From: a virus
Lineage: Duplodnaviria; Caudoviricetes
Strand: one strand, 5' to 3'
DNA length: 64,000 nucleotides
Virus record (IMG/VR): IMGVR_UViG_3300025606_000003
Coordinates: 1-64,000 of that record
Under the pieces are notes generated by a model. That model saw only the letters and a program-made list of their open reading frames with translations, ran no database searches and was not told the DNA's origin. The translations under genes were made by a program, and so were the position numbers. Below, one piece after another: positions 1 through 64,000 of this stretch. Every line of letters starts with the position of its first letter. Position 1 is the stretch's first letter.

Positions 1-2948
1 CCTGTGTTACTGCTCCCGCCTGTATTGCTGCTTTCAGTTGTGCCGCTGCTTTCAGTCGTGCCGCTGCTGCCGCCTGTACCGCTGCTGGTAGTCGTGGTAC
101 TGCTTTCAGTCGTGCCGCTGCTGCCGGTGGACGGCGCGCTGCTTCCTGATGTCCCGCTACTGCCAGTAGACGTTGAGCTGCTTTCAAACGCGCTGCTGCT
201 GGGCGGCGCCGCGCTGCTGGACACTGTGCCGCTGGACGGCGTACCGCTGCTGGAAACGGCGCCGCTGCTTGTCAGCGTGCTGCTGCTGTAAGGCGCGCTG
301 CTGTCAGATGTTGCGCTACTAGACGGCGTAATACTGCTCGAAACCTCACTGCTTGCCGACGAATTACCGCTCGACGGCAAGTTGCTGGACAAGCCGCTGC
401 TCGCGGTTGACGTCGTGCTTTCGTTCGTAGAGGTATAGCTGCCGCTCGATACGCCGCCGCTGCTGCTTGAGGGCAGGCTGCTGCTAGACACCAGACTGTT
501 GCTGGACGGCAGGCTACTGCTGCTGCTAGACACCAGACTGCTGCTGGACGGCAGGCTACTGCTGTTGTTGCTGCTGTTGCTTGACGAGCTACTACTCGGC
601 CGCGAGCTGCTGCTGTTGCTCGAAGAGACGCCGCTGCTGGACGAAGATTTGCTGCTGGAGCAGCCGCCGTTAACGAATACTTCAACATCTTTTGGCGCAA
701 AAGGAATGACAACTTTACGGTCTGCAGAATTTGTCAGTTTGCTGTAATACGGTGTTTGACGCGAGTCAACAATTTTGTTGATCCACACGTGGCAGGCCAC
801 GTCTGTGTCTACAACCGTATACTCAAAGTAAAACGCAGTAGCCAGCGTGTTTAGCGCTGGATCAACAAGATCAGCCAATCTTTTATCGGCGCCGTCTTTG
901 TCAAACGCAAACTCAAGCTGCAGTTGTTCAAGCGCTTTGGCGCCGCGATTTTTGGGGCTGTTGAAATTAACAACAAACCGCATTTTTTGGCCGGGCACAA
1001 ACGTCGGCGTGTCTGTTAAAAACGCGCGCGGCCGCGCAGGCGGCACAGCTGTAAAAGCGGCGCGCATCGCCATTGGCGAGCTTACAAGCTCAACTTCTGA
1101 ATCGACTGGGCAGCACTCGCTGCAATCTGGGATGGCCCCAACAAGTTTGAAATTGTATGTGTTTGGTTCGGCTTCGGGTTCTGTGATCTGCAGCGTTAAC
1201 GTCGGTTCTTCGCCGCACGCTGTTGTGGTAATTTCAGATTCTTGTTCAACAAGATTTACGGGCCGTTCAGGTGATTCAAGCGTGAACGTGTAATGCTTGT
1301 CTTGGCAACCTGACGGACCGCTAGACGCAACTTCTACGGTTAGTTTTGGCTTATCTCGACCCGGCGAAGATGTGTTGACGCATGTTGCTGTAATTTCAGG
1401 CGTGCACTGCGCAGCCACGCCTACAGCAACCGCCATGACATATTCGCACGGCATATCCGGCGCTGTCGGCGCCGTTTTTGTAATAACTACCGCGCCTGTT
1501 GGTCCAGATGCTGTGTATACCGACACGGTGCCCGTAATCGTCGGGCAGGGCCTTGGCGGTGGAAATTCTGCGTCAAGATTGATCCGATACGCGCAACCAG
1601 TTGCGCCGGGTCCGCTAACAGAGAATGCGAATGTCGGCGCTGACCGGCCTGGCGTGACAATTACGGTTGACGTTGCAGTAATTTCTGGTGTGCACGGCGT
1701 AGGTACGCCGACACCCATTGTTAACGCAAACACACATTCGCCGTTCGGGCCAGTCGTTGGCGCGGCGCTTAAAAATCCAGTAGGTGTTGCTGCGTGGTAA
1801 ACCGCGCCTGTGGCAGTAATTTCTGGTGTGCATGGCGGCGGCGGCATCTCAAGCTGTAAATTGAAATCAAACTTGCAACCAGAGACCCCCGTGACGCCAA
1901 ATACGAGTGTGGGCGACGAACGCCCCGGTGTAACTATAACGCTGCCGGCCGCAGTAATTTCGGGGCACGGCGCTCTAGGTACGCCAATTTCAACGCCGAG
2001 CTCAAACTCACAAGTTCCGGGCGTGTTCGACAACGGTTCAATCGTGATTGCGCCGGTAACCTGGCCGTTATCAGTCAAGTAGGCACTGAACACGCCAGTG
2101 ATGACCGGACATCCGGGCGGCGGCAGATCAACTTCCAGGTCGATGTCGAACGTGCACTCGTCCGCCGCTGAACAGCCGTGCTGCACTACGGTTTTGTTGA
2201 CCGAAAAATCCAGCCGCGGGATCGTTACAGCCGGACTATAAACGAGTGCGCCCGTTACGTTGATCGAGGGGCACGGCGGCTTTGGGATAGGGATATCAAG
2301 ATCTAGCGCCAGTGCAAATTGACAGCTATCGTTTGTACTGCAGTCTCCGGGAATGACTTCTTTGATTACGTACAGCGAGCCTTGCGGTCCAGGTACGCAG
2401 TCGTCGTAGCCGACGTTTACGTTAACTGGGCCGCCCTCAATGGTCGGGCACAGGGCGGGCGGGATCGGAATCGCGATATCCAAATCAATCGCAAATTCGC
2501 ACGCGGCGGCGCTGCTGCAATTGCCAGGCCGCGTTGTTTTTGTGACCCGCAGCTCGCCTGTTGGCCCCGTGATGGCACAGCCAGGCCGCGCAATCTTGAC
2601 GTCGACGCCTACGCTGCCCCCCGTAATGTCAGGGCACGGGGGCTTCGGAATCGGGATATCAAGATCCAGATCGATCAAAAAACGACAGGCCGCGTTGTCT
2701 ACCTTCGTGACAAACAACGAACCCTGCGCCGGCCCCACGCAATCTTCGTAGCCAACGTTTACCTTAACTGGGCCGCCCTCGATCGTCGGACACGGCACCG
2801 GAGGGTCGCGCGGCGTTAGCGGCGGCGTGCAATCGAATATGGGCGGCGGGGCGGGCGCAATCGAGCAATCCGATACAAAGTCAAAATCCAGACTTGGTAC
2901 CGAGCCGATATTGTCGCACTTGTTTGGATCAAAAAGCGGAGCTGCCAT
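1..2948 (-). CDS. Long Cys/Pro-repeat, Ser-rich putative tail fibre/adhesin (partial, >=982 aa, runs off the left edge; not in the ORF track)
   Basis: ATG at 2948 overlaps the upstream stop (TAATG). Hand translation gives MAAPLFDPNKCDNIG..., then repeated CP/CTP-x-I...C-x-F modules, then a Ser/Thr/Gly low-complexity tract. The frame was spot-checked as open at ~2520-2640, ~720-780 and 3-60. Confidence 0.8.
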   Translation of the reverse strand, partial: MAAPLFDPNKCDNIGSVPSLDFDFVSDCSIAPAPPPIFDCTPPLTPRDPPVPCPTIEGGPVKVNVGYEDCVGPAQGSLFVTKVDNAACRFLIDLDLDIPIPKPPCPDITGGSVGVDVKIARPGCAITGPTGELRVTKTTRPGNCSSAAACEFAIDLDIAIPIPPALCPTIEGGPVNVNVGYDDCVPGPQGSLYVIKEVIPGDCSTNDSCQFALALDLDIPIPKPPCPSINVTGALVYSPAVTIPRLDFSVNKTVVQHGCSAADECTFDIDLEVDLPPPGCPVITGVFSAYLTDNGQVTGAITIEPLSNTPGTCEFELGVEIGVPRAPCPEITAAGSVIVTPGRSSPTLVFGVTGVSGCKFDFNLQLEMPPPPCTPEITATGAVYHAATPTGFLSAAPTTGPNGECVFALTMGVGVPTPCTPEITATSTVIVTPGRSAPTFAFSVSGPGATGCAYRINLDAEFPPPRPCPTITGTVSVYTASGPTGAVVITKTAPTAPDMPCEYVMAVAVGVAAQCTPEITATCVNTSSPGRDKPKLTVEVASSGPSGCQDKHYTFTLESPERPVNLVEQESEITTTACGEEPTLTLQITEPEAEPNTYNFKLVGAIPDCSECCPVDSEVELVSSPMAMRAAFTAVPPARPRAFLTDTPTFVPGQKMRFVVNFNSPKNRGAKALEQLQLEFAFDKDGADKRLADLVDPALNTLATAFYFEYTVVDTDVACHVWINKIVDSRQTPYYSKLTNSADRKVVIPFAPKDVEVFVNGGCSSSKSSSSSGVSSSNSSSSRPSSSSSSNSSNNSSSLPSSSSLVSSSSSSLPSSNSLVSSSSLPSSSSGGVSSGSYTSTNESTTSTASSGLSSNLPSSGNSSASSEVSSSITPSSSATSDSSAPYSSSTLTSSGAVSSSGTPSSGTVSSSAAPPSSSAFESSSTSTGSSGTSGSSAPSTGSSGTTESSTTTTSSGTGGSSGTTESSGTTESSNTGGSSNT
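481..564. repeat. 42-bp tandem duplication (one mismatch) within the Ser-rich tract
   Basis: ctgctagacaccagactg(t/c)tgctggacggcaggctactgctg occurs at 481 and at 523. Confidence 0.85.
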
Positions 2949-3910
2949 TATGCGCCTCCGCCAGCCGCGCAATTTCCTGCGATATTGTTTGTGGCCAGCG
3001 CTACGCGCACGGTATGAGTAGCCGGATCTGTTGTAATTGTGACGCCGGTGTCGTGACTAATATTGACGTTGGCGCCGCCGACGCCATTGATGGTGGCAAT
3101 CAATTCATTGCACGCCGGACCGCCGCTGAAAAACTTGCTGTCTGGCGGCAGCGGCTCGTCTTGATACAGCGGCAGCTCGCCGCCATATTGGCACTGTTCG
3201 GCGTCGAGCGGTGTGCCACCGTTTTTTTCTGCGCCGACGCGCAGCTCGTTTGTCCGATCTAGTTGCCGAATTTTGCAGTTGTAACCTTCTCGAACTTTTA
3301 GGTTGCCCTGCATGCACCGCGCGTTCACGATAATATGCCGGGTCGTGTCTCCGACACTGTCACTGCACTCTGAGTATTCGTCGCCTGTTGGCGGCAGCGC
3401 CAGCACTCGGCTAAAGTTACCCAGATTTACAGACCGCACATAACTGCGGACTAAGCTCTGCAGCCGGGCCGGTTCAATTACCCGGTCGTCTGCCGAAAAC
3501 GTGATCGTTTGTCCGGACTCGAGCCATTCGGATAGTGCCGTCAACGGGCCCGTGACTAAAAACCCCTCCCACACGGGCGCGGCGTCGCAACCTTCTTCGG
3601 TGGTTTCGTCATCTGAGCTGGCGTATTCGTTTTCCCACGGCAGCGCGGTTTCAGCGCGTTCAAACACCAACGGAATTTCAGCAGCGCCCGGCGCGTTGGT
3701 CGAAAACGTGAATGTGTAGAGACCGCCAGCTCTAGAAATAGACGACAGCCAGACCCGGTGTAAGCTGGCGTCAAAACCGCTAGTCAGGCCAAGAATGAAT
3801 CCGGCGTCGACAACAGTCGAATCCGGCAGGGCCGGGCCGGTATAGTTTGCGATATAGATGAACGGGTATGCGCGATACTCGTTGTCGTTGTAAAACCCGG
3901 GCTGCGGCAT
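2948..3910 (-). CDS. Cys-rich tail/baseplate protein, paralogue 5 of 5
   Basis: 320 aa. N-terminal FYNDNEYRAYPF and C-terminal IATINGV motifs are shared with its neighbours. Confidence 0.7.
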   Translation of the reverse strand: MPQPGFYNDNEYRAYPFIYIANYTGPALPDSTVVDAGFILGLTSGFDASLHRVWLSSISRAGGLYTFTFSTNAPGAAEIPLVFERAETALPWENEYASSDDETTEEGCDAAPVWEGFLVTGPLTALSEWLESGQTITFSADDRVIEPARLQSLVRSYVRSVNLGNFSRVLALPPTGDEYSECSDSVGDTTRHIIVNARCMQGNLKVREGYNCKIRQLDRTNELRVGAEKNGGTPLDAEQCQYGGELPLYQDEPLPPDSKFFSGGPACNELIATINGVGGANVNISHDTGVTITTDPATHTVRVALATNNIAGNCAAGGGA

Positions 3911-3911
3911 A

Positions 3912-4682
3912 CTACACCACCTTTCGGCCGACGGCGTCTATTTTAATGTTTCCGTCCTGCACGAATACCCGCAGCACCGTATCTGTGGCGCCGTGAGCTG
4001 TGGCCGTAAGTGTAAAGTTACCAAATTCGTCTGGCCCGCAACCGTTAATGGTTTTGACGAATCGGCGGGATTGAAACCGGTCGTACGGCGCGCAAAGATA
4101 TCTTTGAAACAGCGGCTCTCCGGTGATGTCCACACGAATAACGTCGGGGGCCGCCTGGCGCACCATCACCCCGCGGTCGCCGACAAGCCAAACGTCTTCG
4201 GTCAACAGTTCGGCTGTCTCTGTGGTCAGCCCGCGCACGCCAGGCGATTTCACCGGAATAACAACGCTTGCGACAAACTGCGCCGACGCGGGCCTAAATG
4301 TGTGCGTCTCCGCCGGCCACGCGGCAAAACGCGCCAGCCCCAGTTGCGTTGAGAGCAGCATGCCGCACGGCCGGCCCAGTGTGTCCAGCAGAGTTACGAC
4401 GCCGTCCGCCGGCGGGTTGAGCGCGCTAAATGTACCTGCGGCCCTAGTTTTAGACCCGACGTCTCCAATCCCGATGGTGACCTCAACAGCTGTCACAGTC
4501 ACTGACGAAATGTAGGTTTGGTGATCGCCGTCAATGACGTACAACGAGGCGTCAATGAATGTGTCGCGGCCGATATCGAGCTGGCGTTCGACAGACAGCA
4601 GACTGGCTGTGTCGGCAAACGGGTACCGCGAGTCGGCCTGCTCGTCGCGAAACTGCGGAAATAAGATGCGGGCGTCAGCCAT
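3912..4682 (-). CDS. Tail/baseplate protein, paralogue 4 of 5
   Basis: 256 aa. QFRDEQADSRYPF and KTINGCGPDEFGNFTL motifs. Confidence 0.7.
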   Translation of the reverse strand: MADARILFPQFRDEQADSRYPFADTASLLSVERQLDIGRDTFIDASLYVIDGDHQTYISSVTVTAVEVTIGIGDVGSKTRAAGTFSALNPPADGVVTLLDTLGRPCGMLLSTQLGLARFAAWPAETHTFRPASAQFVASVVIPVKSPGVRGLTTETAELLTEDVWLVGDRGVMVRQAAPDVIRVDITGEPLFQRYLCAPYDRFQSRRFVKTINGCGPDEFGNFTLTATAHGATDTVLRVFVQDGNIKIDAVGRKVV

Positions 4683-4684
4683 GA

Positions 4685-6379
4685 CTAGCTCTCAAGAATT
4701 CGGAATGAGTTGAAATACGTGTAAGCCCGATTGCTGAATAACCCTGCCTGCCCAATCGGGTCGCCGTAATTTTCAATCGGCACAGCAAACGTCACAGTCG
4801 GCGCGGTTCCGTCGAGCGACTCTGCTTCGACGTGCACTACCGCGCTTGTGCCAACAATTTCTGGCCGCGCCGATAGCCTGTACCACTTGTTGACGTATGT
4901 TTTCAATCTGGCTGAGTATTCCAGCACGAACTGCGCCCCGTTGTAGCGCAGCAGCCGCAGCGCGGATTGGTCTGCGTCAATGACCGCTGCAAAATACGTG
5001 GTCGGAATACGCAGCGGCGTGTAGCCGGGCAGATAGTTCAAAACCAAACCGCCGTTCTTGCTCAACCCGTCCGCCGTGATAAACAACTCTGTGCTGATTG
5101 TGCGGCCGGCGGCCCAGTCGCTGGCGCAGTTTTTGTAGAGTGACAGGTTGACACCGACAATGTTGGCTGAGGCGTACGTGTAATGTGTTGAGTACGTTAT
5201 GGACGCATTCAGCACGTCGCTGAAATGCCAATTCTCCGCCAGCGATGAACTCAACGAGTTTTCTGGGCACGCGTCTGGTGCTTCCAGCGAGTCAAAAACG
5301 AAAAGCCCCTCTTTGACAACAAAATTAGGGGCGGCGCCGTGCGTGAACTTCACGCACAACGGCAGCGCTGCGCAAATTGACGAAAAGCTTTGATCCGGTA
5401 AGCTAATCGACGACTGCACGTCTGGCGGCTGCGGTTGCTCTGGAATTTGAGTAACCGGGTTGTACCAGTATGCGTCGTCAGAATTTGCGCTCGGGTTGCA
5501 GTCGTCGGCGTAGCGCCGCCGGCTTTTTGTTACGCCGCGGTTGCACGCCTCAGACAGGCCTGTGTCTGTGATGATGTCGATTCCGTCGCACGTCCATATG
5601 GCCTCCGACTGCCCGACGCGCTGGATGTTTTCGCGAATCTCATAGCCTGTGAAACCGTCTAACACCAGGTTGATGTTGCCGTCGCAATCAGGAATCACGC
5701 CGTTAATGGTTTCAATCGGCGGTTTTGGGCATGTGCCGCTTTCCGGGCGCTGCCCACACGGGCCAAGAAAGTATTCCAACGGATTGCGACCTTCAATGTC
5801 GCCTTCAAGGCGCAACACGATTGCCGGCGTGTCGACGCCGTCGATTGGGTGTACCTCGTATTGCGCTGTCACCGGAGCCAGCCCGGAAATTTTGATCACG
5901 CCGTCAAGCGTCGTTGCAAGGTTTTCTTTACCCAGCGTTTGAACTGGCAGCGGCTGATATGCGCGGGCACAACGCGGCAAAATTAAAGATTGCGCGGGCG
6001 TGCTGTACCTACCAATGAACGGCGTATCAATACCGCGGCCGAAAACAACCCAACCAGCAACTCCTGGCAAAACCCCAGTAACGGCATAATGCACGTTAGC
6101 TGTTACTGGTCGCGGTGCCGTGACAGCTGCCACAATTGTTGTTTCTGTCGCGGCCGGGTTATCCGCCACGCCGAAAACTACTGTGACCACATTTGGCGCT
6201 ACAGTGATGCCTTGTACAAAAACATACCGACCTAGCGTAATCGGAAAGCGCAGGTGACAATCCACGAGAATATCGTCGCGGATCGTGCTGCCAGCGTCGT
6301 CTTCGCCCGTACTGGTTTCGTCCAGCGGATAACGCCGTGAAGCCTGCAGGTCGTACCAGTTTTGATTGCGTGTAGACAT
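4685..6379 (-). CDS. Cys-rich tail protein, paralogue 3 of 5, with C-terminal lectin-like beta-sandwich
   Basis: 564 aa. NWYDLQASRRYPL and ETINGVIPDCDGNINL motifs. The C-terminus (GGLVLNY...KWYRL...GQAGLF...YFNSF) resembles concanavalin-type domains. Confidence 0.65.
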   Translation of the reverse strand: MSTRNQNWYDLQASRRYPLDETSTGEDDAGSTIRDDILVDCHLRFPITLGRYVFVQGITVAPNVVTVVFGVADNPAATETTIVAAVTAPRPVTANVHYAVTGVLPGVAGWVVFGRGIDTPFIGRYSTPAQSLILPRCARAYQPLPVQTLGKENLATTLDGVIKISGLAPVTAQYEVHPIDGVDTPAIVLRLEGDIEGRNPLEYFLGPCGQRPESGTCPKPPIETINGVIPDCDGNINLVLDGFTGYEIRENIQRVGQSEAIWTCDGIDIITDTGLSEACNRGVTKSRRRYADDCNPSANSDDAYWYNPVTQIPEQPQPPDVQSSISLPDQSFSSICAALPLCVKFTHGAAPNFVVKEGLFVFDSLEAPDACPENSLSSSLAENWHFSDVLNASITYSTHYTYASANIVGVNLSLYKNCASDWAAGRTISTELFITADGLSKNGGLVLNYLPGYTPLRIPTTYFAAVIDADQSALRLLRYNGAQFVLEYSARLKTYVNKWYRLSARPEIVGTSAVVHVEAESLDGTAPTVTFAVPIENYGDPIGQAGLFSNRAYTYFNSFRILES

Positions 6380-6382
6380 GTG

Positions 6383-7912
6383 TTACTGCTGGCATTCCAG
6401 TGTGTTGCCGTTCTCATCGCAGCTGAGCGCCGCAGAATCACTTCCGTACGCAAACGAAGTCGGGTCAGACGGCTCAAGCAGAATCGGCGCGCCGTCAAGT
6501 TCGCCGGTTAAATTAACAGTTACAGCATACGGATAGTTGTTTGGGGTGAGGCGTAACCTAAACTTGACGTAAGCCGAATTACCGACGTCCACAGGCGGCA
6601 ACGTAGCCGAGAAAACTGGCCACGCGCCATCAATGGCGAACGGTTTACCGGCCACGCCAGGCGCGTACATTGTGGTATGGCCGCAAACCAGTTCAGCAGT
6701 TGCGTTATCCGGATACGTTGAAAAATTTGCTGTCATGGTGACAGATTGTGCGCACCGCTGCTGTTGGTTGCAAAACATCAAAACCACATCGAGCAACGGG
6801 CAGAACTGCGGCGTCAAAAAGGCGCGCAATGGTTTTTGCAGTCGGCAGTCTCGTTGCGTCACCCAGCGCTCGATGTTGTTTTCGTGCAACAATTTGGCTT
6901 CATGTGTGCGGGCGCCAATTTTTTTGTACCGATTGCGGACTCGGTTCATATACAACGCCGTCTCGCGATAATCCGGGCAATCGCAGCACGCCGGGCAATT
7001 GCTGCCGATTGCAATAACAGGCGCCGAGTTGGCGTAAATAGGCGTAACAACGCCCGGCGCGACGAGCGCCGTGGGGCGCCGTGTCCACAGGCAGTCGCCA
7101 GATGTAATTGTGAAGTCCCCGTATTCATTTGCGCGCGCGCCGCCAATTGAATAAATCGGCGATGTCGCATCTGCGGTACAGTCGGCGTATTTTCCGGTTC
7201 CGGCTCCGGGTTCGGCTATAAAGGTAATCTGTGTTTCGTTTCTGACGCCGGCCGCGGCTAACGCCGCGGTAGCCAGCCGGATGTTGTTGCCGCCACCAAA
7301 GATAATGCCGGTACGTTTGCCGGGGTCCAGCGTCAACGCGCCGCTTTTAACGCGGAGTGACTTCAGCCGCTTTGGCATTCGTGTAACTGTGCGCTCGTCC
7401 AATACGGCGCTTTCAGGAACTAAATGCGCAGGCCAATTGCGCGGGGCGGGCTCGTCGGTCGGTTGCCAAGTTTTGTAGACAACCAGGCGGCACACAGCGT
7501 TGTTACCGATCCACTCGTAAATATCGTAGTCGGGGCCCCAGGCGCGCGTATCAAATTTGTGGTATGTACTGTCGCCGCCTGCCGGCACCAGCTGTGTCGA
7601 GTCAAACACGGTTTGGTCATTGGCGTCGACGATAAGAATATCGGCGGCGTGCACAGGTGTCGGCGCCCACGCTGGGGCAGACGCCGGCGCGCAACCCACG
7701 CCGTAAAGCCACTTCACGCGCAGCGGGTGCTCAGCAGCCGGCACATCTGTGCGGTAGAGCCCCGGGTCGTCATACGCCAGGTAGAAGTCGGCGAATAGAT
7801 ATCTAACGTCGTCCGATGGCGCAACAAACGGGTAGTCCAGTCCGCTCTGTGGCTGGACCACACCAATTCCGCGGCGGCCTTTGGGCGATTCTGTGAACTC
7901 GTCGCAACTCAT
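6383..7912 (-). CDS. Cys-rich tail protein, paralogue 2 of 5
   Basis: 509 aa. GLDYPF, IYSIGGARANEYGDFTI, and CPACCDC followed by a helical segment. Confidence 0.65.
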   Translation of the reverse strand: MSCDEFTESPKGRRGIGVVQPQSGLDYPFVAPSDDVRYLFADFYLAYDDPGLYRTDVPAAEHPLRVKWLYGVGCAPASAPAWAPTPVHAADILIVDANDQTVFDSTQLVPAGGDSTYHKFDTRAWGPDYDIYEWIGNNAVCRLVVYKTWQPTDEPAPRNWPAHLVPESAVLDERTVTRMPKRLKSLRVKSGALTLDPGKRTGIIFGGGNNIRLATAALAAAGVRNETQITFIAEPGAGTGKYADCTADATSPIYSIGGARANEYGDFTITSGDCLWTRRPTALVAPGVVTPIYANSAPVIAIGSNCPACCDCPDYRETALYMNRVRNRYKKIGARTHEAKLLHENNIERWVTQRDCRLQKPLRAFLTPQFCPLLDVVLMFCNQQQRCAQSVTMTANFSTYPDNATAELVCGHTTMYAPGVAGKPFAIDGAWPVFSATLPPVDVGNSAYVKFRLRLTPNNYPYAVTVNLTGELDGAPILLEPSDPTSFAYGSDSAALSCDENGNTLECQQ

Positions 7913-7924
7913 GGTGCCCCTCGG

Positions 7925-8881
7925 TTAGCATGTGCTGCAGCCGGTATCGCCCAGGCGGCTCCCCAGAACAACCAGGGACATCTGCGTCACTTCTGAACTC
8001 AGCCGCGTCACAAAGCTCTGCAGAGTTGTTACACCATCGCCAAAGCGATCGATCTGCGTTGTAATAGCGTCAAGCTCTGTACACCCGCAGCACGGTTGCG
8101 CGCAGGTGTCAGACAAAAACAAACCGCCAGTGACTCGCGCAACATCGACGCACTCGCCTTGGTTGATCTGAAAGTTGCCGTCCTTGCTGCATTCGCCGTT
8201 GATGCACCGAATACACGTTCCCGTGTCATGCACGTCGCAGAAGCAATCTTCGTTAAGATTCAGCCCTGAAATGGCGCTGAACGTGATTGTCGGATCTTCG
8301 TTCTCTTGAGTGGTCAACCCAAGCCGCATGTTCGTCCCGGCGGTCAAAATGACGTCGCCGTAAATCGGCGCGCTCACTTCGCCGCTGTTCGAGATTCGCA
8401 GCCGTGTCACGGCCCGGATGTTCGGCACAATGGCGTCTGGCTCGAGCTGGCCGGCTGCGGGCGAGAAAAAATACCGGCCGGGCGGTAGCGCGTCGATCTC
8501 GTCAAGCCGGCCAATCACGATTTGCCCGATGGTGTCGGCAAAATCGTCAATGCCGCCGAGCGCGTAAGCTCTGTTTGGCGAGTACGTGCTCTTTGCAATA
8601 TTGGCTGCTGCAATATCTGGGTTGTCTTCTGTATTCGTTTCGCCGGCGTCATAGCCGATGGTGATGTTGTAACCGGTCGGCGCCAACAGCAGACTTTTGA
8701 TGTAGAACTTCTCGGGCGCGATGTTCAGCCCGGCGTTCACGGGCAGTTTCAGCGCCACGATAAAGCTGTCCGGCAACCGAATCGTGTTCAGCGTGTCTGT
8801 TTTGCTAGCGCGCTCAGTCAGCGGATAAGACCGCTGCGAGTTGTGGTTGAGCCACTGCAGATTCCATAGGCCCAAACTCAT
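7925..8881 (-). CDS. Cys-rich tail protein, paralogue 1 of 5
   Basis: 318 aa. WLNHNSQRSYPL, IRCINGECSKDGNFQI, and CAQPCCGC followed by a coiled coil. Confidence 0.7.
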   Translation of the reverse strand: MSLGLWNLQWLNHNSQRSYPLTERASKTDTLNTIRLPDSFIVALKLPVNAGLNIAPEKFYIKSLLLAPTGYNITIGYDAGETNTEDNPDIAAANIAKSTYSPNRAYALGGIDDFADTIGQIVIGRLDEIDALPPGRYFFSPAAGQLEPDAIVPNIRAVTRLRISNSGEVSAPIYGDVILTAGTNMRLGLTTQENEDPTITFSAISGLNLNEDCFCDVHDTGTCIRCINGECSKDGNFQINQGECVDVARVTGGLFLSDTCAQPCCGCTELDAITTQIDRFGDGVTTLQSFVTRLSSEVTQMSLVVLGSRLGDTGCSTC

Positions 8882-9618
8882 TATCCTGCCCTCCCGGCGC
8901 GATATTGAGCTTTACGCCTACGACGATTGCACTCACGACAGTAAGCAGCTAGGCCGGACGCGGTATGGTTATCTCGATTAAAATCTGCCGCCTGTTTGTA
9001 ATTGCGGCATTTTGAGCACCACACAAGCGACTGCGCTACCTTCTTAGGCCGTGGCGCGGGAAGATGCGCTGTCTTTGTCAGCCACTCCTCCCTGGGCGTA
9101 TTGGCGTGACGGCATTCCCAGCCTTTATGGTGCCGTTGTTTGCCGACAGCAATCTTGTTCATTGCTGTGCTTGTTAAGTTGTGCAGCGCGCAGAAACGCG
9201 AAAGATTAGTGATCGTCGTTTCTACCCCAACAGGATCGCGCACAATAAAACTTTTGGCTTTTGCTTTTACTATGGCGGCTCTAGCTTTTTCCGATTGCGG
9301 AACACCTAACGTTGATCCCGCCTTCAATGCCAGATTGAAACCATAATGCTTATTGGTGGCGCGCAGTGTGTCGATCCAGAACTGCTCTCTTTCCAACAGC
9401 GTGCCTTTGTCGCATGGCTCAATTACTGAATACACGAACCCCGCCTCGCCGTATTTATTCCAGGCGTGTTGAAGATATGTGTTGTAGTGGCGATTTTTGC
9501 GCAACGATGGAAGATGCCTGGCGTACCAGCGGCGATACGTATTTACGCTACTTCCGACATAGACTTTGCCTGTTGAAGTGCAGGTAATTTTGTAAATACC
9601 CGGCGTGTTCGGCACCAT
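8881..9618 (-). CDS. Free-standing GIY-YIG homing endonuclease with C-terminal Cys zinc-binding region
   Basis: GIYKI...VYVGSS...RRW...LEREQFWID...GFN motifs; C-terminal CSKC...CREC. Confidence 0.9.
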   Translation of the reverse strand: MVPNTPGIYKITCTSTGKVYVGSSVNTYRRWYARHLPSLRKNRHYNTYLQHAWNKYGEAGFVYSVIEPCDKGTLLEREQFWIDTLRATNKHYGFNLALKAGSTLGVPQSEKARAAIVKAKAKSFIVRDPVGVETTITNLSRFCALHNLTSTAMNKIAVGKQRHHKGWECRHANTPREEWLTKTAHLPAPRPKKVAQSLVWCSKCRNYKQAADFNRDNHTASGLAAYCRECNRRRRKAQYRAGRAG

Positions 9619-9632
9619 AACTGCTCACACGT

Positions 9633-11537
9633 TTAGGGGACAAACACGATACCGGTCATGCGTAACAGTCCGACCTCCGCGCCGTAGTTATCGGTGGCTC
9701 CGGCGCGACTGAGTGTCAGCAACACTGTATCGCCCTCAGAGACTGAGAAAACCGCGCTTTCAACCTCGACTGCGGTGTCGATGTTGATTGATGTTGTCGG
9801 CACTGTGAATGTCAGCGCGGCGTCGTTCGCGGGTAACGCCATTCCGCCGCTCGCGGGCCTCGCCAGCCGGCGGTAACTCATTGTCAGTGTTGGCAGTACT
9901 GCGGTAGCCCGACCAAACAGCTGCGCGCGGATTTTCATCTGCAGCGTTGCGCCCAAATTTGCGCCGGGCACATTTAACCGCACCCGCAGCAGCGATGTCT
10001 GCCCGGCTGGGAAACCAAGATATGGAATGTCTTTGTAAAGCCGCTCAACCGTGTCCGACAGCCGAATGATTTGCGGCGAAATTTCGCGCTCTACAAGCTG
10101 ATCGTTATATGAAACTGTAACGAGGCCTTGGTACAGCAGCGATGTATCGGTACCGGGCAGCCCAAGCGTTGTTTTTTCTGCCGCAGACAGCACGCGGCTT
10201 CGGGTGCCTGTAAGCGTCAGCGGTCCCGCGCCAAGGCGCAACCCCTCGGTCACCCACCCCTTGCGAAACTTGAAGTCGTTAGTGATCTGTTTGTACGCGC
10301 GGCCGCCTGCGATTTCAGTCGGGTCATCGACAATCGTGAGATTCAAGCCAAGTTGCAGGTCGCCTGTGGTTGCCTCACCGCCGTCACAACTCTGCACAGT
10401 GATCGGACTATTTGCCGCAGGACGAAGGCTGGTTACAACACTGCGGTCATTTCCAAATACCATGCGCAGGAAAACAACGCTAAGGCGCATTGCTTCATTG
10501 CGCGGGCATTCAGGAGTAACGCCTTGCGCTGTTTCTGCCGCGCCATCAGACAAGCCATCTGTGCTTAGCGTCGCCGGCCAGGGCGCGTCGCCGTAGCAAT
10601 TGCTCATCCACCAGATCCCGTTAGCATCAACAACGCAAAGACCCGTTGTGCCCAGCGGGATTTCTGTAGCGCCGACTTTGTTTGCGCCCTTGTCCCACAG
10701 CAACGCAACGGCTTGCAATGGCAGAGGCGGCCACACGCTAGACAGCTCTGGGTGCTGTGCCAGGTTGTAACCGAACGCTGCGCCGACGGGTGCCCGCCCA
10801 TTGAAACTTGCGTGATTTGCCGGCAGCCAGCCTTTACGCAAAACAGTCGGGTTTGTGATTGCGTGTTGTCCACTCGAGGCCGCTGTGGTCGGATTGTGCG
10901 TGCCGGCGGGCCGCGCTACCAGTTCAAACCGGTAGTGCACATGATCTTCAAGGAAATCGCGTGTCTGCGGCGCCACGATAACCCAGGGCGTATCAGCAGA
11001 GCAGGCGTCTTTGGGCCCGAGTACGTGGCATACCGTAACGGTGACAGGCGGCCGTTGCTTAACGAGTTTGCCAGGCTCAACCGCCGACAGATAATACTTA
11101 CCGGGCGCAATTGGGCCGGTAATCGCATTTGCAAGATCGTTCGCCAACCCGGGAGCAGCGGGCGGGAAGCGTACGATGCCTTGCAGCACAATGTCGCCGA
11201 GTGTGCTTGATTTTTTGTTGAAACAGAGCCCAACGCAATCTGAAGACGGCGTTGTAATTAGCGTTTGCGTTGTTGCGTTGTTCTCGACTGCCGCCAGCGC
11301 TTTCTCATAACACTGCGTCGTCGCGTTCCAGTACACTGGTTGCCCGGGCAGCACGTCAGGCGCAATCGTAGCGCCTGTATCAAACACCGCTCGGCCAAGC
11401 TCCGCGGCGTCTAAGCGGTGCTTAAGGTACTCAGTGCGGTCCGCAAGCGTACGGTCAGGTCGCGATACAACGCCGGCCTCTACTGGCTCTCCGGCGGCGA
11501 CGTGCTTGATATTGTTCAGCCAGTTGTTGTTGGACAT
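9633..11537 (-). CDS. Tail fibre / baseplate-attached fibre protein
   Basis: 634 aa. N-terminal GEPVEAGVVSRPDRTLADRTEYLK matches the common LANRTxYLK fibre-attachment motif; lies downstream of the wedge genes. Confidence 0.65.
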   Translation of the reverse strand: MSNNNWLNNIKHVAAGEPVEAGVVSRPDRTLADRTEYLKHRLDAAELGRAVFDTGATIAPDVLPGQPVYWNATTQCYEKALAAVENNATTQTLITTPSSDCVGLCFNKKSSTLGDIVLQGIVRFPPAAPGLANDLANAITGPIAPGKYYLSAVEPGKLVKQRPPVTVTVCHVLGPKDACSADTPWVIVAPQTRDFLEDHVHYRFELVARPAGTHNPTTAASSGQHAITNPTVLRKGWLPANHASFNGRAPVGAAFGYNLAQHPELSSVWPPLPLQAVALLWDKGANKVGATEIPLGTTGLCVVDANGIWWMSNCYGDAPWPATLSTDGLSDGAAETAQGVTPECPRNEAMRLSVVFLRMVFGNDRSVVTSLRPAANSPITVQSCDGGEATTGDLQLGLNLTIVDDPTEIAGGRAYKQITNDFKFRKGWVTEGLRLGAGPLTLTGTRSRVLSAAEKTTLGLPGTDTSLLYQGLVTVSYNDQLVEREISPQIIRLSDTVERLYKDIPYLGFPAGQTSLLRVRLNVPGANLGATLQMKIRAQLFGRATAVLPTLTMSYRRLARPASGGMALPANDAALTFTVPTTSINIDTAVEVESAVFSVSEGDTVLLTLSRAGATDNYGAEVGLLRMTGIVFVP

Positions 11538-11566
11538 CCGTGTCCTCCAAAGCGTCCGTGCCCGTA

Positions 11567-12193
11567 TTATTCAAACGCGATATCCCACGTGATCCCAATT
11601 TGTGCTGACGCTTCTTTGGTCACCTGGTCGCCAGACGCGAACGTTGTACGCGCAAAAATCACGTCTTGTGTGGCGTCGCTGAAGTTGGGCGTAGCTACGA
11701 GCGCCGCCGCGGAGATCTTGCTGTTTACCGAGTGGCTAAACGACTTGCCGTGGACGCCAAGCAACCCGGAGGTTTGCGCAAAAAACGTAAGCTGGTTGCC
11801 CGACTGTCCAACCGTGAAATAGTCTTCGTAATCCGTTGAAACACCAAGCGTCGGCTCGAGGCGGAGCGGGACACGCAGAAAATCCTGCGTGGCGCTGCTG
11901 ACCAGGTCGTTGTAGTAATCCAGGTTTAGGTCACGACCAAAAGACGCCACTGTTAGCGGATCCTCGGGAGCACCGACGTTTTCAAATTCGATATACATAG
12001 CCGAGATGTGGTACGACGGCCTGCCGGCTTGCGGCCGGAAACCCAGCTGCCGGGCGGCGATGTGACCCCACGAATACTGGATTTGATTGGGTTGGCTGTG
12101 CAGCGGCGTCAGCACGCCGTCCGCGGTGACACGCCAAAGGCTGACATGCCCGCGAACGCCCGAGCCGTTTTTTCCAACCTTGTCAGCCGCCAT
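11567..12193 (-). CDS. Baseplate/tail-collar protein
   Basis: 208 aa. C-terminal AALV...IFARTTF...K...ITWDIAF pattern typical of tail-collar/wedge proteins; gene order. Confidence 0.5.
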   Translation of the reverse strand: MAADKVGKNGSGVRGHVSLWRVTADGVLTPLHSQPNQIQYSWGHIAARQLGFRPQAGRPSYHISAMYIEFENVGAPEDPLTVASFGRDLNLDYYNDLVSSATQDFLRVPLRLEPTLGVSTDYEDYFTVGQSGNQLTFFAQTSGLLGVHGKSFSHSVNSKISAAALVATPNFSDATQDVIFARTTFASGDQVTKEASAQIGITWDIAFE

Positions 12194-12202
12194 GATAATT
12201 CC

Positions 12203-13819
12203 TCATTGGCACGTTCCGGAGAACACACGTACGGTAGCGCCTTTATCGGTCAGCAGATCCACTCCAACAGTGTCTGTTTTGGGCGCTGCTCCAGTGAAAA
12301 ACGCCAGGTTTTCAGTCAGGTTTTGCGTCCCATCTAACGTGTCCCGCTGCGCGCCAAGGTCGTAAATTACGATCATGGCGGCGCCGGGGGGTAACAACTG
12401 CCGCAGGTGTCTGATATTGTACAGACCAAGCCGATTTTGCCCCAATTTGGCGCCTTTGATTCGTACAAGAAATACGTTGTTGCGCAGAATATTTGCCACA
12501 ATAAACTGCAGCGGGTTAATAGTTGACGGAAGGTGCTGCGGCCCAGGTTCGTCGACCGGATAAACCTGTGGATCTGTTACGTAGCCCGGCTGTGCCCGCT
12601 TGTCGAGGTAGTGAGCCAGCGTGCAACGGCGCGGGCGTGTTTTGTCGCACAGATCGAGCGGTTTTAAGGCCGCTTCAACGCCGCGCATGTGCAACTCGTC
12701 AAAAAACCGTGTGACATCGGCCGGAAAACCCCCCAAACCGAAGCTGACGTACGTGTAGCCGCTAGGGTGCGCGGTATTTACCTCCAGCGGCACGTTTTTG
12801 TTCTCAAAAACCAGGTCTGAGTAAAAGCACGTGGCCAAAAAGCTGTTATCTAAAGCCAGCGCGCTGACTTCTGCCGGAATTTGCCCGGCTGTCAGCTCGT
12901 AAATCTGCAATGCGTCGATCAGCGGCGCGCCGGCGCGCAAAATATCGCCAACAGCCGCGACCGGTGTGGCGGTAGCGGCAAACCTGTACACGTTTTTGTC
13001 GGTCGCAATGAACAGCCCGTGCGCGTCAAGCTGCATCGTTTCGACTGTTTCGCGGTCATCGAGCGCCACAGGCACGCCGCAAATAGCCGAAAAAGCCAAA
13101 TCAAGGTCTGCCGCAGCCGCTCCGCCACTCACGAGCCCGCTGAACACGGCGTTCATCAGGTCTTTGTAGCCTTGACTAGTGCTCAACCGCACGCCAAGCG
13201 CGTAACCGAACTGCGTAAACACGTAGTCGTAATCGAATTTACCGTGAAAAATCCAGATCGTGATTTCCTCATCGACGAGCTGGTTGCCAGCGTAAATAGC
13301 GCGCCGCAGAAAACCCGGGTTGTCAAACGGGTTTTCGATGAACACGATCGCGTTGCGCGATGTATCCAGCGCGTAATCAACGTTTTCAGTCAGCGCAGCC
13401 GTTGGAAAAAGCAGCTTGTTGAATATCTGCGGCGCCTCGGCTAGTTTCGCAGGCTTTGGAAACGCGTATGTTGTCCGCGCAATTGGGCGGTTAAACTGCT
13501 CTGGCGACTGATTAAATACCAGCGCGTCGATGTCAAAACGGGCCTGGCCGATTTTGCCCGCGTTCATTTGGCTTTTTCGCACCGTTAACGGCGTCCAGTG
13601 CTCGGTGTGATACAGCGGCACTTCGTAACGGCTCAGCGCCGCTACTGACTCGAGCAAATTTCGATGGGACTGAGCCGCTGTCGCGCCTGTAATTTCGGCG
13701 TACGAGGAAACTTGATCTACTGCCGTATACGTGCGCGCCCAGAAACTGCCGAGCAGCCCCAATAAGACGCGCGCCCGCTCAAAGTCGTTACCCGGGTAGA
13801 AAAACTGCTGTGCGGCCAT
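12203..13819 (-). CDS. Baseplate wedge protein (gpI/gp7-like position)
   Basis: 538 aa. Directly follows baseplate J; LRQLLPPG motif near the C-terminus. Confidence 0.5.
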   Translation of the reverse strand: MAAQQFFYPGNDFERARVLLGLLGSFWARTYTAVDQVSSYAEITGATAAQSHRNLLESVAALSRYEVPLYHTEHWTPLTVRKSQMNAGKIGQARFDIDALVFNQSPEQFNRPIARTTYAFPKPAKLAEAPQIFNKLLFPTAALTENVDYALDTSRNAIVFIENPFDNPGFLRRAIYAGNQLVDEEITIWIFHGKFDYDYVFTQFGYALGVRLSTSQGYKDLMNAVFSGLVSGGAAAADLDLAFSAICGVPVALDDRETVETMQLDAHGLFIATDKNVYRFAATATPVAAVGDILRAGAPLIDALQIYELTAGQIPAEVSALALDNSFLATCFYSDLVFENKNVPLEVNTAHPSGYTYVSFGLGGFPADVTRFFDELHMRGVEAALKPLDLCDKTRPRRCTLAHYLDKRAQPGYVTDPQVYPVDEPGPQHLPSTINPLQFIVANILRNNVFLVRIKGAKLGQNRLGLYNIRHLRQLLPPGAAMIVIYDLGAQRDTLDGTQNLTENLAFFTGAAPKTDTVGVDLLTDKGATVRVFSGTCQ

Positions 13820-13830
13820 AGCTCACCTGC

Positions 13831-15471
13831 TTAGTCGGCAAATCCGGCGGCTTTGAACGAAATCGAGATGTCCGCCTCGTTAACCAGAAACGCTGTTGTT
13901 CTGCCGGTAACCATATGGCCTGGGTCGTTTGGGATCTGCAGTACTGCGCTGTCCCGGATATAGCCCACAGAGCCGTCAGGTCTGCGGATGCGGCCAAACA
14001 TGTCGATGGCGCCCACAGACGCCCTGCCGCTCAAAAACGGCTGTACGGCCGCGCTAATGCGCGACGCGTGCAGCTGCCCTGAGAAGCCAACCTCGCGCAC
14101 GGCGGCGACGATGGCGGTCTTGATGGGGGCTGTGTCGGCCTCCGCGGCGTTAGCGTCTTTGCGGATGTCAAAAGATATCTTTGTGAAACACGGAACCGCG
14201 GCTTTGACGACTACATCGGCGGCCCGGGAGCGATTATCGCGGTCGGAAAGAAAATCTTGAATTTCTGCGATCAGCGGCAGGCTGGCTGTCGTCACCGAAT
14301 ACAAAGCTGTGCTGCTGTTGACTGTCAGGCCAGAAGAGCTGGTATCTGTGTCGACGAACTGGATTACAGCCGTCTGATAGCGCGTGTACGCGCTTTCGGG
14401 GCCGCGCAGGTCTGGGGCGAAATCCAGCCCGTCAAAATCGCGCGTCCGGTCGTCTCGGCTGATTGAATAGCCGGTAGCTGTTGTATCCAGCGGCCTCGCC
14501 ACCCGAACAACCTCGTAAAGGCCGGGCGCCAGATCACGCGGAATAGCGACTTGCCAGAGTGCGCCAGTGGCAGCTTGGCCCTTGTAGACAGCCGGCAAGA
14601 TATGCTCCCGCTCCTGCGCGCCGGCATTGGTCTGGCAATAGATATCTATCTTGCCGCCGCCTGAAATCGGAAACAGCCCGTGCTGGTCACGGAATTGCTC
14701 AGGGTCGCCGCAGCCCAAAACCGAGATGTGCGGGATGTTGGCAAACGCCGCCTGGTTGCGGATTGTCGCAATGTAGTTCTGCCGCCCGCCGATAACCTTG
14801 GCGGCCAGACCGCCTGACAATCGGCTAACGTAATCTGCGTTGCTCAGCGGCGCGGCGCCGTTAACAAAGTCAGACGCGGCGAAGGCCCGCGCCGAATTAT
14901 TGATGATCGTGTCGCAGGTCAATTTTGTGTTACGGCGAATGTTTCCACCTGTACCTACAACGACGGCCTGCACCAAAATGTTCACTGTGTATGTGCCATC
15001 CCCGACGGCCAACATTTCGCGCTCGTAGTCCTGTGTCGCGGTAGTTCCCGGCAGCAGCGCCACGAAAGACAACGTCGGTCGAAACTGAATACCGTCAGCC
15101 GAAAACGTGACAGCCGACGAAATTGTGGTTTGCACCGGCTGGTTCAGCACAATCGTCACTTCGCCAACAGCTCTGGCGCCGGTGTCTCGTGTCAGGTTGA
15201 AATTCGACAGCACCTTGTCGACCAGGGCGGCGTCAGCCAGTGCTGGATTTGCGTTGATCTGCTGCAGGCTGTTGCTGGCCAGCACGCGGGCGATGTTTTC
15301 GCGAATAGCGGCGTTCAAAGTGGCGTTGAGGTACACAACCAGATCGTGAAACACGCCGCGTGTCAGCTCAACGTCGGGGTGGCGTTCCTGCAGCAGTTGC
15401 GTGAACGTCGCAAACATTGCGTCAATTTGCGCGGTATCGAGCTCTTTCAGGCTGGTAATTTCCAAGGCCAT
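13831..15471 (-). CDS. Baseplate J (gpJ/gp6-like) wedge protein
   Basis: DVELTRGVFHDL...NFNLTRDTGARAVGEV...GGNI...GAAPLSNADYVSR pattern. Start moved to the ATG at 15471 (AGGTG SD). Confidence 0.85.
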   Translation of the reverse strand: MALEITSLKELDTAQIDAMFATFTQLLQERHPDVELTRGVFHDLVVYLNATLNAAIRENIARVLASNSLQQINANPALADAALVDKVLSNFNLTRDTGARAVGEVTIVLNQPVQTTISSAVTFSADGIQFRPTLSFVALLPGTTATQDYEREMLAVGDGTYTVNILVQAVVVGTGGNIRRNTKLTCDTIINNSARAFAASDFVNGAAPLSNADYVSRLSGGLAAKVIGGRQNYIATIRNQAAFANIPHISVLGCGDPEQFRDQHGLFPISGGGKIDIYCQTNAGAQEREHILPAVYKGQAATGALWQVAIPRDLAPGLYEVVRVARPLDTTATGYSISRDDRTRDFDGLDFAPDLRGPESAYTRYQTAVIQFVDTDTSSSGLTVNSSTALYSVTTASLPLIAEIQDFLSDRDNRSRAADVVVKAAVPCFTKISFDIRKDANAAEADTAPIKTAIVAAVREVGFSGQLHASRISAAVQPFLSGRASVGAIDMFGRIRRPDGSVGYIRDSAVLQIPNDPGHMVTGRTTAFLVNEADISISFKAAGFAD

Positions 15472-15478
15472 AACGCAC

Positions 15479-15946
15479 CTACGGCAGTGTTTCAATAGGC
15501 AAAATAACAGCGCGCGACAGACCGGCGCGACTGGTGATCATAACATGCAAGTTCATGTAGCCAGGCAACAGGGCGACAGACGTTAAATCAGCCGCGGCAA
15601 ACCGCTCGTCATCCGGCATGCCGGTGTACTCTTCAAGCAGCAGATTTCTCGTGATATACATGTTTTCAGTGTTGAACGCTGCAATTACGTCACTGCGTGT
15701 GCGCAGCGCCCCACGGCGAACCAGCGCCATAAACGTCGAGCCTCGTGTCGGCAGGCCGCGCATCGAGCCCAACTCAGTAAGAAATTCCAGCGCCCAGCGC
15801 TGCGCCAGTTTTTGAATACCGGTACAAATCTGCCCGCTCGTGTCGCCGTCGTACAGCGCGAGACCCAACTGCGCCTGGCCAGTCGCGCTGACATTGCGAA
15901 AAGCCAGGTAGTCGTATTTGCGGTTTGCGTAATCTGCAACAGTCAT
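15479..15946 (-). CDS. gp25/gpW-like baseplate (sheath-initiator) protein
   Basis: TGIQKLAQRW...LTELGSM...RGSTF...DDERF motifs; directly upstream of baseplate J. Confidence 0.75.
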   Translation of the reverse strand: MTVADYANRKYDYLAFRNVSATGQAQLGLALYDGDTSGQICTGIQKLAQRWALEFLTELGSMRGLPTRGSTFMALVRRGALRTRSDVIAAFNTENMYITRNLLLEEYTGMPDDERFAAADLTSVALLPGYMNLHVMITSRAGLSRAVILPIETLP

Positions 15947-15963
15947 ACGGTACCTCAAACCAG

Positions 15964-16470
15964 TTATGCGGTGCGGGCGGCCAGGGCTACATCTCGGTCA
16001 TCCGGCGCGCCGTGTGACTCGCCGGCTTGGATTACTTCTTCAACGCTGGCGAGGAAGTACGAAAAAACACTGTCGGGGTTTTGGCCGTGGCCGTCGAGGC
16101 GCCCGTGCATCAACGAGGCGCAGCGCGCGTAGCTCGCGTGCCGAAACCGAAATGCCCGCTCTTCGGTAGCCATAAAGTCAACTTGCCACTTGATGCCGAT
16201 GAGATCAGCCACCGTGCCGCCGGAACTTCCGGGCCCGCTTAGCACCTGCTCGGAGTACATCTCGTTCAGCTTGTTGCGGTTCCAGGCCGGCTCGTGCAGT
16301 GACGGGACATCCAGCAGGTCGCGCGTTTTGAGCGCCTGTGGCACAACCCACGGCCGAAAGTTGTCTAGCGTCTGAAACTGATCAGCCAGCTGCAGCGCTG
16401 TTGTTTCAAGCTCGATAATACGCGCGCTAAACGCTCCGTCAACCGAAGCTTTTTTTGTACCGTGACTCAT
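15964..16470 (-). CDS. Hypothetical protein
   Basis: 168-aa ORF with AGGAG SD, in operon order. Confidence 0.6.
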   Translation of the reverse strand: MSHGTKKASVDGAFSARIIELETTALQLADQFQTLDNFRPWVVPQALKTRDLLDVPSLHEPAWNRNKLNEMYSEQVLSGPGSSGGTVADLIGIKWQVDFMATEERAFRFRHASYARCASLMHGRLDGHGQNPDSVFSYFLASVEEVIQAGESHGAPDDRDVALAARTA

Positions 16471-16479
16471 GGCTGCTCC

Positions 16480-17292
16480 TTAAAATCCACCTTGGGTAAA
16501 CCGCTTATCGAGCATGGCTTGAATCTTGGCAGCGCGTTGACTTACGGCGCCTGATGTAATGTTCAAACGTTGCGCAATGTCTTGCGTGCTTGTGCGCCGG
16601 CGGCCGTTACGCCCAAGCGACATGTCCATGATTAATTTGTCTGTCGGGCCAAGATCTTCATAGACAAAGTTCATCCACGCTTGCGCACCGGTGTCGTGGC
16701 CCGGAATTTTGCTGGCGATATCCGCGTCTTCGTTTTCGTAGTCGTTTTCTGTCGTGGTAGTTCCCTCAGCCAGCGGCTGTTGAAACGCGCGAATCTTGCG
16801 AATGCGCCGCGAGGACAACATCGTGCTGTCAGCCAGCTCGTCGTCTGTGGGGTCGCGGCCAAGGCGATCGCGCAACTCGTTTTCGCTCTCTTGCAACCTT
16901 TGAAAGTCCAGACCGACCTGCTCCGGAATACGAATAATGTTCTGTTCTTGCGCGGTTATACGCCGCAGACTCTGTAACTGCGACAGCATGTGTGTGCGGA
17001 CGTTTCCGCGTTTCGGGTCGTACGTTTCCAGCGCTTTAAGTGCCATCAGTTTGGCGCGCGACCGAATTGTCGGTCCGGCGTTTCCGCCAGCGTAGCTTGA
17101 GACCGCCGTGTCGATAACTGGCTGCAGCGACGCCAGCACTTTTGTGTTTGTTGCAGGCGTGCGCTGTTTTTGCCACGCGGCGTAGGTGGTATCAAAATCT
17201 TCACTGACACCGTGCGGGCGGCTTGGTGCGGAAAACGGCGCCGGCACATCGCCCAAAATAGACGGCATGCCTTTGAGTTTGTCGTCTGGCAT
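16480..17292 (-). CDS. Sigma-70 family RNA polymerase sigma factor (regions 2, 3, 4)
   Basis: ALKALETYDPKRG and IIRIPE (region 2), LGRDPTDDELAD (region 3), STQDIAQRLNITSGAVSQ (region 4 HTH). AGGAG SD before the ATG at 17292. Confidence 0.9.
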   Translation of the reverse strand: MPDDKLKGMPSILGDVPAPFSAPSRPHGVSEDFDTTYAAWQKQRTPATNTKVLASLQPVIDTAVSSYAGGNAGPTIRSRAKLMALKALETYDPKRGNVRTHMLSQLQSLRRITAQEQNIIRIPEQVGLDFQRLQESENELRDRLGRDPTDDELADSTMLSSRRIRKIRAFQQPLAEGTTTTENDYENEDADIASKIPGHDTGAQAWMNFVYEDLGPTDKLIMDMSLGRNGRRRTSTQDIAQRLNITSGAVSQRAAKIQAMLDKRFTQGGF

Positions 17293-17294
17293 GA

Positions 17295-18953
17295 TTAACT
17301 CCTTATCGCAAGCGGCCCGCCAGCCCACGCATTTTTGTACAGCGGCGGCGCGTCACTTGTAAGCGTCGTGTTTTCGTTTTCTTCAGTCGTGCGGATATGC
17401 GCCACCGTAAAACTGGTGCCGGCTGTGGCGCGCTCTGCGTCAATTGCAAAAGCTACCTGCGTCACAGTTGCGTAGAGCACGTCAGGATCTTCTAAATCCA
17501 TGGGCGGCGTTTGAATACCGATAATGCTGCCCGGCGCGATATCAAATCGCAGTTTGCCGGACAGCTCGCCGTGACGCTGATAAAGCACTTCTGTTTTGTA
17601 CCAGTGCTCGGCAAATTTTGTGGCAGCCGCGCTGGTTTGCTGCGCGATTGTCGCTTCTGGGGCGGTGTAAAGATCCTCGGCTGTTGTCCGTGCGCCGCCG
17701 CGCGGTGTTGTAGTGTCTTTCGGGCTTCCTGCCGTGCCGGTGGCCCGCGGCGCAAAAGACGAGTTTGGCGTAATGTTCGTCATCCACGTTGGCGGTTCTT
17801 TCAATAGTTTAAAGCCGCGGATGTTTCTACCGGGCGCGTCTGTCGGCGGGTAAAACCCCAGCGGCAACTTGAATGTCGGCAGCGGTTTAAAATCGCGCCT
17901 GGCGCCAATTTGATAGCCGGTGTCAGCATTGGTCGAGTAAAAAATGTCGACGGATTCAAGTTGCTGCAAAACGCTGGCGTTAAAATTTGCGTAGTTGTAC
18001 TCGTCCGCAAGGATGGTTAAATACGGAACCCTTAAACCGGCAAAAAACGGAATAGGCAGCGCAAACTCCGCGCTGGGCGATATAGCGAAGTAAAACTGCG
18101 GTGCGTATTCACCGACAAGTTTGTTCCAAAAAGTCGTGTACGCAAAAGATTCTGTCGCGTCTTTTGCGATAGCCTGTTTGACAGCCCAGCTGACATTCGC
18201 TGTTTTCAAATCTTCGAGCGCAAGGCCTAGCGGTACGTAATAATCCCGGCCGGGGCCGTCCTTAGTCATTCGCTGCAACGCGTCAAGAACCGGCTGTTTT
18301 TGATCGTAAGTGGGGACCGCAGCGTCGTCTTGGTAGCGCGGTAAAGGCCAACTCGCGATCTTTTTGAAAATGGGGTACATCACGTTACCCCAGATGTCCG
18401 TGCTGATGTTGTCAATGTTGATGATCTCGCCGCGCGAGTCCAGCGACGGAATTGGACTGTGTTCTTTGTCAGCGCCGGCAGTACCCTCGGTATTTTGCAG
18501 CGCGTAATAGCCGGCGTTCTGCGCCAGGTCATACGGCGCTCCGGGAAACCAGTTCCCGTTCACCATCGAACCCTGGTTGACGTCGTCTAGCCAGTGCACG
18601 AGCTGCAGCGCGTAGTTAGCGCTGTTGTGGCTGCGCTGATAGCCAATACCGGCGTACTTGCCGCGAAAAATGACGTACGTGCCGGCATCCATCATGCTCG
18701 TGCGGCCGTCATGATTCGTGACTGACAGCGTCACGATAGCCAGCGCGCCGGGCTGCAGATCTTTACGCTGCTTGTGAATTGTGGCAGGCTCACCAGACCG
18801 CACTTCTTTGCCGGTTGCGACTGTGAGCGTAGCTGTGGGAATTGAGTTCAGGCCGAAAGATGCGCGAATCGACACGACGTCTGGGAAAACAACGTCGCCG
18901 ATCTGCGCCGAGATCCTGAATGACGATGTGATGTATGGATCAGTTGCCGCCAC
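17295..18953 (-). CDS. Baseplate hub protein (gp27/Mu gp44-like)
   Basis: 552 aa. N-terminal FGLNSIPTATLTV and C-terminal GELSGKLRFDIAPGS...VTQVAFAI; position downstream of the tape measure. Confidence 0.65.
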   Translation of the reverse strand: MAATDPYITSSFRISAQIGDVVFPDVVSIRASFGLNSIPTATLTVATGKEVRSGEPATIHKQRKDLQPGALAIVTLSVTNHDGRTSMMDAGTYVIFRGKYAGIGYQRSHNSANYALQLVHWLDDVNQGSMVNGNWFPGAPYDLAQNAGYYALQNTEGTAGADKEHSPIPSLDSRGEIINIDNISTDIWGNVMYPIFKKIASWPLPRYQDDAAVPTYDQKQPVLDALQRMTKDGPGRDYYVPLGLALEDLKTANVSWAVKQAIAKDATESFAYTTFWNKLVGEYAPQFYFAISPSAEFALPIPFFAGLRVPYLTILADEYNYANFNASVLQQLESVDIFYSTNADTGYQIGARRDFKPLPTFKLPLGFYPPTDAPGRNIRGFKLLKEPPTWMTNITPNSSFAPRATGTAGSPKDTTTPRGGARTTAEDLYTAPEATIAQQTSAAATKFAEHWYKTEVLYQRHGELSGKLRFDIAPGSIIGIQTPPMDLEDPDVLYATVTQVAFAIDAERATAGTSFTVAHIRTTEENENTTLTSDAPPLYKNAWAGGPLAIRS

Positions 18954-19734
18954 GTGTCTGGCTCCTGGCTTTTTCAGTGCGGTAAATCATGGCGAGTACC
19001 AGCCCGCCCATGCGATACACAGGACTCGGGTGATCGAACCACAGATTCTTAAACGTAGTGTATGGCTCAACCGGCGCAACACCGAAAAGCTCTAAAAACA
19101 ACGGCTCGCCTAGTAATTCCAGTGTCGGCAGCAGTGTTGTGACGGCCGGCGCCGGTTTTGCGATCGTTGTAACCGCCCAGCGCGCGCCGTTTTGCGGACG
19201 CGCAATTTTCAGCGTCAGCGCGTTGTCTGGAAAAGGAATTGCCGCTGTTAATCCGGCTGCCAGTGTAACCGGCGTCGTGCTGCGGGCACTCCCAATAACT
19301 GCCGAGATTGTCACCTGCGCGTCTTCAATAGCGACCATGTACTCGCGAAAACTCTGTCCAGCCCCGTTCAGCGCGGCCGGCTGGCCCTGCACGCTCAGGC
19401 GGCTCATGTTGCTGACCTCGGGGTCAATAGATATCTTTGCGGCGGCCGAAAAGAACGGCGCGTCAAGCGGCGGCCAGTATGTGACGCGGGGGTCCAACTG
19501 GTACACGAACTCCTGCAGCTCTGTTTCGTGCAAATATCGCATCAGCTCCTGCGCCCGGAAGTTCATGAAATAGCGGTCCGGCGCAGTACCGAACAAAATG
19601 CGCCGCGGAAGCTGCAGATATGTAGGTAACACAACCGGCACAAAGTTGGCCGGAATGTACTCTTCGCCAACGTACTGGGGCTGGCTGCTTGCGCCAGAAA
19701 CGTTCAACAGCAATGTGCGCGCGTGATTGATCAT
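18940..19734 (-). CDS. Hypothetical baseplate-region protein
   Basis: 264-aa ORF overlapping both neighbours. Confidence 0.55.
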   Translation of the reverse strand: MINHARTLLLNVSGASSQPQYVGEEYIPANFVPVVLPTYLQLPRRILFGTAPDRYFMNFRAQELMRYLHETELQEFVYQLDPRVTYWPPLDAPFFSAAAKISIDPEVSNMSRLSVQGQPAALNGAGQSFREYMVAIEDAQVTISAVIGSARSTTPVTLAAGLTAAIPFPDNALTLKIARPQNGARWAVTTIAKPAPAVTTLLPTLELLGEPLFLELFGVAPVEPYTTFKNLWFDHPSPVYRMGGLVLAMIYRTEKARSQTRGGN

Positions 19735-20258
19735 CCTGTGTACCCAATGTCGGTACGTGAAGAAGCGTCAAAGTCGACTGCAGTCGGCACGTCGGTTTGC
19801 GGCAGCACATTGAACTGTAACGCCCACTGGCCGACCAATACGTCAGGTCGCGGCAGTTCAAGCCGCATGCCCGTTAAAAAACCCCAAAGCGCGCCACACC
19901 CGCCCAGCGAAATAGCCATGGCGCGCCGGCTGCGCGACAGTTTGTTGGTCTGATAAAATGCGTGCAGTTCGCACATTGAGCCGCTGCCGCCGGCGGGGCC
20001 GCATGTCGGCGCAACGAACCCCATTCCAGACACGCGCAACTCGCCAACGCGGTCGCCAAACACGTATGCGTACACGAAGTTGTTGATTGTGTGCAGAAAT
20101 TGAAAGTTGCCAGACTGCTCCAGCGTAAAGCCAGTCACCGGTACAGACAGCATGCTGCCGTCAAACATGATCTTGAAAACAGCGCTGGCCTCGTCGGCAC
20201 AGTCAAGTTTTACTGTGTACACGGCGCCGTCACACTGTGTGAATACGCTAGTTGCCAT
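19731..20258 (-). CDS. Tail-tube-like initiator protein
   Basis: FQFLHTINNFVYAYVFGDRVGELRVSG tube-fold-like pattern, directly after the tape measure. Start set at ATG 20258. Confidence 0.55.
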   Translation of the reverse strand: MATSVFTQCDGAVYTVKLDCADEASAVFKIMFDGSMLSVPVTGFTLEQSGNFQFLHTINNFVYAYVFGDRVGELRVSGMGFVAPTCGPAGGSGSMCELHAFYQTNKLSRSRRAMAISLGGCGALWGFLTGMRLELPRPDVLVGQWALQFNVLPQTDVPTAVDFDASSRTDIGYTG

Positions 20259-20262
20259 AATG

Positions 20263-23200
20263 TCACGAAAACACTGGGGCGCCGTCGCCGGTGTCAACGG
20301 GCGGCTGGCCTACGGCGGCCAGCACAGCTTCGCGCATGCCGCGCACTTGCAACGTACCGTTAATAGTAAGTTCGTTTTTACCCTCTGTGCTGGACAAAGA
20401 AACCGGCGAAATTTGCCCTGTCTCGCGCGTGGCGTCTGCGGCCGCCGCGGAGGCGCGTGTTTCGCTGCCGCTCGCGCGGTCGTCTTCTCGGCCCCGCGAA
20501 AAGCTCACTGTTTCTGCCGCAAGCTGTACTGTTTCAGCCCGAATTTCAGCCGTTGCTACTCGCTCGCCGTCGGCCGGCGGTGTGGTAGCCCCGTCGGCAG
20601 CGGCGTCCGGCGTGGTCGAACCGGCGGCCGTCGCGCTATCTTTCAGCCGTTTCGCCTTTGCCGCTAATGTAGCAGCCTCAACGCGTTTTTCTTCTTCGAT
20701 CGCGTCGCCAAAACCCTCACTGACGCCGGCGCTGCTCAAAACAATGCCTTTCTTCGCAAGCTCGCTGGATCCGTGCAGGCCGCTCAGCTGCGTAAAATCG
20801 TTTTCATCGACAAATGTTTCAAGTTCAGCGAGCGCCGTTTTGTCGCCGAGCCCCGCGGCTTTGAATTTAGCTTTCGTGCGCTCGGCGGCGTCGCCAGCTA
20901 AACCCTGTGTCTCAATTGTTTTTTCTGCTAACGCCCGGGAAGCTTCTTCGACGGCGTCCATGTCATCAGCGTTCATCATCGCGTACGACAGCTGCTCCAC
21001 GCGGCCGATTTCTTTTTTGTTTTGTTCTCTTTCTTCTGGTGATGCGCCTTTAGCTTGCCCGCGCCGTGCTTTCGCGGTTGCTTCAAGCTGCGCCAGTGTT
21101 GTTTGTTTCTTAGCCGGGTCGAGAACGCCCTCGACTGCGCCAATGCCGTGAGATTTTGAAATCGCGTCGATTTGGTCTGCACGAGATGTTGCTGTCCCGC
21201 CGACGTGCGCTCGATAAAGTGCTGTGATCTCTGCGTCTGCTTTAGTGTTGAGCTTCGTCGCAATGTCGGTGCTCGAAACGACCTCTGTGTCGCTATCAAC
21301 ACCCGCAAGGCTTTTGAGTTCTTCGATAGCGGCGGCGGCGCCTGGGCCGCCGGCTCGTGCCTCGGCGTAAGCTTTTGTTACATCAGAGGTGTTCACGGCG
21401 GCGGAATTAAAATTGCTCAACGCTCCGGCAAATGCGCCAGCCAGCTCTGGCGCGTAAGCGTCTCGCAATTCCGTTTTTTTCAACGCGTTGCCGATGCTGG
21501 CCGCGAATCGTCCTGCGTCAAACGTGCCGGACGTGCCGATGCGGTCCAACTCGTCTCCGAGCCGCTGTGCGATGGTTGTCTCGTGCCCGCGTGTCATACG
21601 AGCGTGCCGTTCTGCGCGATTTTGCGCCACATATTGTTCGCGCTCGAGTAATTGTAACGTGCGCTTGTTTGTAAGCTGGTCTTCGCCGACAATGCCGTGG
21701 CCGGTTCGTGCAACGACAAACGCGTTAGACTGGGCGGCCATTCTGCCCAGGTTGTCAAGTTGCTCGGCTTTTGTACCGCCCAACAGCGCCGGAAGCAGCG
21801 CTGCTGCGCGGGATTCGGCAACAACCGGATCGAGACCTTGGCGAACAAACATTTCTTTCAGCATTTCCGGTGCGCGGGCTTGCAAGTGCTCTGCGCGCTT
21901 GGTGGCGTCCATGGAGCCAGTCTCTTCCATGATCGTTTTTGTGAGCTGCAGGCTGAAGTCTTTCGCAAAGCCGTGTTTCTGTGCTTCTAACCTGTCGGGC
22001 GCGATACCCGACGCAATCGCGGCCGCGTCAAACTCTGGCCTGTTTACCTGCTGCATTACCTCGTGGCTCATGACCTCGTTGGCGATATCGCGCTGCAACT
22101 GGTAACGCTGCGCCCGATACACGTAACCCGCTTTCATGTTTTCTTGCGTATTCGGGTCAATAGCGTATGCGCGCAGCGTGTTGACATTTCCGCCGTGGGC
22201 GGCAAAAAAGTTGGTGACCGCTTGCGCGCCGCCCATTCCGGCCATTTCGGCAATGTTGTGTGTTTTGCCGCCAACAGTAAACGTCTCTTTGCCTTCTTTG
22301 TACGCCTTGGCCATTGCTTGCAACTCAGGGCTGCTTTTGTAGGCTTCCGGATTACTTTCAACAGCTCGGGCAACAGCGGCTAGCGTAACACCTACGCCGG
22401 AAGCATCGCCGCGCTGCATCCGCATAGCGGCTTCTTGCCCGGCTTCTGCTTGATTCAGTTTGCCAAATCCGTGCTCATTAAAAGCGCCGGCGTCCCGCAT
22501 GGCTTTCGACATCATCGTGGCGTTCAACGTGTTTTGCGTCGAAATTGTGCGCGACAAGCCGAGCGTGTCGCCGTACGCGCCGGTTTGCGCTGATATTCCG
22601 GCGAGCTGCTCAAACCCCATGCCAGCGTCGCGTGCTGACAGCCGCAGCTGCCTAAGCGTGCTTTCAACTTTACCAGCGCCGACTTGCGAAATTGTCCCCT
22701 GGCTTAGATGCTCGAGAGCTGCCAACAGTTGCGGCATTGGCGCATTGGTATTGCCGTTGTCGCCAAAGATTTCCCGAACAGCGGCAACGGCACCACTAAA
22801 CTTCTTTACTTTGTCAGCTGTGCGCGACGCGTCAACATTGCCGGCCGCAAGATCGTAACCGCCAAGTTTTTCAAGCCCGCCGAGTTCTTTCTCCATCTCG
22901 GCGGGCGATTTAGCGCTGTGGTCGGCTTCTCGGAAGTCGTCAATCTTCCGCATCGTGTCGTCTAACCGGCCGCGATAAGTCGGCAGCTGGTCTTTGACAA
23001 TATTTTTCTGCTCTTCTTCGGTGGTTTCGGCAAACGTACGCCCGTGAAATTTAGTGTCTGATTTCAGAAGTTCGCGATGCGCAAACTCCTCAGCCAGCCG
23101 GTTCATCGTGGGTTCGTCTCGCGCCTTCTCCGATACAGCTTTAACGCGCTCGGCCGGAGACAGCGCCCCGAGGCTTTGCGGCAACATGCCGCGCTGAAAC

Positions 23201-23862
23201 AAATGTTCCATCATCTGCGCGGATTGCCCGCCAGAAAAACCGTGCATGTCGTCAATGTCGGCGCCCGGGCCGTACATGTTGGCGTGCACAGACTTTGTAA
23301 GATTTTCGAGCGATCGCCCGCTCATGCGCTCGCCGCCTAACGTATCGCGCCGATAAAAGCCGATTTTGTTAACAGCGGCCGCTAGCAAGGCTGGGTCACC
23401 TTTTGAGCCAAACATAACGCCTTCAAGCGTGTCGGGACCCATAATACTGCCGAGCACTTGTTTTCCGACCGGGTTATTCAGCATGCCGGCAATATTGTCG
23501 GCACTTTCTTTATTCAGTGGCGACGCCCCGCCGCCAACCAACGCGGTCGCGAACCCTTGAATTTTGGTCGAAACATCGGCGTTTCCGGAGGCGTTTGCAG
23601 CCAGCGCGGCGCTACGTGTTGCCTGCTGGTAGCGCGCTGCCAATAGCTGATCCGCGACGTTTTGCCCGGGCATCATGTTTGCCATGAAATTTCCTGGGCC
23701 GGCCATCTGCTGCAGCATCGGAATGCCAAACAGCATCATGGCCAGACTCCCGGCTTCCCCGCCAGGCATACCGCTCATCGGTACCGGTGAGTATGCAGGC
23801 GGCCGCATTGGCGCCAAAGTAGGCGACCAGGGGTTACCGGGAATAGGGTACGGATCTGCCAT
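20263..23862 (-). CDS. Tape measure protein
   Basis: 1199 aa, Ala/Gly/Met-rich and helical; between the chaperone pair and the baseplate hub. Confidence 0.75.
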   Translation of the reverse strand: MADPYPIPGNPWSPTLAPMRPPAYSPVPMSGMPGGEAGSLAMMLFGIPMLQQMAGPGNFMANMMPGQNVADQLLAARYQQATRSAALAANASGNADVSTKIQGFATALVGGGASPLNKESADNIAGMLNNPVGKQVLGSIMGPDTLEGVMFGSKGDPALLAAAVNKIGFYRRDTLGGERMSGRSLENLTKSVHANMYGPGADIDDMHGFSGGQSAQMMEHLFQRGMLPQSLGALSPAERVKAVSEKARDEPTMNRLAEEFAHRELLKSDTKFHGRTFAETTEEEQKNIVKDQLPTYRGRLDDTMRKIDDFREADHSAKSPAEMEKELGGLEKLGGYDLAAGNVDASRTADKVKKFSGAVAAVREIFGDNGNTNAPMPQLLAALEHLSQGTISQVGAGKVESTLRQLRLSARDAGMGFEQLAGISAQTGAYGDTLGLSRTISTQNTLNATMMSKAMRDAGAFNEHGFGKLNQAEAGQEAAMRMQRGDASGVGVTLAAVARAVESNPEAYKSSPELQAMAKAYKEGKETFTVGGKTHNIAEMAGMGGAQAVTNFFAAHGGNVNTLRAYAIDPNTQENMKAGYVYRAQRYQLQRDIANEVMSHEVMQQVNRPEFDAAAIASGIAPDRLEAQKHGFAKDFSLQLTKTIMEETGSMDATKRAEHLQARAPEMLKEMFVRQGLDPVVAESRAAALLPALLGGTKAEQLDNLGRMAAQSNAFVVARTGHGIVGEDQLTNKRTLQLLEREQYVAQNRAERHARMTRGHETTIAQRLGDELDRIGTSGTFDAGRFAASIGNALKKTELRDAYAPELAGAFAGALSNFNSAAVNTSDVTKAYAEARAGGPGAAAAIEELKSLAGVDSDTEVVSSTDIATKLNTKADAEITALYRAHVGGTATSRADQIDAISKSHGIGAVEGVLDPAKKQTTLAQLEATAKARRGQAKGASPEEREQNKKEIGRVEQLSYAMMNADDMDAVEEASRALAEKTIETQGLAGDAAERTKAKFKAAGLGDKTALAELETFVDENDFTQLSGLHGSSELAKKGIVLSSAGVSEGFGDAIEEEKRVEAATLAAKAKRLKDSATAAGSTTPDAAADGATTPPADGERVATAEIRAETVQLAAETVSFSRGREDDRASGSETRASAAAADATRETGQISPVSLSSTEGKNELTINGTLQVRGMREAVLAAVGQPPVDTGDGAPVFS

Positions 23863-23866
23863 AAAA

Positions 23867-24256
23867 TTACTGCTGCTGTTTCTTTTTCAGCGTCGCCTGC
23901 CACGCCTTGTAGCGTTCAATCATGTTTTGCGTGTCATTAATTGTATCTTTTTGCGTAGCCGCTTTTTCGCCTTCTCGCCACGGAAAAATGACGGTTTGCA
24001 GCAAACTCAAAGACTCGCTGGCCCGCGTTTTTACATTTTCCGCGCTTTCCGGCGTCAAATTTTGTTTAAGCACATACGTCAGCCAGTGCCGGTGCACGAC
24101 GTCCAGCAGCGCAAGCTCTTCTCGGCGCTGCATTTCGGCAAACATTAACCGATGGCGCATCTTCCAATTGATATCTTTGGGATCGGCCCGGGTGTAGTCG
24201 ATTAACCCGGAAGCAGCAGCCCGCACCATGTAGGCGGCTACCCGATCCCGTTCCAA
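23867..24256 (-). CDS. Tail assembly chaperone extension (T-like; probably reached by -1 frameshift)
   Basis: Overlaps the upstream gene in the -1 frame at AGT TTT TGG; lies just before the tape measure. Alternative ATG at 24229. Confidence 0.55.
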   Translation of the reverse strand: MERDRVAAYMVRAAASGLIDYTRADPKDINWKMRHRLMFAEMQRREELALLDVVHRHWLTYVLKQNLTPESAENVKTRASESLSLLQTVIFPWREGEKAATQKDTINDTQNMIERYKAWQATLKKKQQQ

Positions 24257-25233
24257 AAACTTGGTTCAAGCGCCATAGCCTCAAGACCCTCTACGACACG
24301 CTGGAAGTGGCGCAATTGCTGCGCCGCCAATCGTCGAGTCACTTCATGTGCCAGCACGCTGGTATTGATGTACGCCAGCATGGGCACAAGCGCCGTCTGC
24401 AGCGGCTTATCTTCCGGCGGCGTGTGCGGATATTCCAGCAGTGGGGGCAAAATATTCAGCACCTTGCCCACCTTGTCAGTCAGCCGCTCCAGCGAACACG
24501 CCAGCCGGTACTCAAGCATGCGCAAAACCCACTCGTCTGACGTCGCCAGTTCGCCGGCCTTTTGATCGAGCACCAGCTGCCGGTGAATGAGCTTGTTTTC
24601 TTCGGCCAGCACCGACCGAAACGTCAACTTTAAGGCGCCGCCGAAGAGTTCAAACGTGCGGCTAAACCGAGTTCCACCAAGCACAGACGCCAGAAAGTCT
24701 TGCTTGTCGGTATCGGTGATTTCTGTGTCGAACTTTTGCCGCATATCCCAGCCGCAGCGGGGACAGAACGGCAGGATTACCATGGGTGCCGGGCCCGGGC
24801 CTTCGTTAACTGGGCTACTGGTTGGCGTTGCGGCCGGCTCGGCGGCGGCGGCCGGCGGGGCAGGCTCGTCGGCTGGCTTTGCTGGCTCCTCCGCCCTGTC
24901 ATCAATAATCTCGGCAGCGTTGAGCTGTTGATACAGCGCCGCAACCTCTGGGGTCATGTTGGCAGTTTGCGCCTCAAGCTCGGTTTGCCGATTTCGCGTG
25001 TCGCCAACCTTTTTTGCTGTCGCCAGCATGTCTTTAATTTGCTGCAGCGCGTCAGGCGGCAATCGCCCGGCGTCGATTAGCACGTCAGTTCGTGCTGACG
25101 CGGGCAAGCTGTCCTTCAGTTTGACTAACATCGTGCCCAGGTCGGCTGGAATCGGATCCTTGTCTTTCCAGCCAAACTGCTCGAGTGTTTTTTTGGTGAA
25201 CTCAGACACGTACGGGTTTTCGACTAATTCCAC
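24238..25233 (-). CDS. Tail assembly chaperone (G-like) with CxxC
   Basis: 331 aa. CPRC motif; LTFRSVLAEE; ends EPSFWNGIG; gene order. Confidence 0.55.
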   Translation of the reverse strand: MELVENPYVSEFTKKTLEQFGWKDKDPIPADLGTMLVKLKDSLPASARTDVLIDAGRLPPDALQQIKDMLATAKKVGDTRNRQTELEAQTANMTPEVAALYQQLNAAEIIDDRAEEPAKPADEPAPPAAAAEPAATPTSSPVNEGPGPAPMVILPFCPRCGWDMRQKFDTEITDTDKQDFLASVLGGTRFSRTFELFGGALKLTFRSVLAEENKLIHRQLVLDQKAGELATSDEWVLRMLEYRLACSLERLTDKVGKVLNILPPLLEYPHTPPEDKPLQTALVPMLAYINTSVLAHEVTRRLAAQQLRHFQRVVEGLEAMALEPSFWNGIG

Positions 25234-25244
25234 GGCGGCCTCCT

Positions 25245-28148
25245 TTAAGTGCTAGCTGTTCCAATAATCGGGTAACCATTTTCGTCGTCGTTGAGCGGCT
25301 GCTTTTTCGGCTCGGCCAACCTGGGCGTAGCGTACGCGTCGGCAACAGCGCCGGAGCCTGAGTTGCGGCGCTTGTCGCGAAGGTTTCCGTCTGCGCTCTC
25401 GACGATGGTGAAATTTTGCGTAACAAACGCGCTTTCTTCAACAAGTTTTTGCCTGCCCGGAAACGGGTAAGTTTCGCCGGCCGCGCTTGTTTTGACCGGC
25501 TTTTCTTTCCAGCGGGCCGGGACTTTACCGGCAAGCCGCGCAAGCTGCTGCCACCGATCTTCGTAAAGCAGAAAATCCGGCACGCTGTACTGCTTGTCTG
25601 TCCGGAACGAAAACTCGATCTTTTTGATCGTGTCAGAGTTCCCGGGTTGTTTGTCGTCGTACCAGAGTCCGGCCAGATATGTTTTATCTACGCTGTCAGC
25701 CATGTTGGGAATAATTTCGTCGGCGTATTGTCGCACCTTGTCCAACGTTTCGTTGATTCGCGCGCGACAATCAGCGTCACACGGCCCGACATACGGCGCG
25801 CCCTGCTCAGCAAGAACAGCCCCCTTAGCTGCAATGACATTTCCGTTGCCGATAATTGCGCCGTTAGCAAATAGTGCGCCGTCAAGGCCAAGTGGCCCCG
25901 CTAACAACGTATAATCGCGTGTAAAGTAGTTCGCCTTCTGCGTTTTGGAGTCAGCGCTCGCGCGGAAAAAGTGTCCAACCGTGCCGCTCTCGCCGACGTA
26001 GTGAAACAGCTGGTCGCTTTTGGTAACAAGGTCGGCTTCGCCGCGCCCTGCGTCAATAGTGATGTTTCCAGGCGCGATTCCGCTGTCCCCGCCGCCGGTG
26101 CGCAGGTAAATCTGATGCGCCAGATTCACCACGTTCGATTTGGGTGCGCGGAGCACGATCCCGCCGAAGCGCGCATCTTCGTCGACTGTATCGAAATTGT
26201 AATCCGTTTTTGCCGACCGACTTTCAAGCAGAATGCCGCCATCGCGCGTGGAGCTGTCGTTGCCGGCCAGAACCATGACGTTCTGCTCGGCTTTGATGCG
26301 CACGCTTTTTTCTGTGGTGGAGATATCCACCGCGCCATTTGCGCGCTGGATGACGTCGCCGCCGGCCCACAGCTGCGTGTGCCGCCCAGACTTGACCCAC
26401 ACGTCGCCAGGCGCCGAGAGCGTCAGGCAGCCGCCGCTCATCTTAATCTCAGCGCCATACCCGTCGCCGATCACAACGCTTCCGTCTTCTAAAAGCGAAA
26501 CGTACGCTTCCGTCTCATAGAAGTTCTGCGTATTGTAGCGATGGTCAATTTTAAGTGGCTGGATTGGCTTTGGTTCTTTGAGGTACATCGAGCCGACAAG
26601 TGTTTTGTAATCAGGCACAACCTGGTTGTAACTCGCGTACTGTAGCTCATCCTGTTCCCAGGTTTTGTAGTCGTTGGTGTGCCAGTGAAACGGGTGCAAT
26701 CCAGCGTAGTTGAATAAGTACCCGTGTAAGTCCAGCACCGCGCTGGCGCGTTGTAGGTTAGGAAACGCACCAGAGGCCTCAAGATCGCCTGTAATCGAAT
26801 GCGTCGGGCCACTGCCGTGCTTGCTAGCAGCCCTGTAGTTCTTTTCAGCGCTGTCACCGTCGCCGGCCTCGGGACGCTTCAACCGCGTGGGCTGCGGCAA
26901 CAGCATTCGCTTTGTGAGCGTGATGCCTTTCGCGCTCGCCAGAAAATATCTTCCGTCTAATCCGGTGTTCTCTTCAAACAACCCACACGCTGGCTTGTTC
27001 TCATTCGGAAAATCGCGCAGTTTTTCGGCGCCTGGCGTGCACGGCTCCGCTGTGCCGAGCGTGCTGTCAAGCTGCGAATCATAAACGGGGCCGCTCGGAC
27101 CAGCTGTGCCCGGTTGGTACGTCCAGCGGGCAACGTCGGCCGGGGGCGCGTGCACAACACGCCGGCCGCCTTGCCCCAAATATCCCATGAATACCTGCGT
27201 CCGGTGATACGGCTGCTGATATTCGTGTTTGTTTTCAAAGTGCGCGTAATACGGCTTGCCTGAGCTGCACAAGTACGTACTCGAGTCGTACTTTTGCACC
27301 ATGTCGTTGCCGCCGCCGGGTTGCAGAATCCCCATCGCCTCCCACGGGTAGGGTGCAAAACCTTGCGTATCGTTGTACTCGCCCTGGTCAACGTAGGCGT
27401 CGCGTTCAGATCCGCCTGTCCACATCTGCATGTTGTAACCGGCAACACGCAGCATTGAGTCGTGATAGAACGCAAACACGCCTGTAAACTCGTTTACAGA
27501 CATACGCGCCATAAAGTCGTCGAGAGTAATACCTAATCCGGTCGTCGTAATTGCGCCCCACTCGCTGGCAAGAGTCGAGTCAATCGGGCGCCACGCGCTG
27601 AGATCGCTAACCTGCCCGCCCTCGGGCATTTTCAGGTATTTCTTGTGGCAATCGTCGACGCGCTTTCGGGAAGCCTGCGTAACGTAGTCGTGGTAGCCGC
27701 GATAGCCGATATCCAAAATCGTCGGCACGGCGCCCACGATTTGCGCCAGGTCGATCTTGTCGTGCAGCATCACGATGACGGGCGTACCGGGCGCCAGCGA
27801 CGTGATTTCTGTAGCGCCAAAGCACGCGTTGCTCGTGCGCGTGACCTGCGTCGCCATTACCGGTGCGCGGTGCTTTTCGATCTGCACTCGGTAGCAGTTG
27901 GCAATCGCAGTGCCATCAACAATCCACCCCAAGCAAAGCCTGGCGGTGTCCTGAAATCCCATCTTGTAGCCGGCGAGCTTGCAATTTGGGTCGGCTACTG
28001 CGTGTGTCTGCGCCCCGCGAGCAGCCGTCGCATCTCGTGCGGCGTACTCTGTTTTGTGCTGATTGCGGCGCGCGGCAGCGGCCGGGTCATATAACGGAGC
28101 CTGCCCCTGCGGATCACATCCGCCGGGAGCCGGTGACGGCGTTGGCAT
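25245..28148 (-). CDS. Baseplate central spike (gp5/gpV/VgrG-like)
   Basis: OB-fold-like N-terminus (GWIVDG...YRVQI...PGTPVIV) and beta-helix-like repeats (GSVVIGDGYGAEIKMSGGCLTLSAPGDVWVKSG...). Start set at ATG 28148. Confidence 0.65.
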   Translation of the reverse strand: MPTPSPAPGGCDPQGQAPLYDPAAAARRNQHKTEYAARDATAARGAQTHAVADPNCKLAGYKMGFQDTARLCLGWIVDGTAIANCYRVQIEKHRAPVMATQVTRTSNACFGATEITSLAPGTPVIVMLHDKIDLAQIVGAVPTILDIGYRGYHDYVTQASRKRVDDCHKKYLKMPEGGQVSDLSAWRPIDSTLASEWGAITTTGLGITLDDFMARMSVNEFTGVFAFYHDSMLRVAGYNMQMWTGGSERDAYVDQGEYNDTQGFAPYPWEAMGILQPGGGNDMVQKYDSSTYLCSSGKPYYAHFENKHEYQQPYHRTQVFMGYLGQGGRRVVHAPPADVARWTYQPGTAGPSGPVYDSQLDSTLGTAEPCTPGAEKLRDFPNENKPACGLFEENTGLDGRYFLASAKGITLTKRMLLPQPTRLKRPEAGDGDSAEKNYRAASKHGSGPTHSITGDLEASGAFPNLQRASAVLDLHGYLFNYAGLHPFHWHTNDYKTWEQDELQYASYNQVVPDYKTLVGSMYLKEPKPIQPLKIDHRYNTQNFYETEAYVSLLEDGSVVIGDGYGAEIKMSGGCLTLSAPGDVWVKSGRHTQLWAGGDVIQRANGAVDISTTEKSVRIKAEQNVMVLAGNDSSTRDGGILLESRSAKTDYNFDTVDEDARFGGIVLRAPKSNVVNLAHQIYLRTGGGDSGIAPGNITIDAGRGEADLVTKSDQLFHYVGESGTVGHFFRASADSKTQKANYFTRDYTLLAGPLGLDGALFANGAIIGNGNVIAAKGAVLAEQGAPYVGPCDADCRARINETLDKVRQYADEIIPNMADSVDKTYLAGLWYDDKQPGNSDTIKKIEFSFRTDKQYSVPDFLLYEDRWQQLARLAGKVPARWKEKPVKTSAAGETYPFPGRQKLVEESAFVTQNFTIVESADGNLRDKRRNSGSGAVADAYATPRLAEPKKQPLNDDENGYPIIGTAST

Positions 28149-28213
28149 AGTCCACCAATCGGTGAGGTTACGGGCCCGAAGGCCCCAGGTGTCGTAAAGA
28201 CCCCTAATACCGT

Positions 28214-28246
28214 AAACGGCGGCTGCGCAAAGCGCAACCGCCGTTT
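28214..28246 (-). terminator. Intrinsic terminator-like hairpin after the tail tube gene
   Basis: aaacggcggctgcgc-aaa-gcgcaaccgccgttt; the single mismatch is a G-U pair on the minus strand. Confidence 0.6.
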
Positions 28247-28276
28247 TGGTTTGCGTTTTTAATCGGCCGCTACGTA

Positions 28277-28786
28277 TCAGACGTAGTAGAGGTCGACAAA
28301 CATGAATCCAAGCTGCTCGTTGATCACAATCTCTTGCGCGGACACATTGGCGCCAACCTGATTCAGAGTGGCGTCCTTTAACGTGTACGTGACGCCGGCT
28401 CCCGCGGTTGCGCCTGCGGTTGCGCTTACGCACGTCGCGGCCGTTGCGTCAAGTGTCATGTTTTGTGGGTTGCACAAATTACCAAACGTGCTCACGAGAT
28501 TTTTAAACACGGCGGCGCCCGTTACAACGCGCGTAAACGTTGCGGTGCCCTGCCGCCGATTACCAACGTAATACACGTTGGTAGATCCAATTTCGTACAG
28601 CATGTTGACCGTGCGCTGGCATGACCACTGCGCCTGCTGCACCAGCGCGCCCTCCGGGGAGGCCGCCGGGCTCGAGCCGGCCGACGTGCCTGTCGTCCAG
28701 GTTAAATGCACGTCGTCGGCACGGAACGCGCCCTTGAATTGCTGATCAGCGCCGCCGCCGGCTGCGAATACACTGCTACTAGCCAT
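28277..28786 (-). CDS. Tail tube protein
   Basis: 169 aa after the sheath; QRTVNMLYEIGS...YYVG motif. Confidence 0.8.
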   Translation of the reverse strand: MASSSVFAAGGGADQQFKGAFRADDVHLTWTTGTSAGSSPAASPEGALVQQAQWSCQRTVNMLYEIGSTNVYYVGNRRQGTATFTRVVTGAAVFKNLVSTFGNLCNPQNMTLDATAATCVSATAGATAGAGVTYTLKDATLNQVGANVSAQEIVINEQLGFMFVDLYYV

Positions 28787-28808
28787 GTTTTAAGACTCCT
28801 AGTGATTC

Positions 28809-31682
28809 TCAAACAACGAGATGAAGTTCGATGTTGTTCAACGGCGCCGGCACGGTCAGGTTCAGCACAATTTCAATACGATCGCGGAGCAGCGGATGAA
28901 TCCGCAGCACGCTAATTTCGCCGTCGATCAGCTGCCCGCCGAGTTCGGTCGTTGTGCCGCTCGTCTTGAAGTAATCGATAAGCTTGACGACCTCAGCGCG
29001 CAGGTACCGCACCATACCGTCCGTCACATTTACGCGGCCGATGTACGGCCGTAAACGACGGAGAAAGAGGTACGACATCGAGTCGACGTTACGCCGAATC
29101 ATCTCTTCCCGACGATTCAGGTCGAGATTATCGGTTGTCAGCGCGTGCCGCGTGAACGGCGTGCCGTCGCGATTCTCCGTCACGACCCACACACCGGCCT
29201 CAGCCAGCCTGTTCAGCTGCGTTTCGTTGAAGAACTTGTACGCCCGGCTGAAGTCGTCGAAGCCGGCGACCTCGACGTTCGTCAGCGGCTGGTGCGGCAC
29301 CACGCCAGATACCAGGCCCGCAATCGCGGCAGACAGGTAATAGCCGGGCTGCATTGTGCCGGCTTCGCCTACTTGGTCGGGCCATGTGGCTACAACGCGC
29401 CGGCTGCTAAAGCTGCCGGCTTGCGTAGCTACGGCGTCAGCGACTTCGTTGCGGTTCAGGTTGCGGTAAATCTCAACCCGTTGCGCCACGGACACGGGCG
29501 CCTCAGCGCCGGCGTACAGAAGCAGCGAGCTTTCAGCCACAACACTGTCGACAACAAACTCCTGATACTGTTCCTCGCCGAAACCGTCTACCGTGTAGAG
29601 GTAGCGCACGATGTCACCAGGCTGAACGCCGTTCGTGATGAAGTAGCCGTTACCGCCCGAAACCTGCAGCAGCGTGTACTGCGTGTTTGTAGCGTTCGGG
29701 TCATCGGCCAGCGTCGCGAGCACGACTTCTTCAACCACGTTGCCAGACACTCCGGCGATCAGCGCGCCCTGACCCGCGACCTTCTTACTGGCCGGGGCCT
29801 TGAGCGCGAACACGCCGCCCTTCCAGTTGTTAGCCGTCTCATTCGACTCGCCGTTGATATGCGCGGCGTACAAATTCTGTACAGCGCGGTCGAACGTGAG
29901 CGGCACAAGGTTGTACATGTCGTCGCGACCCTTAACGCGGTCAAGAACGGCAACCCAGCTGTCCAGATCGTCGGGGTTCGCGACGGCGGTGTACTTCACA
30001 ACCGTGCCGTTGCTGTTCGACAGCGCTTTGTAGACGCCCCACTTCAGCGGGTTGTCCGGGTGCAGCTGCCCCTTGATCTGCCCAAGATCCGAAACGCTTT
30101 GGAGGCTGTTGACCTCGTCGGCCAGCTCAGCCAGCCACTCGCGGTACTCGATGTACAGCGACCCGCCGCGGACTTCGAGCGCCTGCTCGACTCCGTTGCG
30201 CGTCCACTCGGGGTGGTAGGCCACGATGCCTTCGTGCACGCAAACCTGCGTGGCTTCCAGCTCGTAGTTCGTCAGCGGCGCGTAACCCACCCGGTTCTTG
30301 GACACCTGGATGTCGTCCTTGATGAACAAGCGCAGGTCGATGTCGTCAGCCGAGCTGATGCCGGCGGGCAAGTCATCGCGGAGGATAAGCTTGCGCACCG
30401 CGCCAGCTTTGCTCGACAGCACAGGCACGTACCACTTGTCGCCCTTACGCAAACCTGCCAGGCTGTCCAACGAAGACGCCAGCACCGGATAATCAGCGCT
30501 GGGCGCCATCGTAAACGGCTGTACAGAAACGACAGCGTTGAACTTAATCGTCACGCCGTTAGAGCCGATAGCTACGGCCGTGTTAGCGGCGGTTACCTCG
30601 GTTGGGCCAGAGAAATCCAGGCCCTTAACGGTGCGCACGGTGATTTCAGGAAGATCGGCCCACACGCCGCCCTTGGTGCACTCGACGATGTAAACGTCGT
30701 TCTTGTCGCCGTCGTAGGTGCCGCCAGAAGTAGCAGCCGCGGCGTCGAACTCCTGGCTCACTTCAACTTTCCACTTTTGCCCAACGACAAGCGCGTCCGG
30801 CGCAACTTCAGCCGTACCAGCGGCCAGCGAGCACGCCGAACCCGGGTCATAGTGAAATGTGACCTTGAGTCCGCGCGTACCAATGTCGGTCGGATCGCCA
30901 AAATCGGCGGGCGTTACTTCGGCCACGTCGTCATTACCACTGGCCGAGCGCACGCGCAACCGCGCGGCGGCGCAGCCGGGTACAGACGACTTGATGACCT
31001 CGATGGTGTACTCTTCTTCCACGGCGCCGTCGAGCAGGCCGTCGTAATCACTCCCGTCGACGCTGGCCGAAATGCAGTTATTCGGGCCGGCTGTCTTTGT
31101 AATAGTCGCGGCGGCGCTGTTAACGGAATCTTGGTTATCGTCATCGGCTGCGGCGACGTCAACGTCGGAAGGAACTGTCTCGCTGGCAAAACCGGTCACG
31201 GTCGTCCACAGCGTTACCTCTTCGCAATCGTTATCGGCACTAACGGCGCGCAGGTAAGCTACGTCGCCAAGCTGCACATCGCGGTCACCAAACGCGGCGC
31301 TGCGCGGGTACGCAGTTCCGTTGTTCTTGAACGCGACGGCGCTCGCAGCAATCCAATTGCTGCGACCTTCAACAGCCGATACCGTCGTGCCAACCTGGCC
31401 GACAGTGTGCTCGTAGTACTTGAGCAGCGCGTTGTCGATGTACAGCTTCGTGTAGCTGTGATCGACAAGCGAGCCGGGGAGCCGGCCGGGATAGGCGTAA
31501 CACGTGTCGTTCAGGTAGTCGTACTCGCCGAGCTTGCCCGCCGATTTTTCTTCGGCGTCGTTGTAGCGGTGCAGGACGGCGTGCGGACCAGAGACGTGCG
31601 CGCGAAGCGGCTCCGTGATCTCCGTCGGGACGACCGCAAATTCCTGGAAAACGAGAACTTGGGGCTTAACGTAACTCGACAT
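28809..31682 (-). CDS. Contractile tail sheath protein
   Basis: 957 aa. N-terminal YVKPQVLVFQE; C-terminal HQPLTN...LAEAGV...RHALTT...IRRNVD...VPAPLNNIEL. Confidence 0.9.
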   Translation of the reverse strand: MSSYVKPQVLVFQEFAVVPTEITEPLRAHVSGPHAVLHRYNDAEEKSAGKLGEYDYLNDTCYAYPGRLPGSLVDHSYTKLYIDNALLKYYEHTVGQVGTTVSAVEGRSNWIAASAVAFKNNGTAYPRSAAFGDRDVQLGDVAYLRAVSADNDCEEVTLWTTVTGFASETVPSDVDVAAADDDNQDSVNSAAATITKTAGPNNCISASVDGSDYDGLLDGAVEEEYTIEVIKSSVPGCAAARLRVRSASGNDDVAEVTPADFGDPTDIGTRGLKVTFHYDPGSACSLAAGTAEVAPDALVVGQKWKVEVSQEFDAAAATSGGTYDGDKNDVYIVECTKGGVWADLPEITVRTVKGLDFSGPTEVTAANTAVAIGSNGVTIKFNAVVSVQPFTMAPSADYPVLASSLDSLAGLRKGDKWYVPVLSSKAGAVRKLILRDDLPAGISSADDIDLRLFIKDDIQVSKNRVGYAPLTNYELEATQVCVHEGIVAYHPEWTRNGVEQALEVRGGSLYIEYREWLAELADEVNSLQSVSDLGQIKGQLHPDNPLKWGVYKALSNSNGTVVKYTAVANPDDLDSWVAVLDRVKGRDDMYNLVPLTFDRAVQNLYAAHINGESNETANNWKGGVFALKAPASKKVAGQGALIAGVSGNVVEEVVLATLADDPNATNTQYTLLQVSGGNGYFITNGVQPGDIVRYLYTVDGFGEEQYQEFVVDSVVAESSLLLYAGAEAPVSVAQRVEIYRNLNRNEVADAVATQAGSFSSRRVVATWPDQVGEAGTMQPGYYLSAAIAGLVSGVVPHQPLTNVEVAGFDDFSRAYKFFNETQLNRLAEAGVWVVTENRDGTPFTRHALTTDNLDLNRREEMIRRNVDSMSYLFLRRLRPYIGRVNVTDGMVRYLRAEVVKLIDYFKTSGTTTELGGQLIDGEISVLRIHPLLRDRIEIVLNLTVPAPLNNIELHLVV

Positions 31683-31788
31683 GAGTCAGGCCTCCGTGCC
31701 TAGAGTCGTAGGGGATGCGATGCTGCTCAGTATACAACCATTACAGCCGTAAAAAAAAATCCCCGGACGACAGTGTGTTTAAATGTTC

Positions 31789-32502
31789 CTAATACGACAG
31801 TAAATCGGTCGCCTTGAGAACAATCCGCTTGAGTTGCGGCGCGTACGGCTGGAGCTGCCAGGCTTCCTCGGCTACGTACGCTACGGTAACAGGCACGGCG
31901 TAACCCTGTACCACTTCTTGAACTTCTCCTGCCCCGCCAATTTCGCTCACACCGAACTTATGTAAGTTCATCTGTTCGCGAATCCAGGGCGCAAATTGGT
32001 GCAAAAACTTAACCACCTCAGTTGCGAGAAACTCGTTTTCTGCGGCGCTGGGCGTCAGACATTGCAACGTGTGGCTGCCAGCCCAAAACCCCGCGTAACT
32101 TGACGCACCCGAGTAAATATTGTGCCCGGCCTGATCCCCGATACCAACACGTTGCCACTGCCAGGCGTTTCTTTTGATTAGAATTGCCGGGCGTTTGTCG
32201 GCGGTAGCGGGCTGCCAGCGCGTAATACTTTCTATCAAAATGCCGCCCTGGTGCAAACCGTTATCAGACGGTTTCCAGGCACCAAGCGTCTCGAGCTGTC
32301 GCCGAATGCGCGGTTCTTCGATATTCTTCGGGTCAGAAAAATGCGTTAAAAGTAGCTGGCGCAGTAAACCCGTCATCACGTGCGGGCGCATGCCGTACGA
32401 GCACAGGCTGCTGACGGTGTTTAGTCGGTTCTCTGGCTTGGCGCCGTCTGGAAACAGCGCCTCGACTTCGGGCGGGTTTTGCTGATTGTTACAGTCGCTC
32501 AC
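31789..32502 (-). CDS. Tail terminator/completion protein
   Basis: 237 aa between neck and sheath; KRPAILIKR motif. Confidence 0.55.
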   Translation of the reverse strand: MSDCNNQQNPPEVEALFPDGAKPENRLNTVSSLCSYGMRPHVMTGLLRQLLLTHFSDPKNIEEPRIRRQLETLGAWKPSDNGLHQGGILIESITRWQPATADKRPAILIKRNAWQWQRVGIGDQAGHNIYSGASSYAGFWAGSHTLQCLTPSAAENEFLATEVVKFLHQFAPWIREQMNLHKFGVSEIGGAGEVQEVVQGYAVPVTVAYVAEEAWQLQPYAPQLKRIVLKATDLLSY

Positions 32503-32528
32503 GGCCGGCCTCTTTTCAGATTACCAGG

Positions 32529-33809
32529 CTAAAAGTTCCAGAAGTCGTCGGGCGGGGAAGCGGGGCCGGGAAACTGCTGCTCGGTTTCCACGCCTTCGCT
32601 GCGCTCGGTAAGCACGGCCTCGCTGCTGTCTCCCAGGATTTCCGTTTCCCAGAAGACCGTCAGCTGGCCCGCGGCGACAACCGTGATAAATTGCGTATTC
32701 GGGCCGTACTCGCCGGGCTTCTCAAAAAGCACGGCGTAATTGCCAGGATCTAATAACAGCGCGTCTGCCCAGCGCCCGTTCGCGCCAGTTGTAGTACTGG
32801 CTACAGCGTTAGCTCTGGCTGGGTAGTCTGGTTGCGCGGCATCGTAGATATCTTTTGGAAACACATACACACGCGCACCCTCGACCGGATAGCCCGTCGC
32901 GTCAGCGTACGCTAAATAATCCGGCGCGTTGAAGTTATGGTCTACCGGAACGATGCCGCAGCCAATTTGCGGCGGCACGGGCCCGGGACGCGAGGCTGGT
33001 TCGCCGCCAATCTCGATAGCGTAAATAGAGCTTGAGAACGGAATCAACCCCATTTGAATGTTGTAGACAAGCGGCACGCCACGCATAGCCGCCGCAACCT
33101 GAATGCTGTGTACCAACCAGCGCTCGTCGCTGGTGCCGTTTACCCAGATGTCGTTGCGGTTAATGCTCGGAAACCCAATTACGCGGGCGGTGACTTCGGC
33201 GTTCTCGCGGGTTGTGCCCTTAAGCTGACCGTCTTGCTGCTCTGTAATAGTCTGGGTTGACAAGTCCCAGCATTGCATAGCCAGCGGCGGGTGATAACCA
33301 ACCTCGAAGCTGGTGCCGTTACAGATCGGGCAATTCGAGTCCAGCACCTCGCCAGACAGCTCGTCGCGACAGCGCTTGCACGGCCGCCCGAATCGGTAGG
33401 GCTTGAGCAAAAACCCCGAAACACTAACGTACTTGTGCCGGAGCTGCTCTTTCCGGATAACTTCACGCGATAGCACCCAATCGCGCTCAGCCAGCTCCCC
33501 GAAACAGCTGACAGCTTGGCTGACATAGATATCTTTGTCGGTTGTCAGCGTAACCCGGTAATGCGTTAACAGGTCGCTGGCAGAGTTGCGCCACGCATCG
33601 TCATACGCAACGTAGCCGTCAACAATCGGGTTTCCGACGTTATGCCAGTCAGGAGAATCGCGCAGCCCGGTGTTCCCGAACTGCAGCTGAAAAATGCGCG
33701 GGCCGGGGTCGTTAAACGCTGGCTCTAGCTGCCACCAGACCCGCGTAACGCCGCGGATCATGTTGTCCACAGCGACCTGACGAAACGGAAATAAACGCGG
33801 TTGCGACAT
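32529..33809 (-). CDS. Neck/head-closure protein with zinc finger and C-terminal Ig-like domain
   Basis: CKRC...CPICNGTSFEVGY; C-terminal GYPVEGARVYV...TTTGANGRW...LDPGNY. Confidence 0.6.
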   Translation of the reverse strand: MSQPRLFPFRQVAVDNMIRGVTRVWWQLEPAFNDPGPRIFQLQFGNTGLRDSPDWHNVGNPIVDGYVAYDDAWRNSASDLLTHYRVTLTTDKDIYVSQAVSCFGELAERDWVLSREVIRKEQLRHKYVSVSGFLLKPYRFGRPCKRCRDELSGEVLDSNCPICNGTSFEVGYHPPLAMQCWDLSTQTITEQQDGQLKGTTRENAEVTARVIGFPSINRNDIWVNGTSDERWLVHSIQVAAAMRGVPLVYNIQMGLIPFSSSIYAIEIGGEPASRPGPVPPQIGCGIVPVDHNFNAPDYLAYADATGYPVEGARVYVFPKDIYDAAQPDYPARANAVASTTTGANGRWADALLLDPGNYAVLFEKPGEYGPNTQFITVVAAGQLTVFWETEILGDSSEAVLTERSEGVETEQQFPGPASPPDDFWNF

Positions 33810-33815
33810 GTTTTG

Positions 33816-33823
33816 ATTATAGC
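33816..33823 (-). promoter_or_regulatory. Putative -10 element of a leaderless/short-leader promoter
   Basis: GCTATAAT lies 6 nt upstream of the ATG at 33809; no SD. Confidence 0.5.
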
Positions 33824-33856
33824 TGCAGAGCGCTGATAGCTAAGAAAAAGACGCAA

Positions 33857-34450
33857 CGAGCAGTCAGAGACTGCTCGCTCTCGGCGCGCGTCCGCCGCAG
33901 AATGTCGTACTACAGGGCCGCCCGCCGGGGCGACGGTCTCGTATTGACTCAAACCCAATCTGGTGGGTTCCAACCTGCCGCAGACCTTGGCATGAGGTTG
34001 GCTCACGTGTTTGTTGGCACACGCTGAAGCCTGGACTGCGATGTTGCCGCCACGGTCGGGCGCTCCCCGACGCGTCCGTCGGATTGGGTTTGCGACGTGC
34101 TAGCGTTTCGCAAAACCACAACTTTCTGCCGAGGGGTACGCCCCAAGGCGAGGCTGTCGCAACAACCTCCGGTGTGCGGGTGGCAGAGCACTGTATCCCA
34201 CAGTGTTGACTTCGCTGCAGTCTTGCTGCAGCTGGCTTGGACCCTTTTTGGCTTCGACGCACTGACCAAGCAGAAGTGCGTAGGTTCCGCGACGACCTCT
34301 CGGTCGCCGGTACTTCACCGGGCGCCGGAACAGCGCTTTCGGGAAGGCCGATTTATCGGCGTCAGCAGCGACTCGGGTGCTGCCGCAGCAGCGTCGATGG
34401 CGGCGGAGTCGTTGCTATCGCCAGCCATCCAAGATAGCTATTACCCTATC
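33857..34450. ncRNA. Candidate large structured non-coding RNA (~600 nt), strand unresolved
   Basis: The only large intergenic gap in the window. It is tiled by more than a dozen helices, including an 18-bp long-range stem (33951-33968/34074-34091) and a pseudoknot (34235-34281). Confidence 0.65.
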
Positions 34451-34479
34451 AATCTATATGCCCGGTTTTTGCCCAATAT

Positions 34480-35499
34480 TTAGTACCGGAGCCGGAGGCC
34501 GCTGGCGTAGGCGCTGTACTTGTAATTGCTCGTTACTTCGCCGTAGCAACCCTCAAGATTCAGGCTAGCTTTGGTAGCGCGCACCCACTCGCGGTACGCC
34601 TGCCAGCGCATTTGCCCGGCCTGCTCGTACATGGGCGCCTTGTTCTGGTCGTTGATCTGCATGCCCGCGGCGGCATACTGAAAATCATTCCGGCGGTACT
34701 GCTCGGCCACCATGAAGAACAGGTTGGCCACAATTCCTTCCAGCCAGTGATAGCGGAACGGAAAGTTTTGCGTGTTGTAGACGGCGTCAATCGGCGGCGG
34801 GATCTCGTTCCAGTACATAACCGGCCGCGCGATCGCCAGCGCAATCTCGGCGTCATCAAACATGAGGTTATCGAGCAGGTAGCTTTCGCCGGGACTTGAG
34901 TCGCGCAAATGCAGCCGGATTTCTGCGATGCTGGGCGGCCCACCGTTTTCATTGTCTGGACCGAACAGGCTGCGCGTTATGACCAGCGAGAACGTGTTAG
35001 AGAACACGACGCACGGCAGGTCTTGGCTTTCTGCGACTGTGCTAACCAGCGCCATCTCAGCGTAGTAAATACCTGGCAACTTCGTCATCTCGGCGGTCAA
35101 CTCCGCCTCAACGCGCCCTTCAGCCGCGTTTACGACCGCGGCCTCGACTTCAAATGGCGGGCGTGCATTGCCCCACGACAGTTGCTCTTTCAACCGAAGC
35201 ACGACGCGATAGTCGATTACCGTAGACGAGCTTTCTAAGTCTTCTGGAAAGCCGCACGCTTGCAGACTTACTGGGCGCCCCTCTTTGTCGTGCAGTTGCC
35301 AGGCGACTGTCGCGCACTGGCCCTGGTTCACAGCAATAGACCGCATACGCCCAAGAACAGGCGCGCCGTTTACTGTGCTGACCGAAGCGCTGAGAATGTT
35401 CTGCCCAGCGCACGACACCGGAAAAAGACCGCCGACGGTTGTAATCGGCGCGGGTGTCGGGATTACGGGCTGAGAAGCTGGCGTAGCAATCACAACCAT
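34480..35499 (-). CDS. Head-tail adaptor/neck protein with N-terminal Ig-like domain
   Basis: EIRLHLRD...FDDAEI...YWNEIPPP adaptor-like C-terminal half; position after the capsid genes. Confidence 0.65.
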   Translation of the reverse strand: MVVIATPASQPVIPTPAPITTVGGLFPVSCAGQNILSASVSTVNGAPVLGRMRSIAVNQGQCATVAWQLHDKEGRPVSLQACGFPEDLESSSTVIDYRVVLRLKEQLSWGNARPPFEVEAAVVNAAEGRVEAELTAEMTKLPGIYYAEMALVSTVAESQDLPCVVFSNTFSLVITRSLFGPDNENGGPPSIAEIRLHLRDSSPGESYLLDNLMFDDAEIALAIARPVMYWNEIPPPIDAVYNTQNFPFRYHWLEGIVANLFFMVAEQYRRNDFQYAAAGMQINDQNKAPMYEQAGQMRWQAYREWVRATKASLNLEGCYGEVTSNYKYSAYASGLRLRY

Positions 35500-35579
35500 A
35501 TCGTCACCTCGCGCAGAAGAGCGTAGATATCACGACAACAAAAGTGATAAAGATGGCGCGCATGGCGAATACCTACGAG

Positions 35580-35611
35580 AAAAGGCTGGCCGCTTGCGCA
35601 GCCAGCCTTTT
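35580..35611. terminator. Bidirectional intrinsic terminator ending the capsid operon
   Basis: aaaaggctggc-N10-gccagcctttt. Confidence 0.75.
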
Positions 35612-35639
35612 CAGTGGTCACGTTAGCCGGCAACAAAAC

Positions 35640-36005
35640 TCAGTCGTCGTTCTGTACCCAGTCGGACGTGCCGGTCCCAGCCGGATCCCAGCCGGGATCG
35701 ACCGTGCCGAGCACGCGACCGTGCAGCGCCAGGGCCGCCGTCGTGTCGTCTGTCGTGCTCTTGAGGTAGACGGCCGGGGAGCTGACAATCTTGAGGCTGC
35801 CGCCCACCAGCGCGGCCTCGAGGGCCTTGAACTGACGCAAGCTGCGCTTCGCGCCGAGCTTCGTTACAAGGTCGCCCGGGACCGTGTACGTCTCGTTCGC
35901 CTCAAGACGCTTGCCGTGCGTGCCAAGAAAACCGAACACCGCGGTGGCGCCCGACGTGTTCTCAACCGTGGTGTATAAACCTGTGGTAACCGGAACGTAT
36001 GTCAT
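35640..36005 (-). CDS. Hypothetical virion protein
   Basis: 121 aa with GGAG SD, in the capsid operon. Confidence 0.6.
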   Translation of the reverse strand: MTYVPVTTGLYTTVENTSGATAVFGFLGTHGKRLEANETYTVPGDLVTKLGAKRSLRQFKALEAALVGGSLKIVSSPAVYLKSTTDDTTAALALHGRVLGTVDPGWDPAGTGTSDWVQNDD

Positions 36006-36021
36006 GAATTTCTCCGTTTCT

Positions 36022-36405
36022 TTACTCGGCGTTGCTCGCGGCGAGCGCGGCAGCCGATTGCAGGGTCAGCACAGCCGACGCGATGTCAGCCTGATTCGCC
36101 GCGGCGCGGGCAACGTCGTCCCACGCGGCAGCCTTTTCTGTTACGGCAGCGCCTGGAACACCTAACAGGGCGTCCAGCTGATTGCTCGCAACAGTTAACG
36201 CCGAAACGTTAGCAGCCGCGGCTTTCTCTTGCTCAACCGCGTAGAGCACGTGGAGCTTTTGCGCCACGGACCACATTTCCGCGGCTTCCTTTTCAGAGCG
36301 CGGCGCGACGCCGTTCGCGGCGAGCTTCTCGAAAAAGTATGGCGCTGCAAGCTTCGCCACAATTGTGTTGTATGCTTGCTCGGCCGCGGCCTTCACATTG
36401 TCCAT
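36022..36405 (-). CDS. Ala-rich head protein with K-x-A-A repeats
   Basis: 127 aa, AGGAGG SD; 6 of 7 Lys are in KxAA. Confidence 0.65.
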   Translation of the reverse strand: MDNVKAAAEQAYNTIVAKLAAPYFFEKLAANGVAPRSEKEAAEMWSVAQKLHVLYAVEQEKAAAANVSALTVASNQLDALLGVPGAAVTEKAAAWDDVARAAANQADIASAVLTLQSAAALAASNAE

Positions 36406-36428
36406 GGTGCCCTCCTTGGCACAGGGTT

Positions 36429-36461
36429 GGGAGGCGGGCGTTTACAACGCGCCCGCCTCCC
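36429..36461. terminator. Strong GC hairpin after the major capsid gene (terminator or mRNA stabiliser; no U-tract)
   Basis: gggaggcgggcg-N9-cgcccgcctccc. Confidence 0.55.
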
Positions 36462-36479
36462 GTCCTCAGTTTAGAAACT

Positions 36480-37406
36480 TCACTTGAAGTCCACGCGGGC
36501 CAGACCGTTCGTGTGACCGAACGAGCCACCCTGCGTGTTATAGGCAAAGTACTCGAGCATGTAAGCCTCACGACGGATGTACATCGTGGTGGGCTCGAGC
36601 TCGTAATTCTTGCCAATGAACTTGGGTGACGCAAACATGAACAAGGAATCGTCGGGCACGAGCGAGCGTTTGATTGTCACAATCCAACGGGTGTTGAGAA
36701 AGTTAGTTTCCGCCCAGCCGTTCTTGATGATGTCCTGCGAGAAGTCACCGCCCATTTCGTCGCGACCGAACTTGAGGAGTTCCTTGATGGTGATGTTATT
36801 CACCAAGCAGGTCTCAACCTCGAAGTGCGAGGGCGTACGGGGCATGATCTTCAGGGCATCGACGAGCGTTTCGCGCGTGATACCGCCGTGGATCTCCTCG
36901 TACTGCACCGCGCCAGACGCCACGTTCTCAACACCCGGGGTCGGGAGTACGGCGTTGAACGCCGCGATGAACTTGGAGTCTTCTTCCGCCAACATGTCTT
37001 TGATCATGTTGTCAGAAAGCACCTGCCGGATGTCGATCACGTAAGTCCGAAGCTCGTCGACGTCCTTCTGCGCGCGGGGCGACACGATCCGGTCAAACAT
37101 GACGCGGTAACGCGGGCCACGGATGTAGAAGTTAATCGGGAGCGTCGCAAACGGGAGCGACACAGCCGCCGGAGAATCGGGCTCCTTGTCGACCACCTTC
37201 ACCGGCTTGTCCGTGTCGACCTGGCGGTCGAGCTCGTCATTGGTGATGGTGAGCGGCGGCATAATCCGCCGGTAGAACCCGTCTTCACGCATCTTGGTGC
37301 GCGTGAAGTCGTTAACTGCATCAACGGCCTGCTTCTGCATGCCGGGGGTATCGAGCTGCTCGAAAAGAGTCTCGTTGAGCAGCTGGATTTCTTGCTGAGT
37401 GGGCAT
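36480..37406 (-). CDS. Major capsid protein (HK97 fold expected)
   Basis: 308 aa, GGAGGT SD, strongly biased codon usage. Follows protease, scaffold and decoration genes; REDGFYRRIMPP motif. Confidence 0.75.
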   Translation of the reverse strand: MPTQQEIQLLNETLFEQLDTPGMQKQAVDAVNDFTRTKMREDGFYRRIMPPLTITNDELDRQVDTDKPVKVVDKEPDSPAAVSLPFATLPINFYIRGPRYRVMFDRIVSPRAQKDVDELRTYVIDIRQVLSDNMIKDMLAEEDSKFIAAFNAVLPTPGVENVASGAVQYEEIHGGITRETLVDALKIMPRTPSHFEVETCLVNNITIKELLKFGRDEMGGDFSQDIIKNGWAETNFLNTRWIVTIKRSLVPDDSLFMFASPKFIGKNYELEPTTMYIRREAYMLEYFAYNTQGGSFGHTNGLARVDFK

Positions 37407-37445
37407 TATGGAACCTCCATGTTCCGTGGGTGATTAGGGGTGGAC

Positions 37446-37994
37446 TCAGGCGGCCGCGCCGGGGAGCCACACAGTCCAGAAGGACAGCGCGAAAACCCCA
37501 TTGTGGTTCTTGGCCTTGCCGCTCGACACCACGCCGACCACCGGCGTGACATACTGCGTAACGGACGCATTGGTGATCCGACCGCCGGTCGTGGCATTCG
37601 AATCCGAAGCCACAGCGGTGAGCAGATCGCCCGGGGTGTAAGTCCGACTCGTGTCGAACTCACTCGACGCAATTTCGTAACCGCCCGTCGCCACGAGACC
37701 AGACATCTTGCCGGTCGGGGCGATGGCCCGGTGCATGAAGTTGCCAGAGGCAGTCGTGCCGGGGTTGCTGACGTCGGCGTCGGTCGAGCCGTTCAGCAGG
37801 AAGATCGCTACGCCGGTACGATGCGCGCCGGGACGGAAGTCGCCCGCCGAGTCAACGTACACGACGCGGCCGCGGGGCACGTCAAACGAGACACTGGCCG
37901 ACAGCTTGGCGTCGTAATCGAGCGCCGCCATGTCGAACCAGCCCTTTTTGACATCCAACCCCTTTTCGGTGATCAGATTCGGAGCAGTAGCCAT
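37446..37994 (-). CDS. Capsid decoration/cement protein
   Basis: 182 aa directly upstream of the MCP; PRGRVVYV and YTPGDLLTA motifs. Confidence 0.6.
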   Translation of the reverse strand: MATAPNLITEKGLDVKKGWFDMAALDYDAKLSASVSFDVPRGRVVYVDSAGDFRPGAHRTGVAIFLLNGSTDADVSNPGTTASGNFMHRAIAPTGKMSGLVATGGYEIASSEFDTSRTYTPGDLLTAVASDSNATTGGRITNASVTQYVTPVVGVVSSGKAKNHNGVFALSFWTVWLPGAAA

Positions 37995-38058
37995 ATCAAG
38001 ACCTCCATGTCTTTCTTTGGTTTGAGGAACATCCTGTTCCTCGAGGACGAGTTGTAGC

Positions 38059-38487
38059 TCAGGTAGTGGGCGGATTCAGTCCAAGACCCTGGAACAACTT
38101 AATGTCCGAAGCCTTGAGGCGACCGTCGCGGGCACCCACATACCCGCTCGTCAAACTATTCGAAGGGTCGTAACCGGCGGTTTTAACAGCGGCTACCGGC
38201 GTACCTAAACGCGACAGCTCAGCCGCGTTGCGATGAGTCGCGAGCTTGATCACAAGCTCCATTGCCTGTACCGGGTTGCTAAGCGCGCGCGCAAGGGCTT
38301 CTTTCTGTTGCGGTTCAATGCGCTCATTCTCGACGCACGCCTTTACGGCGGCGGGAATCAAGCCGGCGAGCTTTTCAGCCTGCTCGTCGCGCTCTTTGAG
38401 AACAGTCGCTGCCTTGGTCAGCGCGGCGTCAGAGTAACCGATGTAATCGATTACTTTCTGCACGAGCGCGTTGTTGTTATCAGCCAT
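38059..38487 (-). CDS. Small helical scaffold-like head protein
   Basis: 142 aa, GGAGG SD, several KxA motifs. Confidence 0.55.
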   Translation of the reverse strand: MADNNNALVQKVIDYIGYSDAALTKAATVLKERDEQAEKLAGLIPAAVKACVENERIEPQQKEALARALSNPVQAMELVIKLATHRNAAELSRLGTPVAAVKTAGYDPSNSLTSGYVGARDGRLKASDIKLFQGLGLNPPTT

Positions 38488-38508
38488 GGTTAAAAACCTC
38501 CAGTGAAA

Positions 38509-39861
38509 TTATCGGTTGACGAGTTCCAGAACGTGCTGCTTCATGATGTCCCGCAGTTCGCGCGAACGCTTGGTGCGGGCTTCCTTGACCTGGAACTTGC
38601 CGCTCCGCTTGAAGTTGACAACAGCAGCGCCAATGGCGTGCAGATCGTTCGCGGCAGCCATCTTCGGGGCCATTTCGGGGCCGCCCATGCCAGCAGCAGC
38701 ACCGCCGGCCATTTCAGCGCCGCCCATGCCGGCCGCGCCGCCACCGGCCGCAGCGCCCCCATGCGAGTGCAGGGCTTGGAGCAGCGCCTCGGGCGGAATG
38801 CCGAGCTCTTCCAGCGCCATCGCAAGCTCCTGTACAGCCTCGTCAGGCGACGGCGACCCGCCACCCATGCCGCCCATGTCGCCACCCATGCCGCCGCCCA
38901 TGCCGCCGCCCATGGCTTCCGGGCCGGCGCCGGTCGCAGCCAGCTCTTCGCCGCCCGTGCCGCCGTCGGGGCTGGCGCCAGACTCGTCGTCGCCGGGGGC
39001 GCTGTGATCTTCACCCTCGGCCGCCTCATCCGACGGGTCAGACGCCGCGGTCTTGGCCGTCACGAAACCGATGAACAGGTCCGCCATCTCGTCGGCCTCG
39101 CGGAGCGTATTCGCGCAAACGTCGCGAACACCGGCTTCGGCCGCGGCCTTATCCATACCAATCGCAGCCGCAAGCTCGTAGCCGGCGCTAAAAGCTGCTT
39201 TTTTGTCGTTGCGCAGCGCGGCAAGATCAGAGCCTTCAATCTTGCCGTCACCGTCTACATCAAGCTTGTGCTGGCCGCCCTTAAGTTCGCCCTTAGACGA
39301 ATCTTTCTTTTTCGTCAAAAACTCAGGCGGAAGTCCAGCAATTTTTTCACCGTTGGAAACCGCGGCTGCGTTAAGCAGGTCGGCAAGAATCTCGTTACCA
39401 AGATTGTTGCATTTGGCGTGCGCCTGCTTGAACGTCACCGAGCTGTACTTCTCGCCATCGTTGGCCTTGGCGGGATGCGACGTGCCGGGGTCGTCCTTGG
39501 TGCCCTTGTAATCTTTCTCGGCGGCCGGATCCTCGCCAGTAGCGGCCACGTTGGCGCCAATGTTAAGTTGCACCTCGTCTTGCCGACCTTCTTGCGACAT
39601 CTCAGGCGTGTTGTCGACAGCAAGCGCGCCCTGCTGCTTCTTGATGTCGGCTTCATACTCACGCGCACGCTCGCCGGTCTCGGCCGACTGTACGCTGTTA
39701 TCGACATGCGCAGTCGGATGCGAGGAAGCGCCGACATACGTGCCGGGGTCCGCCGGAGTCGGCCCGGCCGACTTGGTCGACGCGGTCTTTACAGAGCCCT
39801 GCGAAATTTCCGCGGCGAGGGCGTTTAACTGCGCAAACAGAGAGCCTTGCATCCGTGCCAT
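38509..39861 (-). CDS. Capsid scaffolding protein
   Basis: Acidic, disordered, Gly/Met-rich, with many KxA motifs; follows the protease. Start at ATG 39861 (AGGAG SD). Confidence 0.6.
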   Translation of the reverse strand: MARMQGSLFAQLNALAAEISQGSVKTASTKSAGPTPADPGTYVGASSHPTAHVDNSVQSAETGERAREYEADIKKQQGALAVDNTPEMSQEGRQDEVQLNIGANVAATGEDPAAEKDYKGTKDDPGTSHPAKANDGEKYSSVTFKQAHAKCNNLGNEILADLLNAAAVSNGEKIAGLPPEFLTKKKDSSKGELKGGQHKLDVDGDGKIEGSDLAALRNDKKAAFSAGYELAAAIGMDKAAAEAGVRDVCANTLREADEMADLFIGFVTAKTAASDPSDEAAEGEDHSAPGDDESGASPDGGTGGEELAATGAGPEAMGGGMGGGMGGDMGGMGGGSPSPDEAVQELAMALEELGIPPEALLQALHSHGGAAAGGGAAGMGGAEMAGGAAAGMGGPEMAPKMAAANDLHAIGAAVVNFKRSGKFQVKEARTKRSRELRDIMKQHVLELVNR

Positions 39862-39903
39862 GATCGTCTCCTTGAGGCCCGCGCGGCAGCGCGCGGATTT
39901 CAT

Positions 39904-41364
39904 TCACGTGACATAATTTTGCAGAACACAATGGTTTGCTGTCAACAAGCAATTTCCATATTTCTTTGTAAAAGCGGCAAAAGCAGCAAGTTTATACAAA
40001 GCGTACTGTTGCGCAAGGGCCGCAGCCGCAGTATTTGAAGCCGTCTTTTCTTTTACCAATTCGGTGATCGGCGCGTTACGAAGAGCCGCGAGATAAGCTC
40101 GCGTCTCAACATCGTTCGGGCGTGCGCTATGTGTATGTGCTACTTTTTCGGCCCACACGCGCGTTTTAGGCGCGGCCGCAGCGGCCGGAAAATACGCGTT
40201 ACCATCAAGTGTAGCAATTATGTCTGGGTCACTGGAAAGTTTTGTAAAAATTCCGTCCAAATTTGTGGCCACCGCTCGCGTCATTTCGGTGTTAGCGGCT
40301 TTCAGGGTAAGAGCCAAAAATTCACGGACCGGCAAAATGACCCCGGCATCAGCAAGCGCGCAGCACACCTCAGCCAGTTTGACGGTATCGCAGAAGTTGA
40401 AATCAATCGCCGGCTGTACAACTGGTGACGCCGCCAGCGCTGTCTGTGTCCAGCCGGATGAGTTGTGCGCAGCCGCGGCTTCAGCAGTGGCCAGCAATTC
40501 AAGCGCTGCCAGCTGCGCGGCGACTTTACGCGAAATGCCGTCTTCGATATCAAACCCAACCGGCGCTGTGACGCCTAATTGCTCAGCCAGTGCAGCGCCA
40601 GAAAGAAGTCCTGCGGATGCGGCTTTCTCGAGCCGGCCAGAGATATAGGCGATTCTGTCGGCCGGCCGAAATACGTGCGAAATATCGAAAAACGTCGGGT
40701 CTGGATTGTCTGCGTGCAGGATGTGGCCGTCTTCAAGCACGCGACCCAGGTTTCGTTTCAAGCCGCCAGCCTTGCAGTGTCCGCCGTTCTCTGACGCGTC
40801 GCAATACTCAGCGCGAGTTCGGGCTTTGTTGCCGCAAGAGCTGCACTTATCAAACGGGATTTTGCAGGCCATCGATACGCCAATGTCGTCGCCCTTAGCC
40901 AGCTTTTCCATCTCTTTGTCGGCGAGCAGCCCGCCGTTGCGCGCGGCAACTTCTTTGCTGCCGTTCAGCGCGCACACAAGCTCGATACGCTTCATCGGCT
41001 CGTTGTAAGCAGCGACTTTGACGACGCCGTAGCTTTTGGCCGGATTCTTGTTGAGATGGTCGCGGTAGAACTTGGCGAACTTCTCGAACGTGTGGTTGTA
41101 CTTCTGGCAGCACGCGCGGGTAAACCCGTCGGCGTTGCGGTTGGGGCCGTAATCTTCTGTAGCGCCGATAGCAATCAAGTGCACAGGGATTTCGTCCGCT
41201 GCAAATTTTACGCGCGTGAGCTTGTCGGCAAACTCGTGGCCGGCGCGCTTCACGAACGCTTCTTTGTCGGCGCCCAACAGGCCGCGCGAAGAAATCTTGA
41301 TCAGCGCGGCGACAGGCTCGCTGAAATCTTGCGCGTTCGGCTGAATGACTTTGATCATGCTCAT
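39904..41364 (-). CDS. Prohead (maturation) protease, HK97/herpes-assemblin fold, with Cys insert
   Basis: NRNADGF, YRDH (His), GVSM (Ser) and FFDISHVFRPAD match the prohead protease pattern; CSSC...C...HC insert. Confidence 0.75.
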   Translation of the reverse strand: MSMIKVIQPNAQDFSEPVAALIKISSRGLLGADKEAFVKRAGHEFADKLTRVKFAADEIPVHLIAIGATEDYGPNRNADGFTRACCQKYNHTFEKFAKFYRDHLNKNPAKSYGVVKVAAYNEPMKRIELVCALNGSKEVAARNGGLLADKEMEKLAKGDDIGVSMACKIPFDKCSSCGNKARTRAEYCDASENGGHCKAGGLKRNLGRVLEDGHILHADNPDPTFFDISHVFRPADRIAYISGRLEKAASAGLLSGAALAEQLGVTAPVGFDIEDGISRKVAAQLAALELLATAEAAAAHNSSGWTQTALAASPVVQPAIDFNFCDTVKLAEVCCALADAGVILPVREFLALTLKAANTEMTRAVATNLDGIFTKLSSDPDIIATLDGNAYFPAAAAAPKTRVWAEKVAHTHSARPNDVETRAYLAALRNAPITELVKEKTASNTAAAALAQQYALYKLAAFAAFTKKYGNCLLTANHCVLQNYVT

Positions 41365-41375
41365 GGTATAGGTAC

Positions 41376-42455
41376 TCAGCGGCCCGTCCCGCCCGTAGGC
41401 GGTCGCCAGGTATTGCCGGCCGGCCTTTTTGCCGGAGTTTCGAAAAACGACCCTGCGGCGTTGATCTGATCAGCAAAGCGTGTGCCGATACGGTTGCCGA
41501 GATTGCGCGAGGCTTGAAATACCGGCCGCGTGTATGGCGTGTGCCGGCGCTCAGCGTTCCACGTAGCTTTGGCCGCGTCTGAAATTACACCAGGCGCTTT
41601 TTCAACTGCGCTGTTAAGCGCATCCACACCCGCTAAAGCGCCGTCTGCCGTGTTTTTTGCGACAATGCCGGCGAGCTGCCCCGCAGTGCGGCCGGCGGTA
41701 AGCGTATTTTTTACACCAGTACTTGTAGCGTTAACGTACGGTGCAACTGCTGTGCCCACCGCGTCACCAATTTGTTTTACAGGCTCCGTGCTGTTTCGAT
41801 CAGCATTGATAATCGCTTTCAGCACGTCAGACCGCCCGTCCGGGGTTGAAAGCCCTCGTACCACTTCACCCGCCGGTGTTTTATCAAGCCCCTGCCAAGT
41901 GTAAGGATCTTGCACAGCCTCATACATACGCCGCGCGCTTTCAATCGGGTGATTCATCGCGACCATCACCTTGCGCCCGTAATCTGCGGTGCCCGCCGGG
42001 AGCCAGCCGGACTGGTTGCTATCGGGGTTCTTCGGCATGGACGGCCCAAACGTTTCTACAAATGCCGGATTATCCTCGCCGACCCGTTTTCCAAGACGCG
42101 ATAATTGATCTTGAACCATGCCGAGGACGCCACGGTTGTCGTCACCGGAGTCTTTTTTGTCGTGATTTTCTTGCATCCAATTAATCATTGGCGTCAGGCC
42201 CGCGCCACCGAGACCGCCCACCATGCCGTATGTCAGCGCATTGCGCAGCTTGTTGCGCCGTTGGACTAAACCAACAAGACCGCCGGCACCCGCGCCAATA
42301 AGCGCATTACGCGCGTACGGGTCGGCTAAATACTGCTGCAAGCGAGCGCCCAGTTGCGCTGTATCCAGTGCGCTTTTTTCGCTACCGGGTTGTTGACCGG
42401 TGACAGCGAAAACAGCCAGCGCGTGAGCAACTTTTTCCATTTCTTGCTTAGTCAT
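41376..42455 (-). CDS. Glycine-zipper protein (putative internal/ejection protein)
   Basis: ALIGAGAGGLVG and GMVGGLGGAGL; KVA and KSA at the N-terminus. Confidence 0.5.
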   Translation of the reverse strand: MTKQEMEKVAHALAVFAVTGQQPGSEKSALDTAQLGARLQQYLADPYARNALIGAGAGGLVGLVQRRNKLRNALTYGMVGGLGGAGLTPMINWMQENHDKKDSGDDNRGVLGMVQDQLSRLGKRVGEDNPAFVETFGPSMPKNPDSNQSGWLPAGTADYGRKVMVAMNHPIESARRMYEAVQDPYTWQGLDKTPAGEVVRGLSTPDGRSDVLKAIINADRNSTEPVKQIGDAVGTAVAPYVNATSTGVKNTLTAGRTAGQLAGIVAKNTADGALAGVDALNSAVEKAPGVISDAAKATWNAERRHTPYTRPVFQASRNLGNRIGTRFADQINAAGSFFETPAKRPAGNTWRPPTGGTGR

Positions 42456-42464
42456 GGCGCGCCC

Positions 42465-43901
42465 TTACAGCAAATCTCGTTCGGTCTTCATCGTGTCCAT
42501 GCGGGCTTTCTCAGTCTCAGCTTTGGCCTTTTCCATATCAACGAGCTGTTTGATATCAAAGTCAGCCAGCTGCCCCGACTCAAGCCGCTTGCGCAGAAGT
42601 GCCTGCATTGTACCGGGAGACGAAACAAAATGCGGCGCTACGTCTGACAGATCGTTAAACGCGCTCGCAATTTCGTGCGGGTCGTAACCAGAGATTACCT
42701 GATCATTGAGCATCAGATCGTGCAGCACGCCCTGCGCCCGAATGTTGCGTAGTTCTGTTTCGTGGCTGGGGTCTGTCAGCTTGCCGTACGACTTGTTTAC
42801 CAGTTCTTTTGGCGACTGGCTCTCAGCCATACGTTTTGCAACGTTTGTAGCTGTGCCGAGGCCGCTAAGACCAAAAAGATTACCGGACGGCGGCGGCGGC
42901 GCAGGAGGGCGGTTTTTCCCGCCGCCACCTGAACGCCCGGCGCCGGACGGCGGCGGCGGCGCAGGAGGGCGGTTTTTCCCGCCGCCACCTGAACGCCCGG
43001 CGCCGGCTGGCGCAGCTGTCTTCAATGTCAGCGGCTCGTTAGCGGGGTTATACAGAATGGATTCTGTAAGAATTTCTGGTGCTTCTTTCTTAATCGCCGC
43101 TTGCTTGACGGGCACCTTGGCCTGCGCCTCGTTGTAAGCCTCCAGCGCGTTGAGCACGTTGGCCGCCAGCTTGCAGGGCTCGCAGTCGCCAATAAACACT
43201 TCTTTGGTGGCAGCCTGCTTGGTCAGATGCGGGTACACGTTGGCCAGCTTGTTGAGCACAGCGGCCCCCTCGTCGCCCAGACGGAGCTCCGTCTCGCGTA
43301 CGGCGTCCTTGAAGCTCATGTTGCCCGGGCGGCGGAAATACTCGTGCAGCTCCTCCATCGCGGCAGCAGCCTTCGAGTAGGCCACAGTCGCTTGGCGGCG
43401 CAGCTCCTCGGCAGCCAGTTCAGCCGCGCGCTTTTCGCTGGCAGCCCGCCGGACAGCCGCTTCGGGATCCCGGGGCGGCGGAGTCCAGGTTTTTTCGGGC
43501 AAAGATATCTTTGCGGCCGCGGCTTTGGTCAGCGCTGACTGCCGCCGAGCAATCAGATCACGCACCGGAATGGTGTACTCGGCCGAAACCACGTGCTGCT
43601 GCGAGATCTCAGCCGAAGTTTTTACCGCCTTCGGGTACAACCGGTCCATGACGGTATTGGCGTCAGCAATCGGAAAATCAGCGGCCTTGTCGAGCGTATT
43701 CTCGCCCTGCTCGCGCTGTTTGGTTGTTCGGCCCGTGTTATACGCGTGAACCATGAGATTCACGTGCCCGGCCGGAACATTCGACTCAGAGGCGCTTTTT
43801 ACGATTGCGTCGTCGGGCGCCATGCCGTTATTCACGTAGCCAGCCGCGCGCTCGATGGCAGCGATCAGTTTTTGCTCGGCCTCTTTAGTCAGTGGGCGCA
43901 T
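42465..43901 (-). CDS. Hypothetical head protein rich in KxA motifs
   Basis: 478 aa; about 13 KxA motifs counted by eye. Confidence 0.6.
   Translation of the reverse strand: MRPLTKEAEQKLIAAIERAAGYVNNGMAPDDAIVKSASESNVPAGHVNLMVHAYNTGRTTKQREQGENTLDKAADFPIADANTVMDRLYPKAVKTSAEISQQHVVSAEYTIPVRDLIARRQSALTKAAAAKISLPEKTWTPPPRDPEAAVRRAASEKRAAELAAEELRRQATVAYSKAAAAMEELHEYFRRPGNMSFKDAVRETELRLGDEGAAVLNKLANVYPHLTKQAATKEVFIGDCEPCKLAANVLNALEAYNEAQAKVPVKQAAIKKEAPEILTESILYNPANEPLTLKTAAPAGAGRSGGGGKNRPPAPPPPSGAGRSGGGGKNRPPAPPPPSGNLFGLSGLGTATNVAKRMAESQSPKELVNKSYGKLTDPSHETELRNIRAQGVLHDLMLNDQVISGYDPHEIASAFNDLSDVAPHFVSSPGTMQALLRKRLESGQLADFDIKQLVDMEKAKAETEKARMDTMKTERDLL
42883..43006. repeat. Exact 60-bp tandem duplication (GAGRSGGGGKNRPPAPPPPS x2)
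   Basis: Identical sequence at a 60-nt offset. Confidence 0.95.
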
Positions 43902-43903
43902 TG

Positions 43904-44833
43904 CTATTCTCCGGGAAAACGCAGCTTTTCAATGTCTTGTTGGTTATCTAGTTTACCGCCGGCGGCGAGCAGCATCAGCTCGGCGCTGCTTAATTCTGCT
44001 GCACTGTCATCGTAAGGTAACATTTTCGCGTCTACGGAATCCAGTTTTGTCCCAACTTTGAACGGGAGCGCGGCCATCATGGCGCCGATATTCTCGACAA
44101 TCGTGGAGTGCGCTTTCCCGGCATTTTCACTGTTCTTCTCGATTTCCACATACTTTACAAAGCTCTCGATCAGCGCAATTTGAGTATGCGTGTTGATCGG
44201 GATCGTGAGCGTGGCGATGGCGGCTTTGTGCTTTACTGTGTTGACGGCAAATTCCTGGAAGAACGTACCAACACCGGACGCGTTGGTCGGCTTGTCGATT
44301 GGCGAAAACTTGGAAATCACGGCGTCGAGGACATGGCTGCCGCCGTGGTAGCCAAACAATTTCCAAAGCAGGTCGTACTGCCGTTCTGTTAACCCGCGTG
44401 TGACCGCGTCGGCCATCACCACGTTGACGATGTAGTCGCGGTTGGCCAGCATTTCCCGAACGTTAAAAAACACAGCTTCGTAGGCCTGAACAATTTCTTC
44501 GTCTACGCCCAAACGAGCAGCGATTTGCTTGTCGCTTTCTCCAGCGAGCACGCGGGCTTCGATGGCCCAGCGTGTCGGCGCCTTGTCTTCTAGCCAAAGC
44601 GAGTGCGCCCAAAACAGCGCGCGGTCTTGCTGCAACAGTCGGTACAAAATGTCTGGTCGGTTGTTGGCCTGCTCGAACCGCCGTTTCAGCCGAGACGCGC
44701 GGCGAATCCACGCAAAACCCTCTTCGCCGTCGCGGGCGCGGGACGGCCTGGGTCCGGCGGCGTCGATCTGCACAGCCCGCAGCCAGCGCCAGTTCGGGGC
44801 ACGGCGGGGGCTATCACGTAATTCGTGGAACAT
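43904..44833 (-). CDS. HTH-containing protein (possible small terminase or regulator)
   Basis: ESDKQIAARLGVDEEIVQAYE HTH-like segment. Start at ATG 44833. Confidence 0.5.
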   Translation of the reverse strand: MFHELRDSPRRAPNWRWLRAVQIDAAGPRPSRARDGEEGFAWIRRASRLKRRFEQANNRPDILYRLLQQDRALFWAHSLWLEDKAPTRWAIEARVLAGESDKQIAARLGVDEEIVQAYEAVFFNVREMLANRDYIVNVVMADAVTRGLTERQYDLLWKLFGYHGGSHVLDAVISKFSPIDKPTNASGVGTFFQEFAVNTVKHKAAIATLTIPINTHTQIALIESFVKYVEIEKNSENAGKAHSTIVENIGAMMAALPFKVGTKLDSVDAKMLPYDDSAAELSSAELMLLAAGGKLDNQQDIEKLRFPGE

Positions 44834-44860
44834 GTTTACAGTTTCATTACAGCACAATTA

Positions 44861-45649
44861 TTACGGCACGTTCTGATCAACAAACCCGAAACAGAGCGTG
44901 CAGTAATACTCGGCGGAACCGTAGTTGAACGTCACACTACTCATTGTGCCGTCGATGCGAATGATGTTAAACCCTTCTTCGCCGACAAATTGCGTGTACT
45001 GCGTAGGGCTTACTTGATTTAGATATGTCGTTTGTGTGCCGGAGACAATGCCGTTTGAAGACCAAATTGGTGTAAACGGTTTTGGCGCGCCAACTTCATC
45101 AAGCACTATTACAGGAACCTGCAAGCCCTGCTGGCCGACACTCGCAAATGCGACCAAAGCATCTGTAACGGGCTGGCTAAACACTGCGGTAAATACCCCG
45201 GTTTGCGTATTTGCAATTTGATTACCTGTAGTCGGCACACCGTATTCTGCGGGAAATAGCGCGGCCCCGACCATGCCGGTATGCAAGAACATACCGCCAC
45301 CGCTTTGAGTAATTGCAACCGTGATGTTGTTCTGGCCGATTCCAGCCGCCGTAGTGGAAGCTACGCTAAGCATTCTCATCCACTTAAAACCAGAATCGCC
45401 AGTGCACGAAAAGTCATCGCAAGTTGCTAGCGGATTGTAATTGTCGGCAATGGGGTTTGTGCAGCCATAAACGCATGAAATACACGAGCCGTCGTCGCAC
45501 GTTGCGTTGGGGTTGTAGTTAAGGGCGGTGTTGTTCGTGCAGCCATAAACGCACGGCCACACCAATGTGCTGCCTAGATAAATTTTGCTCGCAGGCTGTG
45601 CGCCAACGGCGGCCGCAGCTAGGTTGAAAGCGCCCCGATAAATACTCAC
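44861..45649 (-). CDS. Fibre-associated protein with two GCTNxxAxNYNPxATCDDxSC repeats
   Basis: N-terminal KIYLGSTLVW; two Cys-rich repeats. Confidence 0.65.
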   Translation of the reverse strand: MSIYRGAFNLAAAAVGAQPASKIYLGSTLVWPCVYGCTNNTALNYNPNATCDDGSCISCVYGCTNPIADNYNPLATCDDFSCTGDSGFKWMRMLSVASTTAAGIGQNNITVAITQSGGGMFLHTGMVGAALFPAEYGVPTTGNQIANTQTGVFTAVFSQPVTDALVAFASVGQQGLQVPVIVLDEVGAPKPFTPIWSSNGIVSGTQTTYLNQVSPTQYTQFVGEEGFNIIRIDGTMSSVTFNYGSAEYYCTLCFGFVDQNVP

Positions 45650-47415
45650 GTAATCACGTACAGTGTGTTGGGGTCTTTCGACGCGATCGCGTCGTAATCG
45701 GTCTGAGAGATCGCCATGCAGTTCGTAATCCGGGTTGCGCCATTGACGCCATCCACGACGCTTGTGATGCCCGCCGAACGCTGGAACGTTTCATCCGTAA
45801 ACGTCACACCGCCGCCAGATATTGCAGTCGTGTCCGCGCCGTCAGATACATGAAACGGTGAGTCACAGTAGATCGGATACGTAATATTGCCGCGCCACGA
45901 CCGCAGCCGACCGCCCTGCCAGTTGAATTCGTATCCAACAGCGCAAATCAAACTGATACCATTTGCGCCGCCAGTGTCATTACCGAACGACCCCATAACG
46001 AGCTGCGTGAAGTTCGGCAGCATCATGCCAATGCCGCTGATTTGAGCTGTGCCGCCACCCGCGACAACAGCGAACCCGCCGCCGTAGTTGGGCAGAAAAT
46101 CCGCTCCGTTGCTGCCGCTACCTTCGTTGCCGTTTGGGGCTGACGCACTTACCGGCACCCAACCCGTTGTAGGAAATACGTACGGGTTGCTGGAAGGATT
46201 CGTGAAGTATGTTCGCGGCCAATCCGCGCCGGAGCAGAGACGCCAATAATTCACTGGCGGGTCTGTCGCGCCATCGTCGTCCGGGTCAGTGCCCCATCCA
46301 GTGCGATTACCCGGAGCGAGGAAAAAAGCCACGCCGTTCAACAACGCGTCGTTTTGTACTAAATAGTAGTTGTGAGTACCGGGTTCAGGCGTGTGCATTC
46401 CGTCGTTCGCCCAACCGGTTGGCCGGACGGCAACAGCGGTTCGCACATAGGTGCCATTCATGTCTGACCACTGAGTTCCGCCGGGGCCGCCCCACGCCGG
46501 AACTGGACTGATATAACCCTCGCCAGCATTGGTGATGCCGCTTACGACCACTGACGAAGTAAGCGTGACGTTGTTGAATGTCACGTTGTCGTGCGTATTC
46601 AGGTCTTGGTCAAACGGGTTGCCCCCACTACCACCGCCGCCGCTACTGACCTCTACCGCGCTCGTGTCTGCAAGTCCGGCGTACAGTTTGTTTTCTTCTT
46701 CGTCGTACAGCATCTCGCCCGGCTGCACGTTGATCGGCGTCGGGTTTTCGGCGCTGACGATTTCACGGCGGCGGTGCGGGAAGTGCAACGCACGGAAAAC
46801 GCGCGTACCGGTCTCAACCGGGCCTTCGCTGATTTGAAGATATGTGAAATAAGATTTCTCGCCGCCTACAACGTCTGTATCAAGGTCGGCGTGGAAACCA
46901 ATACGGTACGCGCCAGCAGAGAGCCGCTCGTTGGTAAGCGTAAGCGTGTCGACCGGAGAGCCGGTTGCGCTAGCGCCATCAAACAATTCGTGCGTAATGG
47001 TTTCCGCAACCGGGTTATAAGTCACGCGCGCTGTGTACGTATCGCCAGTGGTAAGTTCATATTGCGAATTAACATTGTTTTCTTCTTGCCCGTTAATTTC
47101 TGGGTCGCCGCAATTGTACTGAACTGCAATACGTGAAGTGTTATCGCCCCAACTCCAGTACGGTTCAACGTCGGCTTTGAAAAAACAAATGCCCTGATCG
47201 GGGCAGCCGTCGTCTACGTCAGCGTGCACAAAGGTGTAAATAATTACGACAGTCGTTTCGCCGTCGATGTCGTAGTTAGTGCGTACCGGGTACGGCGCCA
47301 ACGACGCGTTGCCCGAGAACCACATGCCGGTGCTATCAAACCCAAATAATACGTCCGCGTCGGGGAACGTATCGAGCCAGAACGGCTGTGTGCGCAGATT
47401 GCTAGAAACACTCAT
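45646..47415 (-). CDS. Putative head fibre / carbohydrate-binding protein
   Basis: Lectin-like N-terminus; PGEMLYDEEENKLYAG, PFDQDLNT and C-terminal SQTDYDAIASKDPNTLYVI fibre motifs. Confidence 0.6.
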   Translation of the reverse strand: MSVSSNLRTQPFWLDTFPDADVLFGFDSTGMWFSGNASLAPYPVRTNYDIDGETTVVIIYTFVHADVDDGCPDQGICFFKADVEPYWSWGDNTSRIAVQYNCGDPEINGQEENNVNSQYELTTGDTYTARVTYNPVAETITHELFDGASATGSPVDTLTLTNERLSAGAYRIGFHADLDTDVVGGEKSYFTYLQISEGPVETGTRVFRALHFPHRRREIVSAENPTPINVQPGEMLYDEEENKLYAGLADTSAVEVSSGGGGSGGNPFDQDLNTHDNVTFNNVTLTSSVVVSGITNAGEGYISPVPAWGGPGGTQWSDMNGTYVRTAVAVRPTGWANDGMHTPEPGTHNYYLVQNDALLNGVAFFLAPGNRTGWGTDPDDDGATDPPVNYWRLCSGADWPRTYFTNPSSNPYVFPTTGWVPVSASAPNGNEGSGSNGADFLPNYGGGFAVVAGGGTAQISGIGMMLPNFTQLVMGSFGNDTGGANGISLICAVGYEFNWQGGRLRSWRGNITYPIYCDSPFHVSDGADTTAISGGGVTFTDETFQRSAGITSVVDGVNGATRITNCMAISQTDYDAIASKDPNTLYVIT

Positions 47416-47439
47416 GCCGGTACTCCCTGTGTAAGCGGT

Positions 47440-47859
47440 TCAGCGCAGCATCGGCGTCTCAACGGTCACGGTCAGCGCGAAGTCTTTGCTGCCCGTGCCA
47501 GACGGTTTGATCCACAGGTAAAGATATCTTTGGGGATTCGTCGGCGAGCCGTCACGGTTGATGTACGCCACATTGATATTGCTGTTTTCAGCGATATCTA
47601 CAACGTCCGGGTCTTCTACAACGTCGGCAAAATCAGACAAGCTCAACACGTGAAAAGACTCGGCCGGCAAAGACGCGTTGGGCTCTGTTTCCTGGTTGCT
47701 GGCATACAGATCGGCCTCGAAACCCGCCTTGGCGCCGGTGCGCTGCACGAGCTGATAGCCGCGCAGCACGCCACGGTGCGGCATCGAGATCGGGACGATT
47801 GTCTCCGCACCGCTCGCCGCCGAAAAAGCCTTCGTACCGGACCAGATAGTGCTAGCCAT
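47440..47859 (-). CDS. Hypothetical beta-rich protein
   Basis: 139-aa ORF in operon order. Confidence 0.55.
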   Translation of the reverse strand: MASTIWSGTKAFSAASGAETIVPISMPHRGVLRGYQLVQRTGAKAGFEADLYASNQETEPNASLPAESFHVLSLSDFADVVEDPDVVDIAENSNINVAYINRDGSPTNPQRYLYLWIKPSGTGSKDFALTVTVETPMLR

Positions 47860-47868
47860 TGCTCACCC

Positions 47869-50280
47869 TTAGTTGTTAGCGACACTGGACAGGTCAACGT
47901 CGGAACCAGCCTCTTCCGGATACGGCTCGATGGTTTTCTGCTTGAGAAAGAGGATAACGTCACCGAGCATCTCAAAGGCGTTGCGTAGCGAGTCTTCCAG
48001 TTCCGGCATGTCAGACTTGCCGTAACGCTCGGCAAACTTGTCGCCGTGCCAGTAAAACATGAACAGAATGCGGCCAATCTTATCGAGACCTTTGGTCAAC
48101 TCACCCATGTACCGGTCGACCAGCGAGTCGTCGCGCACGGCGCGCAGCATGCTGCCGATCATCGCCGTATCAAACACTTCTTTCTGCCCGGACTGCGCAG
48201 CCTGCAGCACGTTGTTAATGTCATGCTTGTCAAGCTTGGTGTTGGGGTTGTAGATCTGCCGATCGGTCTTGGCAGCAGACACGCTCGGCACCGGCACGCC
48301 AACATCGATGCCCATCTGCGTAGGAATGTCCGCGCCCATGATGGTCTCGCCACCCATGATCGGGCCTGGGTCGCTCGGCGCGTTGGGCGCGTCGTTGACC
48401 ATCATCGGGGCGCCGTACGGATCGGCGTACTTCACGCGGCACTCAAATTTGCGCTTAGCGGCCGCCGCCTTGAGAATTTCGCGGGCTGCGCCTTCGCGAA
48501 GACCGTGCCGACCTACAAGCGAAATAAGCGCCTGCTTCTCCGACAGTTCTTTTTCAATTAAGCCAATATGTCCTGGCTGGTGCGAGCACATTTCAACTGC
48601 CGTACCGTTGTGATACACAGTCAGCGCCGCGGTCTTCTGCATCAGCGCCAATTGTGCGTCCACGATGTTGCCTGGCATCAGCGGCGGATCTTTGCTCTCA
48701 CCGCAGCCGCACACACCCTGATCGTCAGCGTCAGCCTCCGTTTTGTCGTCCTCGCCGGGCGCGCACTTGAGAGCTTTGAAGCTCTCCGGCACGAAGATGT
48801 CGCCCATCGAGCTGCGAAGGCTAGAGCCCTTCTTGCCGCCCAGATGAACGCGCACACCGTCGCGGTACTTGTCGTAGTTCAGTGGATCCGCGTAGCAGCA
48901 CGCCGAAATATGCCCCTTCGGCGGATACTTGGAGTAATCTTCAAGATGAACCTCGTAGCTAGTCGTACCGAATTCATCTTCGCCGAGCTCGCGCAGTACG
49001 CGCACCGGGCATGTCGCGTCGCCGTTCTTGCCAATCAGCATGGTGCGGGTGCGGCCGGTCGGAAGGCTGGTCGCGTCTTTCAGGCCGTTGAACCAGCTGT
49101 CAAACTCCTCGCCTTCGACCTGCGCAATGGCGAAAACCTGGTCGGCGCGGGTGTTCACCCAATCGGGTGTGCCCTCGGTGCGCACCACGGTGACAAAGTC
49201 CGCGCGCTTGGCGGCGCCCATCGGAAACACGGCGACATAGCAGCGCTCGATGTTGCCCGGCTTGACCAGAATGTCGTACAGACCAGAACAGGCCGGCGTG
49301 AAAAGTTTCTTCTCGACCTGAATCTGGTAGGGAATCGAGACGTTGTCGCGATCCCGCTGGTCGAGAATCAGCACGCCGTCGCGCAACAGCTTTTCCTGGT
49401 CTTCCTCGCTGTAACCGGCCGGCAGCTTTGTCTGCAGCGTGACGTCGAGCGTCACAATCTTGAGGCCGGCAACAGACGCCGGCTCTTTGGGCGCCTCCGA
49501 CAGCACACTGGCAATCTTCAGCTGCGCATCACGGGCCTTCGCCGCCGCAATCGCTTCCTTGATTACGCCCAGGCCGTGAAAGTTATCAAACGCCCTGGCG
49601 AGCGCCGGGGCGTCCTGGAACGTCTTCACGAGCATTTCGACCGTGGTCAGGCGGGCTTCCTTGAGAAACTGCGCCAGGTTGAGTTTCTGGCCCAGCTCAG
49701 CCAGCGTGGCGCCTGTGTTCAGCGTGGCGCACTTGGCCAGGGTCGGCATCACGGCCGTCATCATTTCCCGAAGCGTGGGCTTGGCCGAGCCGAACTTGGC
49801 CGGGCTGCGCGAAAGCTGTGTAAAGTCGGGCTGCCGCTGACCGAGCCCGGACAGATTCCGGTCAACGCTCGAGCCGAGAATATTTGGCTTCCGGTTGATC
49901 AGGTAATTGATCCAGTTTTCCTTGAGCGGCACGAACATGTCCTGGTTTTTGATGTACAGGAGCTCGTGACCTTTGAGGTCGCCGTTCAGGAAGAAAACAG
50001 GCGCGTACAGCCAGTTCGAGCCGACCTTGAAGGCAAAAACACCGACCGCCTTCGTGTTTTCACGGTTCCGGTCCAACAGCTGGAAGCCGACTTCATGATC
50101 CAGCAATTTCGGCGCCGAATCGCGGAGATACGCGTGCGCAAGATTGCTGAAAGCCTGCTCGAACGACGCGGAGTCGCCTTTGCCGCCAAAATCGGCCACC
50201 TTTGTCTGGGTCCGGTCGTGCGAACGGACCACAGTCAGCAGGTTCTTTAAGGACGATTCGGTATTCTTGCGGTTGTACAC
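47869..50280 (-). CDS. Large hypothetical head-module protein (~803 aa)
   Basis: Strong codon bias; GGAGGT SD before the GTG at 50280; KxA motifs at apparent domain boundaries. Confidence 0.65.
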   Translation of the reverse strand: MYNRKNTESSLKNLLTVVRSHDRTQTKVADFGGKGDSASFEQAFSNLAHAYLRDSAPKLLDHEVGFQLLDRNRENTKAVGVFAFKVGSNWLYAPVFFLNGDLKGHELLYIKNQDMFVPLKENWINYLINRKPNILGSSVDRNLSGLGQRQPDFTQLSRSPAKFGSAKPTLREMMTAVMPTLAKCATLNTGATLAELGQKLNLAQFLKEARLTTVEMLVKTFQDAPALARAFDNFHGLGVIKEAIAAAKARDAQLKIASVLSEAPKEPASVAGLKIVTLDVTLQTKLPAGYSEEDQEKLLRDGVLILDQRDRDNVSIPYQIQVEKKLFTPACSGLYDILVKPGNIERCYVAVFPMGAAKRADFVTVVRTEGTPDWVNTRADQVFAIAQVEGEEFDSWFNGLKDATSLPTGRTRTMLIGKNGDATCPVRVLRELGEDEFGTTSYEVHLEDYSKYPPKGHISACCYADPLNYDKYRDGVRVHLGGKKGSSLRSSMGDIFVPESFKALKCAPGEDDKTEADADDQGVCGCGESKDPPLMPGNIVDAQLALMQKTAALTVYHNGTAVEMCSHQPGHIGLIEKELSEKQALISLVGRHGLREGAAREILKAAAAKRKFECRVKYADPYGAPMMVNDAPNAPSDPGPIMGGETIMGADIPTQMGIDVGVPVPSVSAAKTDRQIYNPNTKLDKHDINNVLQAAQSGQKEVFDTAMIGSMLRAVRDDSLVDRYMGELTKGLDKIGRILFMFYWHGDKFAERYGKSDMPELEDSLRNAFEMLGDVILFLKQKTIEPYPEEAGSDVDLSSVANN

Positions 50281-50367
50281 AGCCACCTCCGTGCGGCGTA
50301 GCGACAAATGACACTGATAACTCAACAATTTACCGTGTCTAAGCTCTTACATCCTACCGAAATGCGA

Positions 50368-52242
50368 TTATGGGCGCCATCCGCTTGTGGCGCCCGTTAC
50401 GCCAAACTGTTCGCCGCGAGCCAGCGCCGGCACAAAACTGCTGCCAGATGTGTCGCTAACTCCGCCGTGGTGTACGCTGTCGAGCAGGCCCTTTTGCTGG
50501 TAAGACCCGAGCATCCGCGTCATCCAGTCCTGGTCGTTTGAAATGTTACTCATGCCGCGAACCATTTCCGGCTGAAACGGCGGCGGCGTCCGGTGCGCTT
50601 CGATGTTATTGATTCCGTACTTCTGCAACGTATCGGTCACATTTTTGCCGATTTTTGTTCCAACAGAATAGTGCAGCACTGGGCGCTCTAAGTAATGCCC
50701 CGCCAGACTTTTTGGCGCGCCGGTCACGCTACCCGGCCGCGGCTGCCAATTTCGTTCAACCATCGAATACGGCACGATATCGTCGGGGTTGTAATCACCG
50801 TACTCGTCGGTCATTCGCACGTGGTTTACAAGCCCGCGCGCCAGCAGCTCGATATTGCGCCGCTGCGGCGTAATTCCTGAGTTCTGCATAACCTGCCGCA
50901 TAGCTGACACAAAATAGCGGCGCCCTTCGCCAACGCCCTTGTGCCGCACTATTTCGGCCGGACTGGGCATACCGTCTGACAGCACGTCGCCGGCTTCCAG
51001 CGAATCGCCTTTCTTCACGATGACTTGCCGGTCGGCCGGCACGTAATGGTCTTGGCTGTTGACCTGCACGTAAAACCCGCCCTGGGGCGCTGGTCGGATT
51101 TCTTGTACGTGCCCGTCAAACTGCGCATGTGTCGCGCCGTCCGGATATGTTTTCGGTACCTGCACAAGCGCATTGATCGCCTTAAAACCGGCGATTGAAC
51201 CGGCGCCGCCGACGCCGCCGGAGTGCTTAGAGCTAATCTGCGCCTGCGTCACGGGCTCACCTAACGCCTGCGCGGCCGCGATACCAACGTAATCGCCGAC
51301 AGGTGGTAATTTTCCTTTTTCCCGATAACCAACGTCACGCGCAAATACGCCGCCATCATCCGGGCCGCCCACCGTCGGACTGCGCACGAGAATATCTTTC
51401 ATGCCCATTTCTTTGATGTCGCGAAGAATCTTCGGCGTCAGCATCGTGTTGCGCTTGTACGGGCCGACCGGGCGCGCTAGCAGCGCGCCCTCGTTGTCAG
51501 AGTCGTCGACATCGGTCGGAAAGCCTCGGTCAACAGCGCCAGCTGCGCGCTCTTCGTCGTCATCGTCATCAGATGTAACTAGCAGCCGGTGCGTCATCTG
51601 TGAAAGCTGCTTGCTGAAAAACCCAGCGTCGGCGGTCGCTGTTTTTAGATCCATGACACCTTTACGCGTGCCGAAGGCGCCGGCGAAATATTCAACGGGC
51701 CGGAGCCCCTGACCGTAGCCGTGCAGCACCGGAATCGGAATCGGGTCGTTCTTGTGGTCGACATACTGCATGTCGGCCCCAATCAGCGAATTCAGGCTGA
51801 ACTTGTTGCCCTTGCCAACGCCGATGACCTGGTGCGCCAACGGGTTATCAAAACCTTTTGCTTCGTCGTAAACTTCGTTGACGAGCGAGCGCTGCGTGTC
51901 GCCGGCCAGCTTTAAAATTTTCAGTGTGCGCGCTTTTTCATCCAAGCTGCTGTCTGACAGAATTCCGCGCAGCTGCTGGTTAACTCTGTGTCGCGCGTTC
52001 TGGACCGCCACGGTGGCTTTGATATCTTTGAGACCGAACGACAAGCCGTTGGTGGTATAGCTGGCTTCGCGCCCCACGTCGTGCAACCGCTTCATCACGT
52101 CGCGGTATTTCTCGGGATATTTTTCAGCCAGCGTTGTCGCGAGCTGGGCCATATCTTTTTTTGTCAGCACGCGCTCGTAGTTGCGTAAGTCTTCTGGCAA
52201 CGCGGCGTTAATGAGTACTTGGCCGAGCGTAGTTTTCAGCAT
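50368..52242 (-). CDS. rpoC: RNA polymerase beta' subunit, C-terminal part
   Basis: TTLGQVLIN; bridge helix RKGVMDLKTATADAGFFSKQL; trigger loop AAQALGEPVTQAQISSKHSGG; RRNIELLAR. Confidence 0.9.
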   Translation of the reverse strand: MLKTTLGQVLINAALPEDLRNYERVLTKKDMAQLATTLAEKYPEKYRDVMKRLHDVGREASYTTNGLSFGLKDIKATVAVQNARHRVNQQLRGILSDSSLDEKARTLKILKLAGDTQRSLVNEVYDEAKGFDNPLAHQVIGVGKGNKFSLNSLIGADMQYVDHKNDPIPIPVLHGYGQGLRPVEYFAGAFGTRKGVMDLKTATADAGFFSKQLSQMTHRLLVTSDDDDDEERAAGAVDRGFPTDVDDSDNEGALLARPVGPYKRNTMLTPKILRDIKEMGMKDILVRSPTVGGPDDGGVFARDVGYREKGKLPPVGDYVGIAAAQALGEPVTQAQISSKHSGGVGGAGSIAGFKAINALVQVPKTYPDGATHAQFDGHVQEIRPAPQGGFYVQVNSQDHYVPADRQVIVKKGDSLEAGDVLSDGMPSPAEIVRHKGVGEGRRYFVSAMRQVMQNSGITPQRRNIELLARGLVNHVRMTDEYGDYNPDDIVPYSMVERNWQPRPGSVTGAPKSLAGHYLERPVLHYSVGTKIGKNVTDTLQKYGINNIEAHRTPPPFQPEMVRGMSNISNDQDWMTRMLGSYQQKGLLDSVHHGGVSDTSGSSFVPALARGEQFGVTGATSGWRP

Positions 52243-52243
52243 G

Positions 52244-52483
52244 TTACGGCGTCCAAATCAGATTTTGCATCGGCTTTGGCTGTACTTCTGTAACTGCTAC
52301 GGTTTTGTTGACGCCCGCGGCCCGCAACAGCGCATGAAAGTCTTTTTCTCGGGCGTCGGCATACACGATCGATTCGTCAAGCTGCAGCGCTACAAAAATA
52401 GGGTTGCCCAGCGCGTCCTCGATGACGACGCTGTGCGCTGACTGTTCATGCGGCTGTAGGTTGTGCTGCAGTTTAACGCGCAC
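52244..52483 (-). CDS. Small hypothetical protein between the RNAP genes
   Basis: 79 aa with GGAG SD, coupled to its neighbours. Confidence 0.55.
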   Translation of the reverse strand: MRVKLQHNLQPHEQSAHSVVIEDALGNPIFVALQLDESIVYADAREKDFHALLRAAGVNKTVAVTEVQPKPMQNLIWTP

Positions 52484-53156
52484 GCCCCAAGCTCCTGCGC
52501 AAAACAGACAACGCCGCAGCCTTCAACTGCAGCTCAGACGGCGCATCAGGATCGGGCAGCTCGGCGGTAACTTGCTCCCACCACGCCTGCTTGCCAGCGT
52601 TCGGGTCCATTGGCATTTGACTCGGATCCTGGGGGCCACCCGGCGGCATTGGGCCGCCCGGCGGCTGCGGACCGCCAGCGGCATTCGGGTCTTGTGGGGG
52701 CGGCGGCGCCATAGGGCCACCAGGCAGCGCCGACTCGGCCGGCGGTGCGCCGTTAGAGCCTGGCGGCAGCACTAACGTAGCAGGGTCTACCTGCACGCCC
52801 ATCGCGTTCATGATCGCCGTGAGTTGCTGTTGCATGTTATACAGCCGGAAATCGATCATCTGCATCATTTGCTCGGGCTTCATCTTCTGCCCTTGCGCGG
52901 CGCCGGGCGGCGCAGCGGGCGCCGGAGCCGGCATCGGAGCGGGAGCCGGCGGCATCGCAGCAGCGCCGGCGCCGGTCGGATCTTGAGCAGCTGGCGGCGG
53001 TGCGGCACCCATAGCAGCTTGCGCCGGATCGACCGGCGGCGCAGCGCCCATTTGGGATGGATCCGGCTGCATGCCCATCATCGCAGCTTCAGACGGCACC
53101 ACAGCCGACTTTTCGAACGTGGCGCGGGCCATCTTCATCAATTCACGATTGACCAT
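52473..53156 (-). CDS. Pro/Gly/Met/Gln-rich disordered protein between the RNAP genes
   Basis: 227 aa, GGAGGT SD; KSA, KQA and KAA motifs. Confidence 0.65.
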   Translation of the reverse strand: MVNRELMKMARATFEKSAVVPSEAAMMGMQPDPSQMGAAPPVDPAQAAMGAAPPPAAQDPTGAGAAAMPPAPAPMPAPAPAAPPGAAQGQKMKPEQMMQMIDFRLYNMQQQLTAIMNAMGVQVDPATLVLPPGSNGAPPAESALPGGPMAPPPPQDPNAAGGPQPPGGPMPPGGPQDPSQMPMDPNAGKQAWWEQVTAELPDPDAPSELQLKAAALSVLRRSLGRAR

Positions 53157-53174
53157 GGACGTAAACCTCCGTGT

Positions 53175-56100
53175 TTAACTTTCGACGATGTGCACCGGGG
53201 AGTCGACGTCAAGTTCGCCCCGGCGGTAAGCGTTAATTGCGTCCTGCGTGCTGCGATATACCCTGGGCTTAGCTTTTTTATCGATGCGGCTCGAGGCAAG
53301 ATACACACCGGTCTGATAGTCCGCGTTCGGCACGTAATGCGCCTTGAAGTTGGATGTTGCAAAAAGGTTTTTGCTGGGAAGCATCTTTTCGACTGCTTCT
53401 TTTGCAGCGTCTTCTGTGCTGGGAACGTGATATTGCATCGCGTCTCCGTCAAAGTCGGCACCAAAACCTTTTGTAATGACCGGATTAACCTCCATGACCT
53501 TGTTTTTTGTAAGCTTTGGATAGAACGCCATCATACCGTATCGGTGCAGAACCGGCGCACGGTTGATAACGATAGGCCGAGACGACATCTGGGTCTCCAG
53601 CTCTGCCATCGCCTGTTTATTGCGGTCTTCGACAGCCTGCAGCGCCTGCATGCGCGGTAACCCGCGGCGCACTAGCCCGCGCACAACAAACGGCTTGTAA
53701 ACGGCCCAGGCCTTGTCTTCGGGCAGCGCGACCTCGTCCATGTTCAGGTCTGGGTTCGGCGTGATCACCGCCCGGCCCACAAGGTCAACCGTGGTGCTGA
53801 GCAACTTACGCTGCACGGTGCCGTATTTGGGCGAAGAGCCAAAAATATGGGACAAGAAGCCTTTCACGCGGCGTTCCTGGTTTTTTGGCTGCGTCGGATC
53901 GCCGAGCCCGGTCACGGCTTTCATAGTGTCGTACAGCGCCAGCCGTTCGTCGCCATAGCTTTCAAGCGCACCAGATGCCTCTTTCAAAGTGCTGTTGGCG
54001 TCCAGCAGTTCTTTGTAGAGATAGTTCGCATCGGCAACCAGGGGCAGTTTTTTATTACCCATTGTGCTGACCGGCCGGAAGAGCGGCGGCAGGACGGGCA
54101 TTTTTGTCAGCATCCAATCTTTGGGATGCACGCCGGTCTGCTCTGCGTTCTTCAAGTATCCCAACTTGCGCACCGCAGCGTCGCGCAGGGTCTTCCGGCC
54201 GGACTTGATATCTTCGCGCACCTGCTCGAGCATTTTTGGCAGGTTAATCCGAGATAGCGCGTTTTGAATCGCTTTGGGCCCAGTCTCGTCGTGGATCTTG
54301 GCTTCGCCTGCGAGCACGTTCCGGTACTCTTTTTCAGTCAGCCCAAGCACGCGACGAATAGGCTCTTCCATGACCGGATTCGGCATCGGTTCGTGCAAAG
54401 ATATCTTTGCCCACCGGTTGCCGCCGTGGCCGCCCGTAAGTTTTTCGTCGAAGAGGCCGCCAGCAATCGGCTTCAATCGGCCCTTCCAGTCGACGGTTTC
54501 AGAATTCTCGATTTCGCGACCGCCCGCCATGTCATCGACGTCTTTGTCGGTCAACGCCATGATGTGCGTCTGGCTGCCAGTGCGCACGGTGTTAATACCG
54601 GCGCCCTTCAGCTGGTTAACGAACTTTTCGTAGACGTGTGGCACCTTGGGCAACGGCGGAGTGTATCCGGCCATAAATTGCGACCAGTACTCTGGGTTTG
54701 CTTGGCCGCGCACCATCTTGGCGTCCCGGATTACTTTTCCAGCGCCGTGCGACAGTAACGCGCCAAGATCCAACATTCCGACGCGTTTAGCACCTTCGCT
54801 GCCGCCCTTGGCCGGAGTGCCTTCGGCTGTGTAACTACCCATCGCGCGGCCTTGCCCTTTGCCTTCGGCCGTGTGGTGCAGCTTCATAAAGAACCGGGAA
54901 CCGGTCAGCACGCCTTTGATCTTACGACCGGTTTCCGGATCAACTACGTCCTCGGTATCAGAGAGGCCGTGCTTCCCAAGCTCTTTTTGAGCGAAATCAA
55001 CAAGATCAACACTGCCGTCAAAGTCTTTGAGTTTGAACGGCTGACCCGTTTTGGCTGCAACTTTTCCAAGCGCGGCCTCGATCACCTGCGCGGGATTCAC
55101 GCGGCTGATAAGTCCAAGCGGGCTGACCAGCACTTCATACGGACTGCCGTCTTTATCGTGCGGCATCTGATGGTCAGGCACAATATCGGCAACAACGCCT
55201 TTGTCGCCGTATCGCCCGGTCAGCTTATCGCCAACCTGCATTTCCGCCTGTGTTTTTACGACGACCTGCACACCCTTGTTGGTATGCGCAACGTCGGTCA
55301 CGATACCGGGCGAATGATGATCCCAGGTTTCCGACTCGTTTGAGAAGTTGCCGGCACGCCCGCGGTGCACTTTGCCGTACGTTGTTTCTTTGGCCTTGGC
55401 GTGCAGGATTAGCGGATCACCGAACTGCACAACGGCGCCCTTCTTGATCGCGCCTTTGTCGTCAAAGTTATCAAGCTGCTTTTTGTCGTACTCGCCGGGA
55501 AACAACGCAATAAATGCTTTCTTGCCAGCGTGGCTCGAGTCTGTCCATTCGGCGGCATGCTGATACATGTGCTCGCTGGTCAGCTTGCGCGCTGTGCTTT
55601 GACTGATCACAACCGCGTCTTCGTAGTTCTTGCCGTGATACGGCAAATACGCCACGCGCAAATTTTTACCCAGCGCTGCAGAACCGGCCGGATCTGTAAA
55701 GTTTGAGTGCGCCAGCAGCTGCCCCGGTTGAATAACGTCGCCAGGCTGCACCGTCGGTGTTTGATGCCAAAACGTTTTCCGATTGAACGGGTGCTCGTTA
55801 TACAGATCAATATCGTGTTTGTTGCCGTCGCGATCGCGCAGCACCATTTTGCCAGGTTCAGTTGAAACAACTTGCCCGTGAAATTGCGCGCGTACAGCGC
55901 CCAGCTGCTCGCCCATTTCATCTTCGTGCGACGTGCCGTCTTTGCCGATAATAGCTGACTGCACGTGTGGCGCTTCAGGTCCAACCAGCGGCAGCGCTTG
56001 CGTGAACATGCGGCTCGCCATGATCACGCGGTGGCCCTTCATGTAAGACTTCATCGGCACCATGTTAGACAGCGCCGAAAACGTGTTGTCCATGTGCGGC

Positions 56101-58583
56101 AGGCTGTACTGTACTTGCTCGCGCGGCATGTACTTCATCTTGCCGTTGACCATCGCGGCAATCATGGGCAGCGTGCTTTTTTCTTCGCCCGGAAACGCCA
56201 GCGGCAATTCAGCCAGCTCGCCGGGTGTTTTGTACGTTGTCTCGCCTGTGCGCGTGTCAATTACGGGTGTGTAGATTTTGCCATCAGCGCCTTTGCGCGC
56301 GCCACGAGCAAAGCGCATGTCGACACCGACTTTTCCGCTGTTGCCGCACCAAAAACCGCAGCCGCCTTTTCGGCGCACGTAAAGCAGGCCGCCGGGCACG
56401 GTCGCGCAATACACCAGGCCGTCGTACTGTTGCCGGAAATAATGGCATTCGCCCTTGGGCGTATTCGGCAGCACTTGATGGCTAGTCTGTTTGTGTACGT
56501 GCACGACCCAGCAGCCGCCGACCGCTGCGTGAGGGCGCTTGTCGCGCTCGAACACGACTTTGCATGAATAACCCAGCCCAAAAGCCAGCCGCTCAAAATC
56601 AAGCGCGAGCTGGTGGCTGGCAGTGCAAAAACAAGTTCTTTCGCCGCGCTTGTTCTTGCGCCCTTCACTTTTCATCAGCGCGTCAAACAACCGAAAGCGG
56701 GCAGAAACCGGCGCATCCAAGAACTCTTCTGGGATCCAGCGGCCCGGGCTGCCGTGGAATTGCTTGAAATACGCCGCAACTTGTTTTGTCGCGATCGAAA
56801 ACGCCTTGCCGTGATAACCCCACTTAAACGGCAAGCGGCTCAACAACGCGCGGATTTGGTCGCAGTTTTCCGGATTGTGCTTTTGGCACTGCGTGATCTT
56901 AATCTGAAATTGCGACTTCTCCGGGCGATACACGCAGCTGCCCTCGCCCAAATACCAGCCGAGCAGTTCTGCCCAATCGTCCAACAAAACGTTGCCGACG
57001 ACAACCCGGTTATTGCTCTCGTAAACCGGCGCCGGAATGCTAAACACGGCGGCAGAAACGCCGCTGTACGGGTCAAAACCGGCAGAAAGAACACCGCGAA
57101 ACTTCAAGTGTGTCGTTTCGGCGGATTCGATTTTGTACGGCGCGCCTTCGTAAAGCGAGCGCACATACATCCGGTGATTCGGCGTCACAAGATAGTTAAT
57201 CTTGCCGGTAGCAGCGCCGTACATTTCGCCGACGTAGCGCGATTCGTGCAACTTTTCTGCCTTGTGGAACTCGAGCTGCCCGGCGACCAGGCAGGCAAAC
57301 TCGTCTCGCTCGGTGACGTCTGGCCACTTTTTCCAGCCACCGCGCGTCATAACCTCGGTTTGACTGTCGTAGCACTCGGGCGTGCGCAAGAAATCCACAA
57401 AACCAAGATGACTCGGCTGTACGCTGCGCGATTCTTGCGGCACGGCGTCAAGCGACCCGATGCCGCCTTCGCCCATGCGGGTCACGCGGGATTGATGATC
57501 GAAAATCTCGGCCGGATTGATTTCTTCAAGCGAGCTGCCCAACCCAGAGCCAATCAACGCAGCGCTGATGCCCTTGTTGAACACGCCAGTCGGAAGCCGA
57601 TCAAGATTTTTCTTGGCGGTTGCTTTCCAGAGAATCTGCCGCAACGTCTGCCGATCTTTTGTAAACCGCTCGGCGATCAAATCTTCCGGACCCACAACAG
57701 ATTGGTACGCCATGGCGTCGCGATCGTCCGGGTCGGCTTCTTTGCGATTGAGCGCGATGAGCTTCTTAGTGATCGCCAGAATTGCGTCCGGCGTAAGATT
57801 TTTGTATTCAGCGCCGAGCGTGCGCCGCGTGACATCTGGATCCATTTCCATGCGCGCAAATTCGTCGGCGATGGCTTTTTGTTTGCCGGCCGCGTCAATG
57901 CCCGGCACTGGTTTGTACACAAGTCGCTGGTACAGTTTGTCTAACGTGCCCGCGTCGCCTTTCTGCATATTGACGGCTGTAATGTCGTTGCCCCACGCAG
58001 CACGAATATCCTGATCGTGCGCGCCCATGGCTTTCAACAATGGCAACAGCGGAATTTTGGCCTGCCCAATATTGATGTTGAGCACGCCGGTTTTTGGATC
58101 CAAAAAGTAACGGTGCATGCGTCCTTTGCCAGGAAGCACATTGACGTGGGCTTCCAGCTCGCCGTTATCTTTTTCACGGGTGTAGACGCCGGGCTTCAGC
58201 CGCATCTGGTGTGCCAGCGTGTATTCAACACCGCGGTTCACAAACGTGCCAGAATCCGTGAGATACGGCACATGCGCCAGTGTTGTTTGCCGGCGGGCGA
58301 TTGGCTGGCCCGTCACATTGTCGGTAAGCGACCACGTGCCGGTCATACGCCGGTGCATAGAGTTACCGGTCAAAATAGCCGTCTTTTGATCAGCCTTGGT
58401 AAAACGCTCCGGCCCCGTGTACTTCACATCATGAAGCTGGAGCGTATAGAGATCGTTTTTAACCGGCTCAAGCGACGACGCACTGCGGAGCGCGCTGTCA
58501 AAGATGTTGTTACGCAGCGAACTGATGTCGCCAAACGCGCGCATTTGCGGCGCCGGAGAACCTGGAAGCATCGAGTCTGGCAT
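53175..58583 (-). CDS. rpoB: RNA polymerase beta + beta'-N-terminal fusion, intein-containing
   Basis: Beta motifs NYEDAVVIS, GDKLTGRYGDKGVV, MKLHH and KRVGMLD. Beta' motifs PVLPPLFRP, GRAVI, NRAPVLHR and catalytic ADFDGD. Confidence 0.95.
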   Translation of the reverse strand: MPDSMLPGSPAPQMRAFGDISSLRNNIFDSALRSASSLEPVKNDLYTLQLHDVKYTGPERFTKADQKTAILTGNSMHRRMTGTWSLTDNVTGQPIARRQTTLAHVPYLTDSGTFVNRGVEYTLAHQMRLKPGVYTREKDNGELEAHVNVLPGKGRMHRYFLDPKTGVLNINIGQAKIPLLPLLKAMGAHDQDIRAAWGNDITAVNMQKGDAGTLDKLYQRLVYKPVPGIDAAGKQKAIADEFARMEMDPDVTRRTLGAEYKNLTPDAILAITKKLIALNRKEADPDDRDAMAYQSVVGPEDLIAERFTKDRQTLRQILWKATAKKNLDRLPTGVFNKGISAALIGSGLGSSLEEINPAEIFDHQSRVTRMGEGGIGSLDAVPQESRSVQPSHLGFVDFLRTPECYDSQTEVMTRGGWKKWPDVTERDEFACLVAGQLEFHKAEKLHESRYVGEMYGAATGKINYLVTPNHRMYVRSLYEGAPYKIESAETTHLKFRGVLSAGFDPYSGVSAAVFSIPAPVYESNNRVVVGNVLLDDWAELLGWYLGEGSCVYRPEKSQFQIKITQCQKHNPENCDQIRALLSRLPFKWGYHGKAFSIATKQVAAYFKQFHGSPGRWIPEEFLDAPVSARFRLFDALMKSEGRKNKRGERTCFCTASHQLALDFERLAFGLGYSCKVVFERDKRPHAAVGGCWVVHVHKQTSHQVLPNTPKGECHYFRQQYDGLVYCATVPGGLLYVRRKGGCGFWCGNSGKVGVDMRFARGARKGADGKIYTPVIDTRTGETTYKTPGELAELPLAFPGEEKSTLPMIAAMVNGKMKYMPREQVQYSLPHMDNTFSALSNMVPMKSYMKGHRVIMASRMFTQALPLVGPEAPHVQSAIIGKDGTSHEDEMGEQLGAVRAQFHGQVVSTEPGKMVLRDRDGNKHDIDLYNEHPFNRKTFWHQTPTVQPGDVIQPGQLLAHSNFTDPAGSAALGKNLRVAYLPYHGKNYEDAVVISQSTARKLTSEHMYQHAAEWTDSSHAGKKAFIALFPGEYDKKQLDNFDDKGAIKKGAVVQFGDPLILHAKAKETTYGKVHRGRAGNFSNESETWDHHSPGIVTDVAHTNKGVQVVVKTQAEMQVGDKLTGRYGDKGVVADIVPDHQMPHDKDGSPYEVLVSPLGLISRVNPAQVIEAALGKVAAKTGQPFKLKDFDGSVDLVDFAQKELGKHGLSDTEDVVDPETGRKIKGVLTGSRFFMKLHHTAEGKGQGRAMGSYTAEGTPAKGGSEGAKRVGMLDLGALLSHGAGKVIRDAKMVRGQANPEYWSQFMAGYTPPLPKVPHVYEKFVNQLKGAGINTVRTGSQTHIMALTDKDVDDMAGGREIENSETVDWKGRLKPIAGGLFDEKLTGGHGGNRWAKISLHEPMPNPVMEEPIRRVLGLTEKEYRNVLAGEAKIHDETGPKAIQNALSRINLPKMLEQVREDIKSGRKTLRDAAVRKLGYLKNAEQTGVHPKDWMLTKMPVLPPLFRPVSTMGNKKLPLVADANYLYKELLDANSTLKEASGALESYGDERLALYDTMKAVTGLGDPTQPKNQERRVKGFLSHIFGSSPKYGTVQRKLLSTTVDLVGRAVITPNPDLNMDEVALPEDKAWAVYKPFVVRGLVRRGLPRMQALQAVEDRNKQAMAELETQMSSRPIVINRAPVLHRYGMMAFYPKLTKNKVMEVNPVITKGFGADFDGDAMQYHVPSTEDAAKEAVEKMLPSKNLFATSNFKAHYVPNADYQTGVYLASSRIDKKAKPRVYRSTQDAINAYRRGELDVDSPVHIVES
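56340..57374 (-). mobile_element. Intein (345 aa) with LAGLIDADG-type endonuclease
   Basis: TPE|CYDSQTEV...VTPNHRM...LLGWYLGEGS...VYCATVPGG...WCGN|SGKVG. Confidence 0.92.
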
Positions 58584-58588
58584 GTCGA

Positions 58589-59422
58589 TTACTCATGTGT
58601 CGGCTGCGTGGCCATCTGCTTAATCTGCGCCAGCTGATCGGGATCAACGTACACGTCAGGCAATCCGCGCATCCGCGCTCGGCTAGCCCGCGCCTTCGCA
58701 ACGTTTTCGCCGCGCGTGCGCTCTGCTGTGCGATCGTACATGTACTTTCCGCCAACACCGGCAGCGGCAAGAGACGCCAGTACTTGCGTCGTCGCGACGC
58801 CGTGCGGCACGGTGTTGGTCAAAAAGTTCCACGGCACGCTGAGCACGTCTGTAATGCTCGGCGCGGCCCACTTTTCATATACGGCGTCAAGCGCGGCCGC
58901 AGACTTGTCTTGTCCGCTGAGAATGGCGTAATAGCGCTGGCGTTCTTTTTCAACCTCATCCTTGGCTTCTTGCTTGTCTTTGTGCTTCACAATGGAATTG
59001 ACCAGCGCCCCACCACCTAAAACGCCGCCGCCCAAAGCGCCAAAATTCATCGCCGTACCGAAAGCGTCCCGATACAGGTTGGGCATATACGAGCCAAGTT
59101 CGTCGCCCGACCGCAACCCAACCGGGCTAAAGATCGTGTCGGAAATACGCCCCGGAACAGAGCCAATCAAACTGGCGATATTGTTGTAAACGTTTTCAGT
59201 AGTTGAGCTAGCCGTCTTGACGTCTGGGGCCGCAAGCGTGGGTGCACCCGGGGCAAAATCCTGATAGCTAGTTTCTTTCTTGTTGGCCGGCTTCAACGCT
59301 CGAATAAGCTGCCACAGCGCCATACCGCCGACGCCGACACCAGCGCCGGTCGCCAGGTTTGTCAAAACCTGTTTGCCTAATGCGGCCTCGTCAAACGCAG
59401 CTGTTTTGTTTGCTGTAGTCAT
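58589..59422 (-). CDS. Glycine-zipper protein (putative internal/ejection protein)
   Basis: Three Gly-rich hydrophobic segments; KTA (x2), KSA and KWA motifs. Start at ATG 59422. Confidence 0.55.
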   Translation of the reverse strand: MTTANKTAAFDEAALGKQVLTNLATGAGVGVGGMALWQLIRALKPANKKETSYQDFAPGAPTLAAPDVKTASSTTENVYNNIASLIGSVPGRISDTIFSPVGLRSGDELGSYMPNLYRDAFGTAMNFGALGGGVLGGGALVNSIVKHKDKQEAKDEVEKERQRYYAILSGQDKSAAALDAVYEKWAAPSITDVLSVPWNFLTNTVPHGVATTQVLASLAAAGVGGKYMYDRTAERTRGENVAKARASRARMRGLPDVYVDPDQLAQIKQMATQPTHE

Positions 59423-59427
59423 AGTTG

Positions 59428-59775
59428 TCACTTTGGCGGCAGCATTCCGTACACCTGAAACCATTCCAGCCAGGCGCGGTAATGTTTTTTTTCTTCATCC
59501 CAGTTGTCATTACGACGCACAAGCCTGTACCAGCCATTGACTATTTTATCATTCACGTCGTCAAACTCGGCTTTTTGGGCGTCGTCCCAAAGCTCAAACA
59601 TTTTTGACTTAAAGTCCAGCCGAAGATCGAGATTATCAAGCTCGGCCTGCTTGAGATCGGGCTGGGGGCCCGGGCGTTTCAGCACAGGGAAGCCGTCTGG
59701 CGTACCGGGCCAATTCAACTGCGCGCCGCCGTGCGCCGGGCCGCCTAATTCACCGTAGTACTTGTGCATGCTCAT
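59428..59775 (-). CDS. Hypothetical protein
   Basis: 115-aa ORF in operon order. Confidence 0.6.
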   Translation of the reverse strand: MSMHKYYGELGGPAHGGAQLNWPGTPDGFPVLKRPGPQPDLKQAELDNLDLRLDFKSKMFELWDDAQKAEFDDVNDKIVNGWYRLVRRNDNWDEEKKHYRAWLEWFQVYGMLPPK

Positions 59776-59785
59776 AATTTACGCC

Positions 59786-60160
59786 TTACATGGCAGATCG
59801 GTACTGCTTCGACTTCCTGTGCGCTTGCAGCCGGTCGGCGTAAACGCGGTACGTGTGCGCCAGCTCTTGAGCTTTCACCTGATCTTCGTCAATTTTTGGC
59901 TCGAGCATCTTTGCCGCACCCCAACCCCCCGCGGCGCCGGCAGTTAAACCTCCAGCGACGGGCAACCAGTACAGCGCGTTCATTGCGGACGGCGCAAATT
60001 TACTGGTAGTACTCATCGCAGCCCGTAGTGTTGCCAACGCCGTAAGCGGATTGACAGCGACTTTTTCAAGCCGGGCTGTTAACTGGTCGCCTGTAAGGCG
60101 CTCTTCCGCACACCGAGTCAAAAAACCTAACTTGAAAGCTTCTTTAGCGGCGTCAGACAT
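59786..60160 (-). CDS. Small glycine-zipper protein
   Basis: AFKLGFL...EKVA...AGGLTAGAAGGWGAAK. Confidence 0.55.
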   Translation of the reverse strand: MSDAAKEAFKLGFLTRCAEERLTGDQLTARLEKVAVNPLTALATLRAAMSTTSKFAPSAMNALYWLPVAGGLTAGAAGGWGAAKMLEPKIDEDQVKAQELAHTYRVYADRLQAHRKSKQYRSAM

Positions 60161-60648
60161 CAGAAATCTCCCGGCAAAATGAGTTTTTTAGGCTGCGCGC
60201 CCAGCGTGAAATCAGGCATGACGTGTTTGCCGGTATTTTGCCCCAGCGGCAGCGCACCAGGCGCGGCGGTCTTAAAGTTGGCTGCCGCGGCCAAAGACAC
60301 GCGGCTCCGACTGTGCGGGCGGTGTCGCGCAAACCAGGCTGCGACCTCGGGGTCGTCGCGATCGCCTTGTTCTTTAGCCTCTTTGCAGCACGCCACCATG
60401 TTCTCAATTGCCTGCTGTAACTCCAAACGGTCGGAAACAATCCAAGCGCGCCCAGGATTGCTAATTGCCTGCTGCCGCAGCCTTCCCGCTTCGTCGGAAA
60501 TGGCTTTTGCTCGCAAAAGAAACTCTTTTCGCGTCAAAACGAAAAAAGAGCCGTCGTCTTCGTCGTGCAAGCAGACAAAACCGTTGCGGGCGTAAAACTT
60601 CAGGCCGCGAAACGTGTAACATTTTCCCGTGACATCAGCGACAGGCAT
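60160..60648 (-). CDS. Hypothetical protein
   Basis: 162 aa, AAGGTG SD, coupled to the downstream gene. Confidence 0.6.
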   Translation of the reverse strand: MPVADVTGKCYTFRGLKFYARNGFVCLHDEDDGSFFVLTRKEFLLRAKAISDEAGRLRQQAISNPGRAWIVSDRLELQQAIENMVACCKEAKEQGDRDDPEVAAWFARHRPHSRSRVSLAAAANFKTAAPGALPLGQNTGKHVMPDFTLGAQPKKLILPGDF

Positions 60649-60657
60649 AAAACACCT

Positions 60658-61050
60658 TTAGTTGCCAAGTTTTCCGGGCGGGCACTTACCGTCCGGGCAA
60701 TTTGCGGGCAACGTAGTAGCCGGCACGCTTTGCACGGGAGCAGCGCGGAAGAGCGCAGGGGCCGGCGGCATTTCGCGCAGGGGAAGCGTCGTAACTGGCA
60801 GCACGCGCCCAGTCCCTTTACACGGTTTACATGTGTTCATGACAATCCCGTCGCCGACTTTTCCGACTCCGTTGCAGTTGGGGCAGATGTCGCCGGGCTG
60901 CGGGATTGTTTTGTCGGGCGTACTAGGAAGCAGAGTAGCATAAGCAGCCTCTGCAGCGACCACGGCGACATAATCTTTCGCGGGCGCTTGTGCATTGGCT
61001 GTACCCGCGGCAGCTGGCGCTGAAAACAACAAAAAAAGCCATTCAAACAT
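60658..61050 (-). CDS. Secreted protein with DnaJ-type CxxCxGxG zinc finger
   Basis: Signal-peptide-like N-terminus; CPNCNGVG and CKPCKGTG; C-terminal CPDGKCP. Confidence 0.65.
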   Translation of the reverse strand: MFEWLFLLFSAPAAAGTANAQAPAKDYVAVVAAEAAYATLLPSTPDKTIPQPGDICPNCNGVGKVGDGIVMNTCKPCKGTGRVLPVTTLPLREMPPAPALFRAAPVQSVPATTLPANCPDGKCPPGKLGN

Positions 61051-61061
61051 GGGCCTGCTCC

Positions 61062-62087
61062 TTAAATGTTACCAAGTGCGCCATAACTCTTGAGCTTCTT
61101 CCGGGGCCAGCCGTTTACGCCGGAAAACGCAATCATGTCTCGGTTTTTGATGTCCGACCATTTCACCCAAAATGCGCCAGTTGGAATGTCGATAAACGTG
61201 CCAAAAATGCGTTTACCACCCTCGTTCCAATCGCCCCAACTTTGCTGCAACATTACAAGCGGCCCGCCGTACAGCTTGTGAATCTCCGGCCGGTCGTCAC
61301 AGGCCAGGTAGGCCATGGCGTGTCCCCAAGAGCCTTTGCGCGAGCTGACGCCGTTTGCGTCACGCTGGTCAGAAAAGCCCTCGCTGCCACACGAGCTTAC
61401 GGCATAACCGTTCGCCAGCATGTCGCGCAGCTCTTCAAAGCTGTTCAGCACGGTGGCTGTGCGCAGCAGATGGTTCTTGCCAATCTCGAGCCAGCTGGCG
61501 GGCGGAGCACTCCCGCCGTACCTGCCCGCGTTCCGGGAGCTGTACTCTGTGAGATCCAGGCCAATCTCGGGATAGTCCTTGCGCAGCCACAGGCCGGATT
61601 TCTTAATCGCGACCTGCGCCGCGTCAGAACAAAACCAGCCGTCGCCGGAGTGCCCGCGGAAGTTGTAAAACGCCTCGGTACTGAGCACGCCGCTGGCGAT
61701 GCCCCTAGCGCTAACCTCGGGCGCGCCTTCCAGCTTGCCGGTCACTTCGTCGGGCTTGGCGCTGGTGATCTCCGCGCACATGGTGCCTAAGCACGCATTG
61801 CGGGTCGACCAGCTGACGCAGTCGCCGCGACCCTGTGCGCCGCCCGGCAGGCAGCCCGGATAGAGCGCGTAGATCTCTCGAAAGAGCAGCGTGAGCTTGT
61901 TTTTGCCGGTTTCTTCCAGGCCGAACTGCGAGCAGGCTATCGCCCCCTCGGGCACGCCGCCGTCCGCTGCGATCATGGCCTTCAGCGCGGCGATACGCTC
62001 GGGATCGCAAGAAGCACCGATGAAGCCGTCTTCATACGCCTTGCGAATATCGACGACAGAGTTGAAAAACACCGGTTCGTTGGCCAT
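61062..62087 (-). CDS. Papain-like (C1) cysteine peptidase
   Basis: QGRGDCVSW (Gln/Cys), WGHAM (His), QQSWGDW. Confidence 0.8.
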   Translation of the reverse strand: MANEPVFFNSVVDIRKAYEDGFIGASCDPERIAALKAMIAADGGVPEGAIACSQFGLEETGKNKLTLLFREIYALYPGCLPGGAQGRGDCVSWSTRNACLGTMCAEITSAKPDEVTGKLEGAPEVSARGIASGVLSTEAFYNFRGHSGDGWFCSDAAQVAIKKSGLWLRKDYPEIGLDLTEYSSRNAGRYGGSAPPASWLEIGKNHLLRTATVLNSFEELRDMLANGYAVSSCGSEGFSDQRDANGVSSRKGSWGHAMAYLACDDRPEIHKLYGGPLVMLQQSWGDWNEGGKRIFGTFIDIPTGAFWVKWSDIKNRDMIAFSGVNGWPRKKLKSYGALGNI

Positions 62088-62111
62088 GACTCCCTCCGTG
62101 GAGCGGCAGAA

Positions 62112-62142
62112 AGGCCGGCGCAGGGGTTACCTGCGCCGGCCT
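62112..62142 (-). terminator. 13-bp hairpin, terminator-like
   Basis: aggccggcgcagg-ggtta-cctgcgccggcct, followed by a short T run on the minus strand. Confidence 0.55.
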
Positions 62143-62152
62143 CTCATAGATA

Positions 62153-62590
62153 TCAAACCTCGTCGGACGGGCGCTCGGACACCAGCGTCACGCTAAACGA
62201 GCCCGGCGTCGAGGGCCGGAGCGTGTCGGACGCCACGAACTCGACCACCGCCGGCTCCGAGTAGTTCCCGGCGTCGTCCACGTCGACCAGCGACAGCACG
62301 ACGTTCGAGTTCTGCGCAACCTCGATCGTGCCCAGATCCGTCGCCGCGCCCTCGTACGACTTCGAGCCCTCGGAAACCCCGTCTACGGTCACCGTCAGCT
62401 GCCGGGAAACCACGTCATGGTCGACCGGAGCGCCCACCGTCACCTGATACGTCAAAACATCAGCCATAGGACTTTTTCCTTTCTGGGAAACCATCAACAA
62501 CACAGGCCGCGAAACAGTTGGTCGTTTGTTGAGCCACGCGAAGCAGATAAGCAACAGCAGCGCGGCAAGAACTGTAAATAACTTAAGCAT
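62153..62590 (-). CDS. Signal-anchored protein with fibronectin/Ig-like domain (second possible start at 62467)
   Basis: Hydrophobic N-terminus; DVDDAGNYSEP...DTLRPSTPG FN3-like motif. Confidence 0.55.
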   Translation of the reverse strand: MLKLFTVLAALLLLICFAWLNKRPTVSRPVLLMVSQKGKSPMADVLTYQVTVGAPVDHDVVSRQLTVTVDGVSEGSKSYEGAATDLGTIEVAQNSNVVLSLVDVDDAGNYSEPAVVEFVASDTLRPSTPGSFSVTLVSERPSDEV

Positions 62591-62602
62591 GCTAACATAA
62601 CC

Positions 62603-63085
62603 TCACTGCGCAGAAGCCGCCACAATGTCGCACGCCTCAATGATCAGCGCTTTCGTCTTCTCGTCAGCTGGCACGACTTCTTTGTCTTTACCGAGCTTGG
62701 ACTCAAACACAGCCTCGATCGCTGTGTCCAGATCTTCGTATTTACCCTGAAGCGCCGTGTCGCCGATGGCAAGATTCAGGTGGTTCGCGTGCAACAGCTC
62801 CCACTGCTCGGTGGTCTTGATCAGCTTTTCTTTGTCTCGGCGCACAATGTCCGCGAGCGCCCGGTACAGCCCGTTGATGTGCGCCTTGTCAGCCGCGGGG
62901 GCCTTCGCCAAGATCTCGACGATCTTGGGATCCGCCGGCACAGTTGGCGCTGGCGCGGGCGCGGGGGCCGGCGTCACAGGCTTCGCCGGACGCGCAAACT
63001 GCGGCCCGTGCGGAAACACAATCGATACCGCCAGCAGCAGCCCGGCGAGCCAGACCAGCGGCGCAGCAGAGTTCTTCTTGATCAT
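62603..63085 (-). CDS. Signal-anchored membrane protein with Pro-Ala linker
   Basis: N-terminal TM segment, then PVTPAPAPAPAP and a helical domain. Confidence 0.6.
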   Translation of the reverse strand: MIKKNSAAPLVWLAGLLLAVSIVFPHGPQFARPAKPVTPAPAPAPAPTVPADPKIVEILAKAPAADKAHINGLYRALADIVRRDKEKLIKTTEQWELLHANHLNLAIGDTALQGKYEDLDTAIEAVFESKLGKDKEVVPADEKTKALIIEACDIVAASAQ

Positions 63086-63375
63086 ACAACACCCTTCGAC
63101 GGTTGCTGGTACTCCACGATCACGCGCAGCAGCACGGTGCAGGCTTCTACGCCTTCCTTGCAGCCTTCCGCCGACAGGCGGTCTCGCAGGTTCGTCACCG
63201 ACACGATGTCGTTCACCAGATTCACGGCGATCGACGGCTGCACCACCGGCACATCACCGACAGACACGGCAGTCTTGCCAAACAGCGACCGCGCAACGGC
63301 GACAAGCTGCTGGCGGTACACAAGCCCGGCGACGAGCGCAAACAGCCCGGCGCACAGCGATTGAAACTCAGTCAT
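63082..63375 (-). CDS. Small membrane protein (holin-like position)
   Basis: N-terminal TM segment; GGAG SD before the ATG at 63375. Confidence 0.45.
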   Translation of the reverse strand: MTEFQSLCAGLFALVAGLVYRQQLVAVARSLFGKTAVSVGDVPVVQPSIAVNLVNDIVSVTNLRDRLSAEGCKEGVEACTVLLRVIVEYQQPSKGVV

Positions 63376-63416
63376 AAAGCACTCCAGTCTTAAAATACAG
63401 GGTTTACACCAGTGTA

Positions 63417-64000
63417 TCACGTTTTAGGAACGAGAATGTACGGCTTGCCATTGATAACGATTGTGCCGCCCAAATGCACTGACGCGTCGCTAGTCATCGG
63501 CAACGGGTTTTTACGCTTGCCATACAGCTCCACGATTTCCCGCACATCGCCAGCCTGCGGCTCAGTGACATTCGGGTCGTAATACGGCGCCATCAGGTTG
63601 CCCTTCGCTAAATGCGGCAGGCCCAACGCGTGACCCAGCTCGTGGCAAATCACAGCCACGGCCATGTTGAAGCTCCAGTCCTCGGCTTCATCAAACATTT
63701 GATCAAGCTGGATGCGCTCGTGCACGTCGCAAGGCAGCTCGCTCCACGCCAGCGTGCCGCCACGGTCATCCAGGCCGGCTTTTCGGCCTTTACCTGACCT
63801 GGCCAGAATATTGGCCTGCTCAGCCACGTCAGCGCGTTTGGGCTCGATGTCGCACACCGCCGCCCACTGCGAGAACGCAATGTCGTAGGCTTGCCGGGCC
63901 TGTTCTACTGAAATGCCCGGCAGCTGGATGTTCGGGAAGTACGTGATGTTCTTGTGCGGCCACCGACACGTCGAGTCGGCCGCCGAAAAATTGAAATCTG
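63417..64000 (-). CDS. Matrixin (M10) zinc metalloprotease, partial (start beyond the right edge)
   Basis: HELGHALGLPH and Met-turn NLMAPYY. The same frame at the window edge reads DFNFSAADSTCRWPHKNITY, matching an MMP catalytic-domain start. Confidence 0.85.
   Translation of the reverse strand, partial: DFNFSAADSTCRWPHKNITYFPNIQLPGISVEQARQAYDIAFSQWAAVCDIEPKRADVAEQANILARSGKGRKAGLDDRGGTLAWSELPCDVHERIQLDQMFDEAEDWSFNMAVAVICHELGHALGLPHLAKGNLMAPYYDPNVTEPQAGDVREIVELYGKRKNPLPMTSDASVHLGGTIVINGKPYILVPKT

Follow-up and report, generated by a model that had tools for sequence, protein, structure and literature searches.

A hairpin-rich, non-coding cassette between two virion-module genes of an uncultivated freshwater myophage is a candidate accessory RNA unit in a swap-prone slot

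Several systems have been described in which phages carry variable units between conserved core genes, or encode large RNAs. In T4-type phages, repeated composite terminator/promoter motifs flank variable cargo in hyperplastic slots. The cassettes that these promoter-early stem-loop (PeSL) composite motifs delimit carry mostly orphan cargo, described in terms of ORFs (Arbiol et al., 2010, PMC2839356; Comeau et al., 2014, PMC4122927), and the PeSL type is further characterized by early sigma-70 promoter activity, termination and mini-circles as recombination products. The locus analyzed here has a similar layout, with small terminator/promoter motifs that are repeated in the genome and lie between conserved core genes, and relatives that differ by insertion, deletion or replacement exactly at the motifs. 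It differs in that it belongs to a different phage family, that of a ~200-kb freshwater myophage, that its putative signal motifs (CTAAAT-N16-GGCATAT and TTAGCTATCAG) have other sequences, and that the cargo is non-coding. With phage morons it shares the character of an autonomous unit with start and stop signals of its own, placed between two late structural genes and dispensable in relatives; however, it holds no ORF and the product would be RNA. It resembles GOLLD (RF01998), ROOL (RF03087) and the phi29 pRNA in that it resides in a phage, measures 0.6 kb, is rich in helices and has no known function. Unlike these RNAs, it has no covariance-model match at E up to 10 and no family of relatives, it is mostly a string of short, local, perfect hairpins instead of a covariation-supported long-range architecture, and it does not lie beside the tRNA cluster of its genome (98-100 kb).

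The window, i.e. the whole 64,000-nt stretch that was analyzed, opens a 107-kb virus record of IMG/VR (IMGVR_UViG_3300025606_000003), of which it takes up the first 64 kb and which is estimated to be 52% complete. The source phage is an uncultivated freshwater (lake) myophage of the ~200-kb type, and about 50 related loci could be collected from lake phages of similar size in freshwater metagenomes. All long ORFs of the window lie on the minus strand, and the genomes of this phage family are otherwise tightly packed. The sole large ORF-free interval of the window is the gap at 33810-34479 between two genes that we call gene A and gene B. An earlier reading of the letters alone (the sequence-only reading) had singled it out as the only large non-coding gap, and this is borne out, since every other gap of at least 375 nt in the first gene map holds a plausible 115-145-aa ORF on the minus strand. 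The cargo body (33880-34445, minus strand) is orphan, non-coding and rich in hairpins, and would yield an RNA of ~590 nt. tRNA and tmRNA genes were sought within the window and none was found.

Both flanking genes encode conserved virion-module proteins. Gene A (34480-35499, minus strand, 339 aa) is 54-78% identical across about 50 related loci, and gene B (32529-33809, minus strand, 426 aa), located two genes upstream of the tail sheath gene (28809-31682), is 47-70% identical in relatives. Sequence searches of gene A against Pfam, PHROG and PDB gave no match, and its AlphaFold model is poor (pLDDT 61), with weak, low-TM, Ig-like matches to phage connector and baseplate proteins. Gene B has a weak match to CarboxypepD_reg and likewise a predicted model of poor quality, and a family assignment was obtained for neither gene. 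The names "adaptor" and "neck" given to the neighbors in the sequence-only reading are therefore not backed by these searches and are plausible on grounds of position only. Very stable local structures are also found at 35500-35699 and 36401-36600, in or beside short gaps of the capsid module (200-nt z -5.1 and -8.2); these are probably terminators or attenuators.

The gap is framed by small sequence boxes. A promoter-like box, CTAAAT-N16-GGCATAT (34456-34483, minus strand), heads the cargo and overlaps the TAA stop codon of gene A, both in the window and in the nearest relatives. Five copies of this box are present in the 107-kb record, and nine, six and eleven copies in three complete relatives. 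All of them lie on the gene strand and none on the opposite strand, a reversed-pattern control gives 0-1 matches, and four copies fall within 15 kb where 0.01 would be expected. Behind gene A the box is present in about 23 of the related loci, among them all those with a delimited insert. The other copies of the record (95254-95281, 95930-95957, 96808-96835 and 103782-103809, all minus strand) precede small genes, among them two for membrane proteins and one for a 52-aa basic protein behind a 446-nt leader. Most copies end in CATATT, the one at the cargo in CATATA. We infer that the box is a promoter; a search for a published description of it found none.

At the other end, an intrinsic-terminator-like hairpin with a U-run (33845-33879, minus strand) has its stem at 33879-33855 (11 pairs and a loop of 3) and the tail GCGTCTTTTT. 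The element at 33879-33845 thus has the hallmark of an intrinsic terminator, a GC-rich hairpin with a U-run behind it on the predicted RNA strand; its efficiency is uncertain because the U-run begins 5 nt past the stem. Directly behind lies a restart box (33816-33843, minus strand), composed of TTAGCTATCAG, an 11-nt spacer and a TATAAT six bases before the ATG of gene B. This box is the sole part of the gap that is conserved in relatives by blastn and nhmmer, and conservation covers no more than the last ~40 nt of the gap. Cargo-bearing relatives have a GC hairpin and a U-run at the equivalent place, followed by TTAG(C/A)TATCAG, a motif that in the window occupies 33833-33843. It recurs on the minus strand of the record at 94568-94578, 95297-95307 and 95986-95996, again directly after terminator U-runs, and the order of hairpin, U-run and TTAGMTATCAG is the same at 94578, 95307 and 95996. 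The motif, conserved in relatives, may belong to a restart promoter, serve as a regulator site or mark the point at which cassettes recombine. Gene B has no Shine-Dalgarno sequence, and the TATAAT six bases ahead of its ATG is perfect (33807-33821). The terminator would separate gene B from the transcript of gene A, so that gene B would be restarted at TATAAT in a leaderless manner, and this arrangement suggests that the gene B mRNA is leaderless in cargo-bearing lineages. In some cargo-free relatives, with a gap of 2 nt, gene B is probably translationally coupled to gene A.

Comparison with relatives shows that the conserved item is the slot and not the sequence of its cargo. Most relatives have 2-64 nt between genes A and B, and in the closest one, whose A and B proteins are 78% and 70% identical, 22 nt separate them. 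This relative stems from a sample that also holds the insert. One run with the insert also contains a related strain with 63 nt at the slot, and another run a relative with a different insert of 1080 nt. Other lineages carry 0.66-3.9 kb of unrelated coding cargo in the A/B slot: two paralogous ~95-aa proteins with a ...VDW...I... motif (loci L002-L005 and L016, about 5015-5870), a 120-129-aa protein, a 189-aa protein, or a 3.7-3.9-kb block (loci L018 and L021, about 5000-8870) that includes a 274-286-aa ATPase with a Walker A motif (GTGKT) and a ~490-aa protein, which may act together in defence or counter-defence. All other delimited cargoes of the slot are protein-coding, and an RNA cargo would therefore be the exception. 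Seven contigs and at least 4 DNA runs contain the insert in identical form. Two features that define PeSL units are thus found here. A terminator-like stem-loop is combined with a promoter-like element at the boundary (hairpin 33879-33855 with its U-run, then TTAGCTATCAG...TATAAT), and the motifs are repeated and conserved while the cargo varies, as judged from copy numbers, strand and relatives. We regard this as a resemblance of function, a slot that would work like a PeSL slot, and not as membership in that class.

Further units of the same record deserve description. A second box-headed unit lies at 94590-95281 (minus strand; L062 2590-3281), with a 446-nt non-coding leader that contains 9 perfect hairpins and has a period-3 signal of 0.09 (596-nt window z -6.4), followed by the 52-aa basic ORF with a strong Shine-Dalgarno sequence and then a terminator. 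Nucleotide matches to this unit are absent from 11 relatives. The cargo is not a paralogue of its hairpin-rich leader (95250-94805), as the two have no similarity. Behind a small membrane-protein gene, the region 68450-69229 (minus strand; L061 4450-5229) folds with z -3.5 on the minus strand and a z of -1.6 for the plus strand; a non-coding portion (68450-68705) may here adjoin a doubtful ORF of 169 aa. A tmRNA gene is present at 98809-99154 (minus strand; L062 6809-7154; Rfam RF00023, 110.7 bits) that ARAGORN did not report, and five tRNA genes adjoin it (98271-100424).

The gap is non-coding DNA. Its period-3 GC signal is 0.43 overall and 0.03-0.4 locally, compared with 2-6 for the genes tested, small accessory genes of the phage included, and a codon-usage signal is absent from every minus frame. 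A protein-coding orphan is accordingly a highly improbable reading, in any of the forms that might be proposed: a 37-aa ORF starting at 34428, its 141-aa extension by TGA read-through, or one of the open frames of 130-160 codons. Such a protein could be suspected because stop codons are few (19 in six frames against 32 ± 6 in genome windows), because a public pipeline called an 86-aa ORF on the plus strand, and because the ATG at 34428 lies ~27 nt behind the promoter-like box. The scarcity of stops is explained by the 62% G+C. The 37-codon ORF (34315-34428, minus strand) is the sole ATG ORF of the gap and is followed by an in-frame TGA and 103 more open codons. With a codon score of 0.02, no Shine-Dalgarno sequence and an AUG inside a helix of 10 predicted base pairs, it is probably not translated. 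No ORF of the gap has a Shine-Dalgarno sequence, which many genes of the phage do have. Recoding of the TGA was rejected, as TGA is an ordinary stop in this phage and is used 14 times. The 141-aa read-through product had no match by phmmer among 1.84 billion representatives and none in Pfam, a Pfam search with seven frames of the gap was negative, and word-index protein searches returned no homologue for a 162-codon minus frame and only the window's own called ORF for a 150-codon plus frame.

At the nucleotide level the cargo is an orphan as well. No homologue was detected by blastn against 50,697 phage records or 11 related whole records, or by tblastx and blastn against all related loci collected. 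Exact-word scans of IMG/VR contigs (a 19-mer and a gapped stem pattern) gave no relative, and a scan of a genome collection turned up a single MAG with a 21-nt chance match. The nearest lineage with cargo has two small proteins at this place; a profile of them and nhmmer with their DNA recovered the terminal restart box only. The idea of a decayed copy of these two genes was rejected, since the cargo has no similarity to them. The genome contains neither a second copy nor a significant complement of the cargo, on which grounds a DGR template and a trans-acting antisense RNA were rejected. The sole other copies are contigs with 99.9-100% identity and DNA runs; no RNA run is among the runs listed with the insert, an outcome that carries no information on expression. 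The only sign that the cargo may have a diverged relative is a 151-nt contig from a metagenome run of 2022, which matches the 101 nt at 34206-34306 with 87% identity before passing into unlike sequence.

Rfam 15 covariance models (including GOLLD, ROOL, HEARO, pRNA, group I/II introns, RNase P, tmRNA, 6S and CRISPR repeats), run on the window at gathering thresholds, gave no match anywhere in it, and a relaxed search of 33600-34700 (E up to 10) returned just a 13.9-bit chance match to P10 inside gene B. The models did recover the tmRNA and four tRNAs elsewhere in this genome, which served as positive control, so that the blank at the gap is meaningful. The expectation that no known Rfam family would be found has thus held. 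The step from there to a new RNA class does not follow: a class requires relatives, none were found, and the closest relative has 22 nt at this place. Lack of homologues also means that neither covariation nor conservation supports selection on an RNA or its fold. Likewise, a role of the RNA in head/neck assembly or on the phage RNA polymerase, as had been proposed, is unlikely, since the element is missing from the five near-complete relatives searched and is therefore not a core part of the virion programme. We therefore treat the cargo as a candidate accessory RNA and not as a demonstrated new RNA class.

What sets the cargo apart is the density of short perfect local hairpins. Fold and hairpin statistics were computed on the predicted transcript (34445-33850, 596 nt, minus strand), and perfect hairpins were defined as stems of 5 or more pairs with loops of 3-8 nt. 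The transcript contains 14 of them in its 596 nt, and their stems measure 5-9 bp; dinucleotide shuffles contain 4.06 ± 2.04 (0 of 1000 reach 14) and genome windows 4.28 ± 2.72 (0.3% reach 14). Perfect stem-loops begin at 33857, 33952, 34006, 34055, 34067, 34189, 34214, 34293, 34307 and 34347. Added up, the stems reach 80 bp, the highest value in the 107-kb record. Its other windows with many hairpins include the tRNA/tmRNA cluster, the region of small-gene cassettes and an Ala-rich ORF. The individual helices of the sequence-only reading are all present in the sequence. Its description of a region almost fully tiled by helices, in contrast, is uninformative, since 66% of the bases are paired and 64% in shuffles.

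The global fold is not exceptional. The minimum free energy (MFE) of the cargo has a z score of -3.87 on the minus strand (0 of 150 dinucleotide shuffles as stable) and of -2.55 on the plus strand (2 of 150). However, 59 minus-strand 596-nt windows of the genome have a mean z of -1.36 (sd 1.68), and seven of them reach -3.87, three within long ORFs, which places the cargo within the top ~12% of its own genome's windows. Ensemble diversity and G-U content are shuffle-like, the centroid is near the MFE on the minus strand only, and over the whole gap the MFE has the same value on both strands. A long-range stem encloses three or four hairpins in a central multibranch domain (33950-34092). It had been described as 18 bp long, of which 11 bp are perfect (33950-33960/34082-34092, not assigned to a strand); the full 18 bp need five G-U pairs, are available on the plus strand only and are not part of the plus-strand MFE. 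On its own the domain has a z of -1.9 on both strands, and a covariance model built from it found only itself among 12 records. The strand evidence, which had been called mixed, now leans to one side: minus is the likely RNA strand because the promoter-like box and the terminator lie on it and its z score is better. The hairpins themselves are perfect Watson-Crick palindromes and therefore equally present on both strands, and they could have originated by template-switch mutation in unconstrained DNA.

A multi-hairpin RNA could conceivably act as a decoy, encoded by the phage, that soaks up an RNA-binding regulator, for which CsrA is the most concrete candidate. Hairpins with an A-N-GGAG hexaloop and stems of 4-5 bp, a shape that resembles CsrA operators, stand directly before the start codons of eight genes of the record (minus strand; 31695, 36415, 37418, 38006, 53170 and 62097 in the window, 81084 and 102695 in the record), among them the sheath gene and three capsid-module genes that adjoin the gap. 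CsrA (PF02599) is encoded by five of five near-complete relatives. A csrA gene was not found in the 107-kb, 52%-complete record, where, by synteny with one complete relative, it would lie beyond the start of the contig. The cargo is also similar to CsrB/RsmZ as a multi-hairpin non-coding RNA with its own terminator and, here, a promoter-like box. A strain-specific sponge expressed from an early-class promoter would retime the synthesis of virion proteins. The sequence of the loops speaks against the idea. The minus strand of the cargo holds 8 GGA in 596 nt, no more than composition predicts. Of these, 5 are in hairpin loops, where about 1.9 are expected from the genome-wide density, and 4 such hairpins occur on the plus strand as well; none of those in the cargo has the A-N-GGA-N hexaloop seen in the operator-like hairpins of the phage itself. 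CsrB/RsmZ-type sponges call for loop GGA far above chance, and membership in this class was rejected on these counts. We thus consider a decoy very unlikely.

Three further explanations have to be weighed against a functional RNA. A DNA-level element, i.e. a replication origin, a packaging site or a recombination hot spot, would fit palindromes that are strand-symmetric and a slot that is recombinogenic, but it is hardly credible here. Iterons and direct repeats were sought in the gap and none was found, nor was there an AT-rich unwinding stretch or a change in skew, and without repeats an origin or iteron element was rejected. The palindromes all differ in sequence and are therefore not a repeated protein-binding site. 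Absence of the element from the five near-complete relatives that were searched rules out a core origin or pac site. Somewhat less remote, and still unlikely, is a cis-acting insulator or 3' stabilizer, in which the array would guard the 3' end of the gene A mRNA and block read-through, with gene B expressed separately. The array does lie directly behind gene A and ends in a terminator and a restart box, and parts of the cargo are complementary, over short lengths, to the final 60 nt of gene A. However, a single terminator would suffice for this task, most relatives keep genes A and B 2-64 nt apart, and the cargo has a promoter-like box of its own.

The most serious competitor, which we hold to be possible but rather doubtful, is transcribed filler without function. 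Here the frame would be what matters or what recombines, the 590 nt inside it would be leftover or scrambled DNA, and the palindromes would have arisen by mutation (quasipalindrome correction) without selection on an RNA. Several findings fit such filler: an orphan sequence with no relative in the collections searched, in a slot that tolerates complete absence of cargo, with palindromes that are perfect and strand-symmetric, a whole-gap MFE equal on both strands, a global z that is ordinary for the genome and ordinary ensemble measures. It is harder to reconcile with a 3.4-fold excess of perfect hairpins and a summed stem at the genome maximum, both unexpected in neutral DNA, with the tight packing of the family genomes elsewhere, and with an insert that is unchanged in several samples. 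Filler left by a recently decayed gene is further disfavored because no coding periodicity is left, locally or globally, and because its lack on both strands means that the gap is not a recent gene fragment in any orientation.

The reading that we prefer, with a probability of roughly 45%, is that the cassette cargo is a lineage-specific, accessory, moron-like non-coding RNA unit in a swap-prone slot. In favor of an RNA function count the hairpin excess, the intact start and stop signals, the unchanged persistence across samples and the tight packing elsewhere; against it count the lack of relatives, the dispensable slot, the strand-symmetric perfect palindromes and the ordinary global fold. 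The non-coding character, the excess of hairpins, the boundary motifs, the variable slot and the lack of relatives are observed; transcription, the RNA ends and any RNA function we infer from the DNA. In the proposed order of events, the family-wide promoter-like box (34483-34456) would start an RNA near 34448 on the minus strand. This non-coding RNA of ~590 nt would fold, mostly locally, into roughly 14 stem-loops and would end at the hairpin and U-run at 33879-33845. At TTAGCTATCAG...TATAAT a new transcript would then start for gene B, whose mRNA would probably be leaderless. Recombination at the conserved boundary boxes, by the route described for the PeSL cassettes of T4-type phages, would have brought in or exchanged the cassette, in the same frame that elsewhere holds protein genes.

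The boundary boxes, CTAAAT-N16-GGCATAT at the start and the terminator with TTAGCTATCAG at the end, would provide a simple handle for a family-wide search for cargo. Whether the cargo is a functional RNA or filler, there is no evidence here for a conserved virion-assembly RNA. Even as filler, the cargo would attest to shuffling of the PeSL-like kind beyond the T4-like phages. Should the RNA be made and have a function, it would mean that large uncultivated phages use their swap-prone slots to trade genes for non-coding RNAs in addition to those for small orphan proteins.
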